IMG/VR virus record: IMGVR_UViG_3300020045_002760
Location: 1 to 32,497 of that record
Reading direction: 5' to 3' (one strand)
Length of the DNA stretch: 32,497 nt
Source: a virus
Lineage: Duplodnaviria > Caudoviricetes
Under the pieces are notes generated by a model. The model was given only the letters and a program-made list of their open reading frames with translations. It did not search any database and was not told where the DNA came from. Of this stretch, positions 1-32,497 are shown piece by piece (the first letter of the stretch is position 1; the number at the start of each line of letters is the position of its first letter). The position numbers and the translations under genes are program-made.

Positions 1-128
1 TATAAATGAGATCCTGCCCTATCGTAATTTGGATTAACATATTTTACATGAATAATATCTTCTGCAGGAAATTGAATATATCCATCGCCATCGACTAACA
101 TGTAGTAATCAATAGGGTTTTTAGTTTT

Positions 129-644
129 ATGGAAGAAATTTGGAAAGATATACCGGATTATGAAGGTAGGTATCAAGTAAGTAACATTGGCAATGTGAAA
201 AGTTTGGAAAGGACAGCTAATCACATTGGAGGAATTAGAAGAGTTTCAGCGAAGGAATTAACTAAAGTTATGTTTAGAGATGGATATTATTATGTATTTT
301 TATCTAGCCCTAGAATGCAAGTAGGAGTGCATCAGCTTATAGCAATGGCATTTTTAAATCATAAAAGATGCGGTTTTGAGGTTGTGGTAGATCATAAGGA
401 TAATAATAAAACAAACAATGTTTTGTCAAATTTACAACTAACCACTAATAGACACAATAGCACAAAAGATGTAAGTAATAAAACTGGATTTTTAGGAGTA
501 ACTAAGCAAAGAAGAAAATTCAAAGCCACTATAAGACATAACGGAAAGTCCGTTTATTTAGGAATGTTTAAAACAGCAGAATTAGCACATGAAGGATATT
601 TGCAAGCAAGACGAAAAATTGAGACTGATAATTTACATAAGTAA
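129..644 (+). CDS. HNH homing endonuclease (NUMOD4 + HNH + AP2-like domain)
   Basis: N-terminal EIWKDIPDYEGRYQVSNIGNVKS (NUMOD4), VHQLIAMAF...VDHKDNNKTNNVLSNL (HNH), and C-terminal GFLGV...YLGMFKTAELAHEGY (AP2-like). Confidence 0.9.
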   Translation: MEEIWKDIPDYEGRYQVSNIGNVKSLERTANHIGGIRRVSAKELTKVMFRDGYYYVFLSSPRMQVGVHQLIAMAFLNHKRCGFEVVVDHKDNNKTNNVLSNLQLTTNRHNSTKDVSNKTGFLGVTKQRRKFKATIRHNGKSVYLGMFKTAELAHEGYLQARRKIETDNLHK

Positions 645-1704
645 CTTTAATGCGGTTGGAGGCGTGGAAACCTTCACTAAAAACTTCTGTAAAAGAATGT
701 CGAAACATTACGACTTAACTTTATTATACGATAATGTATCTAATCAGCCATTAGTCACCGAAATGGAGCAATATTGCGCCGTCGTTAAATTAGATAAAAA
801 GAAAAAATATGTGTGTGATATATTTATAAGCTCTTCCGCTTGGGGGCGTTCTGCATTTGATAATATAGATGCAAAAATATACACACAAATTGTACACGCC
901 GACTACAGGCACGTTATAGATGGTTGGGCTTTTAATTACAAAAAACATCCATTTACAACCCATCATATTTGCGTTGGAGAAACGGTTAAAATAGGCTTCG
1001 AACACGTAACAAAATTAAAATGCGACGCTATTATTTACAATCTTTTAGACAATGCCATTAAGCACGAAAAAAAGACAAAAAACAAAGAATTGTATTTAGT
1101 TACGTGCTCTAGATTATCCGGAGAAAAAGGATTTAAAAGAATGTTGCAATTAGCGCAACAGCTAGATGCAAAAGGCATTAAGTATGTTTGGGATGTTTAC
1201 GGTGATACTTCGAGCCAATACGCAAAAAACATTATAAAAGAGTTTGTTAATTGTCCAAACGTGCATTTTAAAGGAATAACTACTGAACCATTCAAAGTAA
1301 TCAATCAAGCTGATTATTTGGTACAGCTATCAGATACAGAGGGTTTTGCTTATTCAGTTTATGAAGCGATGCAAGTAAAAACTCCTTGTATTATAACTCC
1401 TTTTGCAAGTGGAAAAGAACAGATAACTCACGGTTTAAACGGGTGGATTGTACCATTTGATATGCAAAACATACCGTTTGATGATATTTTAAAGCGAAGA
1501 TTAAAAGTGCCTAAATTTGAGGAATTAGGCAAGGAGGAACATTGGATTTCATTCTTTGAATCGGCTTTAAAATGGCATGAAGAAAACACAATAAAAGTGC
1601 GTATTACAGCGGTAGTTCAGAAATACAAAATAGGTCAAGAAATTTACTTACCAACTGACAGGGCATTATCGGCAATTGAAAGAGGATTGGCTGTGCGTGT
1701 TTAA
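589..1704 (+). CDS. GT-B (GT4-like) glycosyltransferase with a short C-terminal extra domain
   Basis: GGVETF N-terminal motif, SRLSGEKG, and ADYLVQLSDTEGFAYSVYEAM..TPCI signature. Start may instead be the TTG at about 619. Confidence 0.85.
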   Translation: MKDICKQDEKLRLIIYISNFNAVGGVETFTKNFCKRMSKHYDLTLLYDNVSNQPLVTEMEQYCAVVKLDKKKKYVCDIFISSSAWGRSAFDNIDAKIYTQIVHADYRHVIDGWAFNYKKHPFTTHHICVGETVKIGFEHVTKLKCDAIIYNLLDNAIKHEKKTKNKELYLVTCSRLSGEKGFKRMLQLAQQLDAKGIKYVWDVYGDTSSQYAKNIIKEFVNCPNVHFKGITTEPFKVINQADYLVQLSDTEGFAYSVYEAMQVKTPCIITPFASGKEQITHGLNGWIVPFDMQNIPFDDILKRRLKVPKFEELGKEEHWISFFESALKWHEENTIKVRITAVVQKYKIGQEIYLPTDRALSAIERGLAVRV

Positions 1705-1712
1705 AATTTTAC

Positions 1713-1720
1713 TATCTTTG
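1713..1720 (+). promoter_or_regulatory. Bacteroidota -7 promoter element TATCTTTG
   Basis: Matches the TAnnTTTG consensus. Intergenic; the same octamer recurs at 2251, 3549, 21011 and 30612. Confidence 0.6.
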
Positions 1721-1737
1721 AAATAAATAATAATATT

Positions 1738-1962
1738 ATGGAAATCACATTATTAAAGCCATACCTTAATCATTCGGCTGGTGATACTATTGAAGTATCT
1801 GATTTTAGAGGCATATATTTAAAGCGCGTAGGTGTAGCCGAGTCTAACGAGACGCAAAAAGAGATTAAACAGCCTTGTATAAATAAGCCTAAACCTAAAA
1901 AACAAACAAAATCTAAATCATCTTTTAAAACCGAAATAACGGACAAACAAAATAAAATATAG
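1738..1962 (+). CDS. small head-module protein with a basic C-terminal tail
   Basis: MEITLLKPY..HSAGDTIEVSD.RG.YL..VGVAE pattern, typical of small proteins next to capsid genes. Confidence 0.6.
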   Translation: MEITLLKPYLNHSAGDTIEVSDFRGIYLKRVGVAESNETQKEIKQPCINKPKPKKQTKSKSSFKTEITDKQNKI

Positions 1963-2013
1963 CGGAATCCGAAAAGCTAAAGAGTAGGGATTAAACCATG
2001 AAAAATTAAGAAT

Positions 2014-2199
2014 ATGGTACTTTATTTTAACAAAACAGATTTGGTCAAGTTTGGTAATTATTTATTAAGCGAAAAAAGAACAGAAAGTGTTTTAGCATTA
2101 CAAGGAAAACACGATGACAGGACAAAAGAAGAAAGATTAAAACACGTCTATCACGCAGATGTAGAGAATTTTTTAGAGTCAATAAAAAAGGTGGATTAA
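2014..2199 (+). CDS. hypothetical phage protein
   Basis: Clean 61-aa ORF with an A-rich start context, followed by a terminator. Confidence 0.65.
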   Translation: MVLYFNKTDLVKFGNYLLSEKRTESVLALQGKHDDRTKEERLKHVYHADVENFLESIKKVD

Positions 2200-2219
2200 C
2201 TTAAAAAGAAAGGAGGGAG

Positions 2220-2248
2220 AAGAGATATAGAAATGTATCTCTTTTTTT
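2220..2248 (+). terminator. intrinsic terminator
   Basis: AAGAGATATA-GAAA-TGTATCTCTT stem followed by a T-run. Confidence 0.75.
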
Positions 2249-2250
2249 AT

Positions 2251-2258
2251 TATCTTTG
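2251..2258 (+). promoter_or_regulatory. -7 promoter element TATCTTTG
   Basis: TAnnTTTG directly after the terminator and upstream of the connector gene. Confidence 0.6.
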
Positions 2259-2275
2259 ACTCAAACATTTACAGC

Positions 2276-2722
2276 ATGAGTTATTTAACAGTCATAACAT
2301 TAGCAAGAGCAAAAAACTACCTACGCATTGACACCGATTTAACAGAGGATGATGCAGAAATAACGGCAATGATTAACGCTTCTTGTTTGTTTGTGGAAAA
2401 GCGAACTAATCACATTTTATTTCCACGGGACAAAACTTATAAAGGAGCTTGTCAAGTTAAAGTATATGACTATCCTATTAACTCAATTGTAACAGACCCG
2501 GCGCCGTGGAGCGTAGAGCGTTCTTTATATACGATATTCCCAGACGTTAAAGAGATTGTTTTAAATGTTGGATATGCTACAGGGACGGTTCCTGATGATT
2601 TAATAGAGCCTATGTTACAGATGCTTCATGTATGGTATTATGAGAGCGAGAAGCAGGTTAATTCAACATTGATTCCAGAGAGTGTAAAAGAGGCTTTAGA
2701 TTTAAATAAAAGATTTTTGTAA
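2276..2722 (+). CDS. head-tail connector (gp6-like adaptor)
   Basis: ITLARAKNYLRID...EDDAEITAMINAS and VPDDLIEPMLQMLHVWY pattern; position in the gene order. Confidence 0.85.
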   Translation: MSYLTVITLARAKNYLRIDTDLTEDDAEITAMINASCLFVEKRTNHILFPRDKTYKGACQVKVYDYPINSIVTDPAPWSVERSLYTIFPDVKEIVLNVGYATGTVPDDLIEPMLQMLHVWYYESEKQVNSTLIPESVKEALDLNKRFL

Positions 2723-3057
2723 TGTTATCACGCCAATACAACAAACGAATTAAAATCTACGGAATAACGACTGTTCCTGATAGCTACGGAGGCAATACCG
2801 TAACAGATGTTTTAATCGGCTCGTTTTGGGCTGAATTAAAGCAAAATTCCGCATTTCGTGATTATAGTATAGGCAAGTCTGATATAAAAGACAACTGGTC
2901 GTTTAATATTCGTGCAACTCCTAAAGTTACACCCAGCAACATTGATAATTTAACAATCGAGTATAAAGGCGTGAAGCGTGTTGTAAATGATATTCGATAC
3001 AATGATGAATTATTTAGAGAATTAAATATTATTGCAAATGGAGATTCGGGGGATTAA
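2722..3057 (+). CDS. head closure / head-tail joining protein
   Basis: YNKRIKI...VPDSYGG...FWAELK pattern; synteny. Confidence 0.75.
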   Translation: MLSRQYNKRIKIYGITTVPDSYGGNTVTDVLIGSFWAELKQNSAFRDYSIGKSDIKDNWSFNIRATPKVTPSNIDNLTIEYKGVKRVVNDIRYNDELFRELNIIANGDSGD

Positions 3058-3547
3058 TAGTGTTCTATCAGAATTACGAGCTTACGGAAAAGATATTGAA
3101 AAGCAAATCGATGCTGAAACCGAAGCAACAGTAATTCAAATTGAATCAGACGCAAAGAAATTGGCTCCTAAAAACTTTGGTAAATTAGCGCAAAGTATAT
3201 CTCACTCAAAAATAAAGCCGTCTAATTGGAAAGTAACCGTAAACGAATTATACGGAGCTTACATGGAATTTGGAACTGGTACGAAGGTTAATGTTCCAGC
3301 TGAATTTTCGGAAATGGCAAAATCATTTCAAGGGAAGCGGGGAGGTAGTTGGAAGCAAGCTTTAGAAAGTATCAAAATATGGTGTAGAGCGAAAGGGATA
3401 GATGAAAAGGCAGCTTATCCAATTTTAGCTAAAATATTGGGGGCAGGAATTAACCCACAACCTTTTTTATTTCCAGCCTATCAACAAGGTAAAAAAGACT
3501 ATCTAAAGAATTTAAAAAAACTATTAGACAAGAAAAAGAAAATTTGA
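3032..3547 (+). CDS. HK97 gp10-like tail completion/neck protein
   Basis: AKKLAPKNFGKLAQSI, YGAYMEFGTG and PQPFLFPA motifs. Confidence 0.85.
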   Translation: MQMEIRGINSVLSELRAYGKDIEKQIDAETEATVIQIESDAKKLAPKNFGKLAQSISHSKIKPSNWKVTVNELYGAYMEFGTGTKVNVPAEFSEMAKSFQGKRGGSWKQALESIKIWCRAKGIDEKAAYPILAKILGAGINPQPFLFPAYQQGKKDYLKNLKKLLDKKKKI

Positions 3548-3548
3548 T

Positions 3549-3556
3549 TATCTTTG
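3549..3556 (+). promoter_or_regulatory. -7 promoter element TATCTTTG
   Basis: Consensus octamer ending 4 nt before the ATG at 3561. Confidence 0.45.
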
Positions 3557-3560
3557 AATC

Positions 3561-3992
3561 ATGGCGGTAACAGTTAATCCAGATAAAGAAATAAGGCTTG
3601 CGGTTCATAACCTTGTAAACAATATTGTTGTTAACACAAAAACAATAAAATGCTTTGATAGTCGAGTTACTGGTAATGTAAATTTAAAAGAATACATATT
3701 ATTAACAGCGCAAGCAAAAGACGTTCTGAAAGAAACTAAGTGCGAATATGAATGGAGCACTTCTTTATTAATTGAAATTTACACAAGAACGTCAAGCGCA
3801 GGGAATAGTGGTAGCCGTGTTTTGTTAAATGATATTGAAAGTGCTGTGTCTACATTATTAAATCCAAAAATTACGGTTGCAGGATTTACGAATGTTACCC
3901 AAAATATTACATACGAAAATCAATTAGAGACTGTTACGGATACAGAGAATATATTTCGTAGCTTTATGCGGTTAAATTTAACTTTAAAATAA
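3561..3992 (+). CDS. tail terminator protein (putative)
   Basis: Size and position between the gp10-like gene and the tail tube gene. Confidence 0.65.
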   Translation: MAVTVNPDKEIRLAVHNLVNNIVVNTKTIKCFDSRVTGNVNLKEYILLTAQAKDVLKETKCEYEWSTSLLIEIYTRTSSAGNSGSRVLLNDIESAVSTLLNPKITVAGFTNVTQNITYENQLETVTDTENIFRSFMRLNLTLK

Positions 3993-3998
3993 AATACA

Positions 3999-4448
3999 AT
4001 GGCAGATAAAATAAAAGGCGAAGGACTTATCCTTTATTGGCACGACGGAACACTTTACCGCCCTGTTGCCTGTTTGACTTCAAACTCGTTAAACACAGAG
4101 AGAGGCATTATAGAGGCAAGAACAAAATGTGAGCCGGGAGTGGTAGAAAAAGAGGCAGGAGTATTTAGTTACACAATTGACGCAGAGGCTTTGGCAATTG
4201 ACACTACATCTGTAGGGGGTGACGATACAAAAGCATCACACGATTTCTTGTTGGAGGCTCAAAAAGGAACTGCAAAGGGTAACTGGAAAATGGACAGCGG
4301 ATCTCAAGACTTGACTTATTATGGAGTCGGAATACTTACCACTTTAGGATTAGAAGCTCCTGCTGGTGACGAGTTTGCGTCTTTCTCACTAACCATTGAT
4401 GGCATAGGAACAATATATAATACCGATCCATTAGCACCAAGCGTATAA
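3999..4448 (+). CDS. major tail tube protein
   Basis: PVACLTSNSL...ARTKC...FSYTIDAE...GDEFASFSLTIDGIG, a TP901-1-like tail tube pattern. Confidence 0.8.
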   Translation: MADKIKGEGLILYWHDGTLYRPVACLTSNSLNTERGIIEARTKCEPGVVEKEAGVFSYTIDAEALAIDTTSVGGDDTKASHDFLLEAQKGTAKGNWKMDSGSQDLTYYGVGILTTLGLEAPAGDEFASFSLTIDGIGTIYNTDPLAPSV

Positions 4449-4450
4449 TT

Positions 4451-4810
4451 ATGAACGAATTAAAAATAGAATTAGGAGGTAAAGAAAGGCTTTTTTCTTT
4501 TGGACTGGCATTTTTAGGTGAACTTTTAGAACACTTCGACATGGATATGGCAGAATTAGGAGCAAAAATGGCTAGAAATCCGTTTAAGTATCAACCTTTA
4601 ATAATGTTCTTATCAGCAAAACATGCCTGCGAATTGAACGACATTGAAATGGACTTCACGCATTCGGATGTTATATCATGGGTTGAAGCCGAACCGTTTG
4701 GTATAAAATCAGATAAAGCCACTAAGTTCGATGCTTGCTTAGTTGAAAGCTTGTATAAAAATGTTCCTAAACAAGACGAAACGCAAGATAAAAAAAAAGT
4801 GAAAAAATAG
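4451..4810 (+). CDS. tail assembly chaperone (G-like)
   Basis: Lies between tail tube and tape measure; ends in a slippery A9 run. Confidence 0.75.
   Translation: MNELKIELGGKERLFSFGLAFLGELLEHFDMDMAELGAKMARNPFKYQPLIMFLSAKHACELNDIEMDFTHSDVISWVEAEPFGIKSDKATKFDACLVESLYKNVPKQDETQDKKKVKK
4790..4799 (+). other. programmed -1 frameshift site (A AAA AAA)
   Basis: The -1 frame opens right after a TAA at 4789-4791 and stays open from 4792 to 5136. Confidence 0.75.
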
Positions 4811-5136
4811 ATTGGAATAAAGACGTTATATGTTTTGCGATAGGCGAATTAGGAATCCCCACCATTAAAGAAGTTTATAAAATGACTTGGGCGGAGTTTC
4901 AAATTCGCCTATTTGCATGGAAAAGGACACAAGAAAGGGAATGGGAAAAAGTTAGATTTTTAGCGTGGCACGCAATGACAGGAAGTCATCAAGATCCAAA
5001 AAAAATGCCAAAAACGTTGTCTCAGTTTATGAAATTAGATTTAGATAAGAAAACAACGCCTTTAATATCAGAAGCTCAAAAACAAAGATTTTTAGAAGTT
5101 TCAAAGGAATACTATAAACAAGTAAATAAAGCGTAA
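4792..5136 (+). CDS. tail assembly chaperone T segment (GT fusion via -1 frameshift; ORF track start 4882)
   Basis: Open -1 frame reads IDWNKDVICFAIGELGIP...MTWAEF and abuts the tape measure start. Confidence 0.7.
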   Translation, partial: KKSEKIDWNKDVICFAIGELGIPTIKEVYKMTWAEFQIRLFAWKRTQEREWEKVRFLAWHAMTGSHQDPKKMPKTLSQFMKLDLDKKTTPLISEAQKQRFLEVSKEYYKQVNKA

Positions 5137-6929
5137 TGGCAGGATTAGAAATTACCATAGGTGCCGATAATAGCGAACTGCAAAAAAAGATAAAAGAGGC
5201 TGAAAAAGACCTTAAAGAATTATCTAATATAAAGCTAGAGCAGATAAAGCTTGGTTTAGATACTAAGGAAATTGACGGTAATATCAAGTCGGTTAAAAAA
5301 TCTTTATCTGATTTAAAAACTGTTTCAAAAGATACAGGAAATGCTATTTCAGGTATGGCTCCGAAAGTTGCCAATGGGTCAAATTCCCTTATGCAGTTTT
5401 CTCGTATTGCTCAAGATGCGCCATTCGGAATAATGGGTATTGGAAACAATATCACGGCAACAGCGGAAAGTTTTGGACACTTAGTAAAAGAAACGGGTAG
5501 TGCGGGAGGAGCCTTAAAAGCAGTGGCTTCGTCAATAATGGGTACTGGTGGGATTTTATTAGCAGTCTCATTGGTTACGACAGGCTTAACGTTAATGTCT
5601 CAGCAAGGGTTAACGGTTGGAGACATATTCTCTAAATTAGCGGGGACATTTGACGCTAATGCTCAATCTTTGAATAAAATGAATGCTGAAGCTGCTAAAA
5701 GCGCAGCGGGTGGAATTTCAGAAATGAATGCGTATGTAGCTACAGCAAAAAATGTTAATCTATCTATGTCAGATAGATTAATTGCCGTTAAAAAGCTACA
5801 AGATGAATATCCATCTTATTTTGGTAATTTATCAAAAGAACAGATTTTAAACGGGAATGTTGCTGGTGCTGTAAAAGAAGTAACCGTTGCTTTAATAGCT
5901 AAAGCAAGAGCCGCCGCATATACTGGTAGAATTACAGAATTAGCACTAGAAGAATTTAACTTAAGAACAAAAGAGGAGAAAATATTAAAAGATATTGCAA
6001 AGCAACATAATGAAATAGCTATTGCCAAAGCCTCTGCTAATGGGATAGGCGGTAATGCTAGTAATATGGCTATTGGCGCAGCTAACGATGTTTTGATGCG
6101 TCAAAAATCATTGCTTAAAGACACTCAAAATGAATTAAGGGCCAATTGGCAAGAAAGAGACAAATTAACTCAAAAAATTAATGAAAATGTAGCTGCTAGC
6201 ATTAGACTGGAAGCGGTAACACCTAAGGTAGGAAAAAAAACATACTCAACGCCTCAAGTAACAGGAGTTAAAAGCAATGTTGCCAGCGCTGGTTTAGTTG
6301 ATTTATCTGGTGAAGTTGTTCAGATAGCTAAAAACGTTCAAGGAGCGGAAGGGGTTATTACTACTAGCATGGGGAAAATACAAATAGCCTTTGATAGTAG
6401 CACAATAGACATGCTCGAAACACTTCGTAAATTCAATGAAGATGCAAACGCATTAATAACGGGATCAATAACTAGTACCTTTTCAAATTTAGGCACGGCA
6501 ATTGGCGAAGCTTTAGCGAATGGAGAAAATGTTTTTTCGGCAGTTGGAAATTCTTTGCTTGCGTCATTGGGTAGTTTTTTATCTGATATGGGGAAATTGC
6601 TTATCCAATATGGTACTTTAGCTGTTGCAAAAGGAGTCTTAGATAAAGCTATTTTAATACCCGGCGCAGGAATAGTTGCTGGTGCTGCTGCAATTGCCGT
6701 TGGTGTTGCGTTATCCGCAACAGGTGGAGCAATTAACACAAGAGTTAAACAAGGCGCAAACGGTGGAGGAAATAGTACAGGTGGCTCTTATTCCTCTCCA
6801 GCATCTTCAGGTTCTTACACTTCAAGTGGAAGTAATGGAGGTGGTACAGTTGTTTTTGAAATAAGTGGTACATCATTAATAGGCGTTTTGAATAATACTT
6901 TAGATAGAAATAAAAGACTAGGGAGCTAA
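5136..6929 (+). CDS. tape measure protein
   Basis: 597 aa, Ala/Gly-rich helical sequence, SRIAQDAPFG motif, directly after the chaperones. Confidence 0.85.
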   Translation: MAGLEITIGADNSELQKKIKEAEKDLKELSNIKLEQIKLGLDTKEIDGNIKSVKKSLSDLKTVSKDTGNAISGMAPKVANGSNSLMQFSRIAQDAPFGIMGIGNNITATAESFGHLVKETGSAGGALKAVASSIMGTGGILLAVSLVTTGLTLMSQQGLTVGDIFSKLAGTFDANAQSLNKMNAEAAKSAAGGISEMNAYVATAKNVNLSMSDRLIAVKKLQDEYPSYFGNLSKEQILNGNVAGAVKEVTVALIAKARAAAYTGRITELALEEFNLRTKEEKILKDIAKQHNEIAIAKASANGIGGNASNMAIGAANDVLMRQKSLLKDTQNELRANWQERDKLTQKINENVAASIRLEAVTPKVGKKTYSTPQVTGVKSNVASAGLVDLSGEVVQIAKNVQGAEGVITTSMGKIQIAFDSSTIDMLETLRKFNEDANALITGSITSTFSNLGTAIGEALANGENVFSAVGNSLLASLGSFLSDMGKLLIQYGTLAVAKGVLDKAILIPGAGIVAGAAAIAVGVALSATGGAINTRVKQGANGGGNSTGGSYSSPASSGSYTSSGSNGGGTVVFEISGTSLIGVLNNTLDRNKRLGS

Positions 6930-6932
6930 AAC

Positions 6933-9164
6933 ATGGCAAAGAAAATTATAATTGATTTTACAGCTAATCCAGTAGGTGCTACTGGAATTGAATATACAAT
7001 TGTTGTAAACGGGAGCAATCTTGTTTACAATAACGGGAATACTGCGGTTTATATGTTGTTTACTCCTTATGGCACGCCTCCTGATCCTGCTTTTGCTGTT
7101 GAGATACAGCCAACGCTACAAGAAACGATACTTCAGGTTTTTACTTTTCTTAATAATAAGTACGTACACCCATCTATTATTTATTCAATCGTTGGGAATA
7201 CTATCGAAGTATCAATAAACGTACAGGAATATATTTTAGTAAATTTTGGAGTTTCAAATGACAATATTGAATTATCATCTGTTTTAATTCCTGACGATTT
7301 TGTTAGTTTAAAATATTTCTTTCAGTACAAAAACATAATTAATGACGAATACATTTGTAGGATATACAAAAAGAATTATATCGGATCAGCTACAGAAATA
7401 CATGGCAAGGCTATTATTGACAAAGCACCAATTAAAGATCATATAACCGTAATACGTGGAGGTGGTTTATCTTTAGAATTAGAGGCATCAGTAGATTTGG
7501 ATTTAAACGATTTATACACCGAAAACGAGCAAGATTTTACAGTTAGACTATATCGTAACAATGTTTTAATATTCAACGGCTACGTGAATCCTGAGGGTGT
7601 TTTTCAGTCATTTGTTCGTGATATTTGGATTATAACATTGGATTGTGTAGATGGTTTAGGTTCTTTGAGTAATTTATCATTTGTAAATTTAAGTGGAGTG
7701 CCTTTTATTGGAAAAATGAAAGCCATTGATATTGTTTACTATTGTCTTTTGCGTTCCGGTATTTCGCTACCTATTAATGTTTCAATAAATACGTTTTATG
7801 ATGGGCTTACAGTTGACGAAACTACCGACATATTAGCTAAAATATCATTAATTTCAGATAGATTCCAAAAGATTGACAACGACACAATAATGTCATGTGA
7901 GGAGGTTTTAAAATCTGTTTTGGATTTGTTTTGTGCTTCGATTACTCAGCAAGACGGTGAATGGTGGATATTTAAAACAAATGAGTTATTTAATAATTCT
8001 ATCGTTACATTTCAAAAATACGATGTAGATAATGTTTATGTAGCTAACGTTCAGAAAAACTTATCTAAAATATTAGGCAGCAACATCGATAATTTTTATC
8101 CTCACCATTGTAGTGGGAATCAAAACATACAAATCAAAGGTAGTATTTCAAAATATCGTATAAATTATAAATATGGTTTTGTGGTGAGCTTATTGCCTAA
8201 CCCTAAATTATTACATAATAGCTCTTTAATTTATAATGGATGGACTGTTGTAGATACATTAGGTCTTGTCATTAACGATCCTACCAAAACATCGGGTTTG
8301 TTTTTTAAAAACGGAACTTTTCCAACAGCTAATAAATTATTAGTTAGTGACGGACTTCCTATATTGATAAACGATTTATTGTCATTAAAGATTAAATTTT
8401 CAGTAGTTGGATCAGATTCTTTGCCTATCCAAAAGTTTTTAGAATTGAAGTTTCAAAACGGGAGTCATTATTTAAAATATATTCCTGACAACGGCGCAAC
8501 TCCGGCAGACGCACAATGGACGACTAACAGCGCGGATTCTTACTTTATAGTTATCGGAGGAGATGGTAGTTATGAAGTTGCTTTCCCTAAATTGCCAGAG
8601 GGAGGAACAATTATATGTACTGTAGTTGGTACAAGCGTTTTTGGATTTGGCACCGGGGGCACAACTAATTTATTAGAATTTGATTTAGTGCCTACGGTTT
8701 CAGAACACGCGGAAGTGGGCGAGTTCCACACCGTAGAAAGAGCTTTAAGAGTTAGTTCAAATGTAAAAGACGTAAAGACTATTTACAACGGAGATAATGC
8801 AGGGATAGTATATTTAGGAGCAATTTACAAAGATGACGAAACAACAACTGCCGAAACATGGAGCAGACAAGGACGTTTAGAATCGTATCCATTGCTTAGA
8901 ATTTCGGCGGAAGAAGAATTAAGGATATCTCAAAAGCCGTTAAAAATATTTTCAGGGTCAATTTATGGGTTTATACCTTATTTATCTGTAATCGATATAA
9001 ACAACGTAGGTGATAAATTTATGTTTATAGAATATTCATACGATACCATGACCAATATAGGTACGTATAAACTTTTGGAGTTATTTTCTAGCGAACTTAC
9101 GGATATAATTTATAAATTTACATACGACTACGGCAGCACAGTTAAACCGACAATAGTAAGCTAA
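6933..9164 (+). CDS. tail tip/hub structural protein
   Basis: 743 aa after the TMP; FNGYVNPE...LDCVDGLGSL and ITQQDGEWWI motifs typical of tail proteins. Confidence 0.65.
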   Translation: MAKKIIIDFTANPVGATGIEYTIVVNGSNLVYNNGNTAVYMLFTPYGTPPDPAFAVEIQPTLQETILQVFTFLNNKYVHPSIIYSIVGNTIEVSINVQEYILVNFGVSNDNIELSSVLIPDDFVSLKYFFQYKNIINDEYICRIYKKNYIGSATEIHGKAIIDKAPIKDHITVIRGGGLSLELEASVDLDLNDLYTENEQDFTVRLYRNNVLIFNGYVNPEGVFQSFVRDIWIITLDCVDGLGSLSNLSFVNLSGVPFIGKMKAIDIVYYCLLRSGISLPINVSINTFYDGLTVDETTDILAKISLISDRFQKIDNDTIMSCEEVLKSVLDLFCASITQQDGEWWIFKTNELFNNSIVTFQKYDVDNVYVANVQKNLSKILGSNIDNFYPHHCSGNQNIQIKGSISKYRINYKYGFVVSLLPNPKLLHNSSLIYNGWTVVDTLGLVINDPTKTSGLFFKNGTFPTANKLLVSDGLPILINDLLSLKIKFSVVGSDSLPIQKFLELKFQNGSHYLKYIPDNGATPADAQWTTNSADSYFIVIGGDGSYEVAFPKLPEGGTIICTVVGTSVFGFGTGGTTNLLEFDLVPTVSEHAEVGEFHTVERALRVSSNVKDVKTIYNGDNAGIVYLGAIYKDDETTTAETWSRQGRLESYPLLRISAEEELRISQKPLKIFSGSIYGFIPYLSVIDINNVGDKFMFIEYSYDTMTNIGTYKLLELFSSELTDIIYKFTYDYGSTVKPTIVS

Positions 9165-9676
9165 TGAATTACACTTTAGGAGAAGATAGAATACTATATT
9201 TCAAAATAAACGGTCAATACATGCCTGTTGGTTGCCTTATTGGCAATTCTTTTGAAGAGGGTGCAGAAAGTTTAGACACAACCACTAGAGATAATAAAGG
9301 ATGGACTAGCGCTGTGCCTTTAATTCAAAATTATAGTTTTTCTTTTGATGGATTGCAATTAAACACGACTGTTGCTGGGGGTATTTTTACTATTGCTAGT
9401 TATGATAAATTGAAGCAATTGAAACGTGATAAAATCATGTTAGATTGGAAATTACAGGGTTCTGTTTACCCAGTTGTAGATTACGGAAAATGCTATATTA
9501 AAACACTTTCAGAAGTTGCAAATATAGGGGAATTTATGAGTTTTACAGGAACGGCAGAAGGATTTGGGAAACCTTTAATGGCTAGTTTAGGAACTACAGT
9601 GTTAAATAACGGTGATCCGAATGTTATAATAAACAATGGTGATCCAAATGTAATTATAAGAACTAACGAAATATAG
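9164..9676 (+). CDS. second tail-tube-like protein
   Basis: PVGCLIGNSF...LDTTTRDNKGW...FMSFTGTAEGFG resembles the protein at 3999-4448. Confidence 0.7.
   Translation: MNYTLGEDRILYFKINGQYMPVGCLIGNSFEEGAESLDTTTRDNKGWTSAVPLIQNYSFSFDGLQLNTTVAGGIFTIASYDKLKQLKRDKIMLDWKLQGSVYPVVDYGKCYIKTLSEVANIGEFMSFTGTAEGFGKPLMASLGTTVLNNGDPNVIINNGDPNVIIRTNEI
9605..9658 (+). repeat. 27-bp tandem repeat x2 (NNGDPNVII)
   Basis: aataacggtgatccgaatgttataata followed by aacaatggtgatccaaatgtaattata. Confidence 0.85.
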
Positions 9677-9679
9677 AAA

Positions 9680-10246
9680 ATGGCAATAGATCCAAATTTA
9701 ATAACTACCCAACGAGTCGGAGAGCTACCAGTCAATACATTGTCTTTGACTAGTAAAATACCGCATGAGGTCGGTACTGTTTTGTCGCAAGCAACTATTC
9801 AAGATTTGGTTACTTTTCTACAGCCTTATATGAATGCTTTTCAGTTTGAAAAAAAGATATTGGTAGTTGACGCACAATACATAATTGATAATTTTGATGA
9901 AACAGGATTAGGAAAAAATATTTGTATTGGGTGGGCAATTATGAATGGACAAAACGGCACTGATAACGTTGACGGTATGATGTCTATAGCTTACGGAGCA
10001 ACTAGAAATGTTATAGGATTAACAGGCGGAAGTCCTGACGCTGTAGTAGTAGCTCACACTCATACATCATTAGGGAATACAAATTTAAATTTTGGCACTG
10101 GAGATGGAATATCAAGACAAAGAGCAGGAGTTATTTCTGGAGGTGTTGGAGATAACGTAAATGTTACCGTTAATTCTACGGGAGTTTCTGGAGCAGGGAA
10201 AAACATGCCTCCATTTGTTGTTGACTTACATATAATGAAATTATGA
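9680..10246 (+). CDS. tail fibre/baseplate protein (collar-like domain)
   Basis: GWAIMNGQNGT, GGSPDAVVVAHTH and NMPPFVV..HIMKL motifs. Confidence 0.7.
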   Translation: MAIDPNLITTQRVGELPVNTLSLTSKIPHEVGTVLSQATIQDLVTFLQPYMNAFQFEKKILVVDAQYIIDNFDETGLGKNICIGWAIMNGQNGTDNVDGMMSIAYGATRNVIGLTGGSPDAVVVAHTHTSLGNTNLNFGTGDGISRQRAGVISGGVGDNVNVTVNSTGVSGAGKNMPPFVVDLHIMKL

Positions 10247-10938
10247 TAGATCCATTAGAAATAACAACAGTAAGAGTAGGTCAGCTACCTAATGAGCCCT
10301 TCGGATTAACCGATAAAATACCGCATGAAATAGGTAGCGACTTAAAACAAGGCACGGTACAAGGATTAGCCGATACAATAGGTGCTTATTTAGGTACTAC
10401 TGATTCTTTAGCTTTTAATCCAACAACTGTAACGGACGGACAGACTTTGCCAGCAACTACTTCGAACGAATGGATGTTAGTAGGCAAAGGTACGTTCTAC
10501 AATGTGAATGGTGGGGCAACTATTGTTACAACTGAGGAATTGAATGCGCTTACTTCAAATAGCCTTTATTGGAGTCTATCTGTAGAAATACCAATAGATG
10601 TAGAATTGGCGGGAATTGTTCAAACAATAAGAAGTGGATTTACAACGACCACGCCAAGTGAGGACGCTGTTTTTAATGCTTTAGCTTTAAAAGCTAATTC
10701 ATCAGAAATGCATTATCCCGTATCTATTATTGATTATCCTTTATTAGTTATTGCTACTTCAAATTTTACTATTCCAGTTGACAGAACAGCAATAATGCTG
10801 TATTCAAATCAAGCTCCTAATTACCCATTATCAAGCAATAATACAACTAAAAATTATACATTCACTCAGTCAGGAACAACTGTGACAACTAAAAATCCAA
10901 TTCCTATTGGTGCTTTGGTTACAATATTATTACAATAA
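10243..10938 (+). CDS. tail fibre-associated structural protein
   Basis: N-terminus paralogous to the 9680 protein; PSEDAVFNAL motif. Confidence 0.6.
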   Translation: MIDPLEITTVRVGQLPNEPFGLTDKIPHEIGSDLKQGTVQGLADTIGAYLGTTDSLAFNPTTVTDGQTLPATTSNEWMLVGKGTFYNVNGGATIVTTEELNALTSNSLYWSLSVEIPIDVELAGIVQTIRSGFTTTTPSEDAVFNALALKANSSEMHYPVSIIDYPLLVIATSNFTIPVDRTAIMLYSNQAPNYPLSSNNTTKNYTFTQSGTTVTTKNPIPIGALVTILLQ

Positions 10939-10950
10939 AAAAACAAAAAC

Positions 10951-12873
10951 ATGAAAAAAATACTCTTTTTATTATTACTGCCATTTTGGGTAACGGCTCA
11001 AGTCTCTAACGGAACTGAGACAGAATTTGAAGCTTTGAAAACAACGAATAGCCAAACAGTAACAAATGGTACTCATTCTGCTACAATGGGGACGGATGGC
11101 ACTATAGGAAAGTCATTACTGAAGGACTTGCCCGTGGACTTGTCGCCCTTGCCGTTAAACTACACTATAGCAGATCAGAAACTAGGATCACACTTAACAG
11201 GAATCGACAACAAACTAGGTACAATAGTAGCAACAACAGCAGGAATAAGTACCCGTGTATGGTTTACTGCAGACCCTACAACAATTACAGCAGGGACTTT
11301 TTATTTAACCAACGCAACAGGTAAAGGAACAATAGCAAGCGCAATTCAAAGCGTTATTAATGACGACAACCAAAAGAAGTATTACCCTCAGGACTTAATA
11401 GGCAATGCTTTTGCCACAGCTACGTTATTTCCAGTTGGTGTATATGCGGGTAATCTATCGGCTAGCACAACTCCAAACTCGGCTCAACAAAGATGGACGG
11501 TTGAACTTTACAAATGTGATACAAATGGCACACCTATAGCTTCAGGAATTACAGGCGCTCCTGTTGGTAGTTTAGGCGTTACGGTTATTACTATTTTAGA
11601 CAGCGGACTATTAACTTTAGCAGATGGTAGCGTTACAAATATTCAAGTATCAGGAAATTTAGTGAGTCCATTATCGGTGGCGGTTGGTGAAAGAATAAGA
11701 TATCATGTATCTGCTGAAAAAGTAGGTACGACGGCTTCTAATATTACTCAAAGCGTTTACTATGGAACTTCGTATAATTCTTATTTAGACGTTCCAATAC
11801 CTTTAAATACTACAGCGGTATCCAATTTAAGCGGAGTTGTTGGGGCGACAACTACAGACGCTTTGAATAGTTTGAATGCTTCAATTCCAATAAACTATTC
11901 GAAAATTGTTTACGTAAACGACGTTAATCCAAACAGTGCAACTATATTTGATTTAGAAAATCCTCCAGTTACAAATGATAATGCCTTAAAAACAGATGTA
12001 AATAATCTGTATGTTGGAACTGATGCAAGTGGTTGGGTATATAATAGCACATCTTTAACTTATGTTACAAAATCTGTAACCTCAATAACATCAAACTTTT
12101 ATCTATCAGGAACTACTTCTGATGCGGGGACTACGAAAACAGCTCCAATATACAGAAATGGAGGTTTAAGTATAGGTGCTGATACACCAATAGGGAAATT
12201 TAATGTGTTTACTGGAACAAGCACGGACACCGCTAATATATCTGGTCAAATGTCAGGAAGTATTTCATTTTCTAATTCTGGTAGCGTTTCTGCTGTACCT
12301 TCTATAATTGGAAAATCAAACGATTCTTCAGGTTTGAAATTAGGGTCAGGCACAAATGACGGAAATATAAGCTCTGATATTCTTTTTGATATTAGAGAAA
12401 ACGACAACACTGAATTCGCAACACTTACATCTGTTGGGTTTCGATTTAGAAGATTTAATTCCGTTCTTGTAGATATATATAGAAATGGAGTTTTATCAGT
12501 TAAAAATCTATCAGGATCAGACGACAGGGCAGTAGTCGCAAGCTCTAACGGGGATTTAAAAACCGTTCCTTATATTATAACAATTACTACATCAACAAGT
12601 ATCACTACAGCCACAGCAGATTCAAATAGCGTAGGGCAAAACGGTAAACATGTTATAATTAACAACGGAGTTAACGCTATAAACTTAACTTGTAATGGAG
12701 GCGTAACAACTTCTTATGGCAAAGTAGGCACTGGTGCAATTACATTCGTTCAAGGCTCGGGACGTACTTTGGTGCAATTAACAGGAACGTCTATTTTGAA
12801 CGGAATTGCAGGGAGCGAAGCTAAACTATGGAGTAATGGTACTACTGACTATTTAACAATTATAAACTACTAG
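10951..12873 (+). CDS. putative tail fibre/receptor-binding protein with a Sec signal peptide
   Basis: 640 aa, Thr/Ser/Gly-rich; N-terminal MKKILFLLLLPFWVTAQ. Confidence 0.6.
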   Translation: MKKILFLLLLPFWVTAQVSNGTETEFEALKTTNSQTVTNGTHSATMGTDGTIGKSLLKDLPVDLSPLPLNYTIADQKLGSHLTGIDNKLGTIVATTAGISTRVWFTADPTTITAGTFYLTNATGKGTIASAIQSVINDDNQKKYYPQDLIGNAFATATLFPVGVYAGNLSASTTPNSAQQRWTVELYKCDTNGTPIASGITGAPVGSLGVTVITILDSGLLTLADGSVTNIQVSGNLVSPLSVAVGERIRYHVSAEKVGTTASNITQSVYYGTSYNSYLDVPIPLNTTAVSNLSGVVGATTTDALNSLNASIPINYSKIVYVNDVNPNSATIFDLENPPVTNDNALKTDVNNLYVGTDASGWVYNSTSLTYVTKSVTSITSNFYLSGTTSDAGTTKTAPIYRNGGLSIGADTPIGKFNVFTGTSTDTANISGQMSGSISFSNSGSVSAVPSIIGKSNDSSGLKLGSGTNDGNISSDILFDIRENDNTEFATLTSVGFRFRRFNSVLVDIYRNGVLSVKNLSGSDDRAVVASSNGDLKTVPYIITITTSTSITTATADSNSVGQNGKHVIINNGVNAINLTCNGGVTTSYGKVGTGAITFVQGSGRTLVQLTGTSILNGIAGSEAKLWSNGTTDYLTIINY

Positions 12874-12876
12874 ATT

Positions 12877-13548
12877 ATGAAATCGCTATTTTTATTTTTA
12901 CTAATACCATATTTATCCATAGCTCAATTTAACCCTATTTTTTCCGGGTCATCTGATAGATTTTTAAGGCTTACACAAGAATTTGATAACCCATATTGGA
13001 GAACTGATGCGCACCCAACAGACAACTCCCCAGCGGTTAATGCGAATATTGCAACCTCCCCAGACGGTAGCATGACAGCAGACAGGCTTTATACTACGGC
13101 AAATTTTACATGCTCTTTATATGAAAATTCAATTTATATAAAATCAGGAGAAAGATACACTATGTCTATTTATATAAAAGCTGGAGTTTCTGGTTTTTTT
13201 CAAATATATGGTAGGACAGGAAGATTTGGTACATTAATATATGCTAATTTTGATTTAGTTAATGGTATTGTAACACTAAAAGGTTCTGGGGCTTTGGCAA
13301 CAATGCAACTTGACAATAATGGTTGGTACAGGTGCGCTATCTCAGGTGTAGCAACGGCAAGAGGTGTAGGCGCAATGGCTATAGGTGTTGTCGCAAATTC
13401 AACATCTGGCAGGCAAGGAGTGGCTTCTTTAGGAGATGAGTGCTATATATGGGGTGCAAAAATAGAAAAAGGAGGAACGGCAACAAATTATAAAAACGAA
13501 TTTACACAAGTTACTTATACAGGTGCTTCACCTATAACACCAATATAA
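12877..13548 (+). CDS. carbohydrate-binding/spike-fibre-like domain protein with a signal peptide
   Basis: SPDGSMTAD, YTMSIYIKAG, NGWYRC and YIWGAKIEKG..AT.Y motifs; N-terminal MKSLFLFLLIPYLSIAQ. Confidence 0.6.
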   Translation: MKSLFLFLLIPYLSIAQFNPIFSGSSDRFLRLTQEFDNPYWRTDAHPTDNSPAVNANIATSPDGSMTADRLYTTANFTCSLYENSIYIKSGERYTMSIYIKAGVSGFFQIYGRTGRFGTLIYANFDLVNGIVTLKGSGALATMQLDNNGWYRCAISGVATARGVGAMAIGVVANSTSGRQGVASLGDECYIWGAKIEKGGTATNYKNEFTQVTYTGASPITPI

Positions 13549-13558
13549 TTTTTAAGAT

Positions 13559-13921
13559 ATGCTAAAACGAAAAACAAAAACAGAATTTACAGCCCCTACC
13601 GATAGAGGTACAGTACAAACTACAATAAGATTTATTATTGACGGGTTATTTATTGATCAAAATAATATTACTCCGGAAGGGTATTATTATTGGTATGATG
13701 AGGACGGTAAAATGTATCAACGCCACATAAAAGACATTACTCTTTTGGAAACTGTAAAACAATTAGAAGACAATAGTGTTGTTCCATTATTGAACTCTAA
13801 TATTAATATTTACGACAATGTAATACAAAGACTTGGAGAGCTTACACACTTGCAAATGACAGCAGAAGAAAAGGAAAACTTTGGAACTTTAGCGAGTGAT
13901 TGGGTAGAAGACAACGATTAA
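13559..13921 (+). CDS. hypothetical protein (possible fibre-associated)
   Basis: Clean ORF at the end of the tail module. Confidence 0.6.
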   Translation: MLKRKTKTEFTAPTDRGTVQTTIRFIIDGLFIDQNNITPEGYYYWYDEDGKMYQRHIKDITLLETVKQLEDNSVVPLLNSNINIYDNVIQRLGELTHLQMTAEEKENFGTLASDWVEDND

Positions 13922-13938
13922 TTTAAAACAAATATAAT

Positions 13939-14178
13939 ATGAAAAATTGGCAAACAACTTTAGGCAGTATAATGACCGCAATTTCTTTAGTTCCTTCTGG
14001 ACTAGCTCAATTAGGAATTACAGAAATGCCAGAGCCATTACAAAAAATTGGTTTGGTATGCGCTTTTATATCCTTTATATGGACAGGGCTAAAAACAAAA
14101 GATCACAATGTTACTGGTGGTAATAAGTTTGCGGACGATATAGTTGGAGACAGACCACCTAAAGACGGCGGCAGATAA
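13939..14178 (+). CDS. holin-like membrane protein
   Basis: MKNWQTT start, two TM segments, KD.NVTGG motif, in the lysis module. Confidence 0.65.
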   Translation: MKNWQTTLGSIMTAISLVPSGLAQLGITEMPEPLQKIGLVCAFISFIWTGLKTKDHNVTGGNKFADDIVGDRPPKDGGR

Positions 14179-14486
14179 TGAAATCTATTCTTTGGCTAGG
14201 AATGGCTGTATGTTTTTCATACGGCTTTTTCTGGCGAGATATGTTTGAGGACGGATTTTTTTTATTTCAAGCCGTTTCATTCTTTTTATTATCTTTATAC
14301 TTGATTTTAAATGATAGGAATAGCTTTATATGTTATTTGTGGGCATGTTATTCGTTTAACAATTTGGTAGACGAATTAATTGGAACGCCTACAGAAGTGA
14401 ATATAAACGAGAAAATAATTATAGTACTAACGCCTCTAGTATGGGTAATAATAAGAATTTGGAGCAATGACAGACAAAGTATCTGA
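14178..14486 (+). CDS. multi-TM membrane protein (lysis module)
   Basis: About 4 hydrophobic segments; overlaps neighbouring genes. Confidence 0.6.
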   Translation: MKSILWLGMAVCFSYGFFWRDMFEDGFFLFQAVSFFLLSLYLILNDRNSFICYLWACYSFNNLVDELIGTPTEVNINEKIIIVLTPLVWVIIRIWSNDRQSI

Positions 14487-14823
14487 AGAACTGATCAGTT
14501 TTTTTATAAAATTCATTATAATTCCGCTTTTGGCAGTTGGTGTAAAATTATCGGTAGCGAGTATGGGAGGGGGAAAAATTTCAAAACTAAATGTCGCATT
14601 GTCTTTCTTTGTGGGAGTAGCTATACCTTTGATATTAAAGGACGTTATAGAATACTACACTCCTAAAAATTTAATAACTGCGGTTATTGGTGTTATAGCT
14701 ATTCTTAGCGACAAGATAGCGGAATCAGTAATTAAAAGAGTGAAGATTGATTTGATTATATCATCATTAACAAATAACTTAATTACTTTTATTATAAGTG
14801 TATTTAAACCAAATCAAAAATGA
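14467..14823 (+). CDS. holin-like membrane protein
   Basis: Three TM segments, upstream of the endolysin. Confidence 0.6.
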   Translation: MTDKVSEELISFFIKFIIIPLLAVGVKLSVASMGGGKISKLNVALSFFVGVAIPLILKDVIEYYTPKNLITAVIGVIAILSDKIAESVIKRVKIDLIISSLTNNLITFIISVFKPNQK

Positions 14824-15086
14824 TCCTAACAATAATAGAAATACTTTCAATTTGTTTATTTGCGTGGTATGTAAATACATTCGTGATTAATGGAGTAGAT
14901 AAGCAATTGATCTTTGTAAAAACAATATCTTTGATACTTTGTGTTTCTATATTTTCAATTATAATATTTAAAATAGCTTATCCAAAAGAAGTAAATAATA
15001 AAAACATTGAATTGATTTTGGGATTAGTAAGAGACATGACATTTATTGTAATTGGGTATTTATTTACTAAAAAAGAGGAGAAATGA
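14820..15086 (+). CDS. membrane protein (lysis module)
   Basis: Three TM segments, ends IGYLFTKKEEK, overlaps the endolysin start. Confidence 0.6.
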   Translation: MILTIIEILSICLFAWYVNTFVINGVDKQLIFVKTISLILCVSIFSIIIFKIAYPKEVNNKNIELILGLVRDMTFIVIGYLFTKKEEK

Positions 15087-15634
15087 ATCTACACGAAAAA
15101 TATAATACACTATTCAATAACTACGGGATAACAAGTGCATTAAGAACGGCTCATTTCTTTGCTCAAATTGAACACGAAAGCGGATTAAAGCCTATTACAG
15201 AGAATTTGAATTATAGCGTGGAAGGATTGATTAAAATATTTCCTAAATACTTTGATGAGGTAACAGCTAAAATATACGCTAGAAACCCAGAAAAAATAGC
15301 AAATAGGGTTTATGCTAATAGAATGGGTAACGGCAACGAGGTAAGCGGTGAGGGGTGGAAATACAGAGGGAGAGGGTTTTTACAAATAACCGGAAAAGAA
15401 AACTATTTCAGATTAGCAAACGACACCGATATAGATTGCTTAAAAAATCCTGATTTACTACTTGAAGAAGCAAACGCAATGATTAGTGCTTTATGGTTTT
15501 GGAATAAAAACGGGTTGAATAAGTACGCTGATACAGACGATATAACAACCATTACAAAGCTAATTAACGGAGGGTTGAACGGAATTGAACACAGAAAAGA
15601 GCTATTATTAAAATATAAAGCAGAATTAAAATAA
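15083..15634 (+). CDS. endolysin, glycoside hydrolase family 19
   Basis: AHFFAQIEHES, ENLNYS, YRGRGFLQITGKENY and INGGLNG motifs. Confidence 0.92.
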   Translation: MNLHEKYNTLFNNYGITSALRTAHFFAQIEHESGLKPITENLNYSVEGLIKIFPKYFDEVTAKIYARNPEKIANRVYANRMGNGNEVSGEGWKYRGRGFLQITGKENYFRLANDTDIDCLKNPDLLLEEANAMISALWFWNKNGLNKYADTDDITTITKLINGGLNGIEHRKELLLKYKAELK

Positions 15635-15676
15635 GCTAGTTCGCTATTTTAAAAAACACCTAAAAACTATAATAAC

Positions 15677-15847
15677 ATGAAAGAATCACACAAATTACCT
15701 CCAATAGTAGGTCAAGTAGTAGATGACTTAGCAAAGAAGTATTCAGAAAGCCCAGCAACAACAAATGCAGGCGTTATTTTGCGTTTTATTGCAAGATTTG
15801 TAACTTTGGATACTTTGATAAAATTAGTCGCTCACAAAGCAAAATAA
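15677..15847 (+). CDS. small hypothetical protein (56 aa, not in ORF track)
   Basis: MKESHKLPPIVGQVVDDLAKKYSESPATTNAG... with an A-rich start context. Confidence 0.55.
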   Translation: MKESHKLPPIVGQVVDDLAKKYSESPATTNAGVILRFIARFVTLDTLIKLVAHKAK

Positions 15848-15855
15848 ATTTAAAC

Positions 15856-15927
15856 AGCGCTTTGGTGAAGTTGGTATCCCGTTAGCCTCATAAGCTAGAG
15901 TCACAGGTTCGATTCCTGTTCGCGCAA
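15856..15927 (+). tRNA. tRNA-Met(CAT)-like, degenerate
   Basis: T-arm ACAGG-TTCGATT-CCTGT, anticodon arm TTAGC-CTCATAA-GCTAG, D-loop TTGGTA. Three mismatches in the acceptor stem and no encoded CCA. Confidence 0.7.
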
Positions 15928-15958
15928 TAAAGCTTTCTTTCATAATTGGTTATTTTTT

Positions 15959-15987
15959 GCCTCTCAGTAAAATGAGGGGCTTTTTTT
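15959..15987 (+). terminator. intrinsic terminator ending the late operon
   Basis: GCCTCTCA-GTAAAA-TGAGGGGC followed by T7. Confidence 0.85.
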
Positions 15988-16025
15988 GTGGGGTGAAAAA
16001 TAATTTGAAAATAACGATAAAAATA

Positions 16026-16057
16026 TTTGCAACAATAAAATATTTGTTATAGATTTG
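16026..16057 (+). promoter_or_regulatory. Bacteroidota sigma70-type promoter (-33 TTTG / -7 TAGATTTG)
   Basis: 20-nt spacer; overlaps the direct repeat AAAATATTTG at 16020 and 16037. Confidence 0.6.
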
Positions 16058-16078
16058 TTTAACATTAAATCATAAGAG

Positions 16079-16357
16079 ATGAAATACACTTTAATAAAAC
16101 ACGTGATCGAAGCTAAAGAGCCTTTGCTTGGAAAATCAAAAAAGATTTTTAGATTACTTCTAAAAGATCAGCAAAGAGAAATTTTTGATATTATACCAAT
16201 AGGAGAGAAAAACGCTGTGTCTTGTAACTTTATAAAAACACAAACGGGAATTCCGACAAAAAACATAACAAGCCAAATTAAACAATTGTCTATAAACTAT
16301 CCAATTGGTGTTTTAGAAATAAATAGGGGTAAAAATAAATACTATAAAAAAGAATAG
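16079..16357 (+). CDS. putative winged-helix DNA-binding protein
   Basis: REIFDIIPIGEKNAVS...TGIPTKNITSQIKQL...YPIG resembles a wHTH; basic. Confidence 0.5.
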   Translation: MKYTLIKHVIEAKEPLLGKSKKIFRLLLKDQQREIFDIIPIGEKNAVSCNFIKTQTGIPTKNITSQIKQLSINYPIGVLEINRGKNKYYKKE

Positions 16358-16359
16358 TT

Positions 16360-16557
16360 ATGAAAAATTATTTAATAGCTTTTATAATAACTTATATTAT
16401 CAACGTAATTGGAATAGGAATAATTATTTATTTCAATATGTTTAAATTTGAATCTTTTATTATGGGCGCTTTTTTAATGGCTCAAACAATTAAGATTTCA
16501 GAATACATACACAGCTCAAAAACAGAATCGGAAAAACTTAAAAACGGGGAGAAATGA
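16360..16557 (+). CDS. small membrane protein
   Basis: Two hydrophobic segments. Confidence 0.55.
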   Translation: MKNYLIAFIITYIINVIGIGIIIYFNMFKFESFIMGAFLMAQTIKISEYIHSSKTESEKLKNGEK

Positions 16558-16727
16558 AACCGCCAAACGTACCATGTCCGCCACGAAATCCGCATTGTCA
16601 TGGAGCAATAGACGACCTCCCAATCGATAATCCATTCTTTATAACAATAATTATCGTCTTAATAACAATTTATGCGGGTTGGTGGCTGAGTATAAATGTT
16701 CGCCTTATGAATGAGGTAAATAATTAA
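16554..16727 (+). CDS. 57-aa Pro-rich/TM peptide with an LPID motif (not in ORF track)
   Basis: MKPPNVPCPPRNPHCHGAIDDLPIDNPFFITIIIVLITIYAGWWL...; its stop TAA is part of the TAAC at the array's left end. Confidence 0.55.
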   Translation: MKPPNVPCPPRNPHCHGAIDDLPIDNPFFITIIIVLITIYAGWWLSINVRLMNEVNN

Positions 16728-16850
16728 CGTTGAGCATTGTTGCAGTAGCGTACTGACACAAGACAATGCAACGGACAAACATTAATAAAAACAAGAATTA
16801 CTAATCATTAAATTAAGCAAAAATCTAGCTATAAGTACAATATATTGTTG
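16725..16850. repeat. cassette site S1 (degenerate stem)
   Basis: TAAC gttga gcATTGTtgcagTAGC ... GCTAtaagtACAAT atatt GTTG; left arm similar to S6. Confidence 0.7.
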
Positions 16851-16878
16851 TAGGTAGGTTTTTTAAACATCACGGAAT

Positions 16879-17109
16879 ATGAAAACATCATTAGAAAAAG
16901 CACGAGAATTATATGATAAATTCGATGAGTTACTTCCATGCGAAGGAACAACTACAGGGGATACACCAATTGAATGTGCTATTATTGTTATTGACGAAAT
17001 AGATTCTATTTATCAAAAACTAACTCCAAAAGACGATCCTTATCGTTATTTGATAGAATTAGAATACTGGCAAGATGTGAAAGAAAAATTGAAGAAAATA
17101 TGTGCGTAA
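16879..17109 (+). CDS. cassette 1: hypothetical phage protein
   Basis: KARELYDKF...CAIIVIDEI...YWQDVKE. Flanked by IRs at 16847-16861 and 17130-17144. Confidence 0.75.
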   Translation: MKTSLEKARELYDKFDELLPCEGTTTGDTPIECAIIVIDEIDSIYQKLTPKDDPYRYLIELEYWQDVKEKLKKICA

Positions 17110-17140
17110 CTTTGGCTACAAAGTTGAGCAAACTTACCTA

Positions 17141-17265
17141 CAACGTTTTGACGCTTGGTGCGGTTGGGGCTAAAAAAGCCAAATTAATAACTATAAAAAT
17201 AATCATTATGATACAAGACAATAATAAAATTCAAGACGATGCCCAATCGCTCCAAATGGCTGTTA
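17141..17265. repeat. cassette site S2
   Basis: CAAC gtttt GACGCTTGGTGCGGTTGGG ... CCCAATCGCTCCAAATGGC t GTTA. Confidence 0.8.
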
Positions 17266-17804
17266 TGCACAGTGCATTTACGCATTTGATGTTAGATATT
17301 GAAACAATGGGGAATAAGTCAAATTCTGCAATAATAAGTATTGGAGCAGTTGAATTTGATATTAATACTGGTAAAACTGGAAAGGATTTTTACAGGAACG
17401 TATCATTAAAATCGTCAATAGATTTAGGTTTAAATATCGATGCTGATACTGTTATGTGGTGGATGAATCAAAGTGATGATGCTCGTAAAAGTTTAACTAA
17501 CGAAAAAGCAATTTCAATAAATCAGGCACTTGTTGATTTTAGAGAATTTTGTAATAAAGAATATCAAATTTGGGGCAATTCCGCAAGGTTTGATTTAGGA
17601 TTAATGCAAGATGCTTATAATAAAGCAAACATCGATATTCCTTGGGATTTTAGAAAAGAAAGATGTGTTAGAACTTTGGTAAGTTTCAATCCTGAAATAA
17701 AGAAAAATTTAGACTTTAAAGGAACTGCACACAATGCTTTATCTGATTGTTATCATCAAATTGAATATTGTCGTTTAACGTGGTCATCTTTGCATTGTGC
17801 ATAA
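17208..17804 (+). CDS. cassette 2: DEDDh 3'-5' exonuclease/exoribonuclease
   Basis: HLMLDIETMG, WGNSARFDL and HNALSDC motifs. Start placed at ATG 17208 (A-rich context) rather than 17100. Confidence 0.85.
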   Translation: MIQDNNKIQDDAQSLQMAVMHSAFTHLMLDIETMGNKSNSAIISIGAVEFDINTGKTGKDFYRNVSLKSSIDLGLNIDADTVMWWMNQSDDARKSLTNEKAISINQALVDFREFCNKEYQIWGNSARFDLGLMQDAYNKANIDIPWDFRKERCVRTLVSFNPEIKKNLDFKGTAHNALSDCYHQIEYCRLTWSSLHCA

Positions 17805-17930
17805 CGTTATTCGGCTTTGTCTGGTGCCGAAAATTCAAGACAAAACATAAAAGTACACGATAATTTTTAAATTAAAAAACAATGAGTAAAGACACAAAAC
17901 CAAGTAAGGCATTAGTCAAAACCGATGTTA
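17802..17930. repeat. cassette site S3
   Basis: TAAC gttat TCGGCTTTGTCTGGTGCC ... GGCATTAGTCAAAACCGA t GTTA. Confidence 0.8.
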
Positions 17931-18325
17931 TAGGAAGCCAAGATGAAGCCGATTTTTATCCTTGGAGTTCTCAGGAAGAAAAGGATTTTGAGTATTCAAT
18001 AATGGATGAATGTTATGCCGAAGAAAGAAAGTTCGATGAAAACAACAAAAGAATATCGGATAGGATATTGAAAATACTAAAAGCTGTAAAAAGCGAAGAA
18101 TGGTATTCTGAATTAATGGAATATTCAAAAGAAGCTGAAACTCATAATCCATTTTCTATTGTTAGAAAACCTAAAGGGCAATTTCAGGAAGAAGATGAAT
18201 TTAAATTACTAGGTGGTGTATGGGTCGAGCAATCTAGTTCTTATCCTTGTGAAGATTGTTATTATGGAACAGTAACCGTTAAAATAGACGAAAAACGTTA
18301 TTTAGAAATGCCATTCGCTTGTTAG
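17882..18325 (+). CDS. cassette 3: acidic hypothetical protein
   Basis: 147-aa ORF; IRs at 17927-17941 and 18340-18354. Confidence 0.75.
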   Translation: MSKDTKPSKALVKTDVIGSQDEADFYPWSSQEEKDFEYSIMDECYAEERKFDENNKRISDRILKILKAVKSEEWYSELMEYSKEAETHNPFSIVRKPKGQFQEEDEFKLLGGVWVEQSSSYPCEDCYYGTVTVKIDEKRYLEMPFAC

Positions 18326-18350
18326 CCGATAGTTGTGTATTGGTTTCCTA

Positions 18351-18480
18351 TAACGGATTGTTGCTATAAGAGGATTTTCGGATGAGTACAAAACCAACTT
18401 TCCGCTTTGCCAAATCACCACAAATACAGACTAATAAAACGATTAATCACTATGCCTAAAATCTCTTATAGCAACTGTTA
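18351..18480. repeat. cassette site S4
   Basis: TAAC ggatt GTTGCTATAAGAGgATTTT ... AAAATCTCTTATAGCAAC t GTTA, with one bulged G. Confidence 0.85.
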
Positions 18481-18513
18481 TCAGGAGTACGATAATTTAA
18501 AACTAAATATGTT

Positions 18514-18741
18514 ATGAAAATAAAAGACACAGAATATGGATTTTCAATTTTTCCTAGTTATGGAAAAGTACAAGCTGAAATATATAGGGTTTCAGAATTT
18601 AAAGATGGATTTAAAATGAATATAAGATTACTAGACAAAGAATTTGGCTCAATGTGGAGAACTCCAAATGAAGAAGATTATAAAAAAGCTAGAGAATGGG
18701 CTGACTTACAAATGAAAGGTATCTTAGATGCAAACTCGTAG
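18514..18741 (+). CDS. cassette 4: hypothetical protein
   Basis: 75-aa ORF; IRs at 18477-18490 and 18741-18754. Confidence 0.7.
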   Translation: MKIKDTEYGFSIFPSYGKVQAEIYRVSEFKDGFKMNIRLLDKEFGSMWRTPNEEDYKKAREWADLQMKGILDANS

Positions 18742-18750
18742 TATTCCTGA

Positions 18751-18876
18751 TAACGCTTTGCCTGTATGGTAAGTGGCGTGTAAATAAGCCAAAACATTAA
18801 ATAATTACTAACATTAACAAACACAAAACTATGTTTAAATTAAGCCAAATCAAGCCATTTATTATACAGGCTGTTA
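18751..18876. repeat. cassette site S5
   Basis: TAAC gcttt GCCTGTATGGTAAGTGGC ... GCCATTTATTATACAGGC t GTTA. Confidence 0.85.
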
Positions 18877-19130
18877 GTAGCTGTTTTTCTTCTAAACCAC
18901 CAAAATTACATTGGTACGATTGCCAATTTTATTACAAGAAAAAAGGTGCTGATATGTATTGTGTAGATTTTAATTTACAAGTAGGATTTGTAAATCAAAA
19001 AGACATTTTAAACGGACGAAAAGTAAAAAAACTAACAGGGTATAGGGTTGAAGAATTTCCTAAAAAAGTTCTTGATAATGGATTATTTTATTTTAAGATA
19101 AATGCTTATTTAGGGCAGTTCTCAAAATAG
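18831..19130 (+). CDS. cassette 5: hypothetical protein
   Basis: 99-aa ORF; IRs at 18873-18887 and 19124-19138. Confidence 0.7.
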   Translation: MFKLSQIKPFIIQAVSSCFSSKPPKLHWYDCQFYYKKKGADMYCVDFNLQVGFVNQKDILNGRKVKKLTGYRVEEFPKKVLDNGLFYFKINAYLGQFSK

Positions 19131-19134
19131 CTAC

Positions 19135-19262
19135 TAACGTTGGATAATTGTAGCAGTAGCGTACTGATACAAAACTATCATTCAGTTGAAGAATGATAAA
19201 ACCAAGAAAACGCAAAACATTAAATACAAAAACCATACAGCTATTGCTACAATTATGTGTTA
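19135..19262. repeat. cassette site S6
   Basis: TAAC gttgg ATAATTGTAGCAGTAGC ... GCTATTGCTACAATTAT gt GTTA. Confidence 0.85.
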
Positions 19263-19819
19263 CTAGCTGTTTTTATTCACTTATTATGGATTTAGGAACT
19301 TTTATCAGAGAAAACAAAAAAAGCGGTGGATTATCAATTGAAATATCTAACCAAGTAGAAAAATTATGGAATGAATATAAACTTGAAAAAACGGAAGAAA
19401 ATTGCAGTATTATTTCTGCTGATTTTGGAAGATTGGGAAGTTTGAATATTAAAGAAATAGCATCATTTGAAGAAGAAAAAGTTTTCAAATATGAAAGTGG
19501 TTCTTATGATTATATTTCTACAAAAACAAAATCAACTACAAATATATTGTGGACTGACTATCAAGAAATCGAGCCATATAATAGACAAAGTGGATTATAC
19601 GCAAATGGTTCTTCTTTTGAAAGTTTAGGAAAACCAATTTTAGAAAAAGAAGATTATCGTGAATTTGTTGCAAAACACGTTTATAATGGAAATGTAGCTT
19701 TTGCGGTTTGGGGATATGGATTTAATAATTTTTATGAATCAATAACATTTGGAATTTGCTTAAAAACTGATAAAGTAGATGAGTTTATTTCAAAACTAAG
19801 AGTTCTTATTGGCAAATAG
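19193..19819 (+). CDS. cassette 6: hypothetical protein (alternative start 19286)
   Basis: ORF flanked by IRs at 19259-19272 and 19814-19827. Confidence 0.7.
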   Translation: MIKPRKRKTLNTKTIQLLLQLCVTSCFYSLIMDLGTFIRENKKSGGLSIEISNQVEKLWNEYKLEKTEENCSIISADFGRLGSLNIKEIASFEEEKVFKYESGSYDYISTKTKSTTNILWTDYQEIEPYNRQSGLYANGSSFESLGKPILEKEDYREFVAKHVYNGNVAFAVWGYGFNNFYESITFGICLKTDKVDEFISKLRVLIGK

Positions 19820-19823
19820 CTAG

Positions 19824-19949
19824 TAACGTTATCTCGCTTGGCGAGGTTGGGAAAAGAAAGCCCTAATAATTAAATTAAAAAACCAAAAATGAAAGTACAA
19901 GACCAACATCAAATTAAGCCTGAAACCCAATCTTGCCAAACGAGTGTTA
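19824..19949. repeat. cassette site S7
   Basis: TAAC gttat CTCGCTTGGCGAGGTTGGG ... CCCAATCTTGCCAAACGAG t GTTA. Confidence 0.85.
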
Positions 19950-20701
19950 TGGTTAGTGCGGTTTTTCAAGGAGATTGCCTTGAAATAATGAAGACTATAC
20001 CTGACGAAAGCGTTGATATGATACTTGCAGACTTACCTTATGGAACAACTGCTTGTAAATGGGATACAGTTATTGATTTAGAAAAATTGTGGACAGAATA
20101 TAATCGAATTATAAAAGGGAATGGTGCAATTGTTCTTTTTTGCCAACAACCATTTACAAGCGCATTGATATCTAGTAATTATAAAATGTTTAAATATTTG
20201 TGGTATTGGAGAAAATCACGCCCATCTGGTTTTGTAAATGCTAAATTAAAACCTTTAAAAGATATTGAAGAAATTGCAGTTTTTTCAAAAGGAACAACCG
20301 CAAATAAATCAGTAAATAATATGCCATATTATCCACAAGGTTTGATTGAAGTAAATAAAAAGTGGAAACGCCCCAAGACTTATGGAACTGGAAAAGGTGT
20401 AAACCCAACTCGAAAAAGTCACGAATTAGAAAGAGTAATACAATTTGAAGGATATCCAAGACAGGTTTTAGATTATAATAAACATAACGGAAATCAATTT
20501 CACGAGACGGAAAAACCTGTTGAATTAATTGAGTATTTGATTAAAACTTATTCAACTGAAAACCAAATTATTCTTGATAATACAGCAGGAAGCGGAACTA
20601 CAGGAATTGCCTGTATAAATACAAATAGAAAGTACATTTTGATTGAAAAAGAAGAAAAGTATTTTGATGTCATAAACGAAAGAATTGCTAATCATACGTA
20701 A
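19889..20701 (+). CDS. cassette 7: N6-adenine/N4-cytosine DNA methyltransferase (beta class)
   Basis: GDCLE, DLPYG (motif IV), HETEKP, and ILDNTAGSGTT (motif I). IRs at 19946-19959 and 20731-20744. Confidence 0.9.
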   Translation: MKVQDQHQIKPETQSCQTSVMVSAVFQGDCLEIMKTIPDESVDMILADLPYGTTACKWDTVIDLEKLWTEYNRIIKGNGAIVLFCQQPFTSALISSNYKMFKYLWYWRKSRPSGFVNAKLKPLKDIEEIAVFSKGTTANKSVNNMPYYPQGLIEVNKKWKRPKTYGTGKGVNPTRKSHELERVIQFEGYPRQVLDYNKHNGNQFHETEKPVELIEYLIKTYSTENQIILDNTAGSGTTGIACINTNRKYILIEKEEKYFDVINERIANHT

Positions 20702-20768
20702 GGAAAATGTTCTTATGAAAACGTATCGTAGCATTAACCATAACTAACCGCTACAAGTAAACTAAATT

Positions 20769-20984
20769 ATGCAAAGTATTGATAATAAGATAATTATGCG
20801 TTTCAAAGTTTACGAAAATATCGTATGTTTAAACGATGGCACGCTTTATCAATTGCAGCATTGTCCACGAAAAAGAACTAAGATGTTTCGTAAGCTTTCG
20901 TATAATGAAAAAAGAGATGCTTATTATATTAACGGCGGGTTAGTTACACGAAAACGATTAGAAGAATTAAAATTTAACGTTTAA
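20769..20984 (+). CDS. hypothetical basic protein
   Basis: First backbone ORF after the array. Confidence 0.55.
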   Translation: MQSIDNKIIMRFKVYENIVCLNDGTLYQLQHCPRKRTKMFRKLSYNEKRDAYYINGGLVTRKRLEELKFNV

Positions 20985-20988
20985 GGTA

Positions 20989-21018
20989 TTGTTTATATCA
21001 AATAATGATGTATCTTTG
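20989..21018 (+). promoter_or_regulatory. promoter (-33 TTG / -7 TATCTTTG)
   Basis: 19-nt spacer, upstream of the recombination operon. Confidence 0.65.
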
Positions 21019-21041
21019 AAACATCAAAACGAATAGAAATT

Positions 21042-21227
21042 ATGACAGCAGAAGAAATAAACACATTAGAGAATAAAGTTTTTAGATTAGAATGTGAGCA
21101 AATGAAATGGAGAGAGTTTCGTAAAAAAGTAGAATCTTTTTTAGAAATGAGCGATACATTTGGATGTAATACAAACGCAGAAGTACAGGAACTTAGAGAA
21201 GAATTAGAATCAATTAAATATTATTAG
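21042..21227 (+). CDS. hypothetical coiled-coil protein
   Basis: Clean ORF after the promoter. Confidence 0.6.
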   Translation: MTAEEINTLENKVFRLECEQMKWREFRKKVESFLEMSDTFGCNTNAEVQELREELESIKYY

Positions 21228-21228
21228 C

Positions 21229-21444
21229 ATGGAAGAAAAATTCAAAAGAATTGAAAGTAAAAAAGAATTGTATTTAGAAATTGGATTAGCAACAGGAACC
21301 TCTTTTCATACAATTAAAAGCCACTGGTTTAATCCTGTTAGAGTTCCGAAAAATTATACAGAAATTGTAGATAAGATTCTGGATAGACGCATTGATTATC
21401 AAAACGCAGTTAAAAAATTACACACTAAATATTTTGGAGTATGA
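21229..21444 (+). CDS. putative HTH transcriptional regulator
   Basis: KELYLEIGLATGTSFHTIKSHWF resembles an HTH. Confidence 0.5.
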   Translation: MEEKFKRIESKKELYLEIGLATGTSFHTIKSHWFNPVRVPKNYTEIVDKILDRRIDYQNAVKKLHTKYFGV

Positions 21445-21752
21445 AAAAGTTACTATCAATAATAAAATACGTTAGGCACTTTGTAAATAGCAGTCCTACA
21501 CCAGAACAGGAAGCAAACGATATTTGGGAGTATATGATTCAGCGCTCAAATACTTTGCACACGCTAGACATCGTAAAAGCATTAGAAAAACGTGCTGAAT
21601 TAGAGATGTTATTGGAAGAAAAAAGGTGTGCTGAAATATGCAAGGCGGTTAATTCTAAATACAGTAAGTTTCAGCCTAAAATCTATAATCCTGACTTTGA
21701 CAAGAAGTACGACGAATTAATAACAGAATTTGAAATTATAAAAGCTAATTAA
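21441..21752 (+). CDS. hypothetical protein
   Basis: ORF coupled by an ATGA overlap. Confidence 0.6.
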   Translation: MKKLLSIIKYVRHFVNSSPTPEQEANDIWEYMIQRSNTLHTLDIVKALEKRAELEMLLEEKRCAEICKAVNSKYSKFQPKIYNPDFDKKYDELITEFEIIKAN

Positions 21753-21755
21753 ATT

Positions 21756-22457
21756 ATGAAAACAGAAATTACAATTATGCCGGTTAACGACATCATGGAT
21801 ATGTCAAAAATGTTTGTAGAAAGCGGAATGTTTACCGATGCTAAAAGTGTAGCACAAGCATTCGTTAAAATACAAGCAGGTCAGGAAATAGGATTAGCCC
21901 CTTTTGCTGCAATGTCAGGAATAAACGTTATTATGGGTAAACCAACATTTGGCGCTGGAGTTATAGCATCAAGCGTAAAAGGAAGCCAAAAATACGATTT
22001 CAAAGTAAAAGAAATGAATGATAAAGTTTGTTCTATAGATTTCTTTGAGGGGAAAGAATTATTAGGGAACTCTACTTTTACAGCAGAAGACGCAAAAAAA
22101 CAGTCTACTAAGAATATGGATAAGTTTCCTAAAAATATGCTTTATGCTCGAGCAATGTCAAACGGTCAAAAATGGTATTGTCCCGATGTGTTTCAAATGG
22201 CGGTATATGTCCCTGAGGAAATGAATGCGATAGAGGCTGAGCAAACACAAGACATTACCCACGTAGAAGTAATTGAGCCCGCGCCAATACAATCGCCAAT
22301 TCCAACTCTTAACGACAAGCAGTTAAAAAAGCTGTTGGAATCAGATATTGAAACAATAGAAAAGTATTTAAATCTAGTAGAAGAAGGAAAAGTAACAATG
22401 ACACAAGTACAAGTATTGAATTTAGAGGATAAATTAACAGAACTTAGAAATAAATAA
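21756..22457 (+). CDS. single-strand annealing protein (RecT/Redbeta-like)
   Basis: AFVKIQAGQEIGL.P...INVIMGKP and KFPKNMLYARAMS...CPDV motifs. Confidence 0.7.
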   Translation: MKTEITIMPVNDIMDMSKMFVESGMFTDAKSVAQAFVKIQAGQEIGLAPFAAMSGINVIMGKPTFGAGVIASSVKGSQKYDFKVKEMNDKVCSIDFFEGKELLGNSTFTAEDAKKQSTKNMDKFPKNMLYARAMSNGQKWYCPDVFQMAVYVPEEMNAIEAEQTQDITHVEVIEPAPIQSPIPTLNDKQLKKLLESDIETIEKYLNLVEEGKVTMTQVQVLNLEDKLTELRNK

Positions 22458-22461
22458 AATT

Positions 22462-22905
22462 ATGAGTAAATTACAATTTTTTGAAATGAGAGCGGAACAA
22501 ATGACCGCTCTTTACGACAGCACTTTTACAAAAAAAGACGCAATCAAAACAGGAGAATCTTTAATTGATAATGTTCTTGAAAGTGGCGAAGTAGATATAA
22601 TGCAATTAGGGGCTAATTTGATACGTTTAGAGCAAGTTGTTGGATATGCAGTGGCTAAGTTCCGTAATCATATTATTGATGAGCCAAAACAAACCGTTTT
22701 AGGCGTAGAATTCAACCCTACTAACGGAGGTAATACAATCAATTATTCAGACGATGAAATTTGGCAAACATTGAAAAATGATTTGGACGCTCGTCAAGAG
22801 CAATTGAAATTAGCCCAAAAACAACCAACGTTTGACGCTTATGGAAATGAAGTGCCAAAAGTATCAACAACGCCAAGAAAATCAAGTATAACAATTAAAT
22901 TTTAA
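22462..22905 (+). CDS. conserved phage protein of the recombination module
   Basis: Clean 147-aa ORF between the SSAP and SSB genes. Confidence 0.6.
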   Translation: MSKLQFFEMRAEQMTALYDSTFTKKDAIKTGESLIDNVLESGEVDIMQLGANLIRLEQVVGYAVAKFRNHIIDEPKQTVLGVEFNPTNGGNTINYSDDEIWQTLKNDLDARQEQLKLAQKQPTFDAYGNEVPKVSTTPRKSSITIKF

Positions 22906-22908
22906 ACT

Positions 22909-23250
22909 ATGTCAAAAATCACTATCACGCTAGACGCAACAAAATTACGCAGCCTAGTAACAAAAAGAGAGTTCGAAGCAAAAGACGGAACTAAAATGCA
23001 AGTCCAAGAAGTAAAGTTCGAACTTGTAGAAGTAAAAGAGCCTAAAGTAATTCACAAAGGCAACGGTTACGAGCTTCATAAAACACATTTTGCTTCTGTA
23101 ATTCAAACAAAAGAAGAACGTGAAGCACAAGCCGAAACTGTTTTTATTGGTGAAGGAATTACAACCGTTTGGGAACAAAAAGAACAAGTTTTTAATGCGG
23201 TTCCTGTATCTCAATCTAGCGAAGAAGAACCTGATGACATGCCCTTCTGA
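22909..23250 (+). CDS. single-stranded DNA-binding protein (putative)
   Basis: Acidic C-terminal tail EEEPDDMPF; gene context. Confidence 0.65.
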   Translation: MSKITITLDATKLRSLVTKREFEAKDGTKMQVQEVKFELVEVKEPKVIHKGNGYELHKTHFASVIQTKEEREAQAETVFIGEGITTVWEQKEQVFNAVPVSQSSEEEPDDMPF

Positions 23251-23297
23251 TCTATAATAGAAAAATAAGGAAATTTAACAACAAAAAATAATTAATT

Positions 23298-23534
23298 ATG
23301 AGAAAAACATATTTCAGAATAGTGTTATTGCCAGAAAATCAAGTTTTGATTGAAAAAGATTTCGACTCAGAAGAAGAAAAAGAAGTAATTGTAATTTCTT
23401 ATCATATTGAAGGAGTGAAGATAAAACAGACTTTCGGATATGATACAGAAGAACAAAGAGACGAAATATTTGACTCAATAAGTATAGAACAAATAAAAGA
23501 TATAGTTGAGAGTTCTTTAAAAATGTTCAAATAA
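23298..23534 (+). CDS. acidic hypothetical protein
   Basis: Clean ORF. Confidence 0.6.
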   Translation: MRKTYFRIVLLPENQVLIEKDFDSEEEKEVIVISYHIEGVKIKQTFGYDTEEQRDEIFDSISIEQIKDIVESSLKMFK

Positions 23535-23543
23535 CAACCACAC

Positions 23544-23562
23544 CCGCTTCCAAAAGAGGCGG
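23544..23562 (+). terminator. intergenic hairpin (possible terminator or processing site)
   Basis: CCGCTTC-CAAAA-GAGGCGG stem with a weak T-tail. Confidence 0.4.
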
Positions 23563-23577
23563 TTAAATTAAAAGATT

Positions 23578-23937
23578 ATGAGCGTAGCAACTAATTATTA
23601 CACATACAATCAAATATCTGATTACTACGGAGTGACTAAAAGTTCTCTACAACATAGAGTCCATAGGTTAGGGTTAAAAGGAAAAACATTGTCAGATGAT
23701 GGGACTGTTTTTTTTACATCAAAACAAGTTGAAAAGATTGTTGATTGTTATAAAATAATATCTGTTAATCATCCTAGAAAAATAGATATAATAGAGTTGT
23801 ATCAGGCAGGAAGAAAAGGAAGAACCATATCTTCTATACTTAGAATGAGTGTTAAGTCTGCTTACGATTGCATTAGAGAATATAATAATACAGGATGCGT
23901 AATTGTTGAATCTAAATTAAATAAAATATTATTATGA
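23578..23937 (+). CDS. double HTH DNA-binding protein
   Basis: YTYNQISDYYGVTKSSLQHRV and IIELYQAG...TISSILRMSVKSAYD. Confidence 0.65.
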   Translation: MSVATNYYTYNQISDYYGVTKSSLQHRVHRLGLKGKTLSDDGTVFFTSKQVEKIVDCYKIISVNHPRKIDIIELYQAGRKGRTISSILRMSVKSAYDCIREYNNTGCVIVESKLNKILL

Positions 23938-24029
23938 CACCAGAAACAAAACTATTCGTAAAATTTTTAACTGCAATGTGTGTGGTGACTATTTCGGTTG
24001 CTATAGCGTTGGTAATATTTATAAGATGA
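23934..24029 (+). CDS. 31-aa single-TM peptide (not in ORF track)
   Basis: MTPETKLFVKFLTAMCVVTISVAIALVIFIR with ATGA overlaps at both ends. Confidence 0.5.
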   Translation: MTPETKLFVKFLTAMCVVTISVAIALVIFIR

Positions 24030-24229
24030 AAATAAAGGCAAAAAAATTGATATTTGTATCAAGAATAGAAAGAGACGGAAGCGGTGTAATTCCTGTATCA
24101 GAAGATATGAATATATTGCTTCAAAAATGCAAGTTTAATCCAAAATACAAACTTAATCCACTATCATTATCAAATAAAACTTATATAGCATCTGGATTTA
24201 ATTCCTACGTGGTTAAATTAAAAAAATAA
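24026..24229 (+). CDS. hypothetical protein (start revised from 23978)
   Basis: ATG 24026 overlaps the stop of the upstream peptide. Confidence 0.5.
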   Translation: MKIKAKKLIFVSRIERDGSGVIPVSEDMNILLQKCKFNPKYKLNPLSLSNKTYIASGFNSYVVKLKK

Positions 24230-24235
24230 AAACAA

Positions 24236-24400
24236 ATGACACCAGAAGAAAGATTACAATACATAGATCTTGCGTGCCGTGCAGCGAGCATACAACTTCA
24301 CAAAGACGTACTAGAACGAGTTCTTAAAATTATTGATCTCGTAGATAAGAAGCAGGGTAAGACTGATTTGATGGATATAATAACGTTGTTTAAAAATTAG
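24236..24400 (+). CDS. 54-aa hypothetical protein (not in ORF track)
   Basis: MTPEERLQYIDLACRAASIQLHK... fills the gap, with an A-rich start context. Confidence 0.55.
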   Translation: MTPEERLQYIDLACRAASIQLHKDVLERVLKIIDLVDKKQGKTDLMDIITLFKN

Positions 24401-24406
24401 AAGATT

Positions 24407-24802
24407 ATGAGTAGAGAAATTAAGTTTAGGTGGTTCGACAGAAGAACAAATAAAATAAAAACCGATATAGAAACAACCGTATATCTAGATGGAAGTTTAG
24501 GAACTGATTATGATTCTGAATGGATGATATTCGCAGGTCAATTCACGGGGCTACAATGTAAAAATCAAATAGATTTATATGAAGGTGACAGATGTAAATA
24601 TCATCACAATACAAGTAAATGGCTAGTTTCCTATACTTTTGAAATTATATTTAAAGACGGTTGTTTTTACGCATATTGGGAAAGAATGATGTGTGGAACT
24701 TTAGAAAAACATTTTGATTTACTGTCTAAAATAGATAGAAGTAAGGTTAAGGTCATCGGAAACATTCACGACAACCTAGAACTTTTAACCAAAACGCATT
24801 GA
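24407..24802 (+). CDS. YopX family protein
   Basis: MSREIKFRWFD, GQFTGL..KN..DLYEGD and VIGNIHDNLELL motifs. Confidence 0.88.
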   Translation: MSREIKFRWFDRRTNKIKTDIETTVYLDGSLGTDYDSEWMIFAGQFTGLQCKNQIDLYEGDRCKYHHNTSKWLVSYTFEIIFKDGCFYAYWERMMCGTLEKHFDLLSKIDRSKVKVIGNIHDNLELLTKTH

Positions 24803-24820
24803 TTGTTTGAAAATAAATTG

Positions 24821-24828
24821 TATATTTG
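24821..24828 (+). promoter_or_regulatory. -7 promoter element TATATTTG
   Basis: Consensus TAnnTTTG just before the structured leader. Confidence 0.55.
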
Positions 24829-24830
24829 CA

Positions 24831-24937
24831 TTGTATTGAAGTGAGACGCAGTACAACACATATCGAAAACATTATACAAATCCTATCAAGGAGGCACGTC
24901 TCACATTACTGCCGAATTGATGGGATTTTGCTTTTTT
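24831..24937 (+). ncRNA. candidate structured leader RNA with a kissing-loop/pseudoknot
   Basis: Two hairpins whose loops GTGAGACG and CGTCTCAC are perfectly complementary, followed by a T-run. Confidence 0.55.
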
Positions 24938-24945
24938 ATCAACTT

Positions 24946-25404
24946 ATGGATTTAAAATATACCGTACAAGATGTTAAAAACTATCTCGAATTAATAGATA
25001 ATTCTGATAATAAATTTTTCAAAATAGAGATTAAAAATTTACATGATTATAGAATTTCGTTCGCAATACTTAATGATGTGATACTTGATAATTATCATTC
25101 TGAAAAAGCTTTAATAGGATTAAATATTGCTGAGAAAAATAGCACAGTAGTTATTTCTGACGATAGACGAAAAGAAGCAAATATTTATATTTCTAAAAAT
25201 GAAATAAGAAATGAGGTTTTCAGAAGACATGGAAATAGTTGCTTAAAATGTGGTTCCAATTATAAACTGGCTTTAGATCACATTATACCAGTTTCTAAAG
25301 GTGGCCGTAACTGTATAGAAAATTTACAACCGTTGTGCAAAAACTGTAATTCAAGCAAAGGATCAAATATTGTAGATTACAGAAAAGCGTGTCACATGTT
25401 TTAA
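24946..25404 (+). CDS. HNH endonuclease (start revised from TTG 24826)
   Basis: CLKCGS...LDHIIPVSKGG.N.IENLQPLCKNCNSSKG. Confidence 0.88.
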   Translation: MDLKYTVQDVKNYLELIDNSDNKFFKIEIKNLHDYRISFAILNDVILDNYHSEKALIGLNIAEKNSTVVISDDRRKEANIYISKNEIRNEVFRRHGNSCLKCGSNYKLALDHIIPVSKGGRNCIENLQPLCKNCNSSKGSNIVDYRKACHMF

Positions 25405-25556
25405 AAACACCTAAATACATATAATATAAAAAGTGATATTTTGTAAAAATTGAATTTTTTAAAACAAAAAAGTAAAAATAATGTGTCATTGCGACACAAA
25501 ATATAAAAATCCTAATGGTTATAAGGGTTTAGTCTGTGTCACATACCGTGTCACAT
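25389..25556. repeat. GTGTCACAT iteron-like repeats with an AT-rich tract (putative origin)
   Basis: Copies at 25389, 25536 and 25548; inverted TGTGTC...GACACA at 25482-25498; upstream of the primase gene. Confidence 0.5.
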
Positions 25557-25574
25557 CATAAAAAAATAATTATT

Positions 25575-27932
25575 ATGAGCGAATTAGTATCAATTTTTAA
25601 ACTTATTACGGATGTAAATAATCCCTATCATAAAGATGTTAATTACGCTTTAGATAGGATAAAAAGAGGCAATTCAAAAGATTTGATTCTTAAGTTAAGA
25701 TCAATGTCTAAAGAGGATTATGATAAGAACAAAAAGAAACTTCCGGTCGTTTGTTTTAATGGAAAATTTAAAACCCGTTCCGATTCTAATTTGATGGAAC
25801 ATTCTGGATATATGATTTTGGATTTTGATAAGTTCGATTCTGAAGAAGAAACTGTTATTTTTAAAAATTCAATTTGCTCTGATAAGTATATTTTTGCCTG
25901 TTGGATCTCTCCAAGCGCAAAAGGAATTAAAGCGTTGGTTAAAATTCCAAAAGAACCAAAAAACCATAAAGGTTACTTTTGTTCTATTGAAAAGTACTTT
26001 AATCATCCTAATTGGGATCAAAGCGGTAAAGATTTAAGCAGAACATGTTTTGAATCCTACGACCCTGAAATATTTATTAATCCTGATTCGGAGTTATGGA
26101 CTGGTTTGGAACAACCAGAAATTGAAGAAGTAGGAGTTTTTGAGCCAATTGTTAGAATGACTTCTTCTAATCAAATTATTGAGAATCTGCTTAAATGGTG
26201 GGAGGATAAATATGGTTTTATTGAAGGAAAAAAGAATCATAATTTACATGTTTTGGCTTCTGCCTTTAACACTTTCGGAATAACTAAAACAGATGCAGAA
26301 CATGAGTGTTTAAAATTCAATACAGGAGGCAAAGAAGATGAAATTTTAAAGTTAGTTGCTTCGGCATATAAAAGAACTTCTGAATTTAATACAAGAGCCT
26401 TTGAAGATGCTGGCAAAAAGAATCAAATTGAAAAATTAATCAGATCCGGTAAACCTGTAAAAGAAATAAAATCAGAATTTAAAGATGTTGATTTAGATTT
26501 ACTAAGAGGCTCTTTAGATGTCGATGAATTTTGGTTTTACAATGACAAAGGTAAAATTAATTTATCAACTCACAGGTTTAAATTTTGGTTAGAACAGAAC
26601 AACTTTTTCAAGTTTTACCCATCTGATAGTTCAAGTACTTTTACTTTTATAAAGAAAGAACAGAATTTACTTGAGGAAACTAATGATAAAAGAATAAAAG
26701 ACTATGTTTTAAACAACATTTTAGGGCGTGATAATATTGGTTATGCTCCTTATGATTTTATGGCCTCAAATACAAGTTATTTTAAGAGTGAATTTTTATC
26801 AATGCTTGACACAACAAAGGTTAAAATAAAAGAAGATTCCGTTGATGAATGTTTTTTATATTTCAAAAATTGTGTAGTTGAAGTAAAAAAAGATAATATA
26901 AAACAGCATGATTATTTAGACATTGATGGATACGTTTGGAAACGTCAAATTATTGATAGAGATTTTATAAAAGAAGATCACCACTCAGCAGTATTCAGGA
27001 AATTCCTTTGGCTTATTTCTGGAAAAGATGTAAGTAAATATAATAGCTTTAAATCTGTTATTGGTTATCTGCTTCATTCATTTAAAACCTCAGCAAATAA
27101 TAAGGCTATTATTTTTAATGATGAAACAATTTCAGAAAATCCAAACGGAGGTTCCGGAAAGGGTTTGTTTTGGAATGCTCTTAAAAACATGAAAAAGCTT
27201 TCTAGGATTGACGGAAAATCTTTTGAATTTACAAAGTCTTTTCCTTACCAAACAGTAAGTACAGATACTCAGATTTTAGTTTTTGATGACGTTAAAAAGA
27301 ACTTCAATTTTGAATCATTGTTTAGTTTGATTACTGAAGGTATTACTTTAGAATATAAAGGCCAAGACGCAATATCTATTCCGGTAGAACAGTCACCAAA
27401 AATACTAATAACCACAAATTATACCATTGGAGGCGTTGGAGGTTCTTTTGAAAGGAGAAAGTTTGAAGTTGAAATGAGTTCTTACTTTAGTTACAAACAT
27501 ACTCCATTAGATGAATTTGGGCATATGCTATTTACTGATTGGGATAAAAATGAATGGTTGAGATTTGATAACTTTATGATTAATTGTGTTCAATATTACT
27601 TACAAAATGGATTAGTTAAGCATGAATTTAATAATCTTGAAGTTAGAAAATTTATAAAAGAAACTAGCTTTGAATTTTATGAGTGGTCACAAGACAGAGA
27701 CAATCTTCCGCACAATATTAGAATAGATAAATCTGAATATTTTCACAAATTCATTGGAGAATACCAAGACTTTAAAAAATGGCTTACGCAAAAAAGATTT
27801 ACTCAGTGGCTTGAAGAATATGGTAAATTCTATAATCTTGAGTTTAATACAGGTAGAACACATGCAATCAGATTTATAGAGTTTATAGATATTAACGAAC
27901 CTGTTATTGAAGAACCTGAAATACCGTTTTAA
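25575..27932 (+). CDS. primase-helicase (VirE-N/BT4734-like primase domain + PriCT + P-loop helicase)
   Basis: KKKLPVVCFNG, HSGYMILDFD, WISPSAKGIKALV, Walker A GGSGKG, and LVFDD. Start revised to ATG 25575. Confidence 0.85.
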   Translation: MSELVSIFKLITDVNNPYHKDVNYALDRIKRGNSKDLILKLRSMSKEDYDKNKKKLPVVCFNGKFKTRSDSNLMEHSGYMILDFDKFDSEEETVIFKNSICSDKYIFACWISPSAKGIKALVKIPKEPKNHKGYFCSIEKYFNHPNWDQSGKDLSRTCFESYDPEIFINPDSELWTGLEQPEIEEVGVFEPIVRMTSSNQIIENLLKWWEDKYGFIEGKKNHNLHVLASAFNTFGITKTDAEHECLKFNTGGKEDEILKLVASAYKRTSEFNTRAFEDAGKKNQIEKLIRSGKPVKEIKSEFKDVDLDLLRGSLDVDEFWFYNDKGKINLSTHRFKFWLEQNNFFKFYPSDSSSTFTFIKKEQNLLEETNDKRIKDYVLNNILGRDNIGYAPYDFMASNTSYFKSEFLSMLDTTKVKIKEDSVDECFLYFKNCVVEVKKDNIKQHDYLDIDGYVWKRQIIDRDFIKEDHHSAVFRKFLWLISGKDVSKYNSFKSVIGYLLHSFKTSANNKAIIFNDETISENPNGGSGKGLFWNALKNMKKLSRIDGKSFEFTKSFPYQTVSTDTQILVFDDVKKNFNFESLFSLITEGITLEYKGQDAISIPVEQSPKILITTNYTIGGVGGSFERRKFEVEMSSYFSYKHTPLDEFGHMLFTDWDKNEWLRFDNFMINCVQYYLQNGLVKHEFNNLEVRKFIKETSFEFYEWSQDRDNLPHNIRIDKSEYFHKFIGEYQDFKKWLTQKRFTQWLEEYGKFYNLEFNTGRTHAIRFIEFIDINEPVIEEPEIPF

Positions 27933-27933
27933 A

Positions 27934-28074
27934 ATGGAATATAATTTATTACTAGGACTATACGATAATCATTGCAATTTGTTTATCGAGGGTAAAATAA
28001 GCCTAGAAATATTTATGAAGATAGAAACTGAATATGTCAAACGATATCAATTATTTATAATAAATCTTAATTAA
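27934..28074 (+). CDS. 46-aa hypothetical protein (not in ORF track)
   Basis: Fills the gap between the primase and helicase genes. Confidence 0.45.
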   Translation: MEYNLLLGLYDNHCNLFIEGKISLEIFMKIETEYVKRYQLFIINLN

Positions 28075-28076
28075 AA

Positions 28077-29729
28077 ATGTACGAACTAAGAGAAATACAA
28101 AACGATGTTTATTCAAAAATTAGGCAACATGCAAAACAAGGCCGAAAGAAAATATTAGTAATGGCCTGTACTGGATTTGGTAAAACTATTTTATCATATC
28201 AAATTTGCAAAGACGCAATTGAAAAGAACAACAGAATATTATTTACTTCGCACCGTATCGGGCTGGCCGAACAATCAAGAGATAAATTCGAAAGTTTAAA
28301 CCCGTCTTTTTTACAAGGCGATTCCGAGGGATATATCGAAGATTATAAATTATTGGTAGCCACGCTTCAAACATTGGTTAATACCGAAATTAAGCCGCCA
28401 AAAGTGGTAATTATTGATGAAGTGCATTATGCTTACGATTCTAATTATATTCAATCATTATTCGAAAAATGGCCAAATGCAATCTTTATAGGATTATCGG
28501 CCACACCAACAAATGATAAAAATTTTTTGTTAGATGGTTTTGATACGATTATAGACGATTATCAAACGGCCGATTTAATTAAATTAGGGTGGCTAGTTCC
28601 GTTTAAAGTTTATTCGCCAATGAATATAAACGTGGCCAACGTAAAATTATCTAAAACAACAGGCGACTATCAAGAAAAAAGCTTAGAGGCCGAAGTAATA
28701 AAAAGTGATATTAATTATTCAATAGTAGATAATTATTTAAAACTTGGCCAAGATAGAAAGTTTATTTGTTTTGCCCTAAATAAAGTGCATTGTTTGACTT
28801 TGCAATTAGCTTTTTTAGATAGTGGTATAGTGGCCGAAGTAATAACGGCCGACACTTCAAAAAAACAACGTTTAGAAATATTAGAGCGATACAAAACAGG
28901 ACAAACAAAAGGCCTTATTTCAATTGAAATATTAACCGCAGGTTTTGATGATCCAACAGTTAAATGCGTTATTATGGCCAGTCCAACAAAAGCCTGGAAA
29001 AAGTTTATTCAATGTGCCGGCCGTGGTATTAGATTACTTGGCCATACTATTGAAGAATCTATAAAAAACGGAAAGGCCGATTGTATTTTATTGGATTGTT
29101 GCGGGTGTGTTGAAGAACACGGGATGCCAGACGATAGAAAAGAATTAGTGTTTGGGAAAAAAATAAGCCGTGTTATAGATCGAGAAATGAATTTAGACAC
29201 TTCAAATGAAAATAGACAAAATTTATCAAATGTAGTTACAGAAGAAAAACAAATATTTCTTAAGCGGATTGGATCTTTACTTGATGTTTACGAAAACAAA
29301 GTTTATTCAAAAGAATCAGAATTACAGGAAGATGTAAATAACTTTTTAGATAAAACAGGTTATTTTTATTGGAGACAAAATAGTGGTAAAATGTTTAAAG
29401 ATGGCCGTTGGATTCATTTTGCGTCTAAAGCGGGATTACCAGATAATACCGTATTCTATAAAAACACATCGTTTTTCTTTGGACTTGAATTAAAAATGAA
29501 ATACGGGAAGCTTACCGATAAGCAAAAAGAAACACTTCCTGAAATGATAAATAAAAAAGTATTATTCTTTATCTGTGAATCTGTTTATGATGCTTATAAG
29601 GCCATCGAACACGTTGAAAACAATATAGAATTTTCGGCTGATGGTTATGTTATCAAAAATAGTATTTATAATTTACCCGATAAAGAAATACAATACAGAA
29701 CTAAACTAAAGCTACCGATTGAATACTAA
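28077..29729 (+). CDS. SF2 DExH helicase fused to a C-terminal VRR-NUC-like nuclease
   Basis: CTGFGKT, DEVH, LSATP, TAGFD and QCAGRGIR; C-terminal ESELQ...GLPD...LELK..GKLTDKQ. Confidence 0.85.
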   Translation: MYELREIQNDVYSKIRQHAKQGRKKILVMACTGFGKTILSYQICKDAIEKNNRILFTSHRIGLAEQSRDKFESLNPSFLQGDSEGYIEDYKLLVATLQTLVNTEIKPPKVVIIDEVHYAYDSNYIQSLFEKWPNAIFIGLSATPTNDKNFLLDGFDTIIDDYQTADLIKLGWLVPFKVYSPMNINVANVKLSKTTGDYQEKSLEAEVIKSDINYSIVDNYLKLGQDRKFICFALNKVHCLTLQLAFLDSGIVAEVITADTSKKQRLEILERYKTGQTKGLISIEILTAGFDDPTVKCVIMASPTKAWKKFIQCAGRGIRLLGHTIEESIKNGKADCILLDCCGCVEEHGMPDDRKELVFGKKISRVIDREMNLDTSNENRQNLSNVVTEEKQIFLKRIGSLLDVYENKVYSKESELQEDVNNFLDKTGYFYWRQNSGKMFKDGRWIHFASKAGLPDNTVFYKNTSFFFGLELKMKYGKLTDKQKETLPEMINKKVLFFICESVYDAYKAIEHVENNIEFSADGYVIKNSIYNLPDKEIQYRTKLKLPIEY

Positions 29730-29765
29730 CCCACACCCCGAGTATAAATTTAAAAATAGAGAGAA

Positions 29766-29903
29766 ATGGATTTACCCGAAGCAATAAACATTTTAGAAAC
29801 GCATAATAAATGGAGATTAGGCGCTGAAATACCACCAACAGAACCGAAATTGTTAACCGAAGCTTTAGATATTATAATAAAAATTTTGAAGCGATTAAAT
29901 TAA
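29766..29903 (+). CDS. 45-aa hypothetical protein (not in ORF track)
   Basis: MDLPEAINILETHNKWRLGAE... Confidence 0.55.
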   Translation: MDLPEAINILETHNKWRLGAEIPPTEPKLLTEALDIIIKILKRLN

Positions 29904-29915
29904 AAATAAATTATT

Positions 29916-30323
29916 ATGAAAAGTACAGAAACAACAAAAAGAATCGTTAAAATTATCATCGATGGAAAACACGTAAAATCTTTTCCTTTGTTTATGAAAG
30001 ACGAAGCGGAATTAATTCCTGAAACAATTGTAAATACATTATCGGCTAAATTGGTATTGTCGGATACAGATTGTGCTAAAGTAGCTCCCTTCGTATTTAA
30101 AAATCTTTGCGATAAATTTTTAGATCAACTTAAAAAAGATGAAAAATATATTTGGGAACTAACAATTAATAATCCTATAGAAGGAGTTAGAGCGGTTAAT
30201 TGTAGAGTGAGTAAAAAAAGAACCGAGCTAGTATTTAAAAACAATTCTGTAAAAATATCTTGCCCAGAGTATTTGTACAAGTTCGCAATTACAATATTAC
30301 CAACAGTAAATTTGAATTACTAA
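29916..30323 (+). CDS. hypothetical protein
   Basis: Clean ORF. Confidence 0.6.
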   Translation: MKSTETTKRIVKIIIDGKHVKSFPLFMKDEAELIPETIVNTLSAKLVLSDTDCAKVAPFVFKNLCDKFLDQLKKDEKYIWELTINNPIEGVRAVNCRVSKKRTELVFKNNSVKISCPEYLYKFAITILPTVNLNY

Positions 30324-30511
30324 TGAAAGTCTTATGCAGACATTGTCAATCCAATTGTAAAAAGATTGGATTGGTTGAATGTGATAGGTATGACGCTAAA
30401 GCTAATCGACCAAAGCAATTGGAAGAACAAATAAATATAGCGTATAAAAATAAGGATTACGAACTAGCTAGAAAGCTATCTGAGGAATTATTTAGAATTA
30501 ACCACGGTTAA
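30323..30511 (+). CDS. small Cys-rich protein with a UVR-like coiled coil (start revised from 30260)
   Basis: CRHCQSNC and LEEQINIAYKNKDYELARKL; TAATG overlap with the upstream gene. Confidence 0.55.
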   Translation: MKVLCRHCQSNCKKIGLVECDRYDAKANRPKQLEEQINIAYKNKDYELARKLSEELFRINHG

Positions 30512-30611
30512 CACAACATCAAAACAATAACATTCGATGAGATATGTAAATTGTATATGTTAAATAAATGTTAAAATGTATTTTTACTATTGTTTTATTG
30601 AAATGTAATCG

Positions 30612-30619
30612 TATCTTTG
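30612..30619 (+). promoter_or_regulatory. -7 promoter element TATCTTTG
   Basis: Consensus octamer with TTG about 19 nt upstream. Confidence 0.6.
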
Positions 30620-30642
30620 ACTCAACAAATAAAACAAACGAT

Positions 30643-30810
30643 ATGGAAACTTTAAGAACTGAATACTACAACGAAATCGAAATGTTAACTAAAAAACTAC
30701 AATCATTCGATACTGACCAATACGGAAAGTCTTATTCAAACGAATCTTTTAATATTTCAAACCGTATTGATGAATTTGAAGAATTAATTTCTAACACTTG
30801 GATTAAATAA
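30643..30810 (+). CDS. hypothetical protein (start revised from 30568)
   Basis: ATG after the promoter and an A-rich leader. Confidence 0.55.
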   Translation: METLRTEYYNEIEMLTKKLQSFDTDQYGKSYSNESFNISNRIDEFEELISNTWIK

Positions 30811-30833
30811 TAAAATTATAAAAGACAACTAAC

Positions 30834-31001
30834 ATGGGAAGAAAACGATTACCAAAAAACGATAAAAAAGAATCTTTCGTAATTCAAATTGAACACAAAT
30901 ATTTAAAAGGTCAAAATTTAGACGAGTTAAGGCTTGTGGCGCACGAAAGTATAAAAAAGCATGTAGAGCATGCATTGGATAAAAATAACTCTTTAAAATA
31001 A
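30834..31001 (+). CDS. 55-aa basic protein (not in ORF track)
   Basis: MGRKRLPKNDKK start suggests a small DNA-binding protein. Confidence 0.5.
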   Translation: MGRKRLPKNDKKESFVIQIEHKYLKGQNLDELRLVAHESIKKHVEHALDKNNSLK

Positions 31002-31006
31002 AGATT

Positions 31007-31261
31007 ATGATGTTAGGTAATTTATCTGTTAAGCAGATTGAAGAAAGATTGGGGATTCTATTCCCAGAAGACGTAAAAGATTTTATGATTAAAAATCATC
31101 AGGCAAACGCTAGTAATATCGTTAATGGCAAATGGCACTGTTTTGATTTGCCGTTTCATATGGTTTGCGGAGATTTAGAAACAGCTACAAAGATTTTTAA
31201 TTCAATAAAAGACAGAGCAAGCGAGTGCAAAGCTACATTACAAATTTCAATACAAAATTAA
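31007..31261 (+). CDS. hypothetical protein
   Basis: IEERLGILFPEDVKDFM loosely resembles the SMI1/KNR4 N-terminus. Confidence 0.55.
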   Translation: MMLGNLSVKQIEERLGILFPEDVKDFMIKNHQANASNIVNGKWHCFDLPFHMVCGDLETATKIFNSIKDRASECKATLQISIQN

Positions 31262-31274
31262 ATAACCACTTAAA

Positions 31275-31492
31275 ATGACATACACAAACTTTGAAATCGC
31301 ATTTATTATAATCGTTCCAATGATTATAGGTTTTTTTATCGGAATATTAACCGCAACTAAAATATTTAAACAATGATAGCAATACTACTACTATTCGGAA
31401 TCGGTATTCTTTGGATTTTATCCGATACAATAACGGAATTTTTAAGCGGAGGAAAGTCCTTTGCATGTAACGAATTAAAAGTATTTAGATAA
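31275..31492 (+). CDS. two coupled TM micropeptides (31275-31376 and 31373-31492)
   Basis: Hydrophobic 33-aa and 39-aa ORFs with ATGA/TAATG overlaps. Confidence 0.4.
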
Positions 31493-32331
31493 TGAGAACT
31501 CCAACACTAGAAGAGGTTAAATATCGTTTTAAGGATGCGAAAAAAGTAGAAAGTGCACATACAGGATTGAAAGGAAATATTAAAATAAACACCATTCGTT
31601 ACAACGAAACAGATAAAAAGTTTATCGTATGCGATAGTAGTAATTATTGTGGAATAACCACTCTATGGAGCGTTAAAAAAGGCTACGCAAAAATACTAAC
31701 CTACAAAAAACCGAAACAAGAAACGTTTCAGATAAGTAAGGAGCAGATACTTAGCCTAGAGTATATATGTATTAGTGGACGCAATTATTCTGGATCTTAT
31801 GAATTAAGAAATATGTTCCCTAAAGTATTTGAAGAGAATAAGGTTGAGTTGGAGGCTGGTAATTGGTATAAATGGGATGATTTTTGGAAAGGTAAAGAAT
31901 ATAATATTTTGTATTATATTACAAAAATAGAAAATGAAGAAATTTTTTCCTATGGATTTAAAAATAGTGAATGGATAGAAGACGAATTATCTTATTCGGG
32001 TAGTCATTACGAAGATGCATGTAATAATTTTCGTTTAGCCGATCATAAAGAAGTCGAAGAAGCTTTGAGAAATGAGGCGGTGAGGAGAGGATATAAGCGT
32101 GATGTTGTTATTGTCAATATGTACAACGGCACACCATCTAAACTACACACAAGAATATCAAATAATATTTTTGATTGGGAAGAAATAGGTGGTGGTAAAA
32201 ACCAAGGAGAAATGGCGTTAAGAGATTCTAATGGTAATATATTATTTCACAACGGAATATGGGCAACAATAATCCCAACCAAAACACGCCAAGAAGCGGA
32301 GAAAGAGCTTAACTGTAAAATTGTAGATTAA
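31492..32331 (+). CDS. hypothetical phage protein
   Basis: 279-aa ORF ending KTRQEAEKELNCKIVD. Confidence 0.65.
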   Translation: MRTPTLEEVKYRFKDAKKVESAHTGLKGNIKINTIRYNETDKKFIVCDSSNYCGITTLWSVKKGYAKILTYKKPKQETFQISKEQILSLEYICISGRNYSGSYELRNMFPKVFEENKVELEAGNWYKWDDFWKGKEYNILYYITKIENEEIFSYGFKNSEWIEDELSYSGSHYEDACNNFRLADHKEVEEALRNEAVRRGYKRDVVIVNMYNGTPSKLHTRISNNIFDWEEIGGGKNQGEMALRDSNGNILFHNGIWATIIPTKTRQEAEKELNCKIVD

Positions 32332-32373
32332 AAAACATCGCTAGTAGGTAGTGATTAGATTTGGGGAAATTTG

Positions 32374-32412
32374 AAAAAGTATCGCAATAAGTGTTTTGCG
32401 ATACTTTTTTTT
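32374..32412. terminator. bidirectional intrinsic terminator
   Basis: AAAAAGTATCGCAA-loop-TTGCGATACTTTTTTTT. Confidence 0.85.
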
Positions 32413-32413
32413 G

Positions 32414-32421
32414 TAATTTTG
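32414..32421 (+). promoter_or_regulatory. -7 promoter element TAATTTTG
   Basis: Consensus octamer between the terminator and the next gene. Confidence 0.5.
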
Positions 32422-32441
32422 AATAATCAAGTTTTTTCAAG

Positions 32442-32497
32442 ATGTCAGATAATACACACGGGGGTAGAAGAGAAAAGGCAGGAAGAAAGCCTAAAGC
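32442..32497 (+). CDS. probable terminase small subunit, 5' fragment
   Basis: MSDNTHGGRREKAGRKPK, a HGG.R..AGRK motif common at TerS N-termini; truncated by the window edge. Confidence 0.55.
   Translation, partial: MSDNTHGGRREKAGRKPK

What the first reader, a model, noticed from the sequence alone, without database searches (positions are those of the whole stretch)
16725..20744. Phage-borne array of seven hairpin-delimited gene cassettes: an integron-like system without an integrase
Seen: seven tandem units with the layout [YAAC]-G-N4-[17-19 bp imperfect stem]-A-rich loop-[stem]-T-[GTTR...gene...YAAC]. Each gene has its own 14-15 bp inverted repeat: GTTGTAGGTAGGTTT/AAACTTACCTACAAC (16847/17144), GTTATGCACAGTGCA/TGCATTGTGCATAAC (17262/17805), GTTATAGGAAGCCAA/TTGGTTTCCTATAAC (17927/18354), GTTATCAGGAGTAC/GTATTCCTGATAAC (18477/18754), GTTAGTAGCTGTTTT/AAAATAGCTACTAAC (18873/19138), GTTACTAGCTGTTT/AAATAGCTAGTAAC (19259/19827), GTTATGGTTAGTGC/GCATTAACCATAAC (19946/20744). 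The sequences differ between units but the geometry is shared. Established: integron attC sites have a GTT/AAC core and are recombined as folded ssDNA, and a cassette's two ends become complementary on circularisation. Inference: each unit excises as a circle carrying one roughly 35-bp hairpin. This would be a modular gene-acquisition platform in a Bacteroidota phage. No tyrosine or serine recombinase is visible, so the enzyme may act in trans.
Basis: partly seen in the sequence, partly recalled or inferred. Interest (0 to 1): 0.95.

Follow-up and report, generated by a model that had tools for sequence, protein, structure and literature searches.

The report
Phage integron-like gene-cassette array
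A Bacteroidota phage carries seven swappable single-gene cassettes joined by predicted DNA hairpins; sister arrays in cultured phages gain, lose and reorder whole cassettes at these joints, likely driven by a Xer-like recombinase that lacks the hallmark domain of integron integrases, which makes this a second integron-like gene-capture system shared by these bacteria and their phages.

Summary
In detail: seven units of 384-917 bp, each with self-complementary ends and a 117-122-nt hairpin site; site 1 is degenerate. The unit is site body + gene, body upstream; the array ends on the right in a docking-like site. The same sites occur in 55 of 101 sampled Bacteroidota genomes and in many phages. 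In cultured Flavobacterium phages whole units are lost, gained or moved with breakpoints inside (A)TAAC, and window unit 2 sits between other neighbours in another phage. Arrays in hosts and some phages adjoin a Xer-like tyrosine recombinase lacking the IntI insertion; none is in this contig, so it would act in trans. Phage genes lie inverted relative to the sites (202 of 207) compared with host genes (89 of 95 opposite). It works like an integron but fails the IntI and canonical attC tests. Closest in print: rAID-1 arrays of Bacteroidales (layout only) and phage CALINs (Qi 2023). Recombination and circles are unobserved. This scan has reported the system many times on other DNA (263 findings matched).

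The parts
16725..16850 (+). Site 1 (TAAC-G-bulge-stem-loop-stem-T-GTTG); degenerate stem; left flank has no own repeat partner
   Evidence: best upstream partner 11 of 15, 3 kb away; missed by detector and model
16728..17143 (+). Unit 1 (416 bp): site body + 76-aa ORF 16879-17109 of unknown function; same shell holds other ORFs elsewhere
   Evidence: weak phrog_21441
17141..17265 (+). Site 2; its loop holds the predicted start codon (17208) of the unit-2 gene
17144..17804 (+). Unit 2 (661 bp): 3'-5' exonuclease (PF16473), ORF 17208-17804
   Evidence: 89.6% identical over window 17142-17808 in L382 with different neighbours
17802..17930 (+). Site 3
17805..18353 (+). Unit 3 (549 bp): 147-aa ORF 17882-18325, unknown function
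   Evidence: 3 homologues without flanking sites
18351..18480 (+). Site 4
18354..18753 (+). Unit 4 (400 bp): 75-aa ORF 18514-18741; 73% homologue inside the array of G002
18751..18876 (+). Site 5
18754..19137 (+). Unit 5 (384 bp): 99-aa ORF 18831-19130, unknown function
19135..19262 (+). Site 6
19138..19826 (+). Unit 6 (689 bp): ORF up to 208 aa, 19193-19819, unknown function
   Evidence: no relative in IMG/VR scan
19824..19949 (+). Site 7
19827..20743 (+). Unit 7 (917 bp): orphan DNA methyltransferase (PF01555), ORF 19889-20701
   Evidence: 41 homologues among other phage cassettes
20741..20770 (+). Terminal docking-like (attI-like) site: TAAC with no hairpin body behind it; inferred insertion point
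   Evidence: resembles the terminal sites of G002, L150, L210; weak match to the ATATA-type consensus; function inferred
21756..22457 (+). Neighbour, not part of the array: RecT-like ssDNA-annealing protein, a candidate for refilling shells
   Evidence: phrog_561, E 5e-9

Best explanation
This is an array of seven mobile single-gene cassettes of an integron-like system of Bacteroidota and their phages, likely cut and joined at folded hairpin sites by a Xer-like tyrosine recombinase that this contig does not encode. Shown: each unit is hairpin body + gene with self-complementary ends; such units are lost, gained and moved whole in related arrays; arrays end at a simple site next to a recombinase lacking the IntI insertion. 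Inferred: the + strand here is the equivalent of the attC bottom strand; it folds so that an outer AAC/GTT box and an inner T(T/A)/(T/A)A box lie 7 nt apart on the 3' arm with a 3-4-nt bulge on the 5' arm; strand exchange inside AAC excises a circle whose own ends extend the stem by about 14 bp; circles re-enter preferentially at the terminal site (20741-20770). The enzyme would come from the host's chromosomal array or a co-infecting phage. In phages the genes are inverted relative to the sites, so they are read with the phage operon and often start inside the hairpin loop; cargo is phage accessory genes, above all DNA methyltransferases that likely counter host restriction.
For: Own-end complementarity in unselected site-to-site intervals: 8.1 of 11 vs 3.65 across a site and 3.7 shuffled (281 phage intervals); 8.5 vs 4.4 vs 4.0 (114 host intervals). 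Thirteen cultured Flavobacterium phages: indels of 439 (twice), 506, 476, 342 and 858 bp, all whole units with breakpoints in shared (A)TAAC; the 439-bp unit moved from an inner place to the terminal site in lillamy9-7; 27 distinct units if the body goes upstream, 35 if downstream. Window unit 2 homology to L382 starts and ends at AAC. Sites in 55 of 101 Bacteroidota genomes. Recombinase at array ends in 6 distinct host loci; 16 of 16 longer recombinase regions held a site; 8 IMG/VR contigs and cultured Leef_1 and Freya_10 carry it, in the 5 contigs inspected and both isolates directly behind the terminal AAC. PF00589 + PF13495, below the integron-integrase cut-off (97-209 bits vs 265); alignment to IntI4 (2A3V) skips its residues 209-245. 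No PF00589 in G000 or in complete snusmum6-1. Circle-form sites fold 2-10 kcal/mol better than array-form, and the + strand better than the - strand, in 7 of 7.
Against: No recombination, circle or folded substrate was observed; only assembled contigs could be laid. The link between recombinase and sites is adjacency only: within about 1.5 kb only 9 of 31 recombinase loci showed a site with the strict detector, the 16 longer regions were picked by me, and among 16 Bacteroidales regions 7 showed sites, 1 only by eye, 1 had no recombinase ORF and 7 had none (several cut by contig ends). G000 is linear and about 90% complete, so an own recombinase is not excluded. The window's terminal site matches the ATATA-type consensus poorly. 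Three isolate pairs also differ by unit substitutions whose ends I did not resolve. How an enzyme without the I2 helix avoids the second strand exchange on a hairpin is unexplained.
Confidence: 0.82

Rival explanations
1. Units are shuffled by homologous or annealing-type recombination (the RecT-like protein 1 kb away) using related hairpins and shells as short homology linkers, with no site-specific enzyme.
For: RecT-like gene at 21756; site bodies and shells are re-used around unrelated ORFs (30 pairs; unit-1 shell in all four runs laid); complete shuffling phages lack the recombinase.
Against: Indel breakpoints share only 4-5 nt; a unit moved to a terminal site that has no hairpin homology; self-complementary unit ends matter only in a circle; arrays adjoin one recombinase family.
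Confidence: 0.09
2. The hairpins are RNA elements (processing, stability or translation control) of an early operon; gene flux is incidental.
For: The + strand folds better and is the coding strand; 5 of 7 ORFs can start inside the loop; the outer repeat would close a stem round each gene in mRNA.
Against: In hosts the genes lie on the other strand of the same sites with the same mismatch polarity; no Rfam match; it does not explain AAC-precise indels.
Confidence: 0.04
3. An ordinary CALIN: classical attC sites served by a classical IntI.
For: GTT/AAC core, 7-nt box spacing, SCI-like length; Qi et al. called a P12002L cluster a CALIN and one cloned site recombined with IntI1.
Against: 3-4-nt bulge, 14-15-bp self-complementary ends, no single extrahelical base seen in the pair tables; adjoining recombinases lack the IntI insertion; P12002L_attC1, a short site of this family, was the one site IntI1 did not recombine; the one that did is by my reading the array's terminal site read on the other strand.
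Confidence: 0.05

Closest known systems
Integrons (IntI, attI, attC), especially sedentary chromosomal integrons
   Same: Tandem single-gene cassettes; GTT/AAC core; sequence-variable, structure-conserved sites of about 120 nt; cassette ends complementary only in the circle; simple docking site next to a tyrosine recombinase; new units appear at the docking site.
   Different: Recombinase lacks the I2-containing insertion; 3-4-nt bulge and conserved G.T mismatches in place of canonical spacer and extrahelical bases; ends pair over 14-15 bp, not 7; most host recombinase genes are co-directional with the array; phage ORFs are inverted relative to the sites.
rAID-1 clusters of Bacteroidales (Ross et al., bioRxiv 10.1101/471110; 10.1101/2025.05.03.651265)
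   Same: XerD-family recombinase followed by co-directional low-GC genes with repeated intergenic sequences 'reminiscent of integrons'; a locus of that layout with a T6SS immunity gene (L374) has short hairpin sites with a like bulge and self-complementary cassette ends, and its recombinase falls among those of this family.
   Different: Published as gut-bacterial immunity arrays; in the passages read no site structure, unit boundary, crossover, docking site or phage occurrence is given. L374 sites are about 50 nt with an ATT core. I could not compare with BF9343_RS08045 or the paper's motif figure.
Phage CALINs (Qi et al. 2023, PMC9892861), including Polaribacter phage P12002L
   Same: Integrase-less cassette clusters in virulent phages carrying DNA methyltransferases; one of their sites belongs to this family.
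   Different: They called 2 sites in P12002L, where my detector finds 10; they read them as classical attC, listed no Flavobacterium phage and did not describe the cognate recombinase or shuffling.

Membership tests
Integron (IntI/attI/attC) | Integrase with the IntI-specific insertion (I2 helix) | tested here: not met
   None in the window; adjoining recombinases elsewhere score 97-209 bits vs cut-off 265 on TIGR02249 and skip 2A3V residues 209-245
Integron (IntI/attI/attC) | Palindromic site with conserved AAC/GTT core and inner box 7 nt away | tested here: met
   (sites were selected for pairing, so covariation counts lean high)
Integron (IntI/attI/attC) | Canonical attC landmarks (5/6-nt unpaired spacer, extrahelical bases, 7-bp R box) | tested here: not met
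   3-4-nt one-sided bulge, paired spacer, G.T mismatches, 14-15-bp outer arms; compared with the aadA7 site
Integron (IntI/attI/attC) | Cassette ends complementary on circularisation; unit-precise gain, loss, reordering | tested here: met
Integron (IntI/attI/attC) | attI-like simple site next to the recombinase gene, where cassettes enter | tested here: inconclusive
   Seen in hosts and recombinase-bearing phages and used in lillamy9-7; the window's terminal site is a weak match with no recombinase beside it
Integron (IntI/attI/attC) | Gene upstream of its own attC on the top strand | tested here: not met
   Inverted in the window and in 202 of 207 phage cassettes; canonical in 89 of 95 host cassettes
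Integron (IntI/attI/attC) | Recombination of the folded bottom strand, replicative resolution | not testable with these tools
   needs an assay
CALIN | Two or more attC sites called by IntegronFinder/HattCI with no intI nearby | not testable with these tools
   Layout fits; those models were not available
rAID-1 | 5' XerD-like recombinase over 44% identical to BF9343_RS08045 | tested here: not met
   No tyrosine recombinase in G000; identity of the family to the reference protein was not tested, as it could not be fetched by name
rAID-1 | Conserved intergenic motifs | tested here: inconclusive
   L374 fits the published layout and has related but shorter sites; the paper's figure is not held
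rAID-1 | Cargo of toxin-immunity genes | tested here: not met
   Window cargo: exonuclease, methyltransferase, five unknowns
Rfam RNA families (e.g. Flavo-1) | Covariance-model match | tested here: not met

The most novel reading that the evidence does not exclude
A second integron lineage: a Xer-like recombinase without the I2 helix recombines folded single-stranded sites across the phylum Bacteroidota, and virulent phages run their own mirror-image version, with inverted genes, their own short recombinases or the host's in trans, and new cassettes made by refilling existing shells. It would tie rAID-1, phage methyltransferase shuffling and some mobile resistance cassettes to one mechanism, and mean that several phage 'integrases' read as signs of lysogeny are cassette recombinases.
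Probability: 0.55. Interest if true: 0.87.

Novelty: new variant of a known kind. Interest (0 to 1): 0.7.

Why it matters
Standard tools report almost no integrons in Bacteroidetes (PMC9024848, passages), yet over half of the sampled genomes carry these sites, and cultured lytic phages shuffle them. The I2 helix is held to be what let integrases work on hairpin DNA (PMC4792948, passages); an enzyme without it acting on such sites would be a test case for how integrons arose. De novo cassette formation is called largely unknown (PMC5371416, passage); shells refilled with unrelated phage genes give a handle. Hosts and near-identical phage isolates are in culture, so the mechanism is directly testable.

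Tried and rejected
Rfam at both thresholds: nothing on the sites. Upstream partner for the array's left flank: none convincing (one search was one base off). Empty site in close relatives: not found, since the flanks are not conserved at DNA level; G001 (100% complete, RecT 81%) has neither sites nor recombinase. Circle junctions: not seen, and only contigs were available; no RNA holder listed. Unit-6 relatives: none. Recombinase tree: quick search only, long branches, no IntI or XerCD outgroup, so it says only that the 11 phage enzymes cluster in two groups; no claim on origin. Lagging-strand idea (recombinogenic strand on the G-rich strand): 33 of 45 phage loci vs 8 of 19 host loci, overlapping loci and no mapped origin, so kept as a hint. 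Shell re-use as phage-specific: rejected, hosts show 561 near-identical body pairs round different ORFs. The 69-member ORF cluster is inflated by shared leader peptides coded by the site arm. Literature: 10 searches found no description of this site type or of the phage system; most subscription papers are not in the library, and bioRxiv supplements and all figures could not be seen.
Full report
Setting. The window is the whole record G000, a linear virus contig estimated 90% complete. It carries tail, endolysin, RecT-like, primase and helicase genes; the array lies between a tRNA gene and the recombination genes. No PF00589 tyrosine recombinase is found in it.

Observation. The sites span 117-122 nt from AAC to GTT and the units 416, 661, 549, 400, 384, 689 and 917 bp. 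A geometric detector finds six of seven sites and none in 1.12 Mb of shuffled DNA. Site 1 is degenerate and is missed by the detector and by the covariance model. Nothing in Rfam matches. The cargo is a 3'-5' exonuclease, an orphan N6/N4 methyltransferase and five small proteins without a named family; five of the seven ORFs can start inside the preceding hairpin loop.

Distribution. One sub-pattern alone gave 132 loci in GTDB (about 1,200 stretches estimated; all but a few records are Bacteroidota or unnamed) and 128 in IMG/VR (about 380 estimated). A model built from 58 sites hit 55 of 101 genomes drawn from the phylum, the centre genome included and with only 33 candidates scored per genome. 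Host arrays reach 18 sites in 20 kb.

Site anatomy. Over 685 unique sites the inner stem pairs with varying sequence, with a near-invariant T-A pair at the inner box, a frequent C.A mismatch before it and a G.T mismatch at stem position 14; the structure has 354 cells with changes on both sides against 110 in shuffles, but the sites were selected for pairing. The unselected test is cassette-end complementarity: 8.1 of 11 for own ends against 3.65 across a site and 3.7 shuffled in 281 phage intervals, 8.5, 4.4 and 4.0 in 114 host intervals. On the 3' arm the inner and outer boxes lie 7 nt apart, as in the aadA7 attC printed in Qi et al.'s supplement, while the 5' arm has three or four extra bases.

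Mobility. Thirteen cultured Flavobacterium phages (13 of 48 Flavobacterium records hit) were cut into units. Six indels of five different units (439 twice, 506, 476, 342, 858 bp) all break inside a shared (A)TAAC; in lillamy9-7 the 439-bp unit has left an inner place and sits at the terminal site; the terminal flank is the same in the 12 arrays whose end was reached. The body travels with the gene downstream of it (27 distinct units against 35 for the other cut). Three pairs also differ by substitutions that I did not resolve. For this window: unit 2 occurs in L382 at 89.6% identity from AAC to AAC between other neighbours; unit 4's ORF has a 73% homologue in the G002 array, and a syntenic relative (L004) holds one different unit at this locus; contigs from four public runs show site 3's body behind another cassette end and unit 7's end in front of another body. 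Ten of eleven exonuclease homologues were not framed as cassettes. The crossover lies within AAC, since the base before it travels with the cassette and the G after it with the body; the exact bond is taken by analogy from IntI.

The enzyme. Six distinct host loci have a recombinase at the array end, followed by a simple site and then the first cassette. These proteins carry PF00589 and PF13495, fall below the integron-integrase cut-off and skip the IntI4 insertion. Homologues at E<=1e-55 occur in 39 of 121 phylum genomes and 58 of 151 genomes of the order holding a Porphyromonas MAG. Within 1.5 kb only 9 of 31 had a detectable site; in 16 longer regions that I chose all had one, 10 downstream and co-directional, 6 upstream and divergent; in 16 regions from the second set 7 did. 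Eight IMG/VR contigs encode short versions (266-294 aa); in the five inspected, and in Leef_1 and Freya_10, the gene starts about 55 nt behind the terminal AAC. Complete snusmum6-1 has none, so action in trans is the likely rule for such phages.

Inversion. Only 24 of 325 phage cassette ORFs had a homologue among 'host' cassettes, and the examples shown were phage-oriented, so the two pools look largely separate.

Known systems. It works like an integron but is not one by the IntI or canonical attC tests. rAID-1 (10.1101/471110 and 10.1101/2025.05.03.651265; passages read) is the published host-side layout; I reached it through earlier finding e1-2466156, and found a locus of that layout with a T6SS immunity gene and short related sites, without being able to compare the reference protein or motif figure. 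Qi et al. 2023 (PMC9892861; parts 1-4 of 7 of the text and part 1 of 2 of the supplement read) report phage CALINs; their P12002L_attC1 is a short member of this family and was the one site IntI1 failed on, and their attC2 is by my reading the array's terminal site. Other papers were seen as passages only: PMC9024848, PMC8138268, PMC11523902, PMC7077304, PMC8776804, PMC5371416, PMC4792948. Ten searches found no description of the site type or the phage system; coverage of subscription journals is poor.

Verdict. Real, mobile, and part of a phylum-wide integron-like system with a non-IntI recombinase. The architecture is a variant of a known kind, partly anticipated in print and found repeatedly by this scan; the mechanism is untested and is the reason to care. 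Interest 0.7.

Noticed in passing
L364 (NZ_CP104735.1) 2967-5117: tet(X3) lies directly behind a 5'-truncated recombinase of this family and an attI-like site, and is followed by the start of a hairpin site: it looks like the first cassette of such an array carried into Acinetobacter.
   Followed up: partly
L282 6995-7858; L284 4147-4962; L283 6878-7669: The 'integrases' of Polaribacter phages Leef and Freya and Cellulophaga phage Ingeline, read as signs of a temperate life style (PMC8776804, passages), belong to this family; Leef has 4 sites and Freya_10 one site upstream, Ingeline none by my detector.
   Followed up: partly
L006 1-135 (minus): In a relative of this phage a cassette end abuts a recombinase gene lacking its 5' part, cut by the contig end; more units lie at the contig's other end.
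   Followed up: partly
L323, L324, L326: A second, 88-89-nt hairpin with a perfectly paired foot sits beside family sites next to short divergent host recombinases.
   Followed up: no
L004 1-121: A copy of window site 6, 100% identical over 121 bp, in reverse orientation at a relative's contig end.
   Followed up: no
window 3-224 (minus): Open frame that by eye recalls a portal protein, opposite to the genes beside it; no PHROG match; may be an assembly edge.
   Followed up: partly
window 15856-15927 and 1959-1990: A tRNA gene upstream of the array and a DUF805b RNA motif.
   Followed up: no
L365 15765-17081: A group II intron and an IS110 lie inside a plasmid-borne array of this family in Chryseobacterium.
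   Followed up: no

What the first reader, a model, noticed from the sequence alone, without database searches (positions are those of the whole stretch)
16847..20744. Invariant G:T mismatch at position 11 of all seven cassette-flanking inverted repeats
Seen: counting from the G of GTT, all pairs are Watson-Crick except position 11. There the left arm always has G and the right arm always has T (7 of 7), although positions 4-10 vary. Cassettes 5 and 6 differ by a compensated change (GTTAGTAGC/GCTACTAAC vs GTTACTAGC/GCTAGTAAC). Inference: a fixed mismatch with covariation means the site is read as a folded single strand, not as dsDNA sequence. It could be a strand or orientation determinant, analogous to the extrahelical bases of attC.
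Basis: seen in the sequence. Interest (0 to 1): 0.85.

Follow-up and report, generated by a model that had tools for sequence, protein, structure and literature searches.

The report
Twin G·T wobbles mark phage cassettes
Seven small genes in this phage each sit in a cassette whose two ends pair except for one fixed G·T mispair, repeated in the hairpin before each gene and in 314 of 320 related cassettes, and this likely tells a Xer-like recombinase which folded DNA strand to cut in an integron-like gene-swapping system of Bacteroidota.

Summary
In detail: 7 of 7 cassette arms pair over positions 1-14 except G·T at 11. Of 320 homologous cassettes found blind to that position, 314 have G·T, 5 T·T, none a Watson-Crick pair. 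Exact duplicates show the mobile unit is TAAC-hairpin-gene-TAAC, so the crossover is at the AAC end and the coding strand is the one inferred to fold and be cut. Arrays end in an attI-like site; 8 of 44 such ends abut a XerA-like recombinase lacking the IntI insertion; this phage has none. Likely mechanism: the enzyme needs T on the AAC strand; G opposite keeps the stem paired but removes T from the complementary fold, fixing orientation. Untested. It works like an integron or CTXφ attP but fails IntI/attC membership. This scan found the same wobble before on other DNA (four notes); I found no paper describing it. New here: cassette 1's frame carries 15 unrelated gene clusters, a second frame 30, a lead on how cassettes are made.

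The parts
16729..16846 (+). Hairpin before cassette 1 (degenerate, 9 of 19 pairs); inner wobble G16745·T16832
16847..17144 (+). Cassette 1 body: arms 16847-16861 and 17130-17144, G16857·T17134; 76-aa ORF 16879-17109 (phrog_21441); reusable 'frame 1' with 42-nt tail 17103-17144
17145..17261 (+). Hairpin of unit 2; inner wobble G17163·T17247; holds the ATG of gene 2
17262..17805 (+). Cassette 2 body, G17272·T17795; 3'-5' exonuclease (PF16473, ORF 17208-17804); same unit with other neighbours in L001
17806..17926 (+). Hairpin of unit 3; inner wobble G17824·T17912
17927..18354 (+). Cassette 3 body, G17937·T18344; ORF 17882-18325 (phrog_11125)
18355..18476 (+). Hairpin of unit 4; G18373 opposite T18462 (or a one-base bulge there)
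18477..18754 (+). Cassette 4 body, G18487·T18744; ORF 18514-18741 starts after the arm
18755..18872 (+). Hairpin of unit 5; inner wobble G18773·T18858
18873..19138 (+). Cassette 5 body, G18883·T19128; ORF 18831-19130
19139..19258 (+). Hairpin of unit 6; inner wobble G19156·T19244
19259..19827 (+). Cassette 6 body, G19269·T19817; ORF ending 19819
19828..19945 (+). Hairpin of unit 7; inner wobble G19846·T19931
19946..20744 (+). Cassette 7 body, G19956·T20734; N6/N4 DNA methyltransferase (PF01555, ORF 19889-20701)
20745..20760 (+). attI-like end of the array: no hairpin follows; 5-nt spacer and L-box-like half-site with T at box position 3 and A at box position 11 (role inferred)

Best explanation
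Each gene sits in a mobile unit (TAAC-hairpin-gene-TAAC) whose site likely folds on the coding strand into a two-box substrate for a Xer-like tyrosine recombinase, and the G·T at position 11 of both boxes likely makes that strand, and not its complement, the one that is cut. In the excised circle the AAC arm pairs with the GTT arm (R box) and the inner stem forms the L box, with 8 nt facing 4 nt between them. The enzyme is predicted to read a T at position 11 on the strand that carries AAC. On the coding-strand fold that T is present and is held in the helix by G; on the complementary fold the same place is C·A, without T and less stable. One strand exchange at TAAC with the double-stranded attI-like site, resolved by replication, would insert the unit in fixed orientation. 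A C in place of T at position 2 of the L box would block the second exchange. This phage encodes no recombinase, so it would come in trans from the host or another phage.
For: Shown: 314/320 G·T, 5 T·T, 1 probable false call, 0 Watson-Crick, neighbours 95-100% paired except T·T tolerated at 10; so T is fixed on the AAC arm and the GTT arm never has A. Second wobble at L-box position 11 in 7/7 window hairpins, 82/84 and 240/255. Three duplicated units (1886 and 722 bp at 100%, 1088 bp at 99.6%) run from the TAAC before the hairpin to the TAAC after the gene; upstream hairpin more alike than downstream DNA in 6 of 7 shared cassettes. Coding-strand fold more stable in 7/7 and 313/319 (mean 4.6 kcal/mol). 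Recombinase just beyond 8 of 44 array ends and before 0 of 276 cassettes, and about 80 nt beyond a 25-cassette chromosomal array, all G·T. Array ends keep A (T on the other strand) at L-box position 11 in 27/45 vs 39% background, p=0.004. L-box position 2 is C on the 5' arm in 225/255. [quoted passage not shown]
Against: No binding, cleavage or mutant data. The attI-side T is only 60% conserved (18 of 45 lack it). The frequent L-box position-2 mismatch (156/255) is C·A on the coding strand and G·T on the complement, the opposite polarity. The folding advantage is partly produced by the wobbles themselves. 36 of 44 array ends have no recombinase next to them, and enzyme-site pairing rests on adjacency. 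No excised circle was seen in seven public runs held as contigs. The register of T11 against XerH T4 is uncertain by one base.
Confidence: 0.6

Rival explanations
1. The wobble is read as a shape that licenses the folded site (telling folded cassette sites from double-stranded ones, or bending the arm), and strand choice is made elsewhere, chiefly by the 8/4-nt central loop.
For: Both boxes carry it symmetrically; G is strongly preferred over T or C opposite T (314 vs 5 vs 0), more than a 'not A' rule needs; in attC the central spacer also affects strand choice (PMC5027507).
Against: T·T is tolerated (5 cases, one in P12002L, and one in frame 2) while T:A never occurs; T is partly kept in the double-stranded array-end site.
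Confidence: 0.18
2. T and G are two separate sequence determinants read on double-stranded DNA (T for the recombinase at the AAC arm, G for another step or protein at the GTT arm); the mismatch is a by-product.
For: Invariant bases do not covary, so position 11 alone says nothing about pairing; heterodimeric Xer sites have asymmetric arms (PMC5357621).
Against: The same G/T asymmetry recurs, inverted, in the inner stem; positions 12-15 beyond it covary, which needs the helix to continue through position 11.
Confidence: 0.12
3. The structure acts in RNA: a G·U wobble in mRNA stems marks processing sites or an RNA intermediate used to make or move cassettes.
For: Wobbles and the more stable fold lie on the transcribed strand; frames capture ORFs from near their ATG, as an RNA route might.
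Against: Units duplicate exactly at TAAC, array ends abut tyrosine recombinases, the two boxes are spaced like a tyrosine-recombinase site; no Rfam family matches. An RNA step in cassette creation is not excluded.
Confidence: 0.07
4. Mutational bias, codon constraint or mere dampening of palindromes explains the mismatch.
For: G:C to G:T can arise by deamination; some arms are translated.
Against: Fixed position and polarity in changing sequence contexts (146 hexamers); kept in non-coding arms (frame 1, 23 of 23; frame 2, 41 of 42).
Confidence: 0.03

Closest known systems
Integrons: IntI, attI, attC cassettes (Nivina 2016 PMC5027507; Escudero 2016 PMC4792948) and CALINs
   Same: Array of promoter-poor single-gene cassettes; folded single-stranded site with R and L boxes and an AAC crossover triplet; a cassette's own ends are complementary; recombinase gene beside an attI-like end; strand asymmetry from non-canonical features.
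   Different: Hairpin precedes its gene and the coding strand is the inferred substrate; R box pairs over 14-15 bp; no conserved extrahelical base but two symmetric G·T wobbles; 8/4-nt centre; recombinases lack the IntI insertion (about 16 vs 58 residues against 2A3V) and score 132-214 bits against the 265 cut-off of TIGR02249.
Phage CALINs of Qi et al. 2023 (PMC9892861), Polaribacter phage P12002L
   Same: Their P12002L_attC1 is a junction of this family in front of a methyltransferase cassette; attC2 is its array-end site read backwards.
   Different: They read the pair as divergent ordinary attC sites. attC1 was the one of six not recombined by IntI1; the listed primer stops before position 11, so the wobble was not tested.
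CTXφ attP(+) and other IMEX sites recombined by XerC/D (PMC4246890; PMC4792948)
   Same: Folded single-stranded site without extrahelical bases, Xer-type enzyme without I2, single exchange inferred.
   Different: Here a dedicated recombinase family and its own attI-like site, long arrays of variable cassettes, and fixed wobbles; no dif site was tested.
XerH-difH (Bebel 2016, PMC5241119)
   Same: A conserved thymine in the outer arm, read by a catalytic-domain helix, sets which arm is bound and cut first.
   Different: Double-stranded chromosome-resolution site; the thymine is in a normal pair.

Membership tests
Integron (IntI/attI/attC) | Integrase with the IntI-specific insertion (I2) | tested here: not met
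   L139 enzyme aligns to VchIntIA 2A3V in two blocks with about 16 vs 58 residues between; best hits XerA; 7 of 7 below the TIGR02249 cut-off; none in this phage
Integron (IntI/attI/attC) | attC follows its gene; non-coding (bottom) strand recombines | tested here: not met
   Duplicated units carry the upstream hairpin and break at TAAC; last cassette has no downstream hairpin
Integron (IntI/attI/attC) | Extrahelical bases near the L box | tested here: not met
   Inner stems align without gaps in 255 sites; departures are mismatches at L2 and L11; one window hairpin admits a bulge
Integron (IntI/attI/attC) | R and L boxes with GTT/AAC core; cassette's own ends complementary | tested here: met
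Integron (IntI/attI/attC) | Recombinase gene next to an attI site at one end of the array | tested here: met
   8 of 44 ends, 0 of 276 upstream positions; G001 array; not in this window
Integron (IntI/attI/attC) | Cassette promoter Pc at attI driving the array | tested here: inconclusive
   Genes read towards the attI-like end, so a Pc there cannot drive them; sigma-70 scan at chance level, 30 vs 27, and does not cover Bacteroidota promoters
Integron (IntI/attI/attC) | Single-strand exchange resolved by replication | not testable with these tools
   needs recombination assays
CALIN | Cluster of cassette sites without a neighbouring integrase | tested here: met
   7 units, no recombinase in the 32.5-kb record, CheckV 90% complete; but the sites are not attC proper
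IMEX (CTXφ-type) | Uses host XerC/D at dif | not tested
   No dif comparison was run; genomes with arrays hold the array-linked recombinase besides weaker Xer-like matches

The most novel reading that the evidence does not exclude
Bacteroidota and their phages run a second, independent integron-like gene-capture system: a Xer-like recombinase without the IntI insertion that takes its strand cue from two G·T wobbles, and reusable cassette frames that pick up ordinary phage genes. It would be a living intermediate between Xer-hijacking phages and integrons, and a direct handle on how gene cassettes are created.
Probability: 0.45. Interest if true: 0.88.

Novelty: new variant of a known kind. Interest (0 to 1): 0.72.

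Why it matters
Integron surveys find almost no integrons in Bacteroidota (PMC9024848, passages), yet one hairpin pattern alone hits about 320 stored stretches of the genome collection and 99 viral stretches. A wobble-based strand code would be a new way for a tyrosine recombinase to recognise folded DNA without sequence constancy, and gives a simple signature for a detector. The cassettes carry methyltransferases: cultured Flavobacterium phage snusmum6-1 has five such cassettes, and host-range differences among these phages were tied to methyltransferase content without cassettes being noticed (PMC7077304, passages). Frames that carry dozens of unrelated genes make cassette creation open to test.

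Tried and rejected
Relatives of the two genes right of the array: none in viral contigs, so no empty-site version of this phage was found. No look-alike notes by place. Rfam: only a tRNA and a sub-threshold repeat. Public runs: no RNA holder listed, best share 0.17; contigs hold single cassettes (cassette 2 with 3 differences, ending at 17808) but showed no circle joint among those listed, which is no evidence of absence. Promoter scan at chance level. Profile search with the cargo alignment A3 had no usable conserved stretch. The AlphaFold model and fold search confirm a XerA/IntI-type fold but do not show what reads position 11. Searches for a wobble in CTXφ attP papers and for XerD thymine contacts gave nothing useful. 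No empty frame was seen among 23 frame-1 and 42 frame-2 cassettes. Dropped rows: 3 reverse-strand double calls of 323; 58 'terminal' calls starting with G, taken as missed hairpins, were left out of the attI tally; one zero-length and one mis-paired row were replaced by the stricter count. Codon, deamination and palindrome-dampening readings rejected as above.
Full report
1. Observation. The window is a 32.5-kb linear virus record, about 90% complete, with siphovirus-type tail, lysis and replication genes; its closest cassette relatives lie in Flavobacterium and other Bacteroidota. Between 16847 and 20744 lie seven genes, each bracketed by a GTT arm and an AAC arm. All seven pair at positions 1-10 and 12-14 and have G opposite T at 11; position 15 fails in three. 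Ten-base pairs of this kind arise by chance about five times per simulated window, but the full pattern with an upstream hairpin was called 6 times in the window and 0 times in 12 shuffles.

2. Homologues. I scanned viral contigs and genomes with a pattern for one hairpin family that leaves both wobble positions open (match lengths cluster tightly, mostly 124-128 nt). Partners were chosen without position 11. One search gave 83 G·T, 3 T·T and 0 Watson-Crick among 86 pairs. The wider finder gave 323 records (179 viral including six of the window's, 144 genomic); removing 3 reverse-strand double calls leaves 314 G·T, 5 T·T and 1 probable false call. Positions 5-10 take 146 different sequences and stay paired; T·T is tolerated at position 10 in 49 cases. 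The records are related, so they are not 320 independent events. A second set found by the AAC arm alone gave G in 41 and T in 1 of 42 partners. A chromosomal array in G001 (locus L170, titled Flavobacterium sp. W1B) gave 25 of 25, and cultured phage snusmum6-1 5 of 5. The rule is: T on the AAC arm, never A on the GTT arm.

3. Anatomy. Each gene is preceded by a hairpin of 117-122 nt. In the circle form the site reads T-N7-AAC, 8 nt, G-C/T-T-N7-G, loop, T-N7-AAC-like, 4 nt, GTT-N7-G. The inner box has its own G·T at box position 11 (7/7 in the window; 240 of 255 sites with the common spacing, 5 Watson-Crick), so the two wobbles are related by a dyad, as expected for two protomers of one enzyme (inference). 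Box position 2 of the inner box is C on the 5' arm in 225 of 255.

4. Which strand. Three duplicated units in two bacterial arrays are identical from the TAAC before the hairpin to the TAAC after the gene and differ at once outside; shared cassettes keep the upstream hairpin in 6 of 7 pairs; whole-unit BLAST matches to the window begin in TAAC. In integrons the cut strand is the one carrying the AAC triplet at the crossover (PMC5027507, passages). Here that is the coding strand, whose fold has G·T; it is also the more stable fold in 313 of 319 sites, partly because of the wobbles.

5. Array end and enzyme. The last cassette is followed by no hairpin. Among 45 such ends not starting with G (58 starting with G were dropped as missed hairpins), a 5-nt spacer is followed by a half-site with T at box position 3 in 42 and A at position 11 in 27 (39% background, p=0.004); the window fits both. 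A tyrosine recombinase lies just beyond 8 of 44 ends and before none of 276 cassettes. Seven such proteins score below the integron-integrase cut-off, match XerA best and lack the IntI insertion that accommodates extrahelical bases (PMC4792948, passages). This phage record has no such gene.

6. Mechanism. Shown: unit boundaries, both wobbles, the T/not-A rule, enzyme adjacency. Inferred: folding of the coding strand, a single exchange at TAAC with the attI-like site, and the role of position 11. XerH reads an outer-arm thymine with a catalytic-domain helix, and replacing it abolishes recombination (PMC5241119, passages); T11 lies in the same zone, within one base. If this enzyme needs that T, then G opposite is the one base that keeps the stem paired while leaving the complementary fold with C·A and no T, and T·T exceptions obey the same rule. 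Against: 18 of 45 array ends lack the T, the common position-2 mismatch has the opposite polarity, and nothing has been assayed. I give this 0.6; shape read-out 0.18; separate double-strand determinants 0.12; an RNA role 0.07; bias 0.03.

7. Known systems. It works like an integron and like the folded attP of CTXφ (PMC4246890, passages), but fails three integron membership tests (insertion, site polarity, extrahelical bases). Qi et al. 2023 (PMC9892861; passages, section 3.4 and supplement rows) tested two sites of phage P12002L: attC1 is a junction of this family and was not recombined by IntI1; attC2 is the array end read backwards. The listed primer stops short of position 11. IntegronFinder 2.0 reports one complete Bacteroidetes integron (PMC9024848, passages); Ghaly 2021 does not mention the phylum (PMC8352920). 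Searches of the held library found no description of this system or its wobble; subscription papers and bioRxiv supplements are outside that library. The lengths of classical attC spacers and the sequences of dif sites were not retrieved and are not relied on. Earlier notes of this scan report the system (19 findings) and this wobble (four); they gave leads (mirror polarity, recombinase, the Qi paper) that I retested, and are not counted as support.

8. Added lead. Cassette 1's frame recurs around 23 ORFs in 15 clusters, a second frame around 42 ORFs in 30 clusters; one gene family sits in both, and homologues occur unframed. Clustering of short proteins overstates independence somewhat, and exchange through conserved ends could spread genes among frames, but the genes must first have entered one.

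9. Verdict. Real, selected and general; a new variant of integron-like recombination with a specific, testable strand-choice model. Interest 0.72.

Noticed in passing
window 16729-16878 and 17103-17144; L249-L271: Cassette 1's frame (hairpin, arm, leader, 42-nt tail with a small hairpin) recurs in 23 cassettes whose ORFs fall into 15 clusters, each starting 30-32 nt after the G and 22 of 23 stopping 35-46 nt before the end. Short proteins may hide remote homology: two singletons join the main family by PHROG or alignment.
   Followed up: partly
L273-L330; also snusmum6-1 (L272:6072-5835): A second frame carries 42 ORFs in 30 clusters, 16 of 30 ending at the frame's own TAG; one gene family occurs in both frames; homologues of framed genes lie unframed in ordinary phage operons in 5 of 6 other loci with a full-length match. 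Suggests repeated capture, or exchange through conserved ends.
   Followed up: partly
window 16729-16846: The hairpin farthest from the attI-like end looks chimeric: its left arm resembles that of unit 6 (74% over 62 nt) and its right arm that of frame 1, so cassette 1 may be immobilised.
   Followed up: partly
L034, L040, L051, L064, L087 vs L132, L139, L158, L244: Phage recombinase genes (240-268 aa where read) follow the array on the same strand; chromosomal ones (about 350-380 aa, extra N-terminal part) face it convergently.
   Followed up: partly
window 17208, 17882, 18831, 19889: Four genes start inside their hairpin loop, so the 3' stem and GTT arm are translated as an N-terminal extension.
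   Followed up: no
window 15856-15927 and 15959-15980: A tRNA gene and a terminator-like hairpin lie 0.8 kb upstream of the array.
   Followed up: no
window 589-1704: A glycosyltransferase (PF00534) sits among head-tail genes, a possible DNA or capsid modifier.
   Followed up: no
L231:14622-15197: P12002L has a further cassette of this family, with G·T, not mentioned in the passages read from Qi et al.; the annotated gene inside runs antisense.
   Followed up: no

Follow-up and report, generated by a model that had tools for sequence, protein, structure and literature searches.

Integron-like gene cassettes of a flavobacterial-type phage, with probable translation starts in several hairpin loops

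Seven consecutive units in a flavobacterial-type phage are probably integron-like mobile cassettes of Bacteroidota, with the phage genes flipped and with translation starting in the hairpin loop in units 2, 3, 5 and probably 7. The window, i.e., the whole stretch analysed, comprises 32,497 nt of IMGVR_UViG_3300020045_002760, an incomplete contig. The units would be mobile gene cassettes whose DNA, folded as a single strand, likely recombines at the hairpin's AAC. Since the phage genes lie on the strand opposite to that used in the host, each hairpin sits in front of its own gene, and about four of the window's cassettes would therefore begin translation in the hairpin loop, where the A-rich sequence likely supplies a start codon and a leader of 14–22 residues (units 2, 3, 5 and probably 7). 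The evidence that can be read from the sequences themselves consists of the bounds of the units, the linkage of hairpin and gene, the contrast in orientation, the two usable frames and the enrichment of favourable start contexts in phage loops.

The array and its seven cassettes

All seven units lie on the plus strand; each is bounded by a 15-bp inverted repeat (IR) with one fixed mismatch and headed by an attC-like hairpin of about 120 nt. When the whole window was scanned for such repeats, seven of the eight matches were array units, all mismatched at position 11; among the pooled units this held for 215/215 viral and 170/172 host ones. A cultured relative, snusmum6-1, has about ten units of this type. 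Upstream of the first hairpin is an arm-like sequence ending in AAC (16714..16728, plus strand), for which a matching left arm was not found. Cassette 1 (16729..17144) has a head extending to 16846, an outer arm from the GTT at 16847 and a closing arm ending in AAC; its ORF (16879-17109, 76 aa) has its own ATG, and an in-frame loop ATG at 16766 meets a stop after 12 aa. Cassette 2 (17145..17805; head 17145-17261, GTT at 17262) encodes an Rv2179c-like 3'-5' exonuclease, matched by Pfam from residue 25, whose stop codon is the TAA of TAAC. Its start is likely the loop ATG at 17208 in the Val frame, i.e., the frame read from GTT, with a start score of 3.9 versus -4.5 for the ATG at 17265. Head and gene of this cassette recur in another locus (L001) beside different neighbours. 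Cassette 3 (17806..18354; head to 17926, GTT at 17927) encodes a 147-aa protein with a weak match to phrog_11125, and likely starts at the loop ATG 17882, again in the Val frame; the conserved core begins at about residue 23 and the first internal start codon is residue 41.

Cassette 4 (18355..18754; head to 18476, GTT at 18477) differs in that its ORF (18514-18741, 75 aa) has a strong ATG of its own, scoring 4.7 versus -0.8 for the loop ATG. The 21-aa peptide reported earlier for this unit (18452-18517) exists, and its TGA overlaps the ATG at 18514; that it passes the GTT in a non-Val frame had been left out. For cassette 5 (18755..19138; head to 18872, GTT at 18873; 99-aa protein) the loop ATG 18831 in the Val frame is the likely start, conservation being seen from about residue 19 and the first internal start codon being residue 42. 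The gene of cassette 6 (19139..19827; head to 19258, GTT at 19259) is most likely 19286-19819 (177 aa), starting downstream of the GTT. Its loop ATG at 19193 is open and in frame, has a weak score (-2.0) and is absent in relatives: A19193 was replaced by C in contigs of all four sequencing runs compared, and the five closest homologues (88–92% identical) are all of 177 aa, starting at the downstream Met (19286). Cassette 7 (19828..20744; head to 19945, GTT at 19946) encodes an N6/N4 DNA methyltransferase (Pfam N6_N4_Mtase from residue 42); with moderate likelihood it starts at the loop ATG 19889, which scores weakly (-1.2), the alternative being 19949. As in unit 2 (17265), this alternative ATG follows the GTT immediately. 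Near-identical heads precede other cargo in five loci (L018, L024, L034, L035, L040). The array ends without a hairpin at 20745..20760 on the plus strand, and this end may be attI-like; it has a T at +8, found likewise at 39 of the 42 array ends in phage and at 20 of the 22 in hosts.

Hairpins, recombination and host arrays

The sites are imperfect palindromes with AAC and GTT cores which can fold as single strands, and cassette ends are complementary in an array of at least two sites, as in attC clusters and CALINs. Canonical R and L boxes of 7–8 bp and extrahelical bases opposite the AAC were not found; the array sites carry mismatches where attC has extrahelical bases. The outer arm of 15 bp contains a fixed G.T mismatch, and a 4-nt bulge lies on the AAC arm. 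Two-sided changes were present in 13 of 16 pairs of the consensus fold, which was built from 15 inputs, one of them a few bases out of register. The hairpin finder, which overlooked two of the seven window sites, yielded 202 matches versus 1 after shuffling of the same 60 loci. Loci were gathered with three hairpin patterns, thus the sampling of families is uneven. A pattern for the family of sites 1 and 6 was discarded, 26 of its 27 loci being unrelated, repeat-rich coding sequence in which the site was absent. Rfam covariance models applied to the array gave nothing at gathering score and two chance-level hits (E 2.8 and 4.5), and scans for sigma-70 promoters and terminators and for Bacteroidota promoter-like octamers stayed at chance level.

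Where identical cassettes occur in different neighbourhoods, the flanks change at TAAC|G (exactly so in L011/L013), and the hairpin therefore moves together with the gene that follows it. Twelve viral pairs share their cargo and differ in the upstream neighbour; in 8 of them the preceding arm was at least 75% identical (background 2.8%), in 3 the following arm. In these informative pairs the switch falls on the AAC side, at a resolution coarser than the base cut. Assigning the hairpin to the upstream gene, as is classical, was rejected on the flank comparisons of same-cargo pairs. Four host pairs were mixed (preceding arm 1/4, following arm 3/4; host background 15%). Contig pieces from four studies start or stop within a few bases of switch points of the TAAC|G type. 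The polarity AAC-G...T-GTT agrees with published bottom strands, including that of aadA7, and IntI cuts the AAC of the attC bottom strand. Here, the tyrosine recombinase linked to the arrays, provided by the host or by related phages, would cleave at AA|C.

Flavobacterium chromosomes contain the same sites in long arrays, adjacent to a tyrosine recombinase without the IntI-specific insertion. A top-strand gene with attC at its 3' end, the canonical arrangement, is usual in host arrays (138 canonical versus 6 inverted) and not in phage (200 inverted versus 1 canonical). The host array-linked recombinases scored 211–218 bits on TIGR02249 (cut-off 265), skipping profile positions 180–240; 19 residues cover what is 62 in IntI4, about 43 residues being missing. 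The insertion has been described as essential for integron function, and standard integron searches would therefore likely miss these arrays. A single-strand-binding domain at the N-terminus of the recombinase was considered; Pfam gave no support. Host array ends share AAC-TNGTATATA adjoining the recombinase, and phage ends share mainly the T at +8. Of 198 phage loci (L004-L201), 8 had a recombinase; a site was present in 7 of the 57 viral loci that carry recombinase relatives.

Could the hairpin instead mainly be an RNA control of translation which sequesters the start, while a RecT-like annealing protein shuffles cassettes via short homology and no site-specific recombinase is involved? At each of the seven array sites the coding strand, with G.T pairs, forms a better fold than the complementary one, a RecT-like gene is located 1 kb further downstream, and a tblastn search of the window for the recombinase found none. 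Still, we regard this explanation as unlikely, since host chromosomes keep the fold on the non-coding strand, beside a tyrosine recombinase and an attI-like end, the flank switch occurs at a single trinucleotide, and the two outer arms pair only in a circular cassette.

Regarding the pairing of heads and cargo, both outer arms were in common in 111 pairs; 45 of these also agree in stop position, and in 28 of the 45 the common run breaks off 0–3 nt ahead of the stop codon. The head was changed in 3–4 of the 12 viral pairs, so that the same cargo occurs under different heads. Pairing may arise mostly through replacement of cargo between the two outer arms; heads would sometimes be exchanged at the GTT side, selection keeping the joins that are in frame. 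It is conceivable, and we put it forward tentatively, that this constitutes a cassette factory on a non-IntI integron, in which a reusable chassis (start-bearing head and matched arms) takes up unrelated ORFs, which in many instances were cut back precisely to the start or stop codon or lost their own start and were fused in frame, and a second crossover at the GTT side reassorts the heads.

Translation starts in the loops

The preliminary description had placed ATGs in five loops, and these are indeed 54, 45, 42, 66 and 57 nt 5' of the GTT (17208, 17882, 18831, 19193 and 19889), in frame and stop-free. All five quoted peptides, with the GTT as Val in units 2, 3, 5, 6 and 7, were reproduced, the exonuclease and methyltransferase domains do begin just after the site (residues 25 and 42), and stop codons lie close to the unit ends (1, 8 and 8 nt before them in units 2, 5 and 6; 13 nt in unit 4). 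As actual starts the loop ATGs are likely in units 2, 3 and 5 and probable in 7; that of unit 6 is doubtful, in view of homologues starting at 19286. Homologues lacking the leader, a proposed check, exist for unit 3 as predicted proteins. The window alone is weak evidence for loop starts, and the pooled data carry the case: with the highest per-frame rate in host hairpins (70/250) as the null, p is 0.02 for five of the seven units and 0.10 for four. At the pooled frame rate, five Val out of five has a probability of 0.058.

In the pooled data loop starts are well supported. Of 80 cassettes, 67 had a loop ATG scoring above the first internal one, with a start matrix that was trained on the window's own 42 predicted starts and partly rewards A-richness (A content of loops: viral 50%, host 38%). 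An A at -3 fits Flavobacterium initiation, as far as described in the available part of PMC6847099. Strong loop ATGs reaching the GTT were fused to the main ORF in 61 of 73 instances, one head family precedes 11 unrelated cargo families, and in 9 of 19 matched proteins the Pfam domain starts before any ATG, GTG or TTG. Ribosomes could make poor use of an ATG placed at the foot of a strong hairpin in the mRNA.

Gene calling in loops rich in A and poor in stops might create loop ATGs as artefacts, the real starts lying 3' of the GTT; this is probably true for unit 6 and possible for units 2 and 7, and an open Val-frame ATG was seen in 70 of 250 host loops although that strand is not coding. As a general account we find it improbable: methyltransferase and PAPS-reductase domains begin 18–75 residues ahead of the first ATG, GTG or TTG in five cassettes, units 3 and 5 are conserved well ahead of their first internal start, and a strong-context ATG read through the core was found in 85 of 198 phage hairpins versus 6 of 248 in the host, an 18-fold difference. 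The opposite extreme, every site being a universal initiation module with one fixed Val frame which expresses any cassette inserted behind it, draws on the Val frame in five of the seven window units, on the constancy of frame within head families (38 of 43 unmixed) and on those pairs whose heads differ while the cargo is the same. This is highly improbable, because the frame counts already contradict it: 83 loop-started cassettes divide into 47 Val, 33 Leu (read from TTR) and 3 in the third frame, which is mostly closed by TAR; 17 of the 43 head families are Leu, and 10 of 59 loci mix both frames. Moreover, a loop start is lacking in 108 of 191 cassettes, whose frames are uniform (37/42/29, p=0.30), short hairpins give a start in just 1 of 57, and a head as a rule moves together with the gene it belongs to.

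Thus, of the portable initiation module proposed earlier, a loop that may act like a translation start in many cassettes is retained; the single fixed frame, the general rule for all sites and the lending of a start to whichever cassette inserts next are not. The leader motif x-V-[MIST]-x-[SC] does not hold as a protein signal either: x-V-x-x-[SC] reflects a constraint on DNA, since V comes from the GTT and S or C from the G at arm position 11 of the recombination arm (93% of viral units), and Leu-frame leaders read L-x-A/V-V. On the preferred reading, in which translation would proceed from the loop of flipped mobile cassettes, the leader is probably a tolerated by-product and not a functional domain.

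Significance and comparison with known systems

To our knowledge, the making of integron cassettes is still an open question. The same chassis with unrelated genes offers a large natural set of joins together with a tractable host genus, and if the cassette factory is real, the birth of gene cassettes would be visible and ongoing, with a recombination site encoding N-termini of proteins. That the strand is flipped almost completely from host to phage shows that a whole pool of cassettes can have its orientation reset, and a loop regarded as a variable spacer can apparently come to serve as a translation start. As cargo, methyltransferases and nucleases suggest a system for the rapid swapping of counter-defence genes.

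A literature search did not find a description of this system and its loop starts; likewise the accessible parts of a MITE paper and a metallo-beta-lactamase paper do not describe the element. MITEs have terminal inverted repeats and target-site duplications and are non-coding and dispersed, whereas the units here are tandem, coding and separated by hairpins. With integron attC sites, as presented in the accessible part of Nivina et al. 2016 (PMC5027507), the sites share the AAC...GTT hairpin, the unpaired central spacer, the variable terminal loop, complementary cassette ends and a probable AAC crossover on the bottom strand; the canonical gene orientation is likewise that of Flavobacterium host arrays, not of phage. 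Differences are the 15-bp outer arm with its fixed G.T mismatch in place of a 7-bp box, the 4-nt bulge on the AAC arm, an array-linked recombinase from which some 43 residues of the IntI4 insertion are missing, and phage genes on the bottom strand, many of them apparently starting inside the loop.

Also close are the CALINs of virulent phages (Qi et al. 2023, PMC9892861), which are also attC clusters without integrase and with methyltransferases. P12002L_attC1, 5' of the methyltransferase gp35, has the same architecture as the sites here; in the part of that paper available, P12002L is noted for "divergent directions" alone, this is the sole site without verified IntI1 junctions, and systematic inversion, loop starts, a long outer arm or a Flavobacterium host system are not described. 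A recombination site with translation signals which aid cassettes lacking their own is known from ORF-11/ORF-17 in attI1 and from short ORFs within attC (PMC8876359, as far as available), and unit 4 resembles this type of coupling. There, however, the short ORF stops and ribosomes restart, the signal being located in attI or in the cassette before, on its top strand; here, a cassette would start in the loop of its own site, and this loop would be joined in frame to the protein.

The array, its sites and the comparison set

The record of 32.5 kb carries tail, lysis and replication genes and belongs to a phage of Bacteroidota type; it appears to be incomplete, since no terminase, portal or capsid gene was recognised among the listed ORFs, of which those in the structural region were scanned only in minor part. 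The cassette array (16729–20744) is flanked by a tRNA region on one side and by recombination genes on the other. Upstream, at 15856–15980, a tRNA is followed by the sole terminator-like hairpin of the scanned region; 1 kb past the array, at 21756–22457, a RecT-like single-strand annealing protein is encoded, which is a candidate agent of cargo swapping. A DUF805b motif of Rfam (44.9 bits) lies in the structural region at 1959–1990.

The whole window was scanned for inverted repeats of 14 nt (GTT...AAC), one mismatch being allowed. Eight matches were obtained, seven of which delimit consecutive units, the eighth being an inner arm of site 4. All seven unit-bounding repeats carry their mismatch at position 11, with G on the left and T on the right, and 117–122 nt separate the AAC of a unit from the next GTT. 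This stretch opens with G and a 4-nt bulge, after which two complementary arms enclose an A-rich loop, and it closes with T; two-sided changes occurred in 13 of 16 arm pairs in an alignment of 15 sequences, and an Rfam search gave no match in the array. Sites 1 and 6 have one common head family. The left arm of site 1 is able to pair locally with its own loop (16736–16783), as an alternative to the full hairpin.

Phage loci were collected with three hairpin patterns (the third mostly off target), one protein and two GenBank phages, and bacterial loci with the first, or site-7, hairpin pattern; the second phage pattern and the bacterial search each supplied 80 of their listed loci with full flanks. 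A strand-specific site finder, which recovers five of the seven window sites, yielded 202 matches in 60 loci versus one after shuffling. Among the matches listed, 94 of the 202 viral loci contained units, as did 61 of the 141 host loci, some loci overlapping; distinct units numbered at least 215 in the viral and at least 172 in the host set. Position 11, where the finder permits but does not demand a mismatch, was mismatched in 215/215 viral and 170/172 host units among these matches. Outer-arm complementarity in the comparison set extends to position 15 and falls to background beyond.

Probable translation starts in the hairpin loop

According to the preliminary description, units 2, 3, 5, 6 and 7 start at an ATG in the loop and read through the core GTT in one fixed Val frame. 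The start codons, peptides and stop positions given there were all correct when re-read. The loop ATG of unit 1 meets a stop after 12 codons, the loop peptide of unit 4 is in a frame other than Val, and units 2 and 7 have a further ATG immediately past GTT. A start matrix built from 42 non-array starts recovered A at -3 and at -11 to -13; an A at -3 has also been reported in F. johnsoniae (PMC6847099). By this matrix the loop ATGs of units 2, 3 and 5 score within the top 2–4% of non-start ATGs, and those of units 6 and 7 score weakly. Translation of unit 6 probably begins at 19286 instead of the loop ATG at 19193, because its five closest homologues all have 177 aa and the A of that ATG reads C in all four sequencing runs compared. 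Relative to chance in host loops, five loop starts out of seven correspond to p=0.02 and four to p=0.10; the window on its own is weak evidence.

In 67 of 80 collected cassettes the loop ATG outscored the first internal one, and a strong ATG, open for 45 nt beyond GTT, was present in 85 of 198 phage versus 6 of 248 host hairpins among the matches listed. Of 73 strong loop ATGs, 61 were continuous with the main ORF; the other 12 were not. A Pfam scan covered 31 of the 48 cassettes without early internal ATG; 19 had matches, the domain preceding any ATG, GTG or TTG in nine, and it preceded the first such codon by 18–75 residues in five cassettes. Alignment of homologues, proposed earlier as a check, did reveal leaderless forms of unit 3: of the 21 homologues aligned out of 24, eight have a leader ending in V-x-x-S, and some 11 without it start close to the conserved core. 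For unit 5, the junction was kept under differing leaders in 18 of 21 homologues, absent in two and in another frame in one; N-termini in both sets are automated calls. The leader x-V-[MIST]-x-[SC] was judged wrong as a protein motif.

For frame counts, 200 inverted units were reduced to 191 clusters (85% identity; 138 protein families), and a loop start was scored when the loop held an ATG that lay over 10 nt ahead of GTT and was open into the main ORF. Loop starts were found in 83 clusters, 47 in the Val frame, 33 in the Leu frame (read from TTR) and three in the third; Val and Leu counts do not differ (p=0.15), and in 110 of the 191 clusters the third frame meets a stop within its first 18 nt. 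The 108 clusters without loop start showed uniform frames (37/42/29). Loop starts occurred in 43 head families, mostly Val in 26 of them and mostly Leu in 17; long hairpins had loop starts in 82 of 134 cases, short ones in 1 of 57. One methyltransferase family occurred in all three frames and also with its own start. The frame is thus neither fixed, as had been claimed, nor random, as had been named as speaking against the idea, so that this objection applies by half. The idea of loop starts itself would appear, from sequence, to be largely right.

Hairpins, their genes and probable exchange of cargo

In the exonuclease cassette of phage locus L001 the preceding head is kept, with compensatory changes, although the neighbours differ on both sides. 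Among 20 homologous viral cassette pairs the upstream neighbour differs in 12; eight of these agree at 75% or more in the preceding arm (random-pair background, 2.8%) and three in the following arm. Loci L011 and L013 share a 100% identical cassette, with divergence exactly between TAAC and G at both ends. Identical cargo occurred under a changed head in three or four pairs. Four host pairs gave a mixed result, the single near-identical duplicate among them obeying the phage rule. Contig pieces from four studies have an end lying no more than a few bases from flank-switch points, and coverage is far deeper over heads than over cargo. An exonuclease cassette at L002:4900-5650 has degenerate cores and still its leader (…ISPLASGS…), which suggests sites decaying into an ordinary gene.

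Heads at least 85% shared were joined to unrelated cargo in 333 pairs, the outer arm being shared also in 33. Where both outer arms were in common (111 pairs), the stop offset was equal in 45 and different in 66; in 28 of the 45, identity stops 0–3 nt short of the stop codon. Precise trimming of cargo is common, not the rule, because on the 5' side a break directly past a shared ATG is found in no more than 7 of 66 own-start pairs. In 16 loop-start pairs identity runs out 14–21 nt past the G. In P0089, head and arm of unit 6 are joined to an unrelated protein. We infer from these sequences that cargo would be swapped inside a chassis of head and outer arms, that heads may now and then be exchanged between cassettes, and that selection would filter the resulting joins.

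Host arrays, strand orientation and relation to integrons

Matches listed for the site-7 pattern in bacteria were mainly in Flavobacterium genomes. In G001 an array of more than 30 cassettes (G001:C1:2380900-2415700; L353, L354), two of them present twice, ends at a co-oriented tyrosine recombinase of 584 aa, which has an N-terminal extension of about 300 aa without Pfam family. Three further genomes (G003, G004, G005) have similar layouts, the enzyme of G004 being apparently broken or partial. Both array-linked recombinases tested score under the TIGR02249 cut-off, and the one aligned has about 43 residues fewer than IntI4. Two host arrays (L218, L214) contain many cassettes of about 290–350 nt with no clear ORF, possibly empty chassis.

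Among the matches listed (units of at least 150 nt), host genes were canonical in 138, inverted in 6 and unclear in 28 cases, versus 1, 200 and 13 for phage genes; with the site-7 pattern only, phage genes were inverted in 55, canonical in none and unclear in five. In some phages (L362, L364, L367, L370) a related recombinase of 260–275 aa is encoded on the coding strand immediately past the array, an arrangement inverted with respect to that of the hosts. A transposable-phage-like contig (L361) adjoins a host-type array whose orientation is canonical and which a transposase-like gene interrupts.

The coding strand of phage cassettes is, as judged by polarity, the bottom-strand equivalent, since attC bottom strands are given as AAC-G...T-GTT in the supplement of PMC9892861, the window coding strand has the same polarity, and IntI cleaves at AAC of the bottom strand (PMC5027507). 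An attI-like sequence is common to host array ends, and T is found at +8 in 39 of 42 phage array ends, including that of the window. P12002L_attC2, which recombined with IntI1 (Qi et al., PMC9892861), is the reverse complement of an array end at L042:6718-6790, a position read as attI-like. The literature consulted, which lies outside most subscription journals, nowhere described the Flavobacterium arrays with their recombinase, the reversal of strand in phages or starts in the loop. The design is real and widespread, and is a variant of integron cassettes.
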